Assembly: GCF_000143415.4 (NCBI RefSeq)
Contig: NW_003314274.1
Coordinates: forward strand, 1,688,851 to 1,752,850
Source: Selaginella moellendorffii
Lineage: Eukaryota > Plantae > Lycopodiophyta
Direction: 5' to 3'
Length of the DNA stretch: 64,000 bases
Below are positions 1-64,000 of the stretch, piece by piece. The notes below the pieces were generated by a model, which was not told where the DNA came from, made no database searches, and saw nothing but the letters and a program-made list of their open reading frames with translations. How positions within the stretch are numbered: position 1 is the first letter of the stretch; the number at the start of each line of letters is the position of its first letter. The position numbers and the translations under genes were made by a program.

Positions 1-310
1 ATGAGATCTAGTAGGAAAGAGCTTTGTGATGCAAGCCGTGTTGAATCCATGCTCCGAGAGACCGATGGCCGCTCGCAACCCAGCCCCGCCGGCGCCGACG
101 ACGACGGCATCGTATGTGTGATCCACGATGGGGTACGCGGCGCCGGTAGCCTGATCAACCAAAATATTGCGAGATCGATCGAAATTTCCAGCTCAATCGA
201 TCGCATTCGACACTCACCGATGGCGCCCCATTGCTGAGGACTCGCGAAGCGCTGGAGTAGAGCCTCCGCTGGTGCTGCTCGCGGAGGGCGGCCCTCGCTA
301 GCCGCAGCAT
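1..310 (-). CDS. SDH1: Succinate dehydrogenase flavoprotein subunit, mitochondrial (5' part; continues beyond window start)
   Basis: Manual translation, not in the ORF track. Exon 1 310-218 encodes [31 protein letters not shown] (presequence-like). A 67-nt GT..AG intron spans 217-151. Exon 2 from 150 encodes [50 protein letters not shown], the canonical SdhA FAD-binding N-terminus. Confidence 0.97.
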
Positions 311-442
311 CGTCTTGCCACGGCTCCAAAGAACCCTAAAAAGACCTTTTTATGGAGATTAAAATCCACTGTGTGTGTAAAGTCCTTGTATCGTGGCGCG
401 AGGAAGGAGAAGGAGAAATATCGAGCTCTAGCTAGCCCTAAA
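311..442. promoter_or_regulatory. Putative bidirectional promoter between SDH1 and MSRB1
   Basis: Only 132 nt separate the divergent ATGs (310 on -, 443 on +). Telobox-like AACCCTAAA at ~332-340 and GCCCTAAAA just before the MSRB1 ATG. Confidence 0.6.
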
Positions 443-1346
443 ATGCGAAGCGTGGCGAGCCCTCGCATTGTTGGGTCGATTGGGGCGTTTGATCGCTGGA
501 ATTCAGCTGGAATCGCGGCGCAGAGGCCCGCATTTGTGGCCAGCGGCTGGAATAGGCGGCGAATCATGGGCGCCTCGCAGTCGTCGAGGGATTCATCCGG
601 CGGGCCTTCGGTCAGCGCAGGTAGAAATCTTTGATCACTTTTCCATGCGAGGAGTCGTGAGAAATCTCTTTCTCCAGAGGGAGCGGAATTTAAATCCGTG
701 AGCGACACGGAGTGGAAGGAAAAGCTCACGGACGAGCAGTTCTACGTCACGAGGCAAAAGGGGACCGAAAGAGCTTTCAGCGGGTAAGAAAGCATTTTTA
801 GAACATAGAACATAGAAACTCTGGCGAGAACGAGATCTATCTAAGCGATCATCCATCCGATCGAACAGGAAGTACTGGAACACCAAGACTGCTGGGATCT
901 ACGAGTGCATTTGCTGCGGAACACCACTCTTCAAGTAAGTTTCCTTGCTTGGATTTGTTTCCCTTTCTGCTCTTCTGGTTGCTTGCTTTGTTGGCTGTCA
1001 GTGGTTTCTTTTCAACTTTAGATCCATAGCTGAGTTTTCTCGAGTTTTGTTCTTCCAGCTCCATCACCAAATTCGACAGTGGCACGGGGTGGCCCTCGTA
1101 CTACGAGGCGATTGGAAACAATGTCAAGAGCGAGAGCGACTGGTCCATCCCGTTCATGCCTCGCACCGAAGTCAAGTGTTCCAAGTGTGATGCTCACTTG
1201 GGGCACGTCTTTGACGACGGCCCTCCTCCCACTGGAAAACGCTATTGCATCAACAGGTGACTTTCACTCCCAACTAAAAGAGCTTCCTTTTCTCATGTCT
1301 TTCGTGGTCGTGTTGCAGCGCTTCGCTCAACTTGAAACCGAGCTGA
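443..1346 (+). CDS. MSRB1: Peptide methionine-R-sulfoxide reductase B1, plastidial (5 exons)
   Basis: Spliced translation: transit peptide, then [25 protein letters not shown]|[21 protein letters not shown]|[15 protein letters not shown]...[32 protein letters not shown]|ASLNLKPS*. Two CxxC zinc motifs, GTGWPS (1-Cys type) and GT-AG introns. Confidence 0.96.
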
Positions 1347-1600
1347 TGGATATTATGTTCAATAGTAATAAAATATTTGAAGAATATTCTTTAAGTTTGA
1401 CTATAATACTATTGTCTAGCTTAAATTTGCAGATGTTTTGCAAAGCCTGTGTTTTGTGTTTGAGAACATTCTGTATTGAATTTTATTCATGATATTATAA
1501 TCTTAAACCTTTTCTTACTACATTTCTTTTTTACCTTTTTATTTTTTTCTGGTTGTTTCATTACAATTCTGGTGGCTGTTCCAACCAACTTCTCCTGTTA

Positions 1601-3159
1601 TCAAAAGCATCTCATTGCGGCAGTCGCAAGAAGTTCAGCCTTCGGATCACGTTCAGCAAGAGAAACCACCCGCACTATATTTGATTGACTGGGAAGCTTA
1701 TGAACAGCAAAAGTTCCCAGCAACAGAAGGCTGTCTCCGTCTGGAGTGAGTTGAATTCCAAACTCCGCTTGCTGCTGCGAAAATAATGTAAGCCAAATAG
1801 AAAGAAACACTGAACAAACGTTCAGAGAGTCTGCTCCAAAATTTTCGTAAGAATGCAGTGAAAAGGACTGTAGCAACGTTGCCTCCGATACCAAGTTGTT
1901 GTCAAGGGAAATACAGTTGTACACCGTGCTTCCCCAGAGGACCACAAGAGACGCAGATATCCACCTCCTGACTCCTTGCGTTGAGTGCCACGCAAAGAAC
2001 TGAAAGTTCGTGCTCAAACGCAGCGACGGGTTTTAGCATGTCCGAGCTAGTAAGCCGCTTGCTGATGGAACTAAAGCTAGTAAATACTCTCGACTGCTTG
2101 TCCAAATCGGTGGCTACGAGATCCTTTTGATCAGCTTCCGGCACTTTGGTCCACGTATCCGTAGTAGATACTTCTTGTTCGTTGATGGAACCAGACTTGT
2201 GGCCTGAAGCATTGTTGGAAGCATGCTTTTCCTGTTCGGTCGAAGTGTTTTCTCTTCGACTGTCCGCCACGTATGCTGGATTTCTAGATCAAGTAGCTCC
2301 ACATCTCCCAGAATCTGGCACGTTTCTAGCCTTTCAAGTGTATCCGAACCAGTGTACCGCTTGTTGTCCAAATTATGGAGTGATCATCCAAAGCATTGCC
2401 TGCGGCGATCGTCAAATTCTTGTCGACAGTCTCAAGTTGCTTTACCAAGAGCTGGCTGGGCTGCACCGTGACATGTTCAAGCTCATTCGGGCTAGTCAGC
2501 TTGTACGTCGATGAAACCAGCGCCTCTGTGAAAGGTATTGACTTCGGGTATAAAGCATTGTTGGGAACTTGTTCGGCCGAAGTGTTCCTTATCGCTGCGT
2601 CAAGTGACTTGACATGTCCATCCTGGAACTTTTCGTCAGCAGAAGGCTCCGCTGGTAGCCTTTCAAGAGTATCCGAGATAGTGTACCGCTTGTTCTCCGA
2701 ATCAGCACAATGGTCGTCCAAAGCATTGGCTGCTGTGATCGTCGAATCCTTTTGTACAGCCTCAAAGAGCTGGCTGGGCTGCGTCCTGACTTGTTCAAGC
2801 GCAAGCTTATTGACGATGACTATGGGTGACGAGGACTCGATTAAGTTTCCGCCAACACATTGTGTGTGCTCGTCGATATTCTTTGTTTGCTGAGATGTTT
2901 CGGCGTTGTCAACTTGGTTGATAGGCTCTTCAGCAATGGACTCCTCTCCAGCTTGACGCTCAACTGCGGTGGTAAGCTGCTTGTCGACGCTATGTCCAAG
3001 GGCAGTAGGTGCTTTTCGTTGGTTGTTAAAGATATTTGTTGTCATAGCCATCGTGTCACCTCCGTCGATCGGGTCTTTGGCTACAGAGGTCTCCAATGTG
3101 GTATTACCCATCCCAAAGCCTATAGGACTTTCCGCCACATCAACCATCGAGTAACTATC
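1601..3159 (-). pseudogene. Ser/Thr/Glu-rich, internally repeated coding region with frameshifts; probable C-terminal extension of the adjacent kinase
   Basis: Overlapping ORFs 3147-2326, 2371-2114, 2270-1902 and 2017-1601 lie in shifting frames. A repeat unit recurs (QPSQL...ALDDH...NKRYTxSDTLERL; NTSxEQ..NNA). Alignment of the two units shows a 1-nt deletion near 2375. Confidence 0.45.
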
Positions 3160-4090
3160 CTGCGAGAATTTTTTTCACGATCACATCCCCACCAGTGCTA
3201 GAAAACTTCCTTTTTACTCCGCAATGCCTCCTCCTGTGTGGCATTGCTGTTAAGATCTCCCCACTACCACAATGCTTGACGATCCAGGGATGTGCAAGCA
3301 CAGCATCTAGAGTCACCCTCTTGCTCTGCTCCACAGCTAGCATTCCCTGGATGAGATCCTCTGCTTCACATGATGCCAAATCACTCGGGAATGCTCCGGC
3401 TCTCAAAAAATCAAATTCGACTCTCGATCGATACCCACTCAGCAGCTCGTACGCAATGACTCCCAGCCCCCACACGTCCACGGCCGCCGTGTAACTCGCT
3501 CGTGGTCCTCGGGCTCCATCACTCTTCACCGCTACCACCTCGGGTGCCATGTACTTTGCTGTTCCACAATACTGCCGCATATCCCACTGCTTGTCCGTGG
3601 CCATGCCAAAATCTCCAATCACCACTTCGTCCACTGCAGTGGCGTTGAGCCTCTCAAAGATGTTGTGAGGCTTGAGATCGCGGTGGACGACCCCTCTCGA
3701 GTGCATCCACTTGAGTGTCTCTGCTAGCGTTTTAATAGTCTTGGCTGCTTCTTCCTCAGTCACTGCCCCTCCATGGATCAATCGCTCTGCCAAGCTAGGG
3801 CCGCAAAGCTCCATCACGATGGTCCCATAGCACCTCCCGCCCTCTCTCTCCCTCACAAAATCCTCAAAGGCGACGACTCCAGGGCAGACGCGAAGCTTAG
3901 ACATGAGCCGAGCTTCGTTCTCGCCATTCCTCATCGATTCAACCAATTTCCCCGCATACTTCTTGCCAGCCCTGCGACGAGCACTCAACAAATAGACCTG
4001 CCCTTCGCCGCCAGATCCCAGCTTCTCACCCCGCCTGTACAGCTTGAGGAGCTCACCACAGTCGTCCTCCCCAAACTCGCACGCCACCAT
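3155..4090 (-). CDS. Ser/Thr protein kinase (CAMK-like), intronless kinase domain
   Basis: GSGGEG loop, YAGK, NEARL, HRDLKPHN, DFG, GTAKYMAPE, DVWGLG and terminal HPW are all intact. Confidence 0.9.
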   Translation of the reverse strand: MVACEFGEDDCGELLKLYRRGEKLGSGGEGQVYLLSARRRAGKKYAGKLVESMRNGENEARLMSKLRVCPGVVAFEDFVREREGGRCYGTIVMELCGPSLAERLIHGGAVTEEEAAKTIKTLAETLKWMHSRGVVHRDLKPHNIFERLNATAVDEVVIGDFGMATDKQWDMRQYCGTAKYMAPEVVAVKSDGARGPRASYTAAVDVWGLGVIAYELLSGYRSRVEFDFLRAGAFPSDLASCEAEDLIQGMLAVEQSKRVTLDAVLAHPWIVKHCGSGEILTAMPHRRRHCGVKRKFSSTGGDVIVKKILAG

Positions 4091-4259
4091 CGCTCGCCAA
4101 TTTTTTGACCTAGCTTCTCGCTAACGGGTACAAATCGACGGCTGGAATCGCGTTTAATCGACGGTGACGATCTTGTGAAAGACGGAAGCCCTAACCTGAA
4201 TTTATTTCAAAACATTAGTCTGGATATACGCATGCATCCTGTGTTTTACACGCTCTGTT

Positions 4260-4535
4260 GTGCCGCAGTGGCTCCTGCCGGATCAACCGCCCTCAAAGCA
4301 CCACCAGCGCTATCAGAGCATTCACAAGGGACCAGCGGGATCACGACCATGTCTCCAATCAAAGGCCTGTACCTTGGCTCCGACTGGACGCATAGAACAG
4401 CAACAGAAGCGACCTAAAGAGGAAGAGGAAGCGCACTTACTTGGAAGAGTTGCTTCAAGTTGACAATATCCTTGATTGCAGCATCCACAATGAGGGTAAA
4501 CCTGGTGCGGTCGCTCAGTTTCGGTGTCCTCTTGA
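4260..4535 (-). pseudogene. C-terminal fragment of a receptor-like kinase (At1g80640-like subdomain XI and tail)
   Basis: TPKLSDRTRFTLIVDAAIKDIVNLKQLFQ|[29 protein letters not shown]...GGALR resembles the conserved [41 protein letters not shown].LR tail. The rest of the kinase domain is absent. Confidence 0.7.
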
Positions 4536-4809
4536 GCATGTCGATGACGGTACGCAAATCAAATGCCCCGGATACGAGCCCAGCAGCAACGACAAAATAT
4601 TTGAAGAGCGTCCACCACGAATTAGCCCGCTTTTCTGCCTTCCAGGCAGCCTTGCAATTCCTGGAGCACACACATTCTCACGTCTAACATGTCAAACAAA
4701 TTAAAGCTTCTTGCAATAGCAAACCTTGACACCGTCACAAAGAACAAACATCTTCGTCAGTGAGCAATGTGAGTTATTTTGCTTGTCGTAATGCCTGTAG
4801 GACCTTACC

Positions 4810-5497
4810 CGAATCAACAACAGTATACTTATGGCCAGGCCCCAGTGTGTCCGATTCTTTGAGCTGTATGGTATATCGATGTCAAAAAAAGTGAACCTGG
4901 TGTGAAAGAGGGCTGAGAAAAAACCGTAGACAACGCGTCAGAAAAGCAAACCTTCCGATGTTTACCTTTTATTAGAGAGCCATCTTTCCCGTAGATGCAG
5001 CAAGTATTGTAGAGATGATCGCCACGTCATTCCGCTATGGAGCCACCGATTATGGTAACCTCCTTACTCTTTGCCATGTCCGAAAGCATTTTGGAAGAGG
5101 GAGAATCGCCTGCATAGATTGGAAAGCTCGCGTTTGAGTATGGACAATTCCCCATTTCCTGTAAGACATTCTCCTTATGACTGAACAGAGAACTACAAAA
5201 CTTAACTAGAAGAAGGATCAGCTTGCTGCCGCCATCAGCAGCCGTCTGGATAGCTTCACGAGCATGCCTGATGTTCTGTTCCTTGTCTGCGTAAATCGAA
5301 AGATGACAAACGGCGAGCTTGAACTGCCAGAAAAACGAAAATAATGTGCAGATGGCACTAAAACTTCCACTCACCTTGCTCCTGCACGCGCGGTGGTCAC
5401 AACTCAAAACATCCCCGTTGGATCTCGTCCTGCAATCCAAGGAACCTCTTAAAACAAAACGAAGTGGCTATATAGCAACCACATTACCTGTGGCCAT
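4810..5497 (-). pseudogene. Omega-amidase (nitrilase superfamily, NIT2/NLP3-like) N-terminal fragment with premature stop
   Basis: FKLAVCHLSIYADKEQNIRHAREAIQTAADGGSKLILL|EMGNCPYSNASFPIYA..SPSSKMLS..IIGGSIAE*RGDHLYNTCCIYGKDG..KHRK|..ESDTLGPG..TVVD. In-frame TGA at 5029-5027, and the catalytic-Cys half was not found. Confidence 0.8.
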
Positions 5498-6911
5498 GGT
5501 AACCTTGCCACCTTGTCGGGAATCCCTACTCTATCCGAATTGCCGCTTCCATGTACAACAAAAGCACCACCACAACCAAGTAGCACTTTGCTCTCGTCTT
5601 AAGCCATCCCCGAGTTCAGTCCAGACGGTCGACCAAAACTGAGAATGGAGCATCTCAATCTGCTGATAACGTTTCTCCTCCAGAGGTTGACGTTGTGTTG
5701 GAGCAGGCCATGCTAGTCTCCCGGGAGCACGACGCTTGCACAAAGAAGGCGTCACATTCTAGCTGCTTGAAGCGTCCGATGGAGTTGGAGATCGAGTGAG
5801 AAGTGACACCGTCCAAGGCTACGTCCCGGACAGGGGCTTCCAGATCTTCATATCCGCATATCCGGAGGCTGCAGAAGTTCTCGCCTACCATGCGCTGGAG
5901 CTCAAGAACTTTTATGCTGGAGCCTTTGTCTGGTTTGACGTATGGTTTCACTAAGTTGCAGACCTGGTTACTGTCGCTTGGTAATCCGATTGGTACTGTC
6001 CTGGACAAAATCGTCGTTGGCATTGTCACGCTTCAAGCAGCATCACAACCATTTGAGAAACTTCTCTCAGCACCTGAAGTAGAGATCGTAGAAAAGTTGA
6101 AGACCGACAGCTTTTCCTTTTCTCTTTTAAGCCTAATCACCATACTCCAGCTATTCAAGCCAAATTACGTTGCTTACAACTTTCAACTCACTATTCATAC
6201 CACTCACCACTCATACTATGCCCACACTGTTTGTAGCTTGCCACTCATCTCGCTCATGCTGCTTACAATAGATAGATCGAAACTCATAGCTTGCATATAG
6301 TCATTGTAAACTTAGCATAAGGGATAATATAGAAGATGACATGTATCAAAAGGAATATTCTCACAAGACATTTAGTTTGCATTTGAGCTGTAGGACCTTT
6401 CAAGTGGTTCATAGCTTCACTAGTAAATTAGCTAAAAAAGAGAGAGAGAAGGTTTTGGATCCACCTAATGTGTGAGATTGTGGATGGCAAGAACACTGGG
6501 AATCTTTGTACAAAGAGTGAATCAAGATTGCCAAATGAAAACACATTCATGCAATGCTTGAGAAAATAGATTAAAAAACACTCATATACTAAAAAAATTT
6601 AGGACTTCATCCCCAGCATCACCTAGAATGCTGCAACACTTAATTGCATTGCAACCAATTAATCAATATGAAAGACCCAGCTTGTCTCTAATATCATTCA
6701 AGGGTATTTCTAATCAGTCACATATGCTGCATAATAATCTTTATAGTCAAGTATGATGGGAAGTTCATCCTGTTCTATAATCATATTAGACATATAAAGA
6801 AATGCATTAGTGTACATGAGTAACAATTATCTTCAATGTTTCTTGTTGAACTCTAACTTTTGATTAGGATCCATACTAATGTTTAAGGAAAAAATATCTA
6901 GAAATAAATAT

Positions 6912-7086
6912 TGTGAGTGCATGGAATATAAAAAGGGAATATAGAAATGTGCATATCAATTAGCCCAAAAACCCTAGCTTATATACATGAGCGAGTGATC
7001 CGGATTAAAACCAATCCGACGGCTACCAAAATCCCATTACGCTAATATTAGTATACGGCATTGTAGCCGTACACTTAGCCTTTACA
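6912..7086 (-). repeat. 3' LTR of element A
   Basis: TGTGAGTG...TTTACA, a direct repeat of 18458-18632, next to the polypurine tract AGAGGAGGGG on the - strand. Confidence 0.93.
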
Positions 7087-7256
7087 TCATCCCCTCCTCT
7101 CGGAATAATGAAAGACCATCAGGGTTCTCTTGTAGATGGGCCAGGATCTGGAGGAACATTAGGAGGAGGCAATGGCAAATCTATACATGGTATTAACCGC
7201 TCTTGATCCCTTTGTATGAAGCGCTGCACATGCACAATCGCTAAAGGATTGGCCTG

Positions 7257-10200
7257 CTAGATGTCATGCCGAACCTCATAAACTTGTGGTCCAACTTGCC
7301 GCAACACCCGATACGGTTCTTTCCACTGTGCAAGGAGCCCCTTAGATAAACCATGTGCCGTAAGATGGGGAAAACAGACTAACACAAAATCATCCACTTT
7401 GTACTCTGTAGGTGGATGATGATGGGAGTTGTAGAGCCATTGTTGTCCCACTTGTATGTGGCCTAAGTGTTCGGCAGACTCTGCTCGGACAAGTGGAAGA
7501 ATGCTTGTCAAATATTGATGACCTAGCCTCTGCAACTCGTGGCAATCGCGAAGGTAAACCCAGCTCCGTTGGTAATATTGGATCATAACCATATAGGAGT
7601 TTATATGGTGAAGCACCAATAGAACTCTACACCCCAGTGACATATGCATACCGAAAAGACGGCAAATAACCATCCCAATCTGAATGCTGAAAGTTCACAT
7701 ACTTCGCAATCATCCCCTTGAACGTCCGAACGAGCCGTTCCACTAGACCGTCTGATTGTGGATGATAAGCACTCGTGAAAGTGTGGCAAATCCCCAACCG
7801 AGACGTCAAAACATGAAATGCCTCAACCATAAATGCGGGACCATTATCTGAAAGAATTCGCTTTGGACAAGAATGCTGGAACACCACTCGATTGAGGAGG
7901 AATTATCCAACAGCAGTTGCAGAGGCGCTAGCAAAAGCACTAACTTCCACCTAACGAGTCAAATAGTTAGAAGCAATAATAATATACTCATTGCCAGCAG
8001 TCGACTGTGGAAAAGGTCTCATAAGATCAAATGCCACCAACTCAAACGGACAGGAAAACTGCAATTGACTCCAACCGTCCTTCCATAGCCCAAGGGGGAG
8101 TATTACGAGCTTGGCACCAAACGCAGCTATGCACATATCGGATAATATCACGTCGCATCTCCGGCCAATAAAAAGACCTGCGTAGCTTCTCAATTACACG
8201 ACAATGTCCCATATGCCCACCTAGAATAGGAGAATCATGGTAAGCATGAAGAAACTGTGGAATAAAGATAGAAGGCACCACCAGTCATAAATGATCATCA
8301 GGATCTGTCCCCACAAAATAAAGAAGGCCATCTTCAAAATGATATTGAGAATGTAAATGCCGGAAAGACAAGTCATCAGCAAGTGATGTAGAATTCTCAA
8401 ACCCATCTCGAAGCCTTCGAATCCAAGGCTCAATCTTTTAAGCCTCGTGAACTTCATCAAACAAAGGTAGATCTTGCTCTGCACCTTGTGGACACTAAAT
8501 GTCGGCCATCGGTACTTGCCAGTACCCAGAAGCAAGATCTAGCTTGGTGAACTAATGACTTCGCCCCAGATGATCCAAGAGATCAGCAGTGTGAGGAAGA
8601 GGGTACACATTCGGGATTGTTACGTCATTTAACGAACGATAGTCGATGCAAAAATGAATACTCCTATCAAGCTTCGTCACAAGATGAGGTTCACATGCCC
8701 AAGGACTCTGCGACTTCCGAATAACACCCTTCTCCAACATCTCCTTGACATTTGCATGTAAAATCTTGATCTCCTGTGGTGACCGACGACAAATAGGAAC
8801 CTTCATTGGACGAGCATCCCCAGTTGGAATCGGATGACGTGTGGCAATCTTGGCTCCAGACGATAGGTCAAAGTCAAAGAGATTAGAATATTCCTTCATA
8901 AGCCGATCAACTACTGCAACACAAAGATCGTCGGAGGGATCGGAAAAGGGAAGAGCAGAACAAGATGGAAACATAGGAGGAAATAGTGGGGAAACAAAAG
9001 TAATGGAAGCAGAGGTAGAAGTAGAGGGATGAAGAGGTATGGAAGTGAGAGGAATGGATGAAACATAAGGAAGTATGAGACAAGGGGGAGAAGCCTCAAA
9101 GTCACACTTGGCATGATTGCGTTGCAACCAATCCATACCAAGAATGAGGTCAAAAGCTTGACTCGGCACCACCCGCAACGACTACAACTCAAGCTCGAGA
9201 TCGCCCACACACACAACCAGGTCTGCCTCATCCCGTGCACATGCATGTATACGGCCGTTGCCATAAAGAATGAAAACTAGTTCCGCCGCACGACGCAAGT
9301 GTAGACGATAATGTGTGGTAACAGGTCGAGCAATAGAAGATAAACTCGAACCTGTATCAACCAACACAGAGAGAATAATAGGAGACTTCTTGTTATAAAG
9401 ACGACCTTGGAAAGTAAACACTGGATGAACTGGTGCCGAGTGAACCCCTTCATGATACTCCCGAAAGAAATATGGAGGGGTCACTGACTTATTCGCGCAA
9501 GATCCCTCTGTTACTCATGCGACTCCTCGTTTCCCGAATGCATCTCAGTGTCCAAACCTTCCATTGCAACAGCACCAACGGGACATTGCTGATGCCAAGG
9601 TCTCCACCAGGAAATGGAGGTCGCCAGTCCGGAAAATGCCGACAACGCCGATAAGTATGACCAACTTCATCACATGCCCAGCAACGAACATCACGGCCAT
9701 GACCATGTCCTCACCCTTGACCTTGGACTCGAGCAGCAACAACATCAACCTCCATTGGAACAAGACCATCACCCACAGGAAGTGGAGCTGAAAGACGTGC
9801 AACGAGAAGTGGAAGAGGTGACGTTTCATAACGTTGTGCCAAGTGAAGAGCATCGTCAAGGGTGGCAGGAGCAAGTGCATGCACAAGTCCGACAAGATCT
9901 TGACGAAGTGCTAGCCACAACATTCCTAGCTTGATCCGCTCCGACATATGTGGCTCCGCACGAAGCAAAAGACTTCGGAAACAAACACCAAATTGCATCA
10001 CTGACTCAGATGGCCCTTGGCGAAAACGATGCAATTGTTGGAAAACATCATCACAGTCATTTGCATGTCCGAAGGCGCGTTTGAAGACATCCGGAAGAAC
10101 ACTCCAATCCCCGCAAGTGGCTGCTCCCAAACCATTGTACCATTGCAATGCCGTCCCTTGGAGACACATGGGAAACTCACGCAAACGTCAAGCATCATCC

Positions 10201-10299
10201 CAAGAATGATATGTGGCAATCACCGTAAAGTGATCGAACCAATGGTACACATCATCCCCAGGATTCCTGCGAATGAACTCCGGCCGAACGATAGGATTG
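7257..10299 (-). pseudogene. Degenerate gag-protease-RT(truncated)-integrase of element A
   Basis: gag (LQGTALQWY..FRQGPSESV), protease (LVDTGSS; FDLILGMDWL), RT N-terminus (EMLEKGVIRKSQSPWA..FCIDYRSLN..YPLP), integrase (HDSPILGGHMG..C-W-CQ; ILSDNGPAF; YHPQSDGLVER; WKEPYRV). Stops and frameshifts throughout. Confidence 0.92.
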
Positions 10300-11445
10300 T
10301 GTAGCGCACGTGGTTTTGACCCTTTATCCTATGGTGATTTACCATAGGATAACACCATGAAGCAGAACCTAAACCCTCTTTGTGCCACGTGATAGATGCC
10401 ACATGTCACATGCCACGTGTCCATGCCACGTGTCCATAGGAACCCGAGGTTCAGGGCCTTGGGCCACTGAACGAAGGAATAATGCCAAACTCCCAAGCAT
10501 GGAGCCAAGGAGTGATGGAACCGGACCACAAAGCAACTCCCGAGCATTTAGCCCAAGGAGCGAAGGGACAGGAGCCCGAAGCGACATGGAACAGTCCTAA
10601 AGCAACCAGCATCCTAATGCCAGGACCAGCACGCAAAACGAAGCCAAACGGAGTCTGGCACTATTTTTGCATACCGGTGGCCTAACGTGAGGATATGGGT
10701 ACTCCACCAGTTAGCATGGAATGGAACTTGGGCTTAGACCCAAGCCGGATGCAGAACAAGGACAGGCACGCAAGCGAGAGCTAGACTATGCCTCAGGTTG
10801 GTCGGCCATGCCCGACCTACCCACTATCCCTACTATACATTTGGAACCCCCCACAGCCCCCCCTCCCTTGAGGAACACACGCTTTGGGCTTTCACCCCAA
10901 GCCTCCCTTAGTATTAGGAGTTAGTCTCTGGGACAAGCTCAAAACTTGCTAAATATGGAATGGCGCTAAAATGCGAATTTGGACACGGGACAAACACCAT
11001 TGTGTTCAAGCCGATCTCTACATTCCGTAAATATGCCAAATGAGCAAATCTAGACACTTTCCATAAATAGCATTTAGGACCGAAATGAGACTAACACAAA
11101 GGGCATGATAGCGAGGGTGTTTGGCAAACACGGTAAGCTATCATCCAACGACATTGAGGGACCAATCTCAATACGCGAGGGTTCTTGTTACTAGCAAGTG
11201 CAAGACAAAACGAGACGGGAACTCCTTACCGGTTAAGTATGCTTAGCTAATAATACGTAGGAATTCCATCCTTATGCTCGTCCGGTCTAAGTACACTCGA
11301 AATGCCCAGTTAACTCCACTAACACAAGAGGGACTGATAAAGGGTCCAGCAATACCGACCTCCTGCCGTCGTGGCAGTAAGGTAAGAGTGTCCGTAAGGA
11401 CTATCCGACAGGTAACTTTCGATACCTGAAGTCACATTCGCGACA
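10300..11445 (-). repeat. 3' LTR of element B
   Basis: Near-identical direct repeat of 16915-18076 with TG..CA ends. Confidence 0.93.
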
Positions 11446-12404
11446 CTCTCCCCCCCTAGGGAAGATTGACGTCCTCGTTGATGCATACTCGAGTCTAGAA
11501 TACTGCCAAGGAAACAACCCCAGAAAAAGTTCACGGTACTCACATTATGTGAGAAATGCACCAACTTACATGAGTTAGGGGGCAACCTCTTTGTCTAACA
11601 CGGATGCGCTACCAGCTCAGACACCTTTCGGCCGTCGCTGACAAGGAAATGACCAATGGAGTCAGCCACCCTTGCTGCTTTGGGTGTCACCCAGCTACAA
11701 AAGTGTGATATGCCCCTGCCCGCAAGGATATAGAGAGAGAAGCCAGAGGCCCCAACCCTCCTGAGCAAAGAAACCAAACCCGTCGATATGGTTTAGATAG
11801 ACTACTGTAAACAGGCAGTTAGAGTTGTTTACATGGTCACGCCCTTTCATGGAATAAGGAACATCGACAAAGAGGCGGGTTATATGAGTGGCAGTAAGGT
11901 AAGAGTGTCCGTAAGGACTATCCGACAGGTAACTTTCGATACCTGAAGTCACATTCGCGACACTCTCCCCCCCTAGGGAAGATCGACGTCCTCGTCGATG
12001 CATACTCGAGTCTAGAATACTGCCAAGGAAACAACTCCAGAAAAAGTTCACAGTACTCACACTATGTGAGAAATGCACCAACTTAAATGAGTTAGGGGGC
12101 AACCTCTTTGTCTAACGCAGATGCGCTACCAGCTCAGACACCTTCCGGCCGTCGCCGACAAGGAAATGACCAATGGAGTCAGCCACCCTTATTGCTCTGG
12201 GTGTCACCCAGCTACAAAAGTGTGATATGCCTTGCCCGCAGGGACATAGAGAGAGAAGCTAGAGGCCCCAACCCTCCTGAGCAAAGAAACCAAACCCATC
12301 GGTAAGGTTTAGATAGACTACTGTAAACAGGTAGTTAGAGTTGTTTACACGGTCACGCCCTTTCAACAGAATAAGGAACATCGACAAAGAGGCGGGTTAT
12401 GTGA
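11371..12404. repeat. ~517-bp tandem duplication spanning the LTR border, PPT and 3' internal region of element B
   Basis: 11371-11887 is repeated at 11888-12404 (GTGGCAGTAAGG...GAGGCGGGTTATxTGA) with few substitutions. Confidence 0.92.
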
Positions 12405-15400
12405 CCAGTTGACAGTAGCTACCCCATGACTAGAGATTTCACCATACACACGAAGTGCCGAAGCCAGTCTGCCCATTACTGGCCCAAATGCAAAGATCAA
12501 TATATTGAAAACATCAAAGTCATAGACAATGATATCTTAGAGATTTAATTATCAGTGAATAAAGCTTAGATTAAAGCACAAAAGTATTCCAAGTAAGTTA
12601 TAATCCGATAAACTAGTATTACAGTATAGGAACCACCAAGATCATTATAATTGGTAAACATAGGAATCACCATCCAACAAAATTCAATAGCAAGTAGATC
12701 ATCAAGGAAACTCAATGATAAAATTGAACTACCGAAAATGGCAGATAGCATGCCAAACAACTCACAAAACACAACTCAAAGAACACAAAGTATCATTGAC
12801 TAACAAGCACAATGCTCGCGAATGTATCACCCGAAAGAAATAACATCCTAATCTATGAGAACTAACTCGAGTAATAATCAACAAAACAAAATGAATGTTG
12901 CAAAGCAAACAAACGCTTGTTCATATTAACCATTGCACTAGCCAATCCGAATAGATCCCAGCCAACAACACTAAGGAACTCAAGTTGCTTAAGCAAGTGT
13001 CAGCAACATCCTACTAATGTCTCAAACCTAAGAGACCAATCCAGAGCAAACCACAAACAACTTGTGGTATTGCAAAAAGCCATAAGCTATCAAAGAGAAC
13101 AACTAACCATCATGAAAGATCATTAATCATCCCATCAATAAAAGATGTGCAGAATCATCGTCTTAGAAGGAATCCACCATCCCGAAGAATAGCAAATCAA
13201 TCTAGATCAACGATAATCAAGCAAAACCTCGTACAAGGATAATCAATTATCCTAGATGATAATCAATCATCACTAATGATTGCTAAATGCAAATACTAAC
13301 TTGTACATCGAAGCTAAAGAGCCAAAAATGCCTTCCCCACAACAACTTTTAACAAATGGAACAATGAGCATAATAAACTCAAAGGACATAAAGTTCGAAG
13401 AAGCCTATAGCCAAGTCTTGCCTAACAATGATCACAAGTCTCGCACGAACTAACTTCAATGCTAAAGAAGAAATCATGGTAGAACCATAATATCCCCTTT
13501 AATACATCCATAAGCTAAACTTCATAATGCGAAAGCTAATGAAGAGCATGTCTGCATCAATCCAAAAGCCAAGCATAATGAAGTTATGCTCAACAAGTGA
13601 TCATCTAATCGATCCTCCATGAATCCATCTATAGCAAGACGTAGCTCATATCGTAACAAGCACAAGGGGAATCATCAATGATCAATATATTCCAATTCAA
13701 ACCCAATAAGGATTTAAACTTTCCAATATTGATCACTAACTCTTTTGCTTGTAGAGTTAGTATAGTCCACGACTGAATCACTTTTCAAGGACAAACTTAA
13801 AGCTCAACCCTTACTAAACAAACTTATCAAGAACACAACTAACTCAACTTGCCACTCAGTTCATTTGAACGTCAACACAGTTGCTAACTAGCAAATGCAT
13901 GAATGCCAACAACACAAAGCTAAAGCCAAATCATCAACACTTTTCATCAAGACTAATGAAACTCAATATCAATCCTAAGGAAAGACATTTCATTTCACTC
14001 AAGTCTCAATATTAACAATATCAATGACAAGGCATCACTTCAATGCCATTAACACCAGGACAAAACTAAAAGAAAGCAAGAGTGAATCACCACTCGGAGC
14101 TTTCCAGCAACCAAGCTAACCAAAGTCGAAGATACTATACTTAGTATCCAAGACCAATCCTTCAGCAAAACTCAGTGACAGATAACATATCATCAAGGAG
14201 TGAATCACCACATCCAAGACTCAATGAAATCCAACACTATAGACCAAACGTAACCAAATGATATCGACAAAGGAATTGATATGCTAACATGGAAAAAACC
14301 ATGCCAGCCTAATGACACGATCCTCCGCAACACCATCTGGTAAAGCAAGCCCATCACCGCTAAATCATCATCGAGCAAAGCAAGTGTCAAAAGTCCTTGA
14401 CGAAGTCTACAAGTAATCACTAGTTGCAAAGCAACTAATAATCACTCCTCAACTTGCCTTCACAAGACCCAAACACCAACTCTTGTCATCAAGTTATATA
14501 CTTGCCTAATATGAACGTGATACCCAGGTACGAGATAAAAGTTCATAGACAAGCACAAACTAAATGACCACTCGAATCCAACTCAACCGCAATAAGCTCA
14601 CTAAAACATTTAGCCACTAGCTCTGAGCATGCCTTTGAAGAGGCTAGCTATACAATCAACACTTAGTCGAAACTAAAGTGAAGACCATAAGATGGACTCA
14701 TATCGGTACACAACCTCCTCATAGACAAAGCTATAGTATGGGTACCAATATCTCAACCTCAAACAACTAAGTTGGACATCACCATCCTTAGCCAAGGCGC
14801 AGGATCACCAAGATTAAGTCAAGATCAGTGAGAGCTCACTACTCTCATAGAGTCTTAACAAAATGCAAGGTGCAACCTGCCACTGAGCATAATGCTACAA
14901 AAGAAAGGCACAAGAGTCACCCTTTTTAGAAAAGTGCAACGGTCACTTTTCTACACCAACTCTAGACTCTATCCAACTCAATTGCATTAACCCCAAAAGT
15001 CAGTATCCTTTTTAGGCTGCATCATACAAACTACCTACTAAGGTTTAGGCTAACCAAAGTCAACTCCAACCCCTTCACTAGTTTGTATTGGCTTATGAAA
15101 ATGGAATGGTTTTCGGCAAAGTGATCAATGGATCAGCCATTGGAAAAGCCTAAGAAAATTTGTGGAAAATTTTCCATTCTAGAGAAAGAATGACTCTCAG
15201 TCCAGGAATGCAAACTTTCAAGACTCAACCAACTTCTGCCTACCTACTACTTCACATAGGTTCACCTCAACACAAATTCTCATGATCCAACAATACGTCT
15301 AAGCATCGAACATTTTTGCCCATCTAATTGATATTCAACACCGACACCCGCAAAGTGCAAAATGAACATCTAAAGCTTGATCACGAAGACCACATCGTCA

Positions 15401-16914
15401 GATATCCACATTGCACTAACACTCTTCTTCAACCACCTTCAAGATCCAATGTGAAGCCAAAACACTAACAAGAAAAATGACATGGAAAATCAAGCTCTAA
15501 GGAAAATTCCTCATCACTCAAATCAACAATGCCACTTCCACTAACACAAGTGCTAGCAATGTCAATGCATCAACCTCACACCTTCTCCATCCAATAATCT
15601 ACTCCAAGTGCTAACGGATCAACAGATGAGTTATAGCAAATGAATGCTACAACCCATTCCCAACACCTTATGGGCAAACCCTCAAAGAAACAAGGTACCA
15701 ACTTAAGCTTAGCATAATGAACCACCATTGAGAATCCAGTCAAAACTACTACAATGCTACTTCATGCAAGTAGACTAGCTTCTCCATCAACCACTTTGGG
15801 GGTTGATCATCGTTTATCCAAGCAACTTTGTAAACACATTGTTTACTATCACATGGATATGATATATAATCACAATGACTTGATCATCAATCGAGCAACA
15901 CTACGAGCATCACCCATGTCACTACTACAAAGGTTTACATAAATATCAAGTGTCAACTCAATTCAATAAAATGTAACATAAATGCCACCACCAACTTTTG
16001 TTCACAACACAGATAAGTTCATACCACTCTTTTTCTGACCAAACTCAAAACTAATCCAACACCAAGCTACTCAAGGAGCAATAGCAAGGTTCCCCGGAAA
16101 AGAATTGAGCATTGCAACCCAAGTCTTCCAATAGCAAGCTTAGACAAAATGGTATAGCACTTTACCACTATCCATCCCACAACTCACCATTGTAAGACCA
16201 CCATCTCCAACATGCATCAAGATAGGGACTCTTGATTGCATGATGTGAATACAAGCAATGAGTTAACACCTCGTTGCGAATCATTTCTCCAAAAGAGAAG
16301 ATGATTTACGTATTTGATCCTCCATCCCCAATGACTCTCTTTTCGGTCTCATCTTTGACCAAACCTCAAGCTTGCTTTCGCACTGCCTTCAGTTCAATCG
16401 AAGAAAAGTTTATGAGAGAGCATGGCCATGATTACTTGAACCAATAGATTAATCCCTATAGTCTTGATTGATCCACTTATAATCATGCCTAGGAAGGATC
16501 CACTAGTGCCGTGCTAAACAGCTACGGACCAGCCTATTTGCCACTCATAGCAAACTCAGGGAAAGTTTACTTTCACCCACGGTACATGGAACAACTCATG
16601 GAACCACCGATAGGCTAACATTAATCCTGCCAACTCAAAGTGTAACCTCAAGTTGCTAATGTGCCTCACTCACGAGCCCAAGCACAAACTCGTGCAACCG
16701 GAACAACTCAAATCCATCTTATGAGCCCAAGAGCAAGCTCACATAATTACGGTACAAGAAAGTAACCAAATCCATACCCAAGGAACGATTGCGAAGTCTT
16801 TGCACCAAAACGTGTACCCACTCGGATCATCGTTTTCATCTCTGTGTATGCAACAAGACTAGTTGCCCAATCTCATTGAATAGTACTCGTTGAGACTCAT
16901 CCTCTGATACCAAA

Positions 16915-18076
16915 TGTAGCGCACGTGGTTTTGACCCTTTATCCTATGGTGATTTACCATAGGATAACACTACGAAGCGGAACCTAAACCCTCTTTGTGC
17001 CATGTGACAGATGCCACATGTCATATGCCACTTGTCTATGCCACGTGTCCATAGGAACCCGAGGTTCAGGGCCTTGGGCCACTGAACGAAGGAATAGTGC
17101 CAAACTCCCAAGCATGGAGCCAAGGAGTGATGGAACCGGACCACGGAGCAACTCCCGAGCATTTAGCCCAAGGAGCGAAGGGACAGGAGCCCGAAGTGAC
17201 TTGGAACAGTCTTAGAGCAACTAGCATCCTAATGCCAGGACCAGCACACAAAACGGAGCCAAACGGAGTCTGGCACTATTTCGGCATACCGGTGGCCTAA
17301 CGTGAAGATATGGGTACTCCACTAGTTAGCATGGAATGGAACTTGGGCTTAGACCCAAGCCGGACGCAGAACAAGGACAGGCACGCAAGCGAGAGCTAGA
17401 CTATGCCTTAGGTTGGTCGGCCATGCCCGACCTACCCACTAACCCTACTATACATTTGGAACCCCCCACAGCCCCCCCCCCCCCCCCCCCCCCCCCCGTG
17501 AGGAACACACGCTTTGAGCTTTCACCACAAGCCTCCCTTAGTATCAGGAGTTAGTCTCTGGGACAAGCTCAAAACTTACTAAATATGGAATGGCGCTAAA
17601 ATGCGAATTTGGACATGGGACGAACACCATTGTGTTCAAGCCGATCTCTACATTCCGTAGATATGCCAAATGAGCAAATCTAGACACTTTCCATAAATAG
17701 CATTTAGGACCGAAATGAGACTAACACAAAGGGCATGATAGCGAGGGTGTTTGGCAAACACGGTAAACTATCATCCAGCGACATTGAGGGACCAATCTCA
17801 ATACGCGAGGGTTCTTATCACTAGCAAGTGCAAGACAAAACGAGACGGAAACTCCTTACCGGGCTAAATATGCTTAGCTAATAACACGTAGGGATTCCGT
17901 CCTTATGCTCGTCCGGTCTAAGTACACTCGAAATGCCCAGTTAACTCCACTAACACAAGAGGGACTGATAAAGGGTCCAGTAATACCGACCTCCTGCTGT
18001 CGTGGCAGTAAGGTAAGAGTGTCCATAAGGACTGGCCGACAGGTAACTTTCGAAACCTGAAGTTACATTCACGACA
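16915..18076 (-). repeat. 5' LTR of element B
   Basis: Direct repeat of 10300-11445 with an expanded poly-C tract at ~17472-17497, and the PBS adjacent. Confidence 0.93.
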
Positions 18077-18457
18077 GATTGGCACCAAGAGCAGGAGGAG
18101 TTGTACCATATGCTGTGAACGCCGCCATCAACTGAGTTTGGTTGTTCAATTGCAAGTGCATAGTATCAAGCAATTGTACCAACTACTGCTCCAGAGTCAA
18201 AAGAGGAGATTGTTGATCTGCCATGGAGACGAATGAAAAAGAAAGAGCAAAAGAAGAGAAATGACAAAAAGCTAGAAGGAAATGGTAGATCTAAACAATG
18301 CAAAAAGCTAGATCTAAACCAAAATCCTGAAAGGAAAGAACAAAAGAAAAAAAATGGAAAAAGCTAGATCTAGACAATGCAAAAGCTAGATCTAAACTGA
18401 AATCCCAAATCCAAACACTCCTCAGGGACAATCAAAGGTGCCCCTCACCTCCACCAA

Positions 18458-18632
18458 TGTGAGTGTATAGAATATAGAAAGGGAATACAGAAATGTGTAT
18501 ATCAATTAGCCCAAAAACATTATCTTAAATATAGGAGCGAGTGGTCCGGATTGAAACCAATCCGACGGTTACCAAAAGCCCACTACGCTAATATTAGTAC
18601 ACGGCATTGTAGCCGTACACTTGGCCCTTACA
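18458..18632 (-). repeat. 5' LTR of element A
   Basis: Direct repeat of 6912-7086, followed on the - strand by TGGTGGAGGTGAGGGG (PBS). Confidence 0.93.
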
Positions 18633-19961
18633 ATATTAAATTAAATTCCCAAATAAATGCAAGATTGGACTGGAAACCAATTAAGCTGTTCTAATACAAA
18701 TCTTAATAATTGTTTACCATTTTTAGTTTTCTTAAGAAATTAAAATATGTAGATATTCTAGGATATTCTACTATCTAACAGTTGTTATTCATTTAGATTA
18801 GTCTTGTATTTATAATTTATGAATATGTTTATAACTTATAAACTTTCTTAAACACTCCCTAATATATTCTAGTTTATTTTACCATCTAATGATTGATACA
18901 CAATAATGTTAATCTTGTGTTTATAAATTATGAACATTATTTATAATTATAAACTTCCATTTGATAAATTAAATTAATAATCCAAAACCTTGATTCCACT
19001 ATACTTCTAAACTTTGACAAATCCCCAGATTTTTGTGCAATAACCTCTATCACTTGGAATAGTGGGAGCAATGAAGCTATACAAATGATAATATTTAGTT
19101 TTGGAGGAAGGGTATCTTTGGTTTGGGGAAAGATATAGTCAATATGTTTGATTTTGGCACTTATTCAGTCCTAACTTTCATGACTATGGCACAATAATGG
19201 AAACTCTTCAAGAATTGTTCAATGGTGAGAATCATCTGGAGTTCAAATAATTGTAGCTCACATCCAAATACTCCAAACATGTTATATTGACAAATATAGC
19301 TGCCCAATCCAATTTTCAAAGATACAAAACATGGTGGATGGAAAAGGTTATTCCACATAAAGCTTAACAAAACTATGCAGCTAAGTATTTTAATAGTACT
19401 TAACTTGGTCACTCCTCTTGTTAATAGATTTTGGATCATCCTTAGAATGACACTAGCTATTATGAAGATCTAATTATTCCCAGCATACTTGCTATTCAAT
19501 TCCTCTAAGCACCATTTTGCTAAAATCTCAATCAATCTCCTCTTGGATCTATGTGTCCATTGATCATTGGCCCTTCCTTTTACACGGCTTTGTTATGTCC
19601 TTGGAAGACAGTCTGAACAACATTTGCGCCTTGACCATAAGCGTGCAAGACAGAAAATGGAGATTTATAATTACAAACGAATTAGAAAAAGTTACATCTC
19701 AATGCTTGAATGTTCTAGGTATATTTACTATGATTCAACATTATCATAGCTTGGTCCGAGGAGTGTTTTGATTCTTTGAGTCCTTTCAGTGCTATTTGTA
19801 ATGCTTTGGCTTTTATGGCTGCTACTCTAGCATCTGGCTGGAAAAAAAACCTTCATCCATCAATGCTATGAACTTTAACGATCTCAGTCCACCTCAAACA
19901 GCTTTAGGAAAAGTGGCTACAAAGATGCAGGAACCATAATCCATTTTTCTTCAATTGACTC

Positions 19962-21219
19962 TCAGTAAACCACAACGGGTTCTCCCAAGTTGTAGTTTCT
20001 GGAGATGTTACAGCGCAGATCGAACACCTTGGCCACGATGATCTTGAAGATCTTGTGGATGTTGATGTTGTGCGTGGTGCTGGAGAAGAAGAGAGACGCA
20101 CCCATTGTCTCGGCATAAAACATCGCCTGGTTACCCGGAGTTAATTCCTGGTTGGAGAAAAAAGGCAGGAAAACTGGACAATTTACCTGCTTGGTGATTG
20201 CCACCTGAATGTCTTGGGGGAAATAGATAAACTGGTCATACTTGCTTCCGACTAGAATAGGAATAGCACACTGTCATCAGAAACAGAAACGTTAGATAAT
20301 CTTCCTGACCAAACTCCAGAGCTTAGCTTTTAATTACATTGTTAATTTTCCTGGACTTGATGAACCATTCTTTGACACTGGGAAAATCCAACGAAGAAAG
20401 TATGAACAGCAGGCCGATCGCACACAAAACAAAGATCCTCAACGACAAAATACCTCTTGAGAGTCGAGCGTTTCGTGAGATCAAACATGAAAATCACGGC
20501 AGCAGCACCCTCGCAAACACTGGGAAGAAGATCCTCAAACAATCTGTCTCCTGCCCAGGAAAAAAAAACCGAAACTTCGTCGCTAGGAAGAAGAAAAGAA
20601 AGAAGGAATGGAATGCAGACTCTACTCTAGGATGAAATTCGGCAGCATTACCAGACCTCCAAGCTCCCAGATGCTGAAAACAATCTTGGCATTCTTGATC
20701 CTCAGGCACTTCTCTCGCAAAGCCACACCTAGAGTTTGCGCATAATCCTCTTCGCAGTGGGGATGGAGCTGTGACTCCGGATCATCCTCCAGCTCGGGAT
20801 CCCCTTGAGTAGTCCCAGCGCTCACATACTTGGCCTGGAACAAAAAAAAAAAAAAATTGAGAAGGATCCAAAACCACACTCGCTTATACGAGAGAAAGAC
20901 TCTCGCTAAGCTCGGATTTGCTTACCAGAAAGCTTGTTTTCCCCGACTCACAGTCGCCAACCGTGGCAACCTTGAGCACCACCGCGTCCTCCGATCGATC
21001 CGCCTTGCTCAGCGATCGAATTCTCATCCTGTGATCCTCATCGTCCTCACCATGGCCCACCTGTGGATTCCCAGCGCCGGCATTCCCACCATGAGCTCCA
21101 GCGCTCGCGGCCACCGCCGCTTGCCGCTCCGCCCTAAGCTGCTTCAATCGCCTGTAAGGGATCGTGGACGAGGTTGTGGCCGTCGCCGCGGCGCAGCACG
21201 ATCTGGCCAGCGTCACCAT
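19962..21219 (-). CDS. Septum-promoting GTP-binding protein (Spg1/Tem1 family small GTPase, plant SGP1/2-like), multi-exon
   Basis: VVLKVATVGDCESGKTSFL|..YAQTLGV..IVFSIWELG|..LPSVCEGAAAVIFMFDLT|..PILVGSKYDQF..|..MGASLFFSSTTHNINIHKIFKIIVAKVFDL..NLGEPVVVY*. Short GT-AG introns. Confidence 0.92.
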
Positions 21220-21754
21220 GGATTGGCGCTGGAATGGTGCCGATCTAGACGGGAGAGCTGGAGAGATGGCGGCATCTCGCCATAGCCGGCGGCATGGAAT
21301 CGAGGAGGAGGCGCTGGAGATCTGGGAATGATAGGCTTGTTTAAAGCAAAATATTTGCTGTGGGAGCTCGACTATTGAGAGGAGACTCTCGAGCTCAGCG
21401 AATATTCTCCCCCTTGGGGCGCGGGGCCCGCCCGCCCAGCGTGGAACGATCCGACGGGCGTTAGCTGTCCAGGTCCCGCTAGTGGGGACGTGTCAACCGT
21501 AGGATGTCATGCGTTTTTTGTCCTAATTAATTAGGGTAGAGAATGCTTAACTTTAAAGGCAAAAGCTTATGGTTAAACTAAATATGCAAGCCCTAAAGGT
21601 TTAGGCAGTTTTATTGGTTAAAAAGAATCGATAAGTCGACACTTTACTAAGAACACAAAAAGTAAAGTGATTTTAAATGATAACTACAGTCAAAGAACTG
21701 TTTTGGACCACATGAAATAAAAGAGAATGAAAGGAAAGAAGACTTGTGATCACC

Positions 21755-22810
21755 TCAAACTTCGAAGAACAGTACCTTGTCTATGATTTGAAAGTCCTTG
21801 AAGATCTCGTTGTCCATCGTCCACTCTTTGCTACGCACATCATACTCGATGATCTTGCCTTCGTCAAACACCCAGATCTTGTCTTCCCCATTGCTACAAA
21901 TCTCAACCTCCTCACAAGCCCCTGCCACCTTGAACGACTGATAATCCCACTTGCCATCTGCATCATTGAGCTTGTGCACTGAAAGCACAATCTCTCCCTC
22001 GTGAAACTCTACGACCATCGCATAGATGTCGCCCTTGCACACAAATATCCCGGACGTCGTCCAACGGAGGTGGCCGTCGACGCGCAACGGGACTGCCAAA
22101 TCCATAACATCCAGCCAGGGATTCCCGCGCTTCTCTGGATCAAACCCCCTGACCCTAATTTTAGGAGCGCAGTAATCTCTTACAGCGAAGAAAGGCAGGG
22201 TCGTCACTGGCCAAGAGCACAAGTAATGCTTTGGAACATCCCGAACGCTCCAGTGCGAAAACTGTGTGTTGAAAGTGAAGAGCTCGTTCTTCGGGATGGA
22301 GGCCACCACCACCACCATCCTGTCCCGTGTATAGCCATCCAAAGAAGCAATCCCCCAAAAGTTCCACTCCTCGTTATTGGCCGTCCAAGGCAGTGGGATC
22401 TCCTTGAAAATCCTCCCAGCGATAGGGTCGCAAAGCACAAGCTTGGAGAGCTTGCAATGGAGTGAGACCCCAATGCACCACAGCCCCATGCAGGATCCAA
22501 AGAGTGCCAGCGAGATGGCGGTGCCTTGGGGTAGCAGCGATGGCGGTAGCGCCAAGCTTGTGTCCACCCATTTCCTGTCCTGGACGCTAAACATTGCGTA
22601 ACCACCGTCACTACTCTTGCTACTAGCCATGATCCACTGCTCGCGCGGCCTCGTCTTGCACTCTCGGTACATTACCAGGAAGTTTTGGCTGCGCAGCTTG
22701 GTGCGCCATTGCTTGCAGACGCGCCGCGCCACAGTGATGGAGGTGAAAGGCAACTTGCAGAAGATCGCGTCCTGGAGCTGCTCCGGAAGGCCATTAAACC
22801 GCTATCGCAT
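21755..22810 (-). CDS. F-box protein copy 1 (intronless); the apparent start codon is followed by a stop, so possibly a pseudogene
   Basis: LPEQLQDAIFCKLPFTSITVARRVCKQWR F-box motif and high similarity to copy 2. The 5' end reads ATG CGA TAG at 22810-22802. Confidence 0.8.
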
Positions 22811-23151
22811 CTTTGTTTACCCTAATCGTGTGTCTGTAAGCTTAAGTTTGTCATGTTTATTTCCTGAATTTTGATTACAACCAGGCAAGAGCTTTTTGTA
22901 GAGGAAGATCCATTCAGAAAAGGATGTCTTCCCAAAAGATACAAGCGAATCTCAATGTTGTGAAGTTGTGGCTGTTCCATTCCTTTAAACAACAAATTCA
23001 AGAGAATTCATTCAAATTCATTCTGTACTCAAGAGAATTTAGATCACACTAGAAATGGAAATGATTTTAAGTACTGCATGGTGCTTGTAAAGACCACTCC
23101 ATAGGAACACAAAAAATAAAATGCAAGTCACCAGCTTACGATCTGATCACC

Positions 23152-24198
23152 TCAAACTTCAAAGAACATAACCTTGTCCAAGTTCCGAATGGGCCCAAAG
23201 ATCCCCTGGTTCATCGTCCACTCTTCGCTACTCACATCAAACGCGATGATAACCACCGGATTATCAGGATTACCACAACAAACCACCCAGATCTTGTCTG
23301 CCCCATTGCTAAGAATCTCAACCTCGTCACAAACCCCTGCCACCTTGAACGAGTAATAATCCCACTTGCCATCTGCATCATTGAGCTTGTGCACTACAAG
23401 CACAGTCTTGTCGTTGTAAAACTCTCCCACCATGGCGTAAGTTTCGCCATTGCACACAAATATCCCAGACCTCCTCGAACGGACGCCCAACGAAACTACC
23501 ACATCCATAAGATCCAGCCACGGATTCCCAGACTTCTCCGGATCAAACCGTCTGACCTTCATAACAATGCGCTCGTCCCTCACAGCGAAGAAAGGCAGGC
23601 TTGTCGCTGGCCAAGAGCAAACGTAACGACCGGAATCGCAAACGCTCCAGTGCGAAAACTGTGTGTTAAATGCGAAGACCTTATTGTTCGAGATGGAAGC
23701 CACTGTCACCACCATCCGGTCCCGTCTGTAGCCATCCAAAGAAGCAATGCCCCAAAAGTTCCAGTCCTCCCTATGGGCCTTCCAAGGGAGTGGGATCTCC
23801 TTGAAAATCCTCGCGGCGATGGGGTCGCAAAGCACCAGCTTGGAGAGCTCGGGGCCAAGCGAGACCCCAATGCACCACAACCCCACGCAGGATCCAAAGA
23901 GTGCCAAGGTGCTGTTTCGGGGCAGGAGAGAAGGCGGTAGCGCCAAGCTTGTGTCCACCCATTTCCTGTCCTGGATGCTAAACATCGCGTAGCCGCCGGC
24001 GCCACTCTTGTTGCTAGCCATGATCCATTGCTCGCGCGGCCTGGTCCTGCACTCTCGGTACATTACCAGGAAGTTTTGGCTGCGCAGCTTGGTGCGCCAG
24101 TGCTTGCAGACGCACCGTGCCGCGGTGATGGAAGTGAAAGGAAGCTTGCAGAAGATCACGTCCTGGAGCTGCTCCGGAAGGTCGTGAAGACCTGGCAT
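23152..24198 (-). CDS. F-box protein copy 2 (intronless, intact)
   Basis: MPGLHDLPEQLQDVIFCKLPFTSITAARCVCKHWR F-box followed by a beta-rich C-terminal domain. Tandem paralog of 21755-22810. Confidence 0.9.
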   Translation of the reverse strand: MPGLHDLPEQLQDVIFCKLPFTSITAARCVCKHWRTKLRSQNFLVMYRECRTRPREQWIMASNKSGAGGYAMFSIQDRKWVDTSLALPPSLLPRNSTLALFGSCVGLWCIGVSLGPELSKLVLCDPIAARIFKEIPLPWKAHREDWNFWGIASLDGYRRDRMVVTVASISNNKVFAFNTQFSHWSVCDSGRYVCSWPATSLPFFAVRDERIVMKVRRFDPEKSGNPWLDLMDVVVSLGVRSRRSGIFVCNGETYAMVGEFYNDKTVLVVHKLNDADGKWDYYSFKVAGVCDEVEILSNGADKIWVVCCGNPDNPVVIIAFDVSSEEWTMNQGIFGPIRNLDKVMFFEV

Positions 24199-24244
24199 TT
24201 TGGGAGAAGAAGCGCCGAAGAACCCTGAAGTCTTACATTTTACA

Positions 24245-24375
24245 AAGTCAAAAGTGAAGGCCTTGTTCTTCGTGAGGGAAGCCAGCGTCACCACCATCCT
24301 GTCCCGTCTATCGCCAGTAATCCCCCAAAAGTTCCAGTGCACCTCACGGGTCTTCCAAGGGAGTGGGATCTCCGT
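24245..24375 (-). pseudogene. Internal fragment of a third F-box paralog
   Basis: EIPLPWKTREVHWNFWGITGDRRDRMVVTLASLTKNKAFTF matches the middle of both F-box genes. Confidence 0.8.
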
Positions 24376-24491
24376 TGTGTGGACTTGGCATATGCCCAAA
24401 AAGGACATCATGCTAATGTCTAAAGCCGCATTTTAGGGTTTATGTGAAATTCCGGAATTTGCGGAAGAACCCTAAATTTGGGCTTGGAGAG

Positions 24492-25083
24492 ATGGGCGTG
24501 GTGAGCGATCTATTCGAGACGCTAACAGAGGCGCCGGTGCTGGGCTCGGATGACTACCGCGGCGTGGATCTGGGCGAGTATGACACGGTAACGTACAAGA
24601 CGCTCTCGGGGGGGCTGGGCTGTGGATTGCTGGGCGCCCTGTATGGCAATCTCAAGACGCGGTGGAACTACCAGATGCCCACCAAGGGCCGGGAGATTGT
24701 CAGGGCCGTGAATCGCTACCAGATGATCGAGTATGGCGCTACAATTGGGGCCATGGGCGCCGCCTACGCCCTCACCGATGCCCTCTGCGAGAGGTATCGC
24801 GGCAAGGCGGACTATTGGAACTCGATCTATGCCGGCTGGGCCGCTGGAGCTGTTCTTGGGCTGAGAAGTGAGCTACATTGTCTTGGATTGGATTGAGGGG
24901 TTTTTTTTTCTTCGTTGTGATTTTTTTTTCGTTGGTGGGTTTTTGGCAGATGGAAGTGTTGGGCGTGGGCTCGCGGCTGCTGCCTCGATTGCTGCTGTGA
25001 CGGCTGTTGTGGACACTCTTGCCCAGAATTCCACGCTCCGGAAGATCAACAAGGAGTATCTTCCTTTCCCGGAGGATAGATGA
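24492..25083 (+). CDS. Tim17/Tim22/PRAT family protein (OEP16-3 / complex I B14.7-like), 2 exons
   Basis: Exons 24492-24867 and 24950-25083. YGATIGAMGAAYALTDALCERYRGKADYWNSIYAGWAAGAVLGLR is the PRAT motif, and the C-terminus is KEYLPF. Confidence 0.88.
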
Positions 25084-25296
25084 GAGAGCTCTGTGATCGC
25101 TGTGAAGAACAATGAAGAACACAAACAAACTTTGCTCATTGTTTAGCGTTTGTAAACACAAATAATTTGACTAGCGTTGACTAGGGAACACCAGAGTTAT
25201 GGAGAAAGTTATGCGAATCTCTTCCTCATGCCAGCGTCGCTTAATAGCCAGCATCTTTAGCCGACAAAATTGAAGCCCGCCAGCAACAACAATCTA

Positions 25297-25703
25297 CGCT
25301 GCTCGTCCAAGGCGCCAGTAGCATCCATCTCCTGCACTCGCAAGAGGGTGACCGGCCAGGCTCAAGTCGGTTTGCCAGCAAGCGCCATACGGTCTCTGCG
25401 AGAGAACAAGGACGGCATGGCAGATCAATCCCGATAAGATCTCCTGCCGAATCCGAGCGGCGGCTGCCTCGCTGCCATGGGGTTGGATCCCAGAGCTCTG
25501 GAGCTCGACGTGAACTCTACAAGCTGCTGCTCTACGAGGCTGGAGGACACTTGCAAGTTCCACAGGACACGAAGAAGGAAGCTGGGATGTTTGCGACGAT
25601 GATCGTCCAGCTCCCCACAGACCGGGGGAGCTCTCGGGGTTCGCCAGGGGCTGGAGCGCTACACTTTGATTTCTCGCAAGGCAGCTCCAGCAAGTATTTC
25701 TCT
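25297..25703 (+). pseudogene. Deleted and frameshifted copy of the 2OG-Fe(II) oxygenase 5' region
   Basis: Near-collinear nucleotide match to ~27843-28310 (CAAGCGCCATACGGTCTC; CTACAAGCTGCTGCTCTACGAGGCTGGAGGACACTT; GATTTCTCGCAAGGCAGCTCCAGCAAGTA) with multiple deletions. Confidence 0.88.
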
Positions 25704-26000
25704 TTAACCATGGAAGTTTGCTCACGTCAATGTTGGTGCCATGGAGAGAGTTGTTCCCCAGCTTCAGCAGCTCCAACTTTGCGCAGTTCTCAAGCAGTGG
25801 CCGTGAAATTTGTCCAATCAACTTTTGTTTCTTTCCATTCCCAGGGTTTGATTTGACATGTCAACTAGAGTGTAGCGTGCTAGTTCAATTGGAATTTCCC
25901 CTTGGATTGAATTATCTGAAATATCCAGTTTTTGGAGCGCTGTGAAGACGAGGAGAATAGTTCCGAGTGCCTTGGTAGTCAATGCCTGGATCAAAGAGAG
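25700..26000 (-). pseudogene. Leucine-rich-repeat (plant extracellular LRR) fragment
   Basis: LIGQISRPLLENCAKLELLKLGNNSLHGTNIDVSKLPWL fits LxxLxLxxNxLxG. The surrounding frame is broken. Confidence 0.5.
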
Positions 26001-27189
26001 ATCAACCAGTGCATGGATGATGCTTTCAAACCTTTGCTGAGGGGAGGAAGTTTGACCGTATTAAATATCGCTTTTTATACCTATGTTATCTAGCTGTTTC
26101 CGATAGCAACTCCAGAGAGCTGAGCGCTCAGACCATAACATGGAGCACGGGGGATGGCAAGTACTTCACGGCATAACTCTCCAGCAAGCCCACAAACGAG
26201 TGCTCTATCCAAGGTGTGCATCCCATTCAGCTTGGATGGGGACAGCTTCTTGAGTTGCTGGTTTTCTAAAAGTCTAACTTCTGCGTGCATGTGCACCTGG
26301 AAGGCTGAAAGGCTCAGACCATTCTCATTCCTCTTTGGTAAATTTCTTCCATGCGTACAACTCCAGCAAGAAAAAACTGGAATCACAAGAAAAACAACTA
26401 AAATCTCAATGTTACACTTCCCATGGTACACGAACTGTTGATCATCCCGCGTGCTTAAAGCTGCCATGGCGATCGAGGGAGCGCCAAGCATTGGAAAGAT
26501 TTGCACTCGATTGGAGAGATAGAGGTGCGGCTAGGCTGACGGCCGAGAAGGTCCATGCATCGCTCCACTTTGTGGAGGAATCAGCAATGCCGAATTGTAA
26601 GACACGCAAATTGACCGATCAGGGATTAGGAGGAGGAGACAAGACGAACGAGATGAAAAGGGGCTGGGGAGGGATTAGAGGAACGAGAAGAACAGGGCTG
26701 CGGTGAAGGGCTGGAAGCTGTTGAAGCAGAGGTTGATGGCGTTAAGAGAGCACGTCGAACATCGTCAAAAGATACGAGTGGAGGGTGAAACGAAAACTCG
26801 TCAATATTACGCACATTCTAGACGAAGCTCAAGTTCCCATTCACTTCCAGGACCAACTACTCCACGAGCTTCACGGTGGTGTCGATGAGTCGTACTTTCC
26901 TATTGCATCAAACCAGCCGGAGGGATGGAAAAGAAAGATTGAAGGCCAGCCACTTCCCGACACGCACTACCGCATGAAGTCCTTGCTTTCCAAGCTTGGA
27001 ATGAGTAGCCCTGATCGCTGGAGGATTTGCCTCGATCCGGCTCACCCTCCTCAGACCGATTTTGTAGCTATATGAAAGTTGACATTGCGAAATGAGACCT
27101 CGATCTCCAACGCTGCAATGCTAAAGCCAGTCTCAATTGGAGTGTGTACAAACAAAATCCCACACCTGGAAGAAGTAAAACGAAACATT

Positions 27190-27665
27190 CAGCCCTCGTC
27201 CACTCTTCTCTACGGACATCAAACTCGATGATCATCACCGGATTATCGAGATTGCCACAACAAAACAGCCAACTCTTGTCGCCCCTGATATCTGTGTGCA
27301 ACGGCGAGACTTATGCGATGGTCGGAGAGTTTCACGATGCCAGTGCTTGAGTGCACAAGCTCAATCAAGGCGTCAAGTGGGATTATCACGCGTTCATGGT
27401 GGCTGTGAGAAGATGTAGCGACGCCCAACGAGACTACGAAGTACACAATATCCAGCCAGGGATTCTTCTCCGGATCAAACCCCCTGACCTTAACAAATGC
27501 AAGGGTACTCTTCCTGTACACCGAAGAAAGGCAGGTTCATAGCTGGCGAAGAGCAAACATAACACTCGGAATCGCAAACGCTCCAGTGCGAAAACTCCGT
27601 GTTAAAAGTGCTTGGAGCCACCGTCATCACCATCCTGTCCCCCAAAAGTTCCAGTGCACGTCATC
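27190..27665 (-). pseudogene. Rearranged F-box C-terminal fragment with an internal inversion
   Basis: ~27190-27290 and ~27420-27660 match F-box copy 2 on -. ~27291-27405 (VCNGETYAMVGEFH..VHKLN..KWDYH) matches it on +. Confidence 0.82.
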
Positions 27666-27746
27666 GTTGAAATCTTCGGCCACCCTTGCTCGCATTTTGG
27701 GACTGCATTTTTTTGAAACAAAGATCTTTTAGGGTTTAAGAGAGTT

Positions 27747-30633
27747 ATGAATTCGGAGGAGCTCCTCAAGGCGCTGTGGTGTGATCGAGAAGTCTTTGCG
27801 ACTGGAGGGAAGATCGATGTGAATGTCTTCCCCATGTCAGCGTCGCTGCTCGTGGAAGGCGCCGGTAGCATCCATCTCCCGCTCTCGCAAGAGGGTCTGG
27901 CCAGGCTCAAGTCAGTTTGCCAGCAAGCGCCATACGGTCTCGGCGAGAGGACTCTCGTCGACACCGACGTGAGGAAAGCATGGCAGGTCAATCCAGATAA
28001 GATCTCCTGCCCCGAGAATCCGAGCTTCTTCTCGTCCGTGGTTCATGGCTTGGCGGCTGCTGGGCTCGCCGCCATGGGCCTGGATCCCAGAGCGCTGGAG
28101 CTCGACGTGAAGCTCTACAAGCTGCTGCTCTACGAGGCTGGAGGACACTTCAAGTTCCACAGGGACACGGAGAAGGAAGCTGGGATGTTTGCGACGATGA
28201 TCGTCCAGCTCCCCACAGCGTCCGGGCACGCCGGAGGAGCTCTCGGGGTTCGCCAGGGGCTGGAGCGCTACTGCTTTGATTTCTCGCAAGGCAGCTCCAG
28301 CAAGTACTTCTCGACCATCTTCTTTTGCGACTGCGAGCACCAGCTTGAGGAAGTGACCGGCGGATCGAGGCTATCCCTGGTTTTTAGCCTGGTGAGGAAC
28401 AACGTGGAGTTCATAGCCGCCGAGAACGTCCCCTCTTTTGTGTCCTCGATGCCTCGAGTGAAAGAGCTTCTTCGGGAATGGGTCGAGAAAGGTGGCGGCG
28501 GTGTGGCGCAGAGAGCAAACTCGCGGAGGTCAAGGCAACTCGCCACGGTAGCGAGATCAAACGCTCCCCGGATACAACTCGCCACGGTAAGCATCGATCT
28601 CTACTTTCTATCCATTTCTAAGTCTTCGTCGTGGCAATAGCGTGCGACAAGGAGGACTCAAGAGGAAGAAGATGATAGCTCCGATGACGATGACTATGCC
28701 CCGGTATACAGCCGCAACCGCAGCGAGTATAAGAGGAAGCTCTTGGCGATCCCGCTGGCTCACAAGTACTCCAAGACGAGCCTCTCGTTTGCCGGGCTCA
28801 AGGGCCAGGACCGCGTTGTAGCGGCCATGGTGAGAGCCTGCGAGTTTCTGGATGTCCATCTTTGCATGCTCACCAAGCACAAGACCGTGACGGAGGACGT
28901 GTCGATCGAGTACGGTATCGACAATAGGCCAGCCAAGTTTCAAAGGTGGGAGATTGATGTCCGGCACCAAGTTCTTCGCTGCGCGCTGAAGAAGCTGCCC
29001 CGGGATATGAACAAGGACAAGGACGAGTTTAACGAGAGAGATCTCTTCGACTTTCTCGAGGACGAGTTCCGCGGGACGGGGATGATGGCTGGAAACGAAG
29101 GTGGCACGAATCAGTACTTCTACCACGTCGCGGTTCTGGTGGTGTGGCCGAGAGAGACGAGGATGCAAACGATTTGCTGCTCGCCGATACACACAGACTG
29201 GCTGCTGGACTGGATCGAGGAAGAAGCTTGCGGATCGGAGGAAAGCAAGAGGAGAAACTTGGAGCAAGCTGTGGATGCTTTCCACAGCTTGCCGGAGAAG
29301 TTTGAGGCTTCTCCGGGTTGAAGACTCGGATGCTGGAAGTTTGTTGCCCGGCTGCTCGATGCGTGTGTGATGAACGGTGCTCGCGATGCCGCGTTCTTGA
29401 TCTTGAGGACGTGGGGAACGAACCTGACGAGCTTCGACGAGTTTGCGACGGCGGTGAAGGCTTACGGCTGGGAGGCATGCAAAGGGACTGTGGAAACGGT
29501 GATGAACGCCGTAAAGGAGCACAAAGAGCCAGTGAAGCGTCAGTGGTGGAGCAGAGAAGATGTGAAAGCCAGCGATCCTCCGGAGTGGTATGGCGCAGTG
29601 ATGGCTTGCGGAGGTCTGGCCTTGCGACTGGACGCGTGTGGATGCCGGGACGGGGCGATCGCTGCAGCCAAGATGTTTTGCGGCGAGATCTCCTCTGAGT
29701 TACCCGTGACTGTGAAGTACAATGAGGAGAAGCATTTAGAGAATGGGATCGCGATGCTGCTCGAGTTTTGCATTGACGCAAGGCTTGGCGACGAGGTCTC
29801 CCACATTCTGGGACGAGTTCCCTGGGAGAAGCTTAGCAGCCGGGCTCTTGCCAAGCTGAGGCATCACTTTCCGGAGCGCAGAGAGGAGGTGGACGAGTTT
29901 TGGACGTGGAGGAAGGAATGCTTAGAGGATCTCTCTGGTTCCTGGAGCAAAGAAAAGTATGTGGAAGACGTGGTGAAGTTTGTGATGGAGCTGGAGTCCC
30001 TGGGCGATCATGACACAGCGGTGGCGCTTGCATCCGAGCTTCTCTTCGCGGATTTTGCCAAGGTGACGAGCTTGGAAAATCACGAGGTGGTGGCGCTGCT
30101 GCTGCTCGACAAGGCCGAGCTCATACCCAGGGCTCCATACATGAATCGCTCCACAGTGATCAAGACAATGCGAGGAGCTGCGAGCTTGGTTGGCTTGAAG
30201 GAGAAAGATGGATTGAGGACGGTTTTTGGAGATCTGTGCAAGGCAGAGCTCCCGGAGGTGGCTGACAGGGCAGAGATGATTTCTTGGGTAGGGGATAGAC
30301 ATCGAGATCCCAAGCTCGCGTTGGCTTGGAAGGACCAGAAGGAGTTTTTCGAGACGTTGTTTTGGCTGGGAGAGGAGGAGGTGCTCGGAGCTATGGTGGA
30401 GTGTGTGAGCAAGAGGAGCAACCTGGTGAAGTGGATGCTGGACAAGGATGAGGGTCTTGTGGAAGAAGCCATGAGATATGGAGGGAATGTGAGGGATGCG
30501 ATGAGAAAGGTGGTGGATTCGAGGATGGAGTATCTCTCGAGGGAGCCGAGCTTTGGGGAAGTGGAGAGGAACTATTTACCGCCGCCACCGTTGAAGGTGA
30601 TGAAGATTTGTGGGTTTGTGGATGCCCGGCAGG
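27747..30633 (+). CDS. Large microbial-type 2OG-Fe(II) oxygenase (2OG-FeII_Oxy_3-like) with long helical C-terminus; one in-frame TGA; 3' end lost in gap
   Basis: QAPYGLGERTLVDTDVRKAWQ, KLYKLLLYEAGGHFKFHRDTEK (HxD), DCEHQLEEVTGGSRLSL (H; R), LAHKYSKTSLSFAGLKGQD, GNEGG..YHVAVLVVWPR. ORFs 27747, 28743 and 29367 share one frame. A 54-nt phase-0 intron at 28587-28640 removes the first stop, but TGA at 29319-29321 remains. Confidence 0.82.
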
Positions 30634-30843
30634 NNNNNNNNNNNNNNNNNNNNNNNNNNNNNNNNNNNNNNNNNNNNNNNNNNNNNNNNNNNNNNNNNNN
30701 NNNNNNNNNNNNNNNNNNNNNNNNNNNNNNNNNNNNNNNNNNNNNNNNNNNNNNNNNNNNNNNNNNNNNNNNNNNNNNNNNNNNNNNNNNNNNNNNNNNN
30801 NNNNNNNNNNNNNNNNNNNNNNNNNNNNNNNNNNNNNNNNNNN

Positions 30844-31700
30844 TTCCCTCCATATCTCATGGCTTCTTCCACAAGACCCTCGTCCTTGTCCAGCATCTTC
30901 TTCACCAAGTTACTCTTCTTGCTCACACACTCTACCATAGCTCCGAGCACCTCCGCTCCTAGCCAAAACAAACTCCTGGTCCTTCCAAGTCAACGCGAGG
31001 TCGCGTTGCATATATGCATCTCGTTGTATATCTCCTCCCCGAGAACTCATGTCCGAACTGTCAGACATGTCCGGGAGCTCTGCCTTGCAGAGATCTCGAA
31101 AAGCCTTCCTCAATCTATCCTTCTCCTTCTAGCCAACCAAGCTCGCAGCTCCTCGCATCGTCTTGATTACTTCGGAGCATGGACCCCTGGGTATGAGCTC
31201 GGTCTTGTCGAGCAGCAGCAGCGCCACCACCTCGTGATTTTCCAAGCTCTTAACCTTGGCACAGAAGCTCGGATGCAAGCGCCACCGTTATGCCAGGGAC
31301 TCCAGCTCCATCACAAACTCCACCACGTCTTCCACATACTTCTCTTTGTCACTGCCATACAAGAGATCCTCCTCCTCATTGTCGTCCGAGACATTCTGAT
31401 CGTTCTACAGTGATGACCGTTTAAGAAATGCAAAGCATTCGTTCCTCTTCCAAAACTTGTCTACCTCCTAGCTGCGCTCCGGAAAGTGATGCCTCAGCTT
31501 GGCAAAAGCCCGGCCGCTAAGCTTCTCCCAGGGAACTCTTCCCAGGATGTGGGAGACCTCGTCGCCAAGCTTTGTGTCGAGGCAAAACTCGAGCAGCATC
31601 GAGATCCCATTCCCTCGATAGTCCCCTTCCTTCCACTTCGTTACTGGTAGCTTCGAGGACATAACATCTTGGCCCCTTCCCGGCATCCACACGCGCATTC
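30844..31700 (-). pseudogene. Inverted partial copies of the oxygenase C-terminal region
   Basis: Reverse-strand matches to ~29950-30490 (30844-31360) and ~29630-29880 (31468-31700), e.g. NGISMLLEFCLDTKLGDEVSHILGRVPWEKLS. Confidence 0.85.
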
Positions 31701-31732
31701 GTTCCTCCTCCCTCAAACGACAGTTATAACTC

Positions 31733-32200
31733 AGTATGTGGAAGACGTGGTGGACTTGGTGATGGAGCTGGGGTCCCTGGGCCAGCACGACACAAAGGTG
31801 GTGCTTGCGTCCGAGCTTCTCTTCGCAGATTTTGGCAAGATGGAGAAGTTGCAAGATCACGAGGTGGTGGCGCTGCTGCTGCTCGACAAGAGGGCGGAGA
31901 TGAGTTCTTGGGAGTAGATATACAACGAGATGTATATATGCAAAGCGACCTCGAGTGGGATTGGAAGAGACAAATTTCGAGACGTTGTTTTGGCTGGGAG
32001 AGGAGGAGGTGGTCGAAGATATGGTGGAGCGTGTGAGGAAGAGGAGTAACATGGTGGACAGGATGCTAGACAAGGAAGAGGGCCTTGTGGAAGAAGCCAT
32101 GAGATATGGAGGGAATGTGAGGGATGCAATGAGAAAGGTGGTGGATTCGAGGATCTCGAGGGAGGAACTATTTGCTGCCACCTTCAAAGGTGACGAAGGT
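31733..32200 (+). pseudogene. Direct-orientation partial copy of the oxygenase C-terminal region
   Basis: YVEDVVDLVMELGSLG..HEVVALLLLDK and FETLFWLGEEEV..EEAMRYGGNVRDAMRKVVDSR, with an internal deletion, a stop and a frameshift. Confidence 0.85.
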
Positions 32201-32370
32201 GGTTCATGGTAATCCCCGGCAACAGCGGCGCTTGCATGGGATTATGTTGGAAAAGTGGGACAGCACTGCATTGTGGAGGAGATGGAGCATCTCCAACGAC
32301 TGAAAGACAGGCTTGTGTGAAACGAGTCTTAGCTTTTAGCGGCCCTTACGTAAAATGCCCACTAAGGGCA

Positions 32371-33409
32371 TTACATGGAATTTTGAGAATCTTCTTTGCC
32401 TTCCAAAACTGGACTGTGAGCTATGCCTGCAGTTACACATCCCAGGAAAGGCCCTGCAATGTAGATCCAAATCGCTTTGAAGTTTCTGGAAACGATTGCC
32501 GGTCCCAGAGAGCGAGCTGGGTTGAGTGATCCTCCAGAAATTGGCCTAATAAAACAACGATCAATCAATCAAAGCATTTTAATCTTTCCATCCTTACCCA
32601 GCGACCATAACGCTCAGCCCGATCGCGGCTGGGACAGCCATTGCAGCTGCGTTGCCCGACTGATGAAAAGCATCAATAGTATACTAGTGTGGAACAAATT
32701 GCGAGTGAAAGTTACCACTTGTGATGTGTTATTCGAGAGGATACACGCCAGGAACATGACAACGAAGGACATGGCGGTCTCAAGAACAAGCGATTGCCAT
32801 GGCCCAGATCGAGGCTGGGTCACGGCAAAGTCGCTCTCCGGGAAGCTGTAGACCCATTTCGCCGCCAGGATTGCCAGCACGGAGCCAGTGATCTGAGAAA
32901 CCATGTAGAAGGGCACCTGGAAAAAGTGGTAAAGCTCTCAAAGCTCTTGTGTTCGATCGACTATAAGCTTACTTGAGACCATGGGAATCTCCCGGCGGCT
33001 GCGAATCCCACGGTGATGGAAGGGTTGATGTGAGCACCCGAGGTGTGGCCGATGGTGAGGATGATCACCGTGACGCAGAACGAGGCCGCCATTGCGAAGC
33101 TTAGCAGCCCAATTCCTCCGGGAGTTCCCTCGTTCACTGCTGTCAAAGCCGCGATGGTGAAGACGAGGAGAAAAGTTCCAAGTGCCTCGCCAGCCAGTGC
33201 CTGGATCAAAAAGATCAATCACCATGGATGATGTTTTCGAAGTTTGCGAGAATGTATACAACCTTTGCGACGATCGTGAGCCTGGAGCGAGGAGAATCCA
33301 AAGCCTGGATTTGCTTGGCAGTGGCGACGGCCTGATCGGAGGAGGTGGTCAGCATTGGCACTCTCATGCGACGCTGCTGCTGCTCGTAACCATCCTCAAT
33401 CTCTGCCAT
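32371..33409 (-). CDS. Aquaporin, NOD26-like intrinsic protein (NIP II type), 5 exons
   Basis: GEALGTFLLVF, GHTSGAHINPSITVGFA, FPWSQ|VPFY, LETAMSF, ISGGSLNPARSLGPA and WIYIAGP, with the typical NIP intron pattern. Confidence 0.95.
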
Positions 33410-33629
33410 GGACGATGGATCGGTCGATCAAAAGCAAAGAAGCCCTTTTGGATGACTGATCGAGGAGGAAGCAATCGAGGAGCGAGCATAAATGTTCTTC
33501 CTGGAGCACCAAGCGCATGATCGCACGTATATAGCATTTGCGTTGCTAGTACGAACATTCCCGCGACTCGAACGTCCGACCGTTGGGATTTTAGGGCAAG
33601 GAGCGCGCCAGGGCAAAGTGTTCTTCGCC

Positions 33630-34874
33630 ATGGCGGCGGCGGTCGCCATGCATTCGGCGCTCACCAGCAGCAGCGGCGGCGGCGGCGGCGTCACGGCCAG
33701 ATCCGCGTCTCACAGGTTCGCAAGGCAGCAGAATTTGATCCTGGGCAGCCGCAGCGCAGTGCCTAGGTCCAGGGATCGCCGATCGACGCCAGTAGTCTTC
33801 ACATCCAGGACGACGACCGTGATCCCCACCACAGGCATCGAGATCGAGGGCGCGCTCAATGGGATCCTTGAGGAGCTGGGCATTGGCGATCGAGGAGGCG
33901 AGGCACAGGTGGACGCCGGCGGCGGCGATGGTGGAAACAAGGGCAACGGCAGAGGAGGAGGAGGCGGCGGCGGCGGCGGCGGTGGCGGCGACGAGAATGG
34001 ATGGAGTGGAAGCTCTGATCCCGGCGGCGACGATCCCTCCTCTTCCTCTTCCTCCGGCAACTTCCTCTTTGGATTGTGGGAGGCTTTTGCTCGCGGGTGG
34101 CGATCGCGAGTGAGGAGCGATCCACAGTTCCCTTTCAAGGTCCTGACCGAGGAGGTGATCGGAGTGGGGGCGTGTGTTCTTGGCGACATGGCCTCGCGAC
34201 CAAACTTTGGCCTGGGCGAGCTCGACTTCGTCTTCTCCACGGTGGTGGTGGGGAGCATCCTCAACTTCACGCTCATGTACATGCTAGCGCCAACCTCGGC
34301 TGGAGCGGACATCTCCCGCCTCCCAAGCGTCTTCGCGAGCTGCCCTCCGGGACATATGTTCGAGCCGGGCGCGTACACTCTCCTGGATCGCTTTGGAACT
34401 CTGGTGTACAAGGGCGTGGCGTTCGCTGGCGCTGGATTCCTGGCCGGGCTGGTGGGCACTGCCGTGTCCAAGGTGCTGCTGGACGCGAGGAAGAGAGTCG
34501 ATCCGAGCTTCCAGCTCCAGAACAAGCCGCCGCCGACGCTGCTCAATGCCGCGACCTGGGCTCTACACATGGGAGTGAGCAGCAATCTCAGGTACCAGGC
34601 GCTCAATGGATTGGAGTACTTTGCTGCGGGAGTGATGAGTCCGGCGGTGTTCAAGACGTCCGTGTTTGCGGTCCGGGCCGCCAACAATGTTCTTGGAGGA
34701 ACTTCGTTTGTGACCCTGGCGAGGTTGACGGGGTCGCAGAGGGCCGAGGAGGCGGCGGCTGTGGCGGCGAAGAAGATCGAGAGCGAGGAGGATGAAGCTT
34801 GTAAGAACAAGGAAGGAGTGGTGTGTGAGAAGAGTAGTGGTAGTGAGATCCAAGCGAGAGAGACCACGGTGTAG
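33630..34874 (+). CDS. RETICULATA-RELATED protein (DUF3411, RER2/RER3-like), plastid envelope, intronless
   Basis: Transit peptide, poly-Gly tract, then GWRSRVRSDPQFPFKVLTEEVIGVGACVLGDMASRPNFGLGELDFVFS..HMGVSSNLRYQ..NNVLGG. Confidence 0.94.
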   Translation: MAAAVAMHSALTSSSGGGGGVTARSASHRFARQQNLILGSRSAVPRSRDRRSTPVVFTSRTTTVIPTTGIEIEGALNGILEELGIGDRGGEAQVDAGGGDGGNKGNGRGGGGGGGGGGGGDENGWSGSSDPGGDDPSSSSSSGNFLFGLWEAFARGWRSRVRSDPQFPFKVLTEEVIGVGACVLGDMASRPNFGLGELDFVFSTVVVGSILNFTLMYMLAPTSAGADISRLPSVFASCPPGHMFEPGAYTLLDRFGTLVYKGVAFAGAGFLAGLVGTAVSKVLLDARKRVDPSFQLQNKPPPTLLNAATWALHMGVSSNLRYQALNGLEYFAAGVMSPAVFKTSVFAVRAANNVLGGTSFVTLARLTGSQRAEEAAAVAAKKIESEEDEACKNKEGVVCEKSSGSEIQARETTV

Positions 34875-35011
34875 AGATCGCCAAAGTGGCCAAAGTGGAA
34901 TAACACTGGTTGTGTACAACCATCAAACATACTCTATCCTATAAAATTATTAGCTATGGGTTTTAAGGGTTAATTGGACGATCATAAAATGCATGACATG
35001 GCAAACTAGCA

Positions 35012-35045
35012 CACGTGGACTGCCACATAATGTGGATGACGTGGC
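35012..35045 (+). promoter_or_regulatory. G-box and ABRE-like motifs upstream of the SHW1-like gene
   Basis: CACGTG at 35012-35017 and TGACGTGGC at 35037-35045. Confidence 0.4.
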
Positions 35046-35052
35046 GGGGGCC

Positions 35053-35986
35053 ATGAGAATGCGCGGTTTGGGCTCGATGAGCCCTAGCTATGGCGTTGGC
35101 GCCTCTCGATTGCCCGTGCTGGCGTCGGCTGTGCCATCGCTCTGGATGGCGGCGCCGTTTTCCCAGCGCGCTCTCCGAATCGGGGAGAAGATTAGGCCTG
35201 GGGAGCGAATTGTCATGATTTTCATTCGCGGATCCAGGAGATTTCAACTCGCTCCAGCAAAGCCTCGCAAGGTATGGTTGTTTCTTGAGAATTTCCTAGA
35301 GTTCTTGTCTTCTAGGCTAGCAGTGATGTGAGAATTTTAAACCTATGGCTTGTCTTTTACTAGGTGGAGCACGAATTTTACGAAGATGATGACTACGATA
35401 GAGATTTTTCTATGGACGGCGACAGTATGGTTCTTCTCGTCCAGCTTGTCCGCACGATTCTCAGGAAACTATCCTCGCGGGCTACCAAGGCGGCGAGAGG
35501 AATGCTGCCACCAATTTTCACATCGGATTTGGTTCGTATCTCCCTTTCTAGTTGTTTTCCCTCTCGTTCTCTCGAGAAGAGCGATGATCTCTTTATTCGA
35601 TTTCCAATGATCTCGTTCTCGTTCTTCTCTGGCAGATATCGTTTTTTGTAAATGGTGCGGTGTTGCTGACGGTGTTCTGGGTGGCAAAAGCGCTTCTCGA
35701 AGTGAGCGAGCTTAGGTACACAGCAGCGCGCGTGTGTCTGGCTAAAGCTTTCCTTTGTTTTTGTGTTCCAATGCAGGTGGTGTGCTCCATGGGGAGTATG
35801 ATGTTCATAGGATTGTTACTCGTTCGCAGCGTGTGGTCGATCCTCTCGTACTTGCAGTCGCAAAGATACTCGGGTAGTTTCAGGAATGGCAACGATCGCA
35901 GTAATAGTAATCGACGCAACATGCGAGGAGGAGGAGGAGGAGGAGACGATTTTGACGATCATCACTACCGAGTTTCGCCCTCCTAG
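35053..35986 (+). CDS. SHW1: SHORT HYPOCOTYL IN WHITE LIGHT 1-like protein, 4 exons (start could be 35146)
   Basis: Acidic tract, then SMVLLVQLVRTILRKLSSRATKAARGMLPPIFTSDL|ISFFVNGAVLLTVFWVAKALLE|VVCSMGSMMFIGLLLVRSVW, matching the SHW1 family core as recalled. Confidence 0.78.
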
Positions 35987-36588
35987 GTAGGCCAGGTTGG
36001 GTTCCACTGCTCTAAAGAGCTTGCAGGACTTTAGTAGAGCATCGGTACTGCCGAAAGGGGATATATAGGTGGTGGTTTTGGTGGCTCATTCTTTCGACAG
36101 TGAAAGAGAGATCTTTGGTGGTGGTGGCCTAGTGCTGGTTGGCACTATCATCGCAGCGCAGCGCAAGCAGAGCAAAGAGACGACGATTTCAAAGGAATCG
36201 AGAGAGACGGCACCGAAAGTGTAAAGAAGCGAAAGCCATCAGCGGGGTCGTTTGTTGGATCCATCAATCAATCAAAATCGTTGACGACGCACCAGGAAAC
36301 GAACGAAAAGAATTTCTTCGCGCGAGTGTCTTTCCAGCTCGCTCTCCTCTGTGAGGGCGCTCTTTCGTTTTTAAGTGGAGCCAACAAACACATGCTCNNN
36401 NNNNNNNNNNNNNNNNNNNNNNNNNNNNNNNNNNNNNNNNNNNNNNNNNNNNNNNNNNNNNNNNNNNNNNNNNNNNNNNNNNNNNNNNNNNNNNNNNNNN
36501 NNTCTGGGACGAGATAAAAAGGAAGAAGAGAAAAGTAACGATCAAAAGAAAGGCCGCCTCGCCCGCTAGCTAGCTAGCTTTGGTCGAG

Positions 36589-38070
36589 CTAGAAGAAATC
36601 TCTACACAGCTCCTTGCGGAGCTTGCGAGAGAATGGCTGACACGCATCGCGGCTCAAGTCCACGGCCGCAGCCAAGGCCATGAAAACCGCGGCGTCCTCC
36701 ACGCACGTAATGTACCTGGTCGAGAGCTGGACAGTGGCCCTGGACGCCGACGACGAGGAGGTCGAGTTACTTCTCCTCCCGCTGCCACTGCCACCGCGCC
36801 GCAGCTCGCAGTTCATCACGAAGCCACTGTCCGTGGTCGGGAGGCCGAGGTAGAAGGAACAATCTCCACTGCTGCGAGGACTCGGGAGTGGAGAGTGGTG
36901 GACGCTGGGGCCTGTGTCAATGGAGAACTCGCCGGCTTTGTTGGAGGAGGGGATGGTGGTCTCGGACACGAGGATGGAGCCGGTGTGGGAGATGAGCTGG
37001 AACTTTAGCCCCAGCCTTCCGCCATCCTGCCGCCACGCCTCGAGTCGCCCCCAGGCCCTCCACGAGTAGTACGAGTGGCCGCCATGCACCACGTCGGTTG
37101 CCGAGGAGCACGAGTCGGGCACGAGGATGAGCCAGCCGCCCGGGTTGCTCCGGCTGACTTCGTCCGAGCCCGTGAACGGCACGAAGGGTGTCACCATCGA
37201 AGCCGCCGCGACCGGGGAGCCCGACAGGTCGTGGATTGTCACGAGCCAGCTCTTTCTTTCTCGGCTGTTGCCGCTCTCCTCCCTGGGAGTCCGGCTTGGT
37301 GTGAGATCTCCTTGCACCATCCTGGAAGAGAGACACTGTGAGAAACTTGGCAAGCCAAATAAAAAAAGAAACTCGTGCTCTGACCTCGTCCTGCCTTTGC
37401 TGAATTTGCAGCTGAAAACTGGCTGCTGCTTCTTTCCTGCGCCCTTCCCCTTCACCTGGACAATCTGGGGGCTCAATGCAATGTCGCCATCGAATTGGAA
37501 CTCGTAGCGCGGATCCGACTCTAGCTTCACCGCAGCGTGGAGCTCCATTCCACTAATGAAGCTGCCCATTTTGACCCAGCCTCCGTGTAGAAGCAACCCG
37601 TCTGTCCAATCTGAATCTGCGCTGATTGGTACTCTGAAAACTCCCAAAACTTTGCTGCTGATGCTGCTGCCGCTGCTGTTGCCGTATCCCTGCCTGCCTG
37701 CGTATACAACCAATTCCACGCTTGGAGCTGACCCGCTTCCCACGCGCAGCAGACATGACGCCGGGTTTGGCGACAGGAGCTTGTTGAAGACGGTGGCGTC
37801 GATGTAGAAGTTTGCAGCAACAGATCGAGAATCTGGCTCTCCAAAGACGAGTGGAACCTGTGAAGTCTGCGGTTGACACCCAGGAAATCTGATCTCGCAG
37901 AAGAAGCAATTGCTGCTCGAGGGAATCCCGATTCTGCCCAAGCTTCTAGTCCTGCTTCGCCGCTTCAACGACGAAGAGCCTGCATCTGTACCCCCTGTTC
38001 CTGTTGAAGCAGGATTAATGCGGAGCCCGAGACCCGCCACGGACAGCTTGACAAAGTCCCTGGCATCCAT
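36589..38070 (-). CDS. DUF1005 family protein, 2 exons (63-nt in-frame intron 37384-37322)
   Basis: MDARDFVKLSVAGLGLR; DPRYEFQFDG..SPQIVQV; WLVTIHDLSGSPVAAASMVTPFVP..VSRSNPGGWLIL; WGRLEAWR; EDAAVFMALAAAVDLSRDACQPFSRKLRKEL. Confidence 0.93.
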   Translation of the reverse strand: MDARDFVKLSVAGLGLRINPASTGTGGTDAGSSSLKRRSRTRSLGRIGIPSSSNCFFCEIRFPGCQPQTSQVPLVFGEPDSRSVAANFYIDATVFNKLLSPNPASCLLRVGSGSAPSVELVVYAGRQGYGNSSGSSISSKVLGVFRVPISADSDWTDGLLLHGGWVKMGSFISGMELHAAVKLESDPRYEFQFDGDIALSPQIVQVKGKGAGKKQQPVFSCKFSKGRTRSEHEFLFLFGLPSFSQCLSSRMVQGDLTPSRTPREESGNSRERKSWLVTIHDLSGSPVAAASMVTPFVPFTGSDEVSRSNPGGWLILVPDSCSSATDVVHGGHSYYSWRAWGRLEAWRQDGGRLGLKFQLISHTGSILVSETTIPSSNKAGEFSIDTGPSVHHSPLPSPRSSGDCSFYLGLPTTDSGFVMNCELRRGGSGSGRRSNSTSSSSASRATVQLSTRYITCVEDAAVFMALAAAVDLSRDACQPFSRKLRKELCRDFF

Positions 38071-38736
38071 TCCCTTCAATCGTCAGAGTGCTGTTACTGC
38101 TGCTGCTGCACGAAGAAGCAGAAGAGGAAGAAGAAGAAAACGGTGATACGGCGGATGATCCATAGTGAAAGAAGAAAAAGTGGTACCTCCGAGCTAAGGA
38201 TTCTTCGTTTTGTATAAGTTTGCTCGGACAGCTTCTCTGTTTACGTCATGCGAGGAAACGGTTGATGGCGGGCTGGGCCATGTTCCCATGTGTATGGCAG
38301 CTGGCACTCTCTTTCATATCCCTGGCGGTTGGATCATCCTGCTGACAGCCTCTTTGGACGGGTTCGCCCCAACAGCGCGAGCATATGCTTGACAGCTTTC
38401 GAGACTCCTGTTCCTGCAAAGAACAGCTTAAAAGCAGGATCATAAAAACACACTATTGATTCCCTCTGAGCTTTCCGATTTGACACACAACAGCACACAA
38501 GTTCTTTACTACCAATCCGTTGTAAACTAACCAACCGACGATATAGACATGACCGGAACCTGGTGAAGGAGAGCTGCTGCCTGGACGAAGAAAAAAGTTT
38601 TCAGCCACCATTTTCCTGGAACCCGAGATTATAAACGAGTCAGTCCACTATCAAGAAAAGCGATTCTGGTTACCAACCATCTCGTAGTCGTGAAGAAGAT
38701 TAACCTGGTGTTTTGGATCGTCACCGCAATATGTTG

Positions 38737-41473
38737 CTATGTATCCGCCTCGCTTCCAGCTTCTTGAGTCCTGTTGTTCCTCTGTCGCAAGCCACCGTTG
38801 TCGTCCTCGGCGCCACCCGTCCCTACAGTGGTTGTCGTCCCTGCTGGCTCCGGTTCAGGCTCCCTGAAGTCCCGGAATATGGGAAGGAAGGAAACCAATG
38901 CCGTTGACGGGCTCCCTAAGGTCCACGGAAACACGGAACCGAATGCTGTGATGGGAGCAGCCTGAATGATAGGAGCATTAGCCGCTGGGGTTGGAGGGCC
39001 CTCGGCTTGAGTGTTCTCCACAGAAGCATCTGGCACGCCAACAGTAGAATCTAGACTATCCGTCATTCTGTCCGAAGGAATCTGGGCTGCGTTGGAAGTT
39101 CTCGAGCTGTTGGAAGACTGCAACCCGCCTACTTCGAAAGTTCCAGTCATAAATCCTAAGGAAGTCCTAGAGCCATTGTTCCCTTCTACTCTTTGTTCTG
39201 CAGATCTTGGCGGGTTGACAGGGTTTAGCCGCGTCACTTGCACAGCTGAAGTCAGTATTGCCGACGACGTTACATGTAACCCCTGCTGCTGAAGTAGCTC
39301 CCTTCTACGTAGATATACTTGTAATGCAGGTATCTGCTGACAGGCCCCATCGAATCGTAAGAAGCAGCAGGCATGTCAATGTCTTACCTCAAAACGATTC
39401 CAAAAAAATAAAACCAGGTGCTGCATGAATCCCGCAGTTGCTGAAAACGCGAGATAAGAGAATCCTGAAAAAGGAGACAAGTTCAGCAATGTGCTAAAGT
39501 GAGTTTGCAATCATACCGTATGTATAAGAGAAGAAGTAGATGTGAAACACCATGAAGTAGAGAAAGAAAAATCGAGGAAAATACTGCATTGAGATTCTGG
39601 TTCTGACACTGCAATCACCATATTAAGGTCAATAATCAAAATGCAAATGGAAGAAACTTGCCTGATCATTGTAAAGAGTTCGCATAGCCACACCAAAGTC
39701 AAAACCATGAAAGCTAAGAGCTGATCGTCGAAAAACTCAAATAGAAAAAACAAAATACCGATCATAATCTGTAAATACAAGGGAGCATTAAAACAAATGA
39801 ATGAAGCGTTCGATGTTCATACTTACAGGCACAAAAACTAGTGACTCAAACACATGGATAAAGATAAGATGGAAGGTAGGAAGACGATGTCGTGCGTGAT
39901 GCTGCAGTTGGACTGTCAAGCAGGGAAAGAAGGTTTAGCACAGAACACAATTTCAAGAAAAACCAGACCTGTGAATTTCAGCATTCGAGCTTGCGTTTCT
40001 CTGAGGGTGAACGAAACAGACATTGTTGTGGTGAAAAACACAAATAATGACATTATCAGCACCCCGAACTTGAAAACAACATAATCTACAAAAACTATGT
40101 GAGTACAGCACAAACGCATGAAGGAAAGCTTACCTTCAACTCCATGAGATACTCCACTCGACTCCTGTAGATAATTGAGGTTGTAGAGCTCCTTTGTCTG
40201 AAAGTTATAGAGATATCCTACAGTGCACGATTCAGCCTTACACGCTTCGAGAATAAATTCGAGTGTAATTCCAACCTTTGTCCCGAGCAGTTAAGAGACT
40301 GTTCATTAGAATTGTGTCGTATCCGACGAAATTGTCAATAAGAAAACGCTGCCATCTGCTGACAAACAGATAAGTCAATAAACATAAGAAGGCTCTTTAA
40401 GCACCTGTTGCCAAAACAAGCATTTTGAGCACAAATGCTTACGTTGACCGTTCGGATTTCATGCTGGACCTTTGCAACTTCTGAAAGAATCAAATAACCC
40501 TTCAAGCCGAGAGGGCTGATATTATTCTCTCATCTCATGCAATTTTCAACCGAAACGAAAAAGACGTATACCTTTTCGACGCTGTACAAGTACATTGGAT
40601 CATGGATTTTGCCTCGCTTATCTGCCCGGTCTACTGTATTTCAATATGAGAACCAACAAGAAACATTTCTCTGGCTTACCAATCAAGGAATCCTTCCAGG
40701 CAACGGCACGTCGATCGCCCTTCAGCGTGGCGGCAAACGATTCCCAGCCCGCGATCCTCTAAAATGTGCATCTTAGGGACAAATCGTTCAGATAAGATAG
40801 CCTTACCCAAACTTGCGCAAAAGTTCTCATACTTTGCTCCATGTTCTTAAGGAAGCTACTCCATTTACTCAAATAGTGTAGGAGAGTCGTGCCGGCAACA
40901 TTAGCTCGGAACGCTTCATCTCCGCCAGAAACATCCTCAGAAGCGGTCTCACCATCATCCTCACCTTCCGATACCTTCGCTTTGCTCTTAGACCCGGCTT
41001 CGTGAAACCAAAACTTCCACCCAGCATTTTGAGCCGTCTCAGGTTGATCCTGGTGAGTAAGGGGGCTGAACAGGAATTGGTGTTGCTCCTCGAAAGCTCT
41101 ACTGCTGCCGGTAATCTAGAACCAAAATGACAAACAATATCAAATGAATCACAAGAGTTCCTGCATTTGAGTACCTTCACTTGTATGAGCTGCGCGTCAG
41201 AGGCGGCATGAAACTCAGTAGCACAACCGGGCTGCAAGAAAAAAAAAAACCAAAATCACCATCACCTCCGAAAGGAGAGAAGAAAAAAAGCAGAGAAAGA
41301 AGGCAAACCTGGGCCACGAAGTTGACATGCATCACAACGAGCAGCGCCAGCAGCACTACCGCATTGAAGAGGCAAAGATACTCGAGGACAGTCCGGAACC
41401 TGGGAGTGAGAAGCCGCGCAAGCACGCCGGACAGGCGCGCGTGGACTCTCAAGAATGTCTGCTCCGGATCCAT
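38737..41473 (-). CDS. Membralin-like protein (TMEM259 family), multi-exon
   Basis: MDPEQTFLRVHARLSG..HVNFVAQ|PGC; SLFVFFTTTMSVSFTLRETQARMLKFT; IMIGILFFLFEFFDDQLLAFMVLTLVWLCELF; FWNRFE. Confidence 0.93.
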
Positions 41474-41817
41474 TTCCTCCGGAATTCGGCTCCGCCCTGG
41501 CTTCCGCTACCCCATCCTCAAAACCCTAGCTTCGCGCTGGGCTCTTCTCCCGCGTCGAGCCGCGCACACCGATTCCAACCGCCCTAATTCCCAATCCCTG
41601 ACCCCATGATCACCCGGCCGCCATCGCCGATTACCTAGCCCGCCGCGATCGCCCGCCGGTGAGCGCCATCGCCATCGCACCGATCATAAGAGAGAGGGAA
41701 TCCGGGGTGTTTATTCTCGGCAAATGGTACGGAGGTATATTCTGCACGGAAGCACCCGTAGGCACTACGGAAGGCATATTCTGTACGGCAAACTATCTTC
41801 TAGCGCTGTGTTGTTCT

Positions 41818-43017
41818 CTAGTATCTTTTCAGCATGGTTCTGGCGACCACGTTTAGAACCGATGATAGCAGCAAGTTGATCTTCCCCAGCCCCTTGGAGT
41901 ACTTGCCAATGCAAACTTTGTAGCTCTCGCGAGTTTTCACCTTGGCCCAGTAGACCATCAGGTGTGGCCGCGTGTGGATCATCTCCTTCTCCTGCTTCAT
42001 CAGCTCGATCCTGGCCAGCAGCGGGGAGAACATCACGTCGGCCATGGAGAAGCTCTCCCCGGCCAAGTAATTGTTGGTGGCGGCCAGCTCCGCCTCGGCG
42101 TCCTCGAGGAGGCCGACGAGGTGCTCCCGGTTGGCCTGGATGGCGTCCGTGTCCTTGAGGAGCTCCTCCAGGGCGTGCATGTCGTGGAGCTTGGCGTGGT
42201 ACTTGTTGGCCAGGTCGGGGTTCTCGGCCATCCGGGCGATGAGGACCTGGCGCTTGAAGCGGCTGTGGTATTGGAGGTACTTAGGTGGAGTCGCGCTCAG
42301 CGTGAAGAGCTTGGGGTCCCAGGCGTCCACCTTGCGCTGCCACTGGAGGGACTTCTCGCAATCGAACTTGTCGCCTCCTAGCGCCTTGTCGAACTTGTCA
42401 ATGTATCTGGAATGAATATTCACGTAAGTTTCTAGCAACAAAGCTATGACCAACTTCAAACGAAGATCGCTAAAACTAGACCACCACTCAGTTAAAAACC
42501 TCAGAAAATCTCTATGGATCATCTCGGAGTTAGAAGTACGTAAGTTTCTAGCAACAAAGCTATGACCAAATTTCTTCAAACGAAGATCGCTAAAACTAGA
42601 CCACCACTCAAAGCAAACTCTAAAAACCACTTGAAAAACTTAAGTGAATGCCTGGAATAGATACGGATCGTCCCGGAGGTTTCTAGCAACAAAGCTATGA
42701 CCAAGTTTCTTTAAAGGAGGATCGCTAAAACTAGACCACCACTCAATGAAAATCTAACTCTAAAACCACTTAAAAACTTAGAACATCTATCGGAGGAGGA
42801 GAACTTACTGGACAATGGCGAGACTCCCTCGAGTAACACGGTTGCCATTGATGAGCACTGGAATTCGGCCATTCGGATGCTCGCGGAAGAACTCGGCGTC
42901 CAAGTTCCTGGCCTTCAAAGGATTGATGCTGTAATCCCAGTAATCCAGGCCCTTCTCTTCCAGCGCCATTCGAGCCTGCTGGCTTTGCAGCGACAAGGGA
43001 TGGTGATAGAACTGCAT
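41818..43017 (-). CDS. TCHQD: Glutathione S-transferase, TCHQD class, 2 coding exons (43017-42809, 42406-41818)
   Basis: MQFYHHPLSLQSQQARMALEEKGLDY..INPLKARNLDAEFFREHPNGRIPV; WDPKLFTL; YLAGESFSMADVMF; C-terminal LKRY. Confidence 0.93.
42424..42780. repeat. Three tandem copies (period ~116-135 bp) of an intronic repeat
   Basis: GTTTCTAGCAACAAAGCTATGACCAA..GATCGCTAAAACTAGACCACCACTCA at ~42428, 42544 and 42679. Confidence 0.9.
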
Positions 43018-43567
43018 TCTTGCTCCGTCGCACGATCACTAGATCACACCATCGGCGCCCTTCCCTGAAAACCTCGATGGAGGTCAGCCATGATCATGAT
43101 CGCCAGTACCAGCGCCGGCGGCAGCGGCATCTAGAAATTTCCTCATCCATCCCCTCCCAGAGGCACTAATCCACGAAATTTCGAGCTCGAGATCGGATTC
43201 TCGGACGCCGCGACCGATATTTCGCTTGAGCGCGTGAGATCGGCCGGATCGCGGCCGCGCTCGAGAATCTGGAGCCCCAGAGCCGACGAGGACTCACCTC
43301 CCAGCAGCGCGCGTCGATCGGCGCCTTGGCCGCGCCCCTCCTCCTCTCTTCACTGGAGCGAACTGACACGAATGGGGATGAGAGCCATTCCTTCACAGAG
43401 CGACGAGCAATGGGGATCCAACGGCTGCGGCAAAGCCACATCCAACGACTGTGCGCTCTTTTAACGTTTTCTTTGTTTTTCCTCTTGTTTAGTATATTCG
43501 CGGGCCTGTTCTATACAGTGTCGAGTGTTCGTGTTCTACTCACACTAGAGTCTCCAGAAGAGTTGGC

Positions 43568-46500
43568 TCAAATTTCGTAGGACGAAAGGTATGTGGTACC
43601 CGCAACGACAGCGGCCCACGGTGGGAATTTTTGCATCAAGACGATCGTTGTCTTGTCTAGTTTTTGATCCAAAACTCCCAATTCGATCCGGAGAGGAGGG
43701 GAGATTTTTGCCTGGAAAATCTATCTGTCAGCAAAGCGAAAAAGATGAAAGTGGTGCTTACGTCCATCCAGAATTTCCAGGTCTCGCTGCTCTTGCCACT
43801 GAATCGACATACGTAGGATGGCGGACCGCCATTTACGATCTCATAGCCTGCAAACAAGTGAATTTTTTAATTTGAGAAAACGCTAGACTCTCAAGGAAAA
43901 GTTACCAGGCAAGCTTTGGTTCGAGAGTGACCAGTTCAGTAACGGGCCAGTGACGTTAATCGCAGCGCCCCAGACTTCTTGCAGTGATCTGCAATATATT
44001 TTTTGTCGATGATGAAATACAAAACGCGTTTCTCGCTTACCCCAAGTCGAGCTCGAAGAACAAACGTCGAGTCCCCTGAGTCCCGGGTATCGACTCCGTC
44101 AGGAGAAGTTTTGGAAGAGAGGCCTGCGGATATGGAGGCCCAGCTAGTGTTGGAACTTGAAAGCTGCGAGAGAGCATCAAGGATATGGGATATAGAGCCT
44201 GGAAATGCATAAAGTGAGAGAGTTTGTGCCAGGAAAACAAAACACACAAAGATATACCAGGAAAGTATTTGCACCAGAATGTTGCGAGAGCGTCGGCTCC
44301 GCGGCCAGACTCTCGCGTACAAGTGGTGCATGCTTGAAAACAAAAGTCATTGGATTTGGATCCACAGTTGCGAAGTCGTGACTTGCTTCGATGATTGAAT
44401 CCCCTGCCACGTTTTCGATAAATTAGCCAGATGAAAGATTTCCGAAACAACAAACCTGATGTTCTAAAACTATGTTGAAGTATGATGCGCTTTGGAGCTA
44501 AAGTGCTGTAAGGAAATGTACCCGACGTTCCAACTGAAACTCCCACGGAAATTGCGAGCAGCAACCAGATGATCCGGGGTTTAGCAAGTACGTGCGCTAA
44601 ACCGGGTATAATATGACCCACAGACACCACAACAGCTAAGCCCATTATAAATGCGATGACGACGTCCGCCACAAAGAAACCTGAAACAAATGCTCATCAA
44701 CGTTACAACATTTATTCCATAATAATATTACCAAAAGGATCCGGATGAGCTCCAACCATTCCCAGTTTTTCCACAATAAATTCGACGAAAACAACGACAA
44801 AGAAAATGGTGTAAGCCGATGGAAGCAAGCCCGGAAGAATGTACCCGAGCAATGATCTGGAGGAAGAAAAAAGAGATGTGGTGAGAAACTGGATGAAAAC
44901 CATGTATGCGTATATCATACCGCAAAGAATGCTGACCAAATCTCTTCTGTAAAAGCTGCAAAACGTGGATAGCTGGAATCATAAATAACGCCCACCAGCA
45001 TGGAAAATAGCTGCTCATTGCACCAGAAAGTATCAAGACCTGAGACTTTAGGATCAGTAAAGTGTCATCAAAGTTTAAGCTCACGACTTACAGCAGCCTC
45101 TAGACCATATAAACCCGTGGCTCCCCAGTGAGACGCAACAATTTTCTCCTGCATGCAGCATTACGGTGTAAGACAAAACCAAAACTTTTGTGACGTCGTA
45201 CCTGAGTGGAGTGTGGCCTGGAAGATAAAACGCGAGGCAGTAGCAAACCCGCGACTGAAACTGGTACAAAGGTCGCCACTGCTATCAGTGGATTAGCAAA
45301 CCTATAGAAGTTGTCAGTTGCTAACAACTTGAAAAGAAAATCGTGTGTGTTATACCATGCCATTGCCGTTGCTGACAAAATTAGTCTCGCTGCTGCTAGC
45401 ATCACGGGAAAAAGAACAGCCAGAACACATCCTAATCCATGGCGAACCGCACCTACAATTACAGAAAACAAAAACAAAAAATAGAAAAACGGAGAAAAAG
45501 GAAAAGATTAAGCAAAGCTTCCAAACTCTCGCCAAACTAACCATAAAAAATGGCTGAATAAGAGGTTTTCAGGTCATCGCTAAAGAAATATGGCACTGCA
45601 AGTACAATGAGGAGAGGAAGGTAATGCAAGACTTGTGCCGTTTTGCGAGAGTAATGGACCTGCAAGAGGACAAAGCCAAATCAACTTCATTTCCACAATT
45701 TACCGAACCTGCTTACCATAAACTTGCCGAGAATATCAAAATAAACATGACGGTCAGTATTTGATCCACCGGCTTGAGCTCGTTGATCAGCAGTCTTAAG
45801 CTCTGGAGCGCTTGTGAAACCTTTAAGCAGCTCAATAAGATTCTCTCCTCGTGTCTGGATGGACCCAGATCTGCAAACTGAAGTTAGCCAAGACCGTCCA
45901 AAGTTTTTGAGTTCTTACGCAATAATTTCCGGACGATCATACGCTGTATGGTACACATAACCATTGAGAAGGAAAACTATGTCCATTCCTGGAATGTCGG
46001 CAAAATCTTGTGAGAAAATGCGGTAGTCCGTATCACCAGGTACGAGAGGAAAAACATCCTGGATCATCAAAGTTAGCTCTCTGTCTCTCTCTTTTGTGTT
46101 CGTTTTATTTACCTGAGCGACGCTGTTCGCTCCAGGAACAACTGCTGACTCCGCGTACACACGAGTTGGCCAAGTTTCTGGGCCAGATTGAACCACCAAG
46201 TCTAGAGTGACACACGAGTCAGGCCTGTAAAACAACTATAAACTTAATCGTACCAGGTCCACTCGCCCCAGTAGCCTCGACATTGATCACAGCTCCAACA
46301 GTTGATCGCCATTTATGAGTCGTAATGAAACCATGAGAGGCCTGAAAAGCTCCCAGCACTATGATGACAGCTTAAGCAACAAAGATCCGAAATGGACTTG
46401 CGGGAGTTGAGTAAATACCAGAAGGAAAACTTCTTCGGCTCCATTGAACAGAAAGATGATTGGCGATGGAGGTACCCAGCCGGAATCAACAATGTAGCGT

Positions 46501-47344
46501 AGAACTTCCAGCATGGACGCTGCGACATAGATCTACTTTGTGAAACCAACGGGACGTTGCAAAACCAGCGAAGACTTACCAACGCACGAGGCACAGTCTC
46601 CAGCACCGGGTGATCCCAAGGGAGAGTCGAAATGGCCGTTCACCAAAACACTGGCTTGATCGTCGGTAGCATTGTGTGCTGAAACTCTACAAAAGGAAAG
46701 CAAAAACAACATTAAGAAAAAGAGAAGAAAGTTCTTACCTCACAGCAACATTCGTATGATTTCTATACGAGAGCGCAACGTTGTGCCTCAGAAAAAGCAT
46801 GCTAAAGGATCCACTAACAAGTGATTCATCCAGTTCAAGCCTGAATAGCACACAAGGTAGGCGATAAGCAAGAAAAACACAAAAGTTTGGTAGAGTTTAC
46901 CTGACAGATTTGGACCTGTCCTTCAAGGCAGTGATTTGAGCTTTCAGATATTCTGCTGCTCGAGCCAACCCTTCAGTTCCTTCCTGGATTTGTTTTTACC
47001 CACAGAACGTTAAAATAGATCCCAAAGCGGAAAAATAGGAAGAAACGAACTTGACGGCCTCCAATTTCGTGAGCCAATTCCCAGACGTGATCCATCGCTC
47101 TTTGTTCCGAGAACTTGTCCAGAGGAGCGCTTCTCGGGAGTGGAGCTAAGTAGCCCTCGTGAACACACCGGGAAGCAATCCACACAAGCGCAAAGTAGAA
47201 GCCGGCGACAAGAAACAAAGCCAGGATCTCAGTAGCGAAAGAGGAGCTGCCGCCATCGCTAGCTCCTGCTGCCATGGATTTGGAGAGCTCACCATTGCCA
47301 GCAACGCGGCGATCTTGGCTTGGCGGCCGTCGCCGGCGGAGCAT
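43568..47344 (-). CDS. Endoplasmic reticulum metallopeptidase 1-like (peptidase M28), many exons (start 47344 or 47275)
   Basis: [15 protein letters not shown]; [19 protein letters not shown]; FLFNGAEE; NVEATG; [28 protein letters not shown]; multiple TM segments; terminal exon ...[20 protein letters not shown]. Confidence 0.93.
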
Positions 47345-47553
47345 TCTGCGAGACTCAAGAACGCCAAGTGACCTAAAATAACACAGTGAAGTAATGGCAG
47401 GTTACTTCAAGACGGACGGTTGCGATTTGTGGTCTTCGTTTAAAAGCATTTGTGGTCTTTTCTTTTGGCACTGTATTATTATATGTCGCATTTTATTTTC
47501 CCCTTGTTTTCTGGGTTCTTATTTTTACTGTTTGTTACATTTTGCTCTTCGCG

Positions 47554-48600
47554 ATGGGTGCCGATGCCGCTCCCTCGAATGAGGTCGATCAAGCCATAAC
47601 TGCCGCAGTTTTCGTCCAGGTAAAAGTGATCGCATTGTTTTCTTGACGATCCAGAGAGATTTAAACTGCCTCTCCGATCCAGATCAAAACATCAGGCGAA
47701 AGGCATTGGAGCAGCATCTTGTGACTGAGTCTCGTTCTCCAGCTATGCGGTATTTTTTCGTTACTTACCTCTGCAGGATTCTTATTTTTAAGTTTAACTT
47801 TTTAGAAGGTAGTGGGTGCATGCAGTGCTGTTACGGATGGGGATGTTCTAGCACAACAGGTAGTAAAGTTCTTGCAATTAATGGGGTTTAACAATACTCC
47901 GGAGCTTTGGTTGGATCTTATTATGGATTCGATAATCAGCGATCGGTCTACATGAAAAACTAGAGTGCATGCTTGAGAATGTTCACGAAGGCTTGGTTAA
48001 TTCAGGTATTATGCAATTTCCTCGTTCGTGTAAGACAACTTAACCAAATTTTTGCGAGGGTTATGTCAAACTAATTGGTCTTTTGATGTAGGCGTAGCAG
48101 TACGACGACAGGTGCTTGATTGAGCCCAGCATGATGATTAGCATTTCCAGGTTGACAGCTCCAACGTTTAAGCCGGCACCAATGAAAGGAGGCCCGATAT
48201 CCATAGTCTCTTTGAAAGAAATGTTGATTTTATTTTTATAGGTTGTTCTTCGCTGACTTTGATTATCGGTGCAGCTTCAATGTATTCAAGATGATAGCGA
48301 ACTACATCGGGATGCTGCTTCTTTGATAGAAACCGTTGCTGAAGTTACTGGCTACGAGTCATTGGAGCAGTTGTATGCTTGAGGAATGGTGAGGAAACTC
48401 GCTAGAAAGACGTCTTTTTGATGTATTGAAGAACTTTGGCCATTTGGTACCGCGATGAAGCTTACTGTCTTCCTGCATGCCGGCTCGTATCTAGCGGAGA
48501 TACTTCCAAATTTTGCGAGCTGTGTTGCATTGTCAGTGTTTTAATTCCGGCAAGCAGGAAAGGTTGGAAATTTCAGGAACAGATTTTAGATGACCAGGGG
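47554..48600 (+). pseudogene. HEAT-repeat fragment resembling dynein axonemal assembly factor 5 (DNAAF5/HEATR2)
   Basis: QRDLNCLSDPDQNIRRKALE resembles the DNAAF5 N-terminus. A later exon-like piece (IETVAEVTGYESLEQLYA*) has a stop at 48380-48382, and the region is far too short for a full gene. Confidence 0.5.
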
Positions 48601-48619
48601 ATCTCAAGGGAGAGTCTAA

Positions 48620-49230
48620 ATGGCCGCTCACCAAAACACTGGCTTGATTGTAGGTAGCATTCTGTGCTGAAACTCTACAAAAGCAAAGCAAAAACATAAG
48701 AATCTACAGAGAAGAAACGAAGGCTCTTACCTTACCTCACAGCAACATTCATATGATTTCTATACGAGAGCGCAACAGAAAATGCATGCTAAAGGATCCG
48801 CTAACAAGTGATTCATCCAGTTCAAGCCTGAGTAGCACACAAGGTAAGCAATATGCAAGAAAGACCTGTCCTTCAAGGCAGTGATTTCAGCTTTCAGACC
48901 TTCCTGGATTTGTTTTTACCCACAGAACGTTAAAAGCCAGAAAAAGGAAGATACGAACTTGACGGCCTCCAATTTCGTGAGCCAATTCCCAGACGTGATC
49001 CATCGCTCTTTGTTCCGAGAACTTGTTCAGAGGAGTGTTTCTTGGGAGTGAGCTAAGTAGCCCTCGTGAACACACCGGGAAGCAATCCAAACAAGCCCAA
49101 CGACAAGAAACAAAGCCAGGATCTCAGTAGAAAAGAGGAGCTGCAGCATGGATTTGGAGAGCTCACCATTGCCAGCAACATGGCGATCCTGACTTGGCGG
49201 CCGTCACCGGCGGAGCATTCTGCGAGACAA
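48620..49230 (-). pseudogene. Partial duplicate of the ERMP1 5' region (first exons) with deletions
   Basis: Collinear match to ~46633-47352 ([25 protein letters not shown]; GGATCC..TAACAAGTGATTCATCCAGTTCAAGCCTG), with frameshifting deletions. Confidence 0.9.
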
Positions 49231-50222
49231 GAACCGCAAGTGACACTGACTTGAACGGGTGATGAACAGGTCGAGTACGCGCCTGTGCTGCAAGAAAGGG
49301 GAGCATGGTGCACCTCGTCTCTCGCCGGTCATCTCGCTGTTGGACAGCGCTTGGGTGTGTTCTAGCGTCCAACAACACAAAGGACGAGTGCTTCCGGTGG
49401 CGTAGCTGCATGCGATGGCGTTCTGACTCGAGATATCTGAGCGGAAGGCAAGCACTTTTAGTTTTTTAGTAAAAAAGAGAGTACAATTATCTTATGCAGA
49501 AGTTTTCCAACCTCCACTAACAATCCATGAATCTCCATCACTTCTTGGAGTGGGAGCATTACTCCCAACTCCTTTGAGCAGGAAATTCTGTCAATATGCC
49601 AAGCATATATTTAATAGAATTGTCGGAGTCGATCGGCATTCTTAACAGGAACTTTTTCAAAGTTACCTTTCCATTTTTTCTTGACGTTTCCAAAAAGATT
49701 ACTAATTGCAGAAAATAACCATTCAACTTCCTGTAAATAAATAAATAAAAGTATATAAATAAATAATTTTATTAATTATACATGTAAGAGGTAATTTTGA
49801 TTGTTTTTAAAGAATGTTTTGATTTGGGATTTTGATTTAGATCTAACTTTTGCATTCTCTAAATCTCCTTTTCTTTATAGTTTTTTCAATTTTTTCTCTT
49901 TTGTTTTTGTCATTTTAGTTCATCTTTATAGTAGGGCAACAACTTTCTCCTTCTTTGACTTTAGAGTAACAATTAGTGCAGTTGCTCAATATTATGTAAT
50001 TATAGTTGAGCAATCAAATTTAGTTGATTGTGACATTCATGACGTTATACAACTCCTTCTACTCTTGATACCAATCCTTACATCTAGTTGGAGTTCTTCC
50101 ATGGGAGTCATAGAGATGATATGTACCCTTCATTTGATCATTTTACAATAATTGCCATATATTATTCTTGGGATGATGCTCGGCATTTGTGTGAGTTTTT
50201 TACATGTTTTTAACAAATAGTG

Positions 50223-51871
50223 TGTAAGTGACTAATTTTTCCATTATACTTTACTCACTTAACCACACATTTTACCACTTAAAAAAGTCTCACTCATAAC
50301 CTTTATAAGTCCTATTTTGGACTTGGGGATATGTTAGTCTTGTGAATAACATTTATACCACTAAACCTTTGCACTTGGTCCAAGTGCTCCATGTGTCTGA
50401 TCCCATGATAAATACCCCAAAAGCACCACTAACATCTCAACCCGTTACATTAAAACTATATTTATTTACCTTTGTTTTATTAGTAGTTCAAGACCACCTG
50501 TGCCATAGTCCTATCTCTCAAGACTGAACCCCCCATCTACGAGCGGTCATTCCATGACCACCCTTTAGCATCCTTATAATGCCCAAAGACATAAAAAACA
50601 CCCTTCCCTAATGTCTCTTCCTTGGTCCTCACCAAGTCCCTCTGCATCCCTAATTGTGCTCATCAACATTGCCATTGGGTTAAGGCTTAAAAGCTTGACC
50701 ACTAAGTCCCACTAACCTCTAGAACTTCTTTACTATGTGATCATATCCTTAGTCACTACACAAGAGGATTGCTCATCTTCCTTTCTATAGTTTGGGACTT
50801 CGAGACAATATTTCAAAATACCGTGGCTCTATGCAAGCCTTGTGGGTATTCTCCCCACCTTTCGCCTTTATGTGCTCTAGCCATGTGGCTAGAGCGAGGT
50901 TCTAATAAGTCATACTAGGTATCTAAGTAGGTAGTGCCACCCACACTTAAATTCAATTATTCGATCTCCTGGGGGAGCTAGAGTTGACTCTTGAACACTT
51001 TACCATATTACCCACTTGTCCATCCATGTTCATTCATTCCTCAATGGTTATATCATCACCCATGATATAGGTATTACCTTCTTTAGTCATACTAGCCTTT
51101 CTTGGCTAAATTGGCTCCCCTAGAGTCTTCCCCTCTACTATACTTTTGGAACTCACCAAACCCTTCAAGGTCTAAAATACAATCACTTTAGGCTTTCACC
51201 CTCGAATTCGGACTTGGACTCAAACTCGGACTCGGATTCAATCTCGGTCTTGGTCTTGGTCTCGGTCTTAGTCTCCTCAGCTTGACCTCGGACTCCATCT
51301 TAAGTCCATTTTAGACTCAACCTCGAACTCTATCTCGGATCCATTTCATACTCTATCTGAGGTCTATCTCAGGTCCATCTTGAGTCCATCTTGGATTCAT
51401 TTGGGACTTCATCTCAAGTTCCATCTCAAGTCCATCTCGAGTCCATCTTAGACTTCATCTTAGGTTTCATCTCGAGTCCATCTCAGGTTCCATTTCGGGT
51501 CCATCTTAGGTTCCCTCTTGGGTCCATCTCGAGTTCCATCTCAGGTCCATCTCGAACTCCATCTCAGACTCTATCTTAGACTCCATCTTGAACTCCATCT
51601 TGGGTCCATCTCAAACTCCACCTCGGGCTCTATCTCAAGTCCATCTCAGACTCTATCTTGGGTCTATCTTGAGTCCATCTCGGGTCCATCTTGTGTCCCT
51701 TTTCTAGAGACTTGTTTATTTATCACTTCATTGGGACTTTGACTATTACTCTCAAGTTTTCAAGTTAAAACTTTTAGTTCAAATGTATTATGTTTGTTTG
51801 GCTTCCACTTTGACCACTACATGTGGCACCATTTGGGCTCCACTTTAGGGTTTAGGGATTTGTATCTTACA
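50223..51871. mobile_element. Solo LTR (family C) inserted in gag of A'
   Basis: TGTAAG...CTTACA ends and a perfect TSD TAGTG (50218-50222 and 51872-51876). The gag sequence resumes after it. Confidence 0.88.
51200..51692. repeat. ~11/12-bp tandem minisatellite (GxTCCATCTCxG) inside the solo LTR
   Basis: Dozens of degenerate TCCATCT-cored units. Confidence 0.9.
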
Positions 51872-53048
51872 TAGTGTTGTAATGGTATAATAGTTTGAGT
51901 GTAGCCACTAGTGAGGATTGGAGTATTCTCCTGGACATCTTCAAATGCACATTTGGATATACCAACAATTATGATGATGCCTTCTAATAATTGCATCAAT
52001 TTTATCAAGGGCCATTTGAGTTAGTGATGCAATTTAGCATTCATTTCCGAAGACTCTTGCTTCATATGGAACCAAATATATCAAAGTGGATCAAATTAGG
52101 AATGTTGTGGTTAGCACTTCGTCAAAATCTTGTAGGACTTATGTATGTACTTGTTCCAGCCACCCTTGATAATGTTCTTCATTTGGCACAATGTTATGAA
52201 ATGTCACCTCTTCCATTCTTATAGCACATCCTTTAGCTCCATTTCATGTAAGAGGTGGTCTTGTTCCAATGGAGGTTGATGCTATTGTTGCTCGAGTTTA
52301 TGGACAAAGGTAAAGATGTGGTTGTGGCCGTGATGTCTACTATTGGACGTGTGATGAAGTTAGTTACGCTTATGGGCATTGTCGGTGTTGTTAGCGTTTT
52401 TCAGATTAGCGATCTTCATTTCCAGGGTGGAAACCTTGGTATCAACAACGCTCTATTGGTGCTGCTGTAATGGAAAGTTTGGACGCCAAGATGCTTCTAG
52501 GAAATAATGAGTCACACGAGTAGTAGAGGGTCCTTGCATAAATAAATCAATAACAGGAGTAAGGGTTCATTTGGCACTAGTTCATTTAGTGTTTATTTTT
52601 TAAGCTTGTTTTCATAATAAAAGGTCTTCTATTATTCTTTTCATGTTGGTTGATACAACTTTGAATTTATCTTCTATTGCTCAACCTATTTCTACACATT
52701 GCCATTTATATTTGTGTCATATGGTAGAGGCAATTTTCATTCTTTATGGCAATGACCGTACACATACATATGTACAAGATGAAGTGGACCTAGTTGTGGG
52801 TGTAAGCAATTTCGAGGGTATGGATTGATTGTAGCACAATCAATTGTGACTTTGAAATTTCTCTTTTTTGTCTCATACTTCCTTATATTTGTTCCATTGT
52901 TTTCACCTTTGTTCCTTTTTGTCCCTTTGCTTCTACCTCTGCTTCAATCACTTTTATCTCCCCATTACTTCCTTTTATGTTTTAGTCTTATTCCTCTATT
53001 CTCTCTTTTGATCCTTCTGATGATCTTTATATTAGAGTGGTTGGCTGA

Positions 53049-54160
53049 TGTGAGACAAAAATCCCTAAGTCCTAAAGTGAAGCCAAAAAAGGTGCCATAT
53101 GGTAATGATTGAAACAAAAGTCTAACAAGTATAACATTTTTGGACCAAAAGCTCCAACTTGAGTGGAACTCTAAATGAAGTGCTTGAGGAATGAGCATGA
53201 AGCAATCAATGAATGAATCTCTAAAAAAGGACATAAGAAGGACTAACACATGGCAAGTGTTGTGATACATAGAAGTGTTAGGAATGAGTCCAAAATAGAG
53301 TTCGAGAAGGAGTTCAAGATGGAGTTCAAGAAGGAGTTTGCGATGGAGTCCAATATAGAGTTCAAGATGGACTCGAGATGGAGTCCGAGATGGATCTAAG
53401 ATCTTCGGAGTCTAAGATGAACTTGAGATGGAGTCTGAGATGGACCTGAGATGGAGTCTGAGATGGACCTGAGATGGAGTCTGAGATGGACCTGAGATGG
53501 AGTCTGAGATGGACCCAAGATGGAGTTCGAGTTCAAGTTTGAGATGGATCTAAGATGGAGTTTAAGGTCGAGACCTGTAGTGCATGTGATCATGGGATGA
53601 GATTTGGATATACTGTCACCGTGGATCCTTGGAACCTTGGGGGATAAATGGGGATAAAATAGCCACTAAGGACTCTCTTATCAAGCAATTGCCCCTTTTC
53701 CAGTTGGCTTAAAGGGAGAGAAATAAGGTGTGTTATAGTTGATATCGGAGCAAATAACATGGGTTCGATTCCCATTGATTAGTGGTTACTTAAAAATATA
53801 ATATACCCTTGAGCAAGGTATATTTCTACCCCTAAATTTGAATTTGAAATCATTTGAAATCAATGGAAGGATTGGTAGATTCAGTGCGAAGATGGAGTTC
53901 GAGATGGACCCAAAATGGAGCATTTGTCTCCCAAACCCTAGGACCCTACGCTGATATATCGGTAGTACCTTTGGGTGTCGGTTATGGAATTGGACATATG
54001 GAGCATTTGGACTAAGTGCAAAGGCTATAGATGCTATTTATGGGGCTAATAAGTCCTTAAGTTCGAAATAAAACTTTTGGAGGTTGTGAGTAAAATTCCT
54101 TCAAATGGTCAAAAGTGTGGTTAAGTGACTAAAGTAGAAAGGAAAATTTAGTTGCTTATA
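53049..54160. mobile_element. Solo LTR (family C), opposite orientation, inserted between PR and RT of A'
   Basis: Both ends are reverse-complement homologs of 50223-51871. Degraded TSD GCTGA/ACTAA. GAGATGGAGTCT/GAGATGGACCT array at 53296-53575. Confidence 0.85.
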
Positions 54161-56550
54161 ACTAACTCATGAAGGAGTATAACAATCTCTTTGAATTTGA
54201 TTTATTATCTAGCTAAGATTGCAATATGTCATTCTATTCCAATTGGGGATGCTCATCCAATTAAGGTTTTTGTTTGTTGTCAGTCACTAAAAGAGATTAA
54301 GATTTTATGTGCAAACTTCAAGGGGATGTTGGAAAAGGGTGTTATTTGAAAGTCGTGGAGTCTTTGGGTGTGTGAACCTCATCCTTTGATGAAACCTGAT
54401 GGGAGTATTTGTTTTTATATTGATTATTATTTATTAAATAAAGTGACAATCCCAGATGTGTACCCTCTTCCTCACATTGCTAATATTTTATATCGTTTGG
54501 AAAGAAGTTGTTAATTCACCAAGTTAAATTTTACCTCTAGGTATTGACAAGTGTTGATGGGTAAAAAGGATATTCTTAAAATTGCTTTTTGTACACCATT
54601 TGTTTTATATAAGTTTTTGGTGATGTCGTTTGGTTTAAACAATGTTTTAGCAACTTTCCAATGGATGATGAATAAGGTTTTTTATGATATGCTAAAAATG
54701 ACTGTTGATCTCATTGATGATGGTTTGATCCACTTGGAGGGGATGTGGGAGGAACACATCCATGATGTTTGTAAAGTGTTGGATAGGCTATGGGAAGTTG
54801 TTTAAAGCTGAAGTGGTCAAAGTGCGTATTTGGGTCCAAGGATACGACTTATCTTTTGTATTGTATTTCTTGTGAGGGTTTGCAAGTTGATCCTAAAAAA
54901 CTTATGGCTATTTTTAAGTTCCCTACTCCAAAGTGTGTGAATGATATATAGACCTTCTTAGGGGGGTGTAATATCTTAGTCATTTTGTTGATCATCTTTC
55001 TAATCATACTACACTGTTGTAAACTTTATTAAAGTTATGAATATTATTTTTCATCTATTCTATGGATTGTGAGCTAGCGTTTATAGATCTCAAAGAGTTA
55101 TTGACGACTCCTTCAATTTTGGCATATTCTGATTACACTCAACTTTTCATTTTGCACGTGGATGTTTCTAATATTAGTCTTAGAAGTATGTTGATGCAAG
55201 AGAGTTTAAATATGTCTGGTTAACACCATCCCATTGCATATATCAGTCATACATTATAACCATGTATAAAGTTTCTTGAAACCCTAAATTTTTGCTAAAC
55301 ACTTTTTTGTTGTAAAGTAGTTCACCTTTGCTATGTATATGGTTCTTGGATATTACTAGAAAGTGATCATACTGTAGTTACTTCATTATTAAAGTGAAAT
55401 AACTTAGTTAGTCGTACTACTCAGTGGATTTTGAAACTTCAAATATAGGATTTTGGTGTTGTTTATTGCTCAGGGAGTTCTATGGCTGATGTTAATACCC
55501 TTTTTCAAGCTCTTCTTCCTTTTTCACTATCTTTTCATATTTTTAATGAGTTTATTATTCCAGAATTTATGGATTTTTTGGATAAGGATTCCCTGCCAGC
55601 AATGATTATTGTATTTGACATTTAATGTCTATAAGGTGTAAAGAAAGATTTACCTTCTCTTGACGAGGTTCATAAGGCTCAAAAGATTGAGTAGTGGATT
55701 CAAAAGCTTTGCGATGGGTTTAAGAATCTTGCATTATTTGTTTATAACTTACTATTTTGGCATTTACATTCTTAATATCACCTTAAGGACAATTTTCCTT
55801 ATTTTGTAGGGATGGATTTTGATAATCATTTATTGTTGATAGTACCTTTAATCACGATTCCACATCTTCTCCATGCCTATCATGATTTTTCCTATTCTAG
55901 GGGGGCATATAAGCATTGTCGTGTGACCAAAAAGCTATGTAAGTCTTTCTATTGGCTAAAGATGCGACGTGATATTATTTAATATATATATAGCTGCGTT
56001 TGGTACCAAACTCGTAATACTACCTCTTGTGCTAAGGAAGGATAGTTAGAGTCAATTACAATTTTCTGTCTATTTGAATTGGTAGCATTTGATCTTATAA
56101 GGCATTTTTCATGGTTGACTGTTGGCAATGAATTTATCATTATTGTTTTTGACTACTTGACTTGTTAGGTGGAAGTTGGTGCTCTTACTAGTGCCTCTAC
56201 AACTACTGTTAAATACTTCTTCTTCAATCGAGTTTTGTTCAAGCAATCCTATCTAGAGCAAATTCTTTTGGATAATAATCCTGCATTTATGGTTGAGGCA
56301 TTTCACATTTTAACATCTTGGTTGGGGATACATGACACTTTTACCAATACTTTTCATCCACAGTTAAATGATTTGGTGGAATGGCTCATTTAGAACTTCA
56401 AAAAGACGATTGCAAAGTAGTGAACTTTTAGTATTCGGATTGGGATGGTTATTTGTTGCCACTTTAGTATGCATATATCACAGAGGTGCAAAGTTCTGTT
56501 GATACTTCACCATATAAACTCTTATATGATCATGATTCAATACTACTAAC

Positions 56551-58225
56551 TATAAGGAACCAACTCTTCGAAGAGTTGTAGGCTAAAGGATCCTCGAAAG
56601 CACAATTGAAATGATAAAGAGTTTATTGGATGGGATTGAGTCTGAGATCAAGTCCAAGACTGACTTTGAGATTGAGTTTCAGATAGAGTCCGGGATCGAG
56701 TCCGAGGCCAACTCCGAGACCGAGTTCGAGACCAAGTTTGGGACCAAGTTTGAGATAGAGTTTGAGATCCGAGATCGGGTTCGAGACCGAGTCCAAGGTT
56801 GAGTTTGAGGTTGAGTCCGAGATCAAGTCTAAGGTCAAGTCCGAGACCGAGTCCAAGGTTGGGTCCGAGATCGAGTTCGGGACCGAGTTCGAGTACTAAT
56901 ACAGGTTGAGTGGTGAAACCCAAAGCGTGTGTCTTCTAGGGGGAGGGGGCTGCAGGGGGTTTCAAAAGTATAGTAGGGATAATGAGGTCTAGGAACTAGT
57001 CTTGAAGGAACTCTCTAGTGGTGCTTCCAAACTGACTTGAGGTTGACACTGGGGCTGAGGGGCCTTGGGTGGGAGTGAGCATGGACTTGGATGGTGTCGG
57101 AAGGGCCACCCCAGGAAGTGCTCAAAAGCAGCTCCCACTCCTGGAAGGGAAATCGACTGCAATGCTCTCGACTTATGTGGAGTGGTGCCCCACTTGAGTA
57201 CCATGTGGCTCATTAGTCCTCGCCTTGCCTAGGGGCTTAGGCCTTTTCTTTGGGATGGAAGTGGGGGAGTAGGGGTACCCATATCGGGCTGTTAGGCCAT
57301 GGTGTTTCCCCCCCCGCGTCCTAGAGCAAGTGTTGCACACAAGGCTTGGGATTTAAAGGGTCCTATGATCAAGTCTTGTGGTACCAAGGGGATGTTAGGA
57401 ATTTGGAGGCTTGGTGTGCTTGGCTGTTTGTGCCTATAGAGAGTGTAGCCGAACCTTAAGTCTAGTCTAACCCGAGGAGGGGCATTGGGAGAGATTTGGG
57501 AATTCGTGGATGGATAGCTAATGCTCCATTGCTCATGTAGTGAGTAGCTGAAACCAAGTAGGAGCTAGTACCATAGGCGGGAACCTTGGTAAGGGAACTT
57601 AGCTAAATCCAAGGAAGTGTTGGTCGGATAGACGAAGTAAGCTGGCAAATTGGAAAGGAAAAATTTGTGGCTTACAATTTGGTATCGGAGCTTTTTCCTC
57701 AATTCTAGCAAAGGATAGAGGCAGATTGCTAGGAGATGGCAAAGGTAGGGCATAAACAAACTAAGGCAGAAACAAAACCTCCTCCAAAGCTGGAGCCTCT
57801 AGGCAAACAAAAGGCTATGGATGAGGAATCCTTGCATAAGGAGGACTCTGATGAGAAAACTTCCAAATAGGAGTCTAATGGTGAAGTTTGGACATCCAAG
57901 GCTCAATTGGATATTCTAGAAGGACAATTGGCATAGACCAATGCCCTACTAAAGACTTTCGTATGCAAGTTAAAGCGTGACAAGAAGCGGAAGAAAAAGC
58001 AAAAGACTGCAAATACTGGCAGCGCAGAAGGTGCGGAACCTTCGGCAAGGACTGAGGCAGAACCAAACAAGGTCGAACAAACTGAAGTGGAATCAATCCC
58101 TCAAGTAGTTCCCAAGTACAAACCAAAGCCCCCACCAATCTTCAAGGGAGTGAATGATTATAAGGTGGTGGAGGATTAATTTTACGATATGAAGGATTAT
58201 TTTTTAGTGTTGCGGTTACCGAGCT
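56551..58225 (+). mobile_element. Truncated LTR retrotransposon D (5' LTR 56551-57676, iMet PBS, gag fragment) inserted in the integrase of A'
   Basis: LTR ends CTTACA, then TGGTATCGGAGC at 57680-57691. Gag-like KPKPPPIFKGVNDYKVVED*F. 12-mer GAGTCCGAGATC array at 56632-56893. Confidence 0.8.
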
Positions 58226-58439
58226 CGGAGGAGCTTGTTCATCATTCCAAAAGGAGGGGATGATGAGGTTGAAATATACAAGTACAATATTGTATATTAA
58301 TATTAGTGTAATAGGATTTTAATATTCGTTGGATTGGTTTTAATTCAAACCACTCACTCTTGTATATAAGCTAGGGTTTTCGGGCTAATTGATATGCATA
58401 TTTCTGTATTCCATTTCCATATTCTATGCACTCACAATA

Positions 58440-60134
58440 CCTAAAGAATTCTAGTTATAAAAATAATCTCCAATGAGATAACCACTAGAAGAATATCCTC
58501 CCATGTAAAATCTTGAATTAACAAGACTTATCTTGGAAAATTCATAATGTCTACCAATGTAGCCAACATAAATCATCTCTAAAAATCTAACAAAGTGAAT
58601 CAAATCTCCAACTTCTAGATTCCCAATTTCAAGTAGTATTGCTCCTGTGGATGCATTGTCTTCTTCACCCAAGTAAAAAAATGCTATATTTAAATTTGGA
58701 TCATCTATAAAAAACAAGAAATAATTAGGTTCATCAATTTTTGAAATCACAAACTAACCAAAGATAATGGTAACTATAAAAGCTTTAGGATTCTCTCCAG
58801 AAAAATATACTACATACATTCTATTTTATAGTTGTTTCTCTTCATGATACTTGATTTCTTCGTCCTCTTCATACTCCTCCTCTTCTTCTCCTTCTTTTTC
58901 TCCTTCTCCACCTTAGAAACAATGTAAAATAGTGACATTTAGTGTGTCTCCTATTCAGACACAGGTCCCTTTGCACACAAATTTGGTTTCATGGTCTTGT
59001 TCCAAAACAAGATCATTCATCTCAAGCTGTTTAAAAAAAAAATTGTCTACCCAAATAATCTTTTTAACAAGCTTTTTCATTTCTTTTAGGAGTGGATCAA
59101 CTAAAGTATCATCCTGTTACACCCTAACCCTTGCCTTTGTCCTTGGTTTTGATTTTAATCCTTTCAAGAGCTTTTTCTTTTCTTGTTTTTTGTTGGTCAA
59201 TGAACTCTTTCTTTGTTGCTATTACTGCTTGCTTTTGCCTTTTGGCTTTTCTACCTTTGGAGTCGGCTCTTTCTCTAGCTTAGTCTGCTTGAGTTCTTGC
59301 CTCTTCACCTTGATATTTCTTTGCCTAGGCTCATGAATTTCCCCCTTACTTTTAAGCTTATCAAGTTTCTCTAACTCCCCCTCGCTTTTGCTTTCCCCTT
59401 TACTCTTTCTTTGCCTCAAATCCTCATTTTCCTGAGCCTTGATCTTGCTTACCTTTGGCTCTAGCTCCCCCTCACTTTCACTTTCCTCCAGCTCCCCCTA
59501 CTTTGACACCTTAAATTTACTTTACTAATCAAGCTCTTTATTTTCTTATTCCTTAATTAGCTCCTCGCTTTATTCTAGTTTTACCTCTTCTTGAAGTTCC
59601 TTGCTTCTCTGCATACCCAACTCCCCCTCCTTTTCCCTGTCCTTTAACTTCCCTTCACTATGGTTAAACTCCCCCTTTGCCTTGCATTTGCTTTGTTGAT
59701 CAAGCTTGTTTTCCGACTGCTTCCCTAACTTCTCCCTTGCGCTTTGCCTGAAGCTTTGTGTTTTTTTGTTACTTGTTAAAACTCCCCTCCAACTCCTTCT
59801 TTTTCCCCTCCTTGTTTTACTTCTACTATCAATTTTATTGCTGATTTACTCTCTGGCTTTATGAGCTACTAGCATCTTTTCTTGCTTTTGGTCACTGACT
59901 AAAATCTAGACCCCTATACTTGTAGGGATTCTCTACTATTCATGAAGATATTTTCATCTCTATTTTTAAAACTAGAACCCCTCTTTAACTTAGTTTTACG
60001 TATCTAGAGGGAAATACTGCCCAAAAATAGCTCATTTAGAATTGTCACCAAATTTTTTAACTTAGTGACTTTCATTAGCATTTTTAGTGCATGTACCACA
60101 ATTCATTATTGTAAGGTAAGGCTGCACATGATAG
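58440..60134 (-). mobile_element. Degenerate retroelement-like or low-complexity Lys/Glu-rich sequence
   Basis: Strong strand purine bias and repeated AAGGGGGAG (KGE) units with broken frames. The family could not be identified. Confidence 0.35.
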
Positions 60135-61323
60135 NNNNNNNNNNNNNNNNNNNNNNNNNNNNNNNNNNNNNNNNNNNNNNNNNNNNNNNNNNNNNNNNNN
60201 NNNNNNNNNNNNNNNNNNNNNNNNNNNNNNNNNNNNNNNNNNNNNNNNNNNNNNNNNNNNNNNNNNNNNNNNNNNNNNNNNNNNNNNNNNNNNNNNNNNN
60301 NNNNNNNNNNNNNNNNNNNNNNNNNNNNNNNNNNNNNNNNNNNNNNNNNNNNNNNNNNNNNNNNNNNNNNNNNNNNNNNNNNNNNNNNNNNNNNNNNNNN
60401 NNNNNNNNNNNNNNNNNNNNNNNNNNNNNNNNNNNNNNNNNNNNNNNNNNNNNNNNNNNNNNNNNNNNNNNNNNNNNNNNNNNNNNNNNNNNNNNNNNNN
60501 NNNNNNNNNNNNNNNNNNNNNNNNNNNNNNNNNNNNNNNNNNNNNNNNNNNNNNNNNNNNNNNNNNNNNNNNNNNNNNNNNNGGGCAAAATTTTTTTTTT
60601 TTTTTCCAAACCTTTTTTTGGAACTTTTTTCCCCCCCCCCCCGGCAAAAAGGGGGGAAAAGGGGGGTTTTCCCCCCCCCCCCCCCCCCCCCCCCCCTTAG
60701 CCCTTTTAGCCTTCCCAAAGGGGGGGGGGATTCCTTTTTGCCCCACTTCCCTTTTCCCCTTAACCCAGGGGCACTTCCCCCTTCCCCTTTGCCCCCTTTT
60801 AAAACTTTGGGCCCTCTTAGGGGGGGGAGGGGGGTTGCCCCCACCCCCCCCCCCCCCCCCCCCCTCTTGCCCCCCACCCTTGCCCATCCCTCCCCCCGAA
60901 ATTTAATCCAAATTTAATGTTGAATTTTTATGAATAACCAACTATTTTTTAGATAATGTAGTTATGAATATCATATTCTTTGAGCTCTTTTAAAGAAGTA
61001 AATATTAGAGGGATTGAGATTTCCAATCTTAAAATTTGAGATTATGTTAAGTGTATAAACTTTTTGGAGATGGGCATAAGAAATAATTTTCCATTCTTGA
61101 TAATATTCTTTGTTGATACTAAATTTTATGTTGTTAGATAAATGGCCTAGAACCTTTATCTAGGTGACTATTTCTATCAAAGTAACATATCAAATTATAT
61201 TTTAGACTCTTTTATATTCATATATGATACGTGGGATTGAGTTTTGTGCTCAAGAAAATTAAAAATTTTAAAGTAAAGTGATGGGGTGAAGAAAGGGTAG
61301 GGGGCAAAGAATTATTATATCTA

Positions 61324-63790
61324 CATCACTCAATATAAGTATGCCATTTTTAATAATAATGTCAATGCATTAACTACACACTTTCACAATCAAATAATTT
61401 ACTTTATGTATTAATAAATTCATCAATAAGCTATAAGAAATTAGTGTTATAACTTTTTTAAAATTATTTTTCCTCACCCTTCCCCCTAATGCAAACTCTC
61501 CAGGAAACAAAGTACTAAAATCAGCTTAACATAAAATAAATCACCACAAAAAAACCAGTTAAAGTTACTACAATGCTACTTCTTTTAACATCACTATCAA
61601 CTACTTTAAAGTTGAAACAACTTTGTAAACACATTACTCACAATCACATAGATATGATATAAAAATTACAATGACATGATCATCAATCGAGCAACACCAT
61701 AAACAAACTCACATTATTACTTCAAAGGTTTATATGAGTATTAAAAATCAACTCTAGTCAATAAAATGCAATATAAATGCCATCAATAGTGATGCCACTA
61801 ATAAAGATTTATGATACTCAATACCACTAACTTCATTCATAACATAGACAAGTTAATGCCACTCTCTTTCCAATCAAACTTAAAACTAATCCAACACTAA
61901 ACTACTTAAAGAGCAATCATAAAATTTCTCAAAAAAAATTATATATTATAACCTAAGCCTTCTAATAAAAAGCCTCCACAAAATGAAGTAACATTTCACT
62001 ATTATCCATCCTAGAACTCACCACTTATAAAACCATCATAACTAATATGTATTGAAATAGAGATTTCAAATGCATGATTTAAATATAAGCAATGAAATCA
62101 CACCTCATTACAAATCATCTTTTAAAGAAAAAAAGATAATTTAAGTGTTTGATCCTTTATCCTTGATGACTCTCTTTTTTATCTCAGGTTAACTAAACCT
62201 CAAGTTTACATTTGCACTACATTCAATCCAATCTAAGAAAAATTTATGAGAGAACACATCAATGATTACTTGAACGAATAAACTAATCCCTACAGTCTTA
62301 ATTGATCCACTTATAATCATGTCTAAAAAGAATCCACAAGTATAACTATGGACTAGCTTATTTGGCACTTATAGCTAATCTAGAGGAGGTTTACTTTTAC
62401 CCATAGTAATATAAAACAACTCATAGTAATCATCAATAGTCTTGTTAACTTAAAGTGTAACCTTAAGCTGCTAATATGCTTTATACAAGCCCAAGCACAA
62501 ACTCGTGCAAATGGTTCATAAAAAATTCATCTTATAAGCCTAAGGAAAAACTCATACAATATTATTTATAAAGGTAACCAAAAATCCATACCCAAAAAGA
62601 CATAGCAACCAAATGTATACCTACTCAAATCATTGTTTTCATCTCTATATTTACAACAAAATTAGTTGCTTAATCTCATTAGATAGTACTCATTTAAATA
62701 TATTCTTTGATACTAAATGTAGCACACATGGGGTTAAGTTCGGAGTTCCNNNNNNNNNNNNNNNNNNNNNNNNNNNNNNNNNNNNNNNNNNNNNNNNNNN
62801 NNNNNNNNNNNNNNNNNNNNNNNNNNNNNNNNNNNNNNNNNNNNNNNNNNNNNNNNNNNNNNNNNNNNNNNNNNNNNNNNNNNNNNNNNNNNNNNNNNNN
62901 NNNNNNNNNNNNNNNNNNNNNNNNNNNNNNNNNNNNNNNNNNNNNNNNNNNNNNNNNNNNNNNNNNNNNNNNNNNNNNNNNNNNNNNNNNNNNNNNNNNN
63001 NNNNNNNNNNNNNNNNNNNNNNNNNNNNNNNNNNNNNNNNNNNNNNNNNNNNNNNNNNNNNNNNNNNNNNNNNNNNNNNNNNNNNNNNNNNNNNNNNNNN
63101 NNNNNNNNNNNNNNNNNNNNNNNNNNNNNNNNNNNNNNNNNNNNNNNNNNNNNNNNNNNNNNNNNNNNNNNNNNNNNNNNNNNNNNNNNNNNNNNNNNNN
63201 NNNNNNNNNCAGGGAACAAAATGACTCCTGGATAGACGACCCAAGGAATAAAGGGACAAAAGTAGGAAGTGATATGGAGACAATCCTAAAATAGGGAACA
63301 TCACAATATTAAGACCACTATGCAAAATAAGCTAAATGGAATTTGATGCTATTTTGGCATACTAATGGCTTAATGCGAGATTATGGATACTCCAACAATT
63401 AGCCAGACATAGAATAAGGACAAACATGCAAACAAAGAACTAGATTATGCCTCAGGTTAATCAGCCATACCTAACCTACCCACTATCTCTATTATACATT
63501 TGGAAACCTTTACAATTTTCTAAGCATTAGTCTTTGAGACAATTACAAAATACTTACTAAGTATGGAATGACACTAGATTACAAGTCTGGACATGAGAAT
63601 AACACCATTGTGTTTAGGATAATCTCTACATCTATAGATAAACCTCATTAGTAGATCTAAACACTTTCCATAAATAACCAATAGAACAGAACATGACCAA
63701 CATATGGGGAAAGCTGTCTTGGAAGACACAATAAGCTATCATTTAGCTAATAATTAGGGATTAAACTCGATATCACGAGGGTCTTGTTAG
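61324..63790 (-). mobile_element. Older, AT-shifted partial copy of element B (internal region, PBS, LTR from 62718), broken by a gap
   Basis: 61324-62717 aligns to ~15510-16914. TGATACTAAA|TGTAGC mirrors TGATACCAAA|TGTAGC, and ~63290-63790 aligns to the LTR interior (CTAGATTATGCCTCAGGTT; ACACTTTCCATAAATA). Confidence 0.85.
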
Positions 63791-64000
63791 AACCCAAGGA
63801 AGAATTACCACACTAACGCAAAGCAAATCACCACCTAGCCACCCCTGAGCCCTTTGCACCATTGCTCACCACCATATCCAGAAGCCCTTGATTAGTTGTG
63901 AACTAATCTGTTGTAAAATAAATTGACTAAACTTAAGTTAGTCATACTTTAAGCAATATTAATCCCAAGATTATAGCAATCCTCCCCCCAACCAAAGTCC

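Follow-up and report, generated by a model that had tools for sequence, protein, structure and literature searches.

In the 64,000-nt stretch of Selaginella moellendorffii DNA that was analysed (referred to below as the window), an ATG at 27747 opens a gene whose translation follows one reading frame through to 30633 (Table 1). Its neighbours are ordinary plant genes (kinase, Ras, Tim17 and aquaporin) on both haplotypes, and flanking sequence is collinear between the two. The second haplotype of the locus, designated L002, is 94-99% identical to the window copy. The window frame is still open where it enters the assembly gap; on L002 it runs 39 codons further and then stops. An earlier, sequence-only reading had described a frame of over 900 codons at this place. 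The frame from the ATG to 30633 does exist, but that description left unmentioned a second in-frame stop, the TGA at 29319-29321. The full-length protein would have about 980 residues and consist of a catalytic jelly-roll, an alpha/beta subdomain and a helical solenoid. Partial duplicates of the gene lie on both sides of it, in agreement with the local turnover that had been proposed; the upstream one is 87-89% identical to the exon-1 region over about 250 nt by blastn.

Table 1. The oxygenase gene of the window, its lesion and its fragmentary copies (positions in the window)
Feature	Position	Strand	Evidence
Exon 1, 280 codons: N-terminal strands and double-stranded beta-helix catalytic domain	27747..28586	+	Translation, Pfam PF13640, invariant columns
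Putative GT-AG intron, 54 nt, with in-frame TAG at 28638-28640	28587..28640	+	Sequence; P0022 junction
Second coding block, 226 codons: acidic linker, then family-specific alpha/beta subdomain	28641..29318	+	Translation, conserved motifs
Premature stop TGA, codon 507 (Trp TGG in the other haplotype)	29319..29321	+	Allele comparison; independent contig
C-terminal helical TPR/PPR-like solenoid region, 437 codons open in frame, 3' of the nonsense codon, cut by the gap	29322..30633	+	Translation, AlphaFold, profiles
Assembly gap, 210 N, covering the final 39 codons plus stop	30634..30843	.	L002:15135-15254 gives the missing end
Upstream partial copy of the exon-1 (catalytic) region, decayed	25293..25724	+	tblastn 41% identity, E 2e-22
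Partial copy of the C-terminal region (its residues 123-388), inverted	30846..31662	-	tblastn 60-89%, blastn 80-94% identity
Two more direct fragments of the C-terminal region	31732..32173	+	tblastn 75-78% identity

As the sequence-only reading had stated, the catalytic residues encoded by exon 1 are intact. His138-x-Asp140 (H138-R-D140, 28158-28166) and the distal His198 (28338-28340) fall in invariant or near-invariant columns of the family, and Arg208 (28368-28370), a candidate ligand of the 2-oxoglutarate C5-carboxylate about 10 residues past the distal His, is invariant in 12 and again in 98 sequences. Pfam model 2OG-FeII_Oxy_3 (PF13640) matches residues 125-212 of exon 1 with 26.4 bits against a gathering score of 27; ten orthologs and paralogs score 21.7-39.9 bits, seven of them above that cut-off. 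Profile searches of PDB sequences returned nothing significant, with 3dkq matched at no better than E 0.11. Exon 1 is 75% identical to the corresponding part of P0023 (SELMODRAFT_403360, 1029 aa) and 57% identical to that of P0028 (SELMODRAFT_426844, 899 aa), two Selaginella paralogs that are intact single ORFs. A structural model of P0028, used as a stand-in for the window protein (pLDDT 92.7), has a double-stranded beta-helix that aligns, over residues 25-285, with the Pseudomonas EF-Tu prolyl hydroxylase (Z 14.4), PiuC (Z 14.2), human PHD2 (Z 13.6) and OGFOD1 (Z 12); resemblance to P4H falls within the same range, Z 12-14.4. Judged from its sequence, the protein is a member of the Fe(II)/2-oxoglutarate oxygenase superfamily, in a PHD/P4H-like branch, and is predicted to carry out 2-oxoglutarate-dependent oxidation. 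As the sequence-only reading had held, it is none of the plant DOXC, P4H or AlkB enzymes, and its relatives do include many bacterial and fungal proteins.

The 54-nt intron that was proposed between the first two coding blocks stands in part. A GT...AG segment with an in-frame TAG is present, unique within the 64-kb window, and P0022 (SELMODRAFT_424217), which JGI modelled on the other allele, splices at the identical junction. Nevertheless, no reads cross this junction in three RNA-seq runs (about 12% of each, with no positive control), so the intron has no RNA support. The donor GT is carried by a 15-nt direct repeat, CAACTCGCCACGGTA, at 28536-28550 and 28575-28589. Genes of this family in plants have one intron or none, as judged from P0023, P0028, the Ceratodon homolog P0046 and the Physcomitrium homolog P0130; P0023 and P0028 themselves are intronless.

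Within the second coding block, the LxHxY, LKGxD and GN.G...Y blocks noted by the sequence-only reading are present and conserved across 98 family members. The H, Y and K of these motifs are nearly invariant and the D is invariant in the 98 sequences, and GN.G...Y is followed by WP. This subdomain is modelled at high confidence within P0028. The second coding block has no match in Pfam or NCBIfam and no usable feature match in the protein Atlas; NCBIfam was likewise uninformative for the other two coding blocks.

The region downstream of the TGA had been described as long and helical, and the AlphaFold model of its L002 counterpart is indeed all-helical, with 27 helices and a pLDDT of 79.9. 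It had also been said that the final ~420 residues match no family that could be named. This is correct for Pfam, in that no family covers the C-terminal half and ten full-length relatives return PF13640 only, but profiles do link the region to the C-termini of other proteins. When the C-terminal block was compared by phmmer with 1.84 billion representatives, only five proteins came back, every one from S. moellendorffii, so single-sequence searches misleadingly suggest an orphan domain and profiles are needed. A profile of the Selaginella C-termini matches those of liverwort, moss and fern proteins (E 2e-12 to 4e-5), as does the reciprocal search, and profiles also tie the region to the C-terminus of one fungal protein. 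With hhalign, the Selaginella set matches the bryophyte/alga set at 94.9%, and the bryophyte and bacterial sets match each other at 88%; a direct comparison of Selaginella with bacterial C-termini is not significant. On this profile evidence the region has homologs in the C-termini of bryophyte and fern proteins, and is no orphan. Foldseek (PDB) and Atlas searches with the C-terminal model returned only matches of a generic kind, to TPR, PPR and designed repeats, none with a TM above 0.45. The domain is a fast-evolving, TPR-like helical solenoid.

Comparison of the two haplotypes shows that neither has an uninterrupted full-length coding sequence. At the position of the window TGA, L002 has TGG (Trp). 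An independent 248-nt contig from another run, covering 29251-29498, carries the TGA version with zero differences, and the TGA at codon 507 is a real nonsense allele. Readthrough or selenocysteine insertion at this codon was considered and rejected, given that this codon is a plain TGG in the other allele and that plants are not known to possess selenocysteine machinery. The L002 allele has lesions of its own, namely a 91-nt deletion that removes the ATG start codon and an 8-nt deletion directly after HRDTEK, which shifts the frame inside the catalytic domain. Both alleles are therefore broken, each in a different way. Between alleles, dN/dS is 0.52 (16 synonymous and 29 non-synonymous changes); by block, exon 1 gives 0.21 and the later blocks give about 1.05 and 0.64, values that rest on small counts (45 changes in all). 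Measured against P0023, dN/dS is 0.20, 0.23 and 0.36 for the three blocks, and constraint therefore held through most of the history of the gene. The gene thus appears to have been caught during loss, a single plant carrying one set of disabling lesions on one haplotype and another set on the other.

Evidence for transcription is sparse. Each of the three RNA-seq runs yielded one partial read from about 9.2 million reads (~12% of the run, with no positive control from a neighbouring gene), and almost none of the sampled words were present in about 20 other S. moellendorffii contig sets. Database searches returned no annotated protein for the window haplotype, and no RefSeq protein occurs in any Selaginella family cluster examined. 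The working defence or secondary-metabolism gene suggested by the sequence-only reading is thus not supported for this copy, its two alleles being disabled and almost devoid of RNA reads. Nevertheless, the nonsense codon separates the helical domain from a catalytic module of 506 residues that remains fully encoded, with every catalytic residue in place, and natural forms of 400-500 aa exist (P0001, P0005, P0006, P0010, P0012 and P0014, fungal and metagenomic proteins included). Since the module is as long as these short forms, the window allele could be active if expressed. It might then be a working enzyme without a solenoid, expressed only in tissues or conditions outside those sampled. The exon-1 and overall allele dN/dS values, both below 1 though from small counts, are in keeping with this, as is the 248-nt contig, which comes from a run guessed to be RNA. 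We nevertheless consider a working window allele unlikely, given the near absence of reads, the destruction of the other allele within its catalytic domain, the lack of annotated and RefSeq proteins, and a frame that depends on the putative intron.

The family to which the gene belongs is widespread. Profile searches yielded 105 hits, among them proteins of mosses, a liverwort and a fern as well as of algae, fungi and bacteria; the bacterial members come from at least 565 species in many phyla. Plant homologs occur in the mosses Ceratodon and Physcomitrium, the liverwort Calypogeia, the fern Adiantum and two green algae. One word-filtered search found no seed-plant homolog. S. moellendorffii itself has a dozen or more loci, represented by more than 20 gene models, many of them fragmentary or chimeric; the long paralogs measure 838-1058 aa. 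P0023 and P0028 share the three-part architecture of the window copy, P0023 being 60% and 41% identical to it in the second and third blocks, but unlike it they carry neither a nonsense codon nor an intron.

In an unrooted maximum-likelihood tree, whose deep branches are weak, the land plants form one clade (support 100/99), and so does Selaginella (100/100). Bryophytes (95/85) separate from fern plus Selaginella (98/88), an order that matches the species tree. Selaginella is thus sister to the fern inside the land-plant clade, not nested in a microbial donor clade. This branching order shows the land plants to have received the family by vertical descent. A vertically inherited clade that follows the species tree is therefore what was found, except that no seed-plant ortholog was seen, and 'lost in seed plants', which the sequence-only reading had offered as a bracketed alternative to transfer, becomes the better reading. 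The absence from seed plants is consistent with loss.

Deeper in the tree, an ancient transfer has some attractions. In that case a land-plant or green-plant ancestor would have taken the gene from bacteria and handed it down vertically, and the seed plants would later have lost it. The family is very broad in bacteria and patchy in eukaryotes, its plant genes are intronless or have one intron, the two green algae branch apart from each other and the fungi appear at three points. Yet the tree is unrooted and weak at depth, the sister of the land plants is supported at only 77/39, and no donor clade can be identified. Most eukaryote sequences also fall on the same side of the tree, a pattern that would fit an old eukaryotic gene, lost many times, equally well. 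We judge an ancient transfer to be improbable.

Two further accounts fare much worse. That the family is transposable-element cargo might explain its many fragmentary copies, among them the partial duplicates around the window gene, and an RVT_2 gene does lie near paralog P0001; however, the idea was rejected on the surroundings of the intact paralogs, whose neighbours are ordinary single genes and which show neither transposase nor terminal repeats, and the moss orthologs resemble normal genes and the haplotype flanks here are collinear, leaving it very improbable. A recent transfer into the Selaginella lineage from a fungal or bacterial donor, the main proposal of the sequence-only reading, could draw on a first single-sequence search that gave only Selaginella, metagenomic and basidiomycete proteins and on the intronless paralogs, but it is scarcely credible and is refuted by the land-plant clade. 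In addition, the profile search finds homologs in mosses, a liverwort, a fern and green algae at 39-43% identity, nearer than the bacterial ones at about 30%, and the gene sits among ordinary plant genes on both haplotypes. The candidate for horizontal transfer is thereby removed, its 'microbial look' having come from comparison with seed plants only.

In our view the gene likely belongs to an old, uncharacterized oxygenase family that was vertically inherited and expanded in Selaginella, this copy being in decay and the intact members probably being protein hydroxylases. Land plants inherited the family vertically, and in S. moellendorffii it has expanded to its present loci, some of them intact and intronless. 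The Trp-to-stop change, the start loss and frameshift of L002, the flanking partial duplicates and the dearth of transcripts would all be marks of that decay. By analogy with structurally similar enzymes, the intact members are probably hydroxylases that modify a protein, most likely at proline, and the solenoid may recruit that protein; substrate and reaction are inferred, with fold similarity as the only ground. Nothing on this oxygenase family was found in the literature. In bacteria, neither two annotated loci nor 80 loci with ORF clustering revealed a conserved neighbour, and there is therefore no operon clue to function.

The closest structural relatives illustrate both the likeness and its extent. 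The jelly-roll of P0028 aligns with the Pseudomonas enzyme (PPHD, PDB 4iw3) over 182 residues with an rmsd of 4.7. PPHD and PHD2 (EGLN1), like the family described here, combine the HxD...H triad with an Arg for the binding of 2-oxoglutarate. They differ in sequence (12-15% identity), in their size of about 200-240 catalytic residues, and in having neither the LxHxY/LKGxD/GN.G subdomain nor the helical tail, which in this family spans 330-550 residues. OGFOD1, yeast Tpa1 and PiuC/YbiX-type proteins (PDB 9ghl and 3dkq) share the 2OG-FeII_Oxy_3 level of classification and the catalytic fold (Z 11.8-14.2), the alignment being confined to residues 28-288. OGFOD1 and Tpa1, prolyl 3-hydroxylases of the ribosomal protein uS12, likewise have two domains, their catalytic domain being followed by a second that is beta-rich, but the second subdomain finds no match there, and neither Ofd1_CTDD nor another Pfam domain was detected in the family described here.

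A bolder proposal, possible but rather doubtful, would make the family an unrecognized PHD-like class of protein hydroxylases with its own TPR-like recruiting domain and with a second subdomain that may hold an extra site. It would have entered the green lineage early from bacteria and persisted in algae, bryophytes, lycophytes and ferns, with strong diversification in Selaginella, while the ancestor of seed plants would have lost it.

The locus brings to light a widespread, three-domain 2OG oxygenase family for which Pfam coverage ends at the catalytic core. Physcomitrium, in which knock-outs are routine, is a possible study system for it. The P. patens ortholog LOC112294617 (XP_024401051, P0130) and that of Ceratodon purpureus, KC19_11G044100 (P0046), fall in the same land-plant clade as the Selaginella genes; their N-modules are 39-43% identical to P0028 and their C-termini, although unrecognized by single-sequence searches, are homologous by profile. 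Unlike the window copy, these moss genes are low-copy, annotated and apparently intact.

The gene under study, a putative three-part 2OG-Fe(II) oxygenase on the plus strand, reads as a single frame of roughly 960 codons interrupted by two stops (window 27747-30650), and was handled as three separate coding blocks (see table). The first stop is a TAG that falls within a GT...AG segment of 54 nt. The second, a TGA, comes later in the frame, which further downstream enters an assembly gap. The sequence-only reading, which had described one frame at 27747-30633, is thus confirmed only in part, as it missed both the TGA and the gap and the frame does not end at 30633. Block 1 gave a Pfam match to 2OG-FeII_Oxy_3 of 26.4 bits (cut-off 27), blocks 2 and 3 had no Pfam match, and NCBIfam added nothing further for any coding block. 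A 15-nt direct repeat, CAACTCGCCACGGTA, occurs twice, with copies 39 nt apart, such that QLATV is encoded twice. Because the GT at the putative donor site of the intron belongs to the second copy, the first copy may act as a twin cryptic donor.

Coordinates of the gene, its lesions and nearby features in the window
Feature	Position	Detail
Coding block 1	27747-28586	280 aa
Putative intron	28587-28640	54 nt, GT...AG
First internal stop	28638-28640	TAG
Coding block 2	28641-29318	226 aa
Second internal stop	29319-29321	TGA
Coding block 3	29322-30632	437 aa
Assembly gap	30634-30843	210 N
Direct repeat copies	28536-28550; 28575-28589	15 nt
Deletion in other haplotype	27681-27771	91 nt, takes out ATG
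Deletion in other haplotype	28175-28182	8 nt, frameshift
Deletion in other haplotype		12 nt, in-frame
Partial duplicate, upstream	25293-25724	
Partial duplicate, downstream	30846-31662	inverted
Partial duplicate, downstream	31732-32173	
Haplotype-specific stretch	6909-18653	11.7 kb
LTR-like direct repeats	10300-11445; 16915-18076	94-96% identical, 6.6 kb apart
Flanking direct repeats	6912-7086; 18458-18632	175 nt, 89%
Short ORF	26785-27075	96 codons

Existing annotations list the family only under hypothetical or generic 2OG oxygenase, and the window copy is a new, broken member of it. Used as a query, the natural ORF of L002 (692 codons; L002 is the matching locus on GL377631.1) recovered long Selaginella paralogs of 838-1058 aa; two of these, P0023 (SELMODRAFT_403360) and P0028 (SELMODRAFT_426844), have unbroken ORFs and lack introns. 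The profile built on the N-terminal module (catalytic domain plus second subdomain) matched 105 proteins, including ones from mosses (Ceratodon, Physcomitrium XP_024401051), a liverwort (Calypogeia), a fern (Adiantum), green algae (Symbiochloris, Ostreobium), fungi (a chytrid, Tilletia, Pseudozyma, Botryobasidium, Tulasnella) and bacteria, with no seed plant among them. A motif scan confirmed the family in bacterial genomes of at least 565 species from many phyla, where the typical homolog has about 780 residues and no adjoining gene was conserved in the loci compared. The intronless Ceratodon purpureus ortholog (P0046, locus L091, CM026432.1) sits between a TIR-domain gene and a TIR-NB-ARC gene, an immune-receptor neighbourhood.

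Horizontal transfer into Selaginella, as had been proposed, is refuted by a careful IQ-TREE tree (63 rows, 420 columns, unrooted), with which a quick tree of 100 rows agrees. Land plants form one clade (support 100/99), within which bryophytes (95/85), fern plus Selaginella (98/88) and all 12 Selaginella rows (100/100) each form a clade, and block 1 is sister to the Selaginella models P0023, P0025 and P0027 (100/98). The pattern is one of vertical descent followed by expansion in Selaginella, and the alternative that the gene was lost in seed plants fits the profile matches. The sister of the land plants, Ostreobium plus a metagenome protein, is supported at only 77/39; since the deep branches are weak and the tree is unrooted, the plant genes could, with low probability, go back to an ancient bacterial origin. 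The plant genes have no intron or one, which is compatible with such an origin without proving it.

A structural model of the P0028 N-terminal module (pLDDT 92.7, pTM 0.90) matches prolyl-hydroxylase-type jelly rolls over residues 25-285, among them Pseudomonas PPHD (4iw3, Z 14.4), PiuC (14.2), PHD2 (13.6), algal P4H (13.1), OGFOD1 (12.0) and Tpa1 (11.8). A PHD-like fold with all ligands for iron and 2OG preserved is thereby shown. The second subdomain, at about residues 240-400, combines one long helix with a sheet built of long hairpins, carries a nearly invariant His and Tyr (LxHxY), Lys and invariant Asp (LKGxD), and Gly and Tyr (GN.G...Y), and had no structural match in searches with the whole module. 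The C-terminal region was modelled as 27 helices (pLDDT 79.9, pTM 0.71) with only generic likeness to TPR, PPR and designed solenoids. Single-sequence phmmer matches to it were restricted to S. moellendorffii. A Selaginella profile, however, reached liverwort, moss and fern C-termini (E 2e-12 to 4e-5), the reciprocal search was also positive, and the bryophyte profile additionally picked up Tilletia; in hhalign, the Selaginella and bryophyte/alga sets were linked at 94.9%, and the bryophyte/alga and bacterial sets at 88%. The earlier view that this half matches no nameable family holds for Pfam, but the profiles identify it as the family's own fast-evolving tail. The enzyme would hydroxylate a protein, perhaps on proline, with the solenoid recruiting the substrate.

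L002 aligns collinearly with the window (94-99% identity), has ordinary plant genes as neighbours (kinase, nitrilase-type hydrolase, Ras, Tim17, aquaporin) and is, by sequence comparison, the other haplotype; the S. moellendorffii assembly reportedly contains both. It reads TGG at the position of the TGA, so that the copy in the window is a nonsense allele, and a separate 248-nt contig from another run equals window 29251-29498 with zero differences, TGA included. L002 has lesions of its own, the 8-nt deletion falling directly after HRDTEK inside the catalytic domain. Its JGI model, P0022 (SELMODRAFT_424217, 933 aa), has the same 54-nt intron and bridges the frameshift artificially. L002 also covers the gap, and its ORF stops 39 codons past the window's final coding base, giving an ancestral protein of about 980 residues.

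The alleles differ by 16 synonymous and 29 non-synonymous changes (overall dN/dS 0.52; 0.21 in block 1, rising to about 1.05 in block 2 and 0.64 in block 3). Against P0023, the window copy gives 0.20, 0.23 and 0.36, so purifying selection acted on it through most of its past, and the allele-specific lesions are recent. From each of three raw RNA-seq runs of the species about 9.2 million reads were sampled, with one partly fitting read per run, and in some 20 same-species contig sets sampled words were almost absent, one set containing the 248-nt contig mentioned above; as the RNA-seq sampling had no positive control, this near-absence of transcripts is suggestive rather than proof. No protein search returned an annotated protein of the window's haplotype, and the ten Selaginella family clusters examined contain no RefSeq protein. 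Most likely, the window copy is a young pseudogene, at best a truncated allele. The suggested local turnover is borne out by the partial duplicates. Of the 51 differences between the alleles, about 13 are packed into a C-terminal stretch of some 120 nt (window 30066-30182), a cluster that may stem from gene conversion from the adjacent partial duplicates.

At locus L001 (16336-18420), 6 kb downstream of the Selaginella paralog P0001, the family has a second, rearranged copy in which a weak C-terminal-like piece precedes the catalytic-like ones; an RVT_2 gene separates the two copies. The 11.7-kb stretch missing from L002, with its LTR-like and flanking repeats, is probably a haplotype-specific retroelement insertion. 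The 1342-aa JGI models P0031 and P0036 (SELMODRAFT_437525 and SELMODRAFT_439806) join a GT8 glycosyltransferase to an Fe2OG part, and RefSeq retains the 448-aa GT8 protein alone. The 96-codon ORF between the upstream oxygenase fragment and the gene is joined, in the other haplotype, to a catalytic-domain fragment by JGI model P0015, which is probably chimeric.
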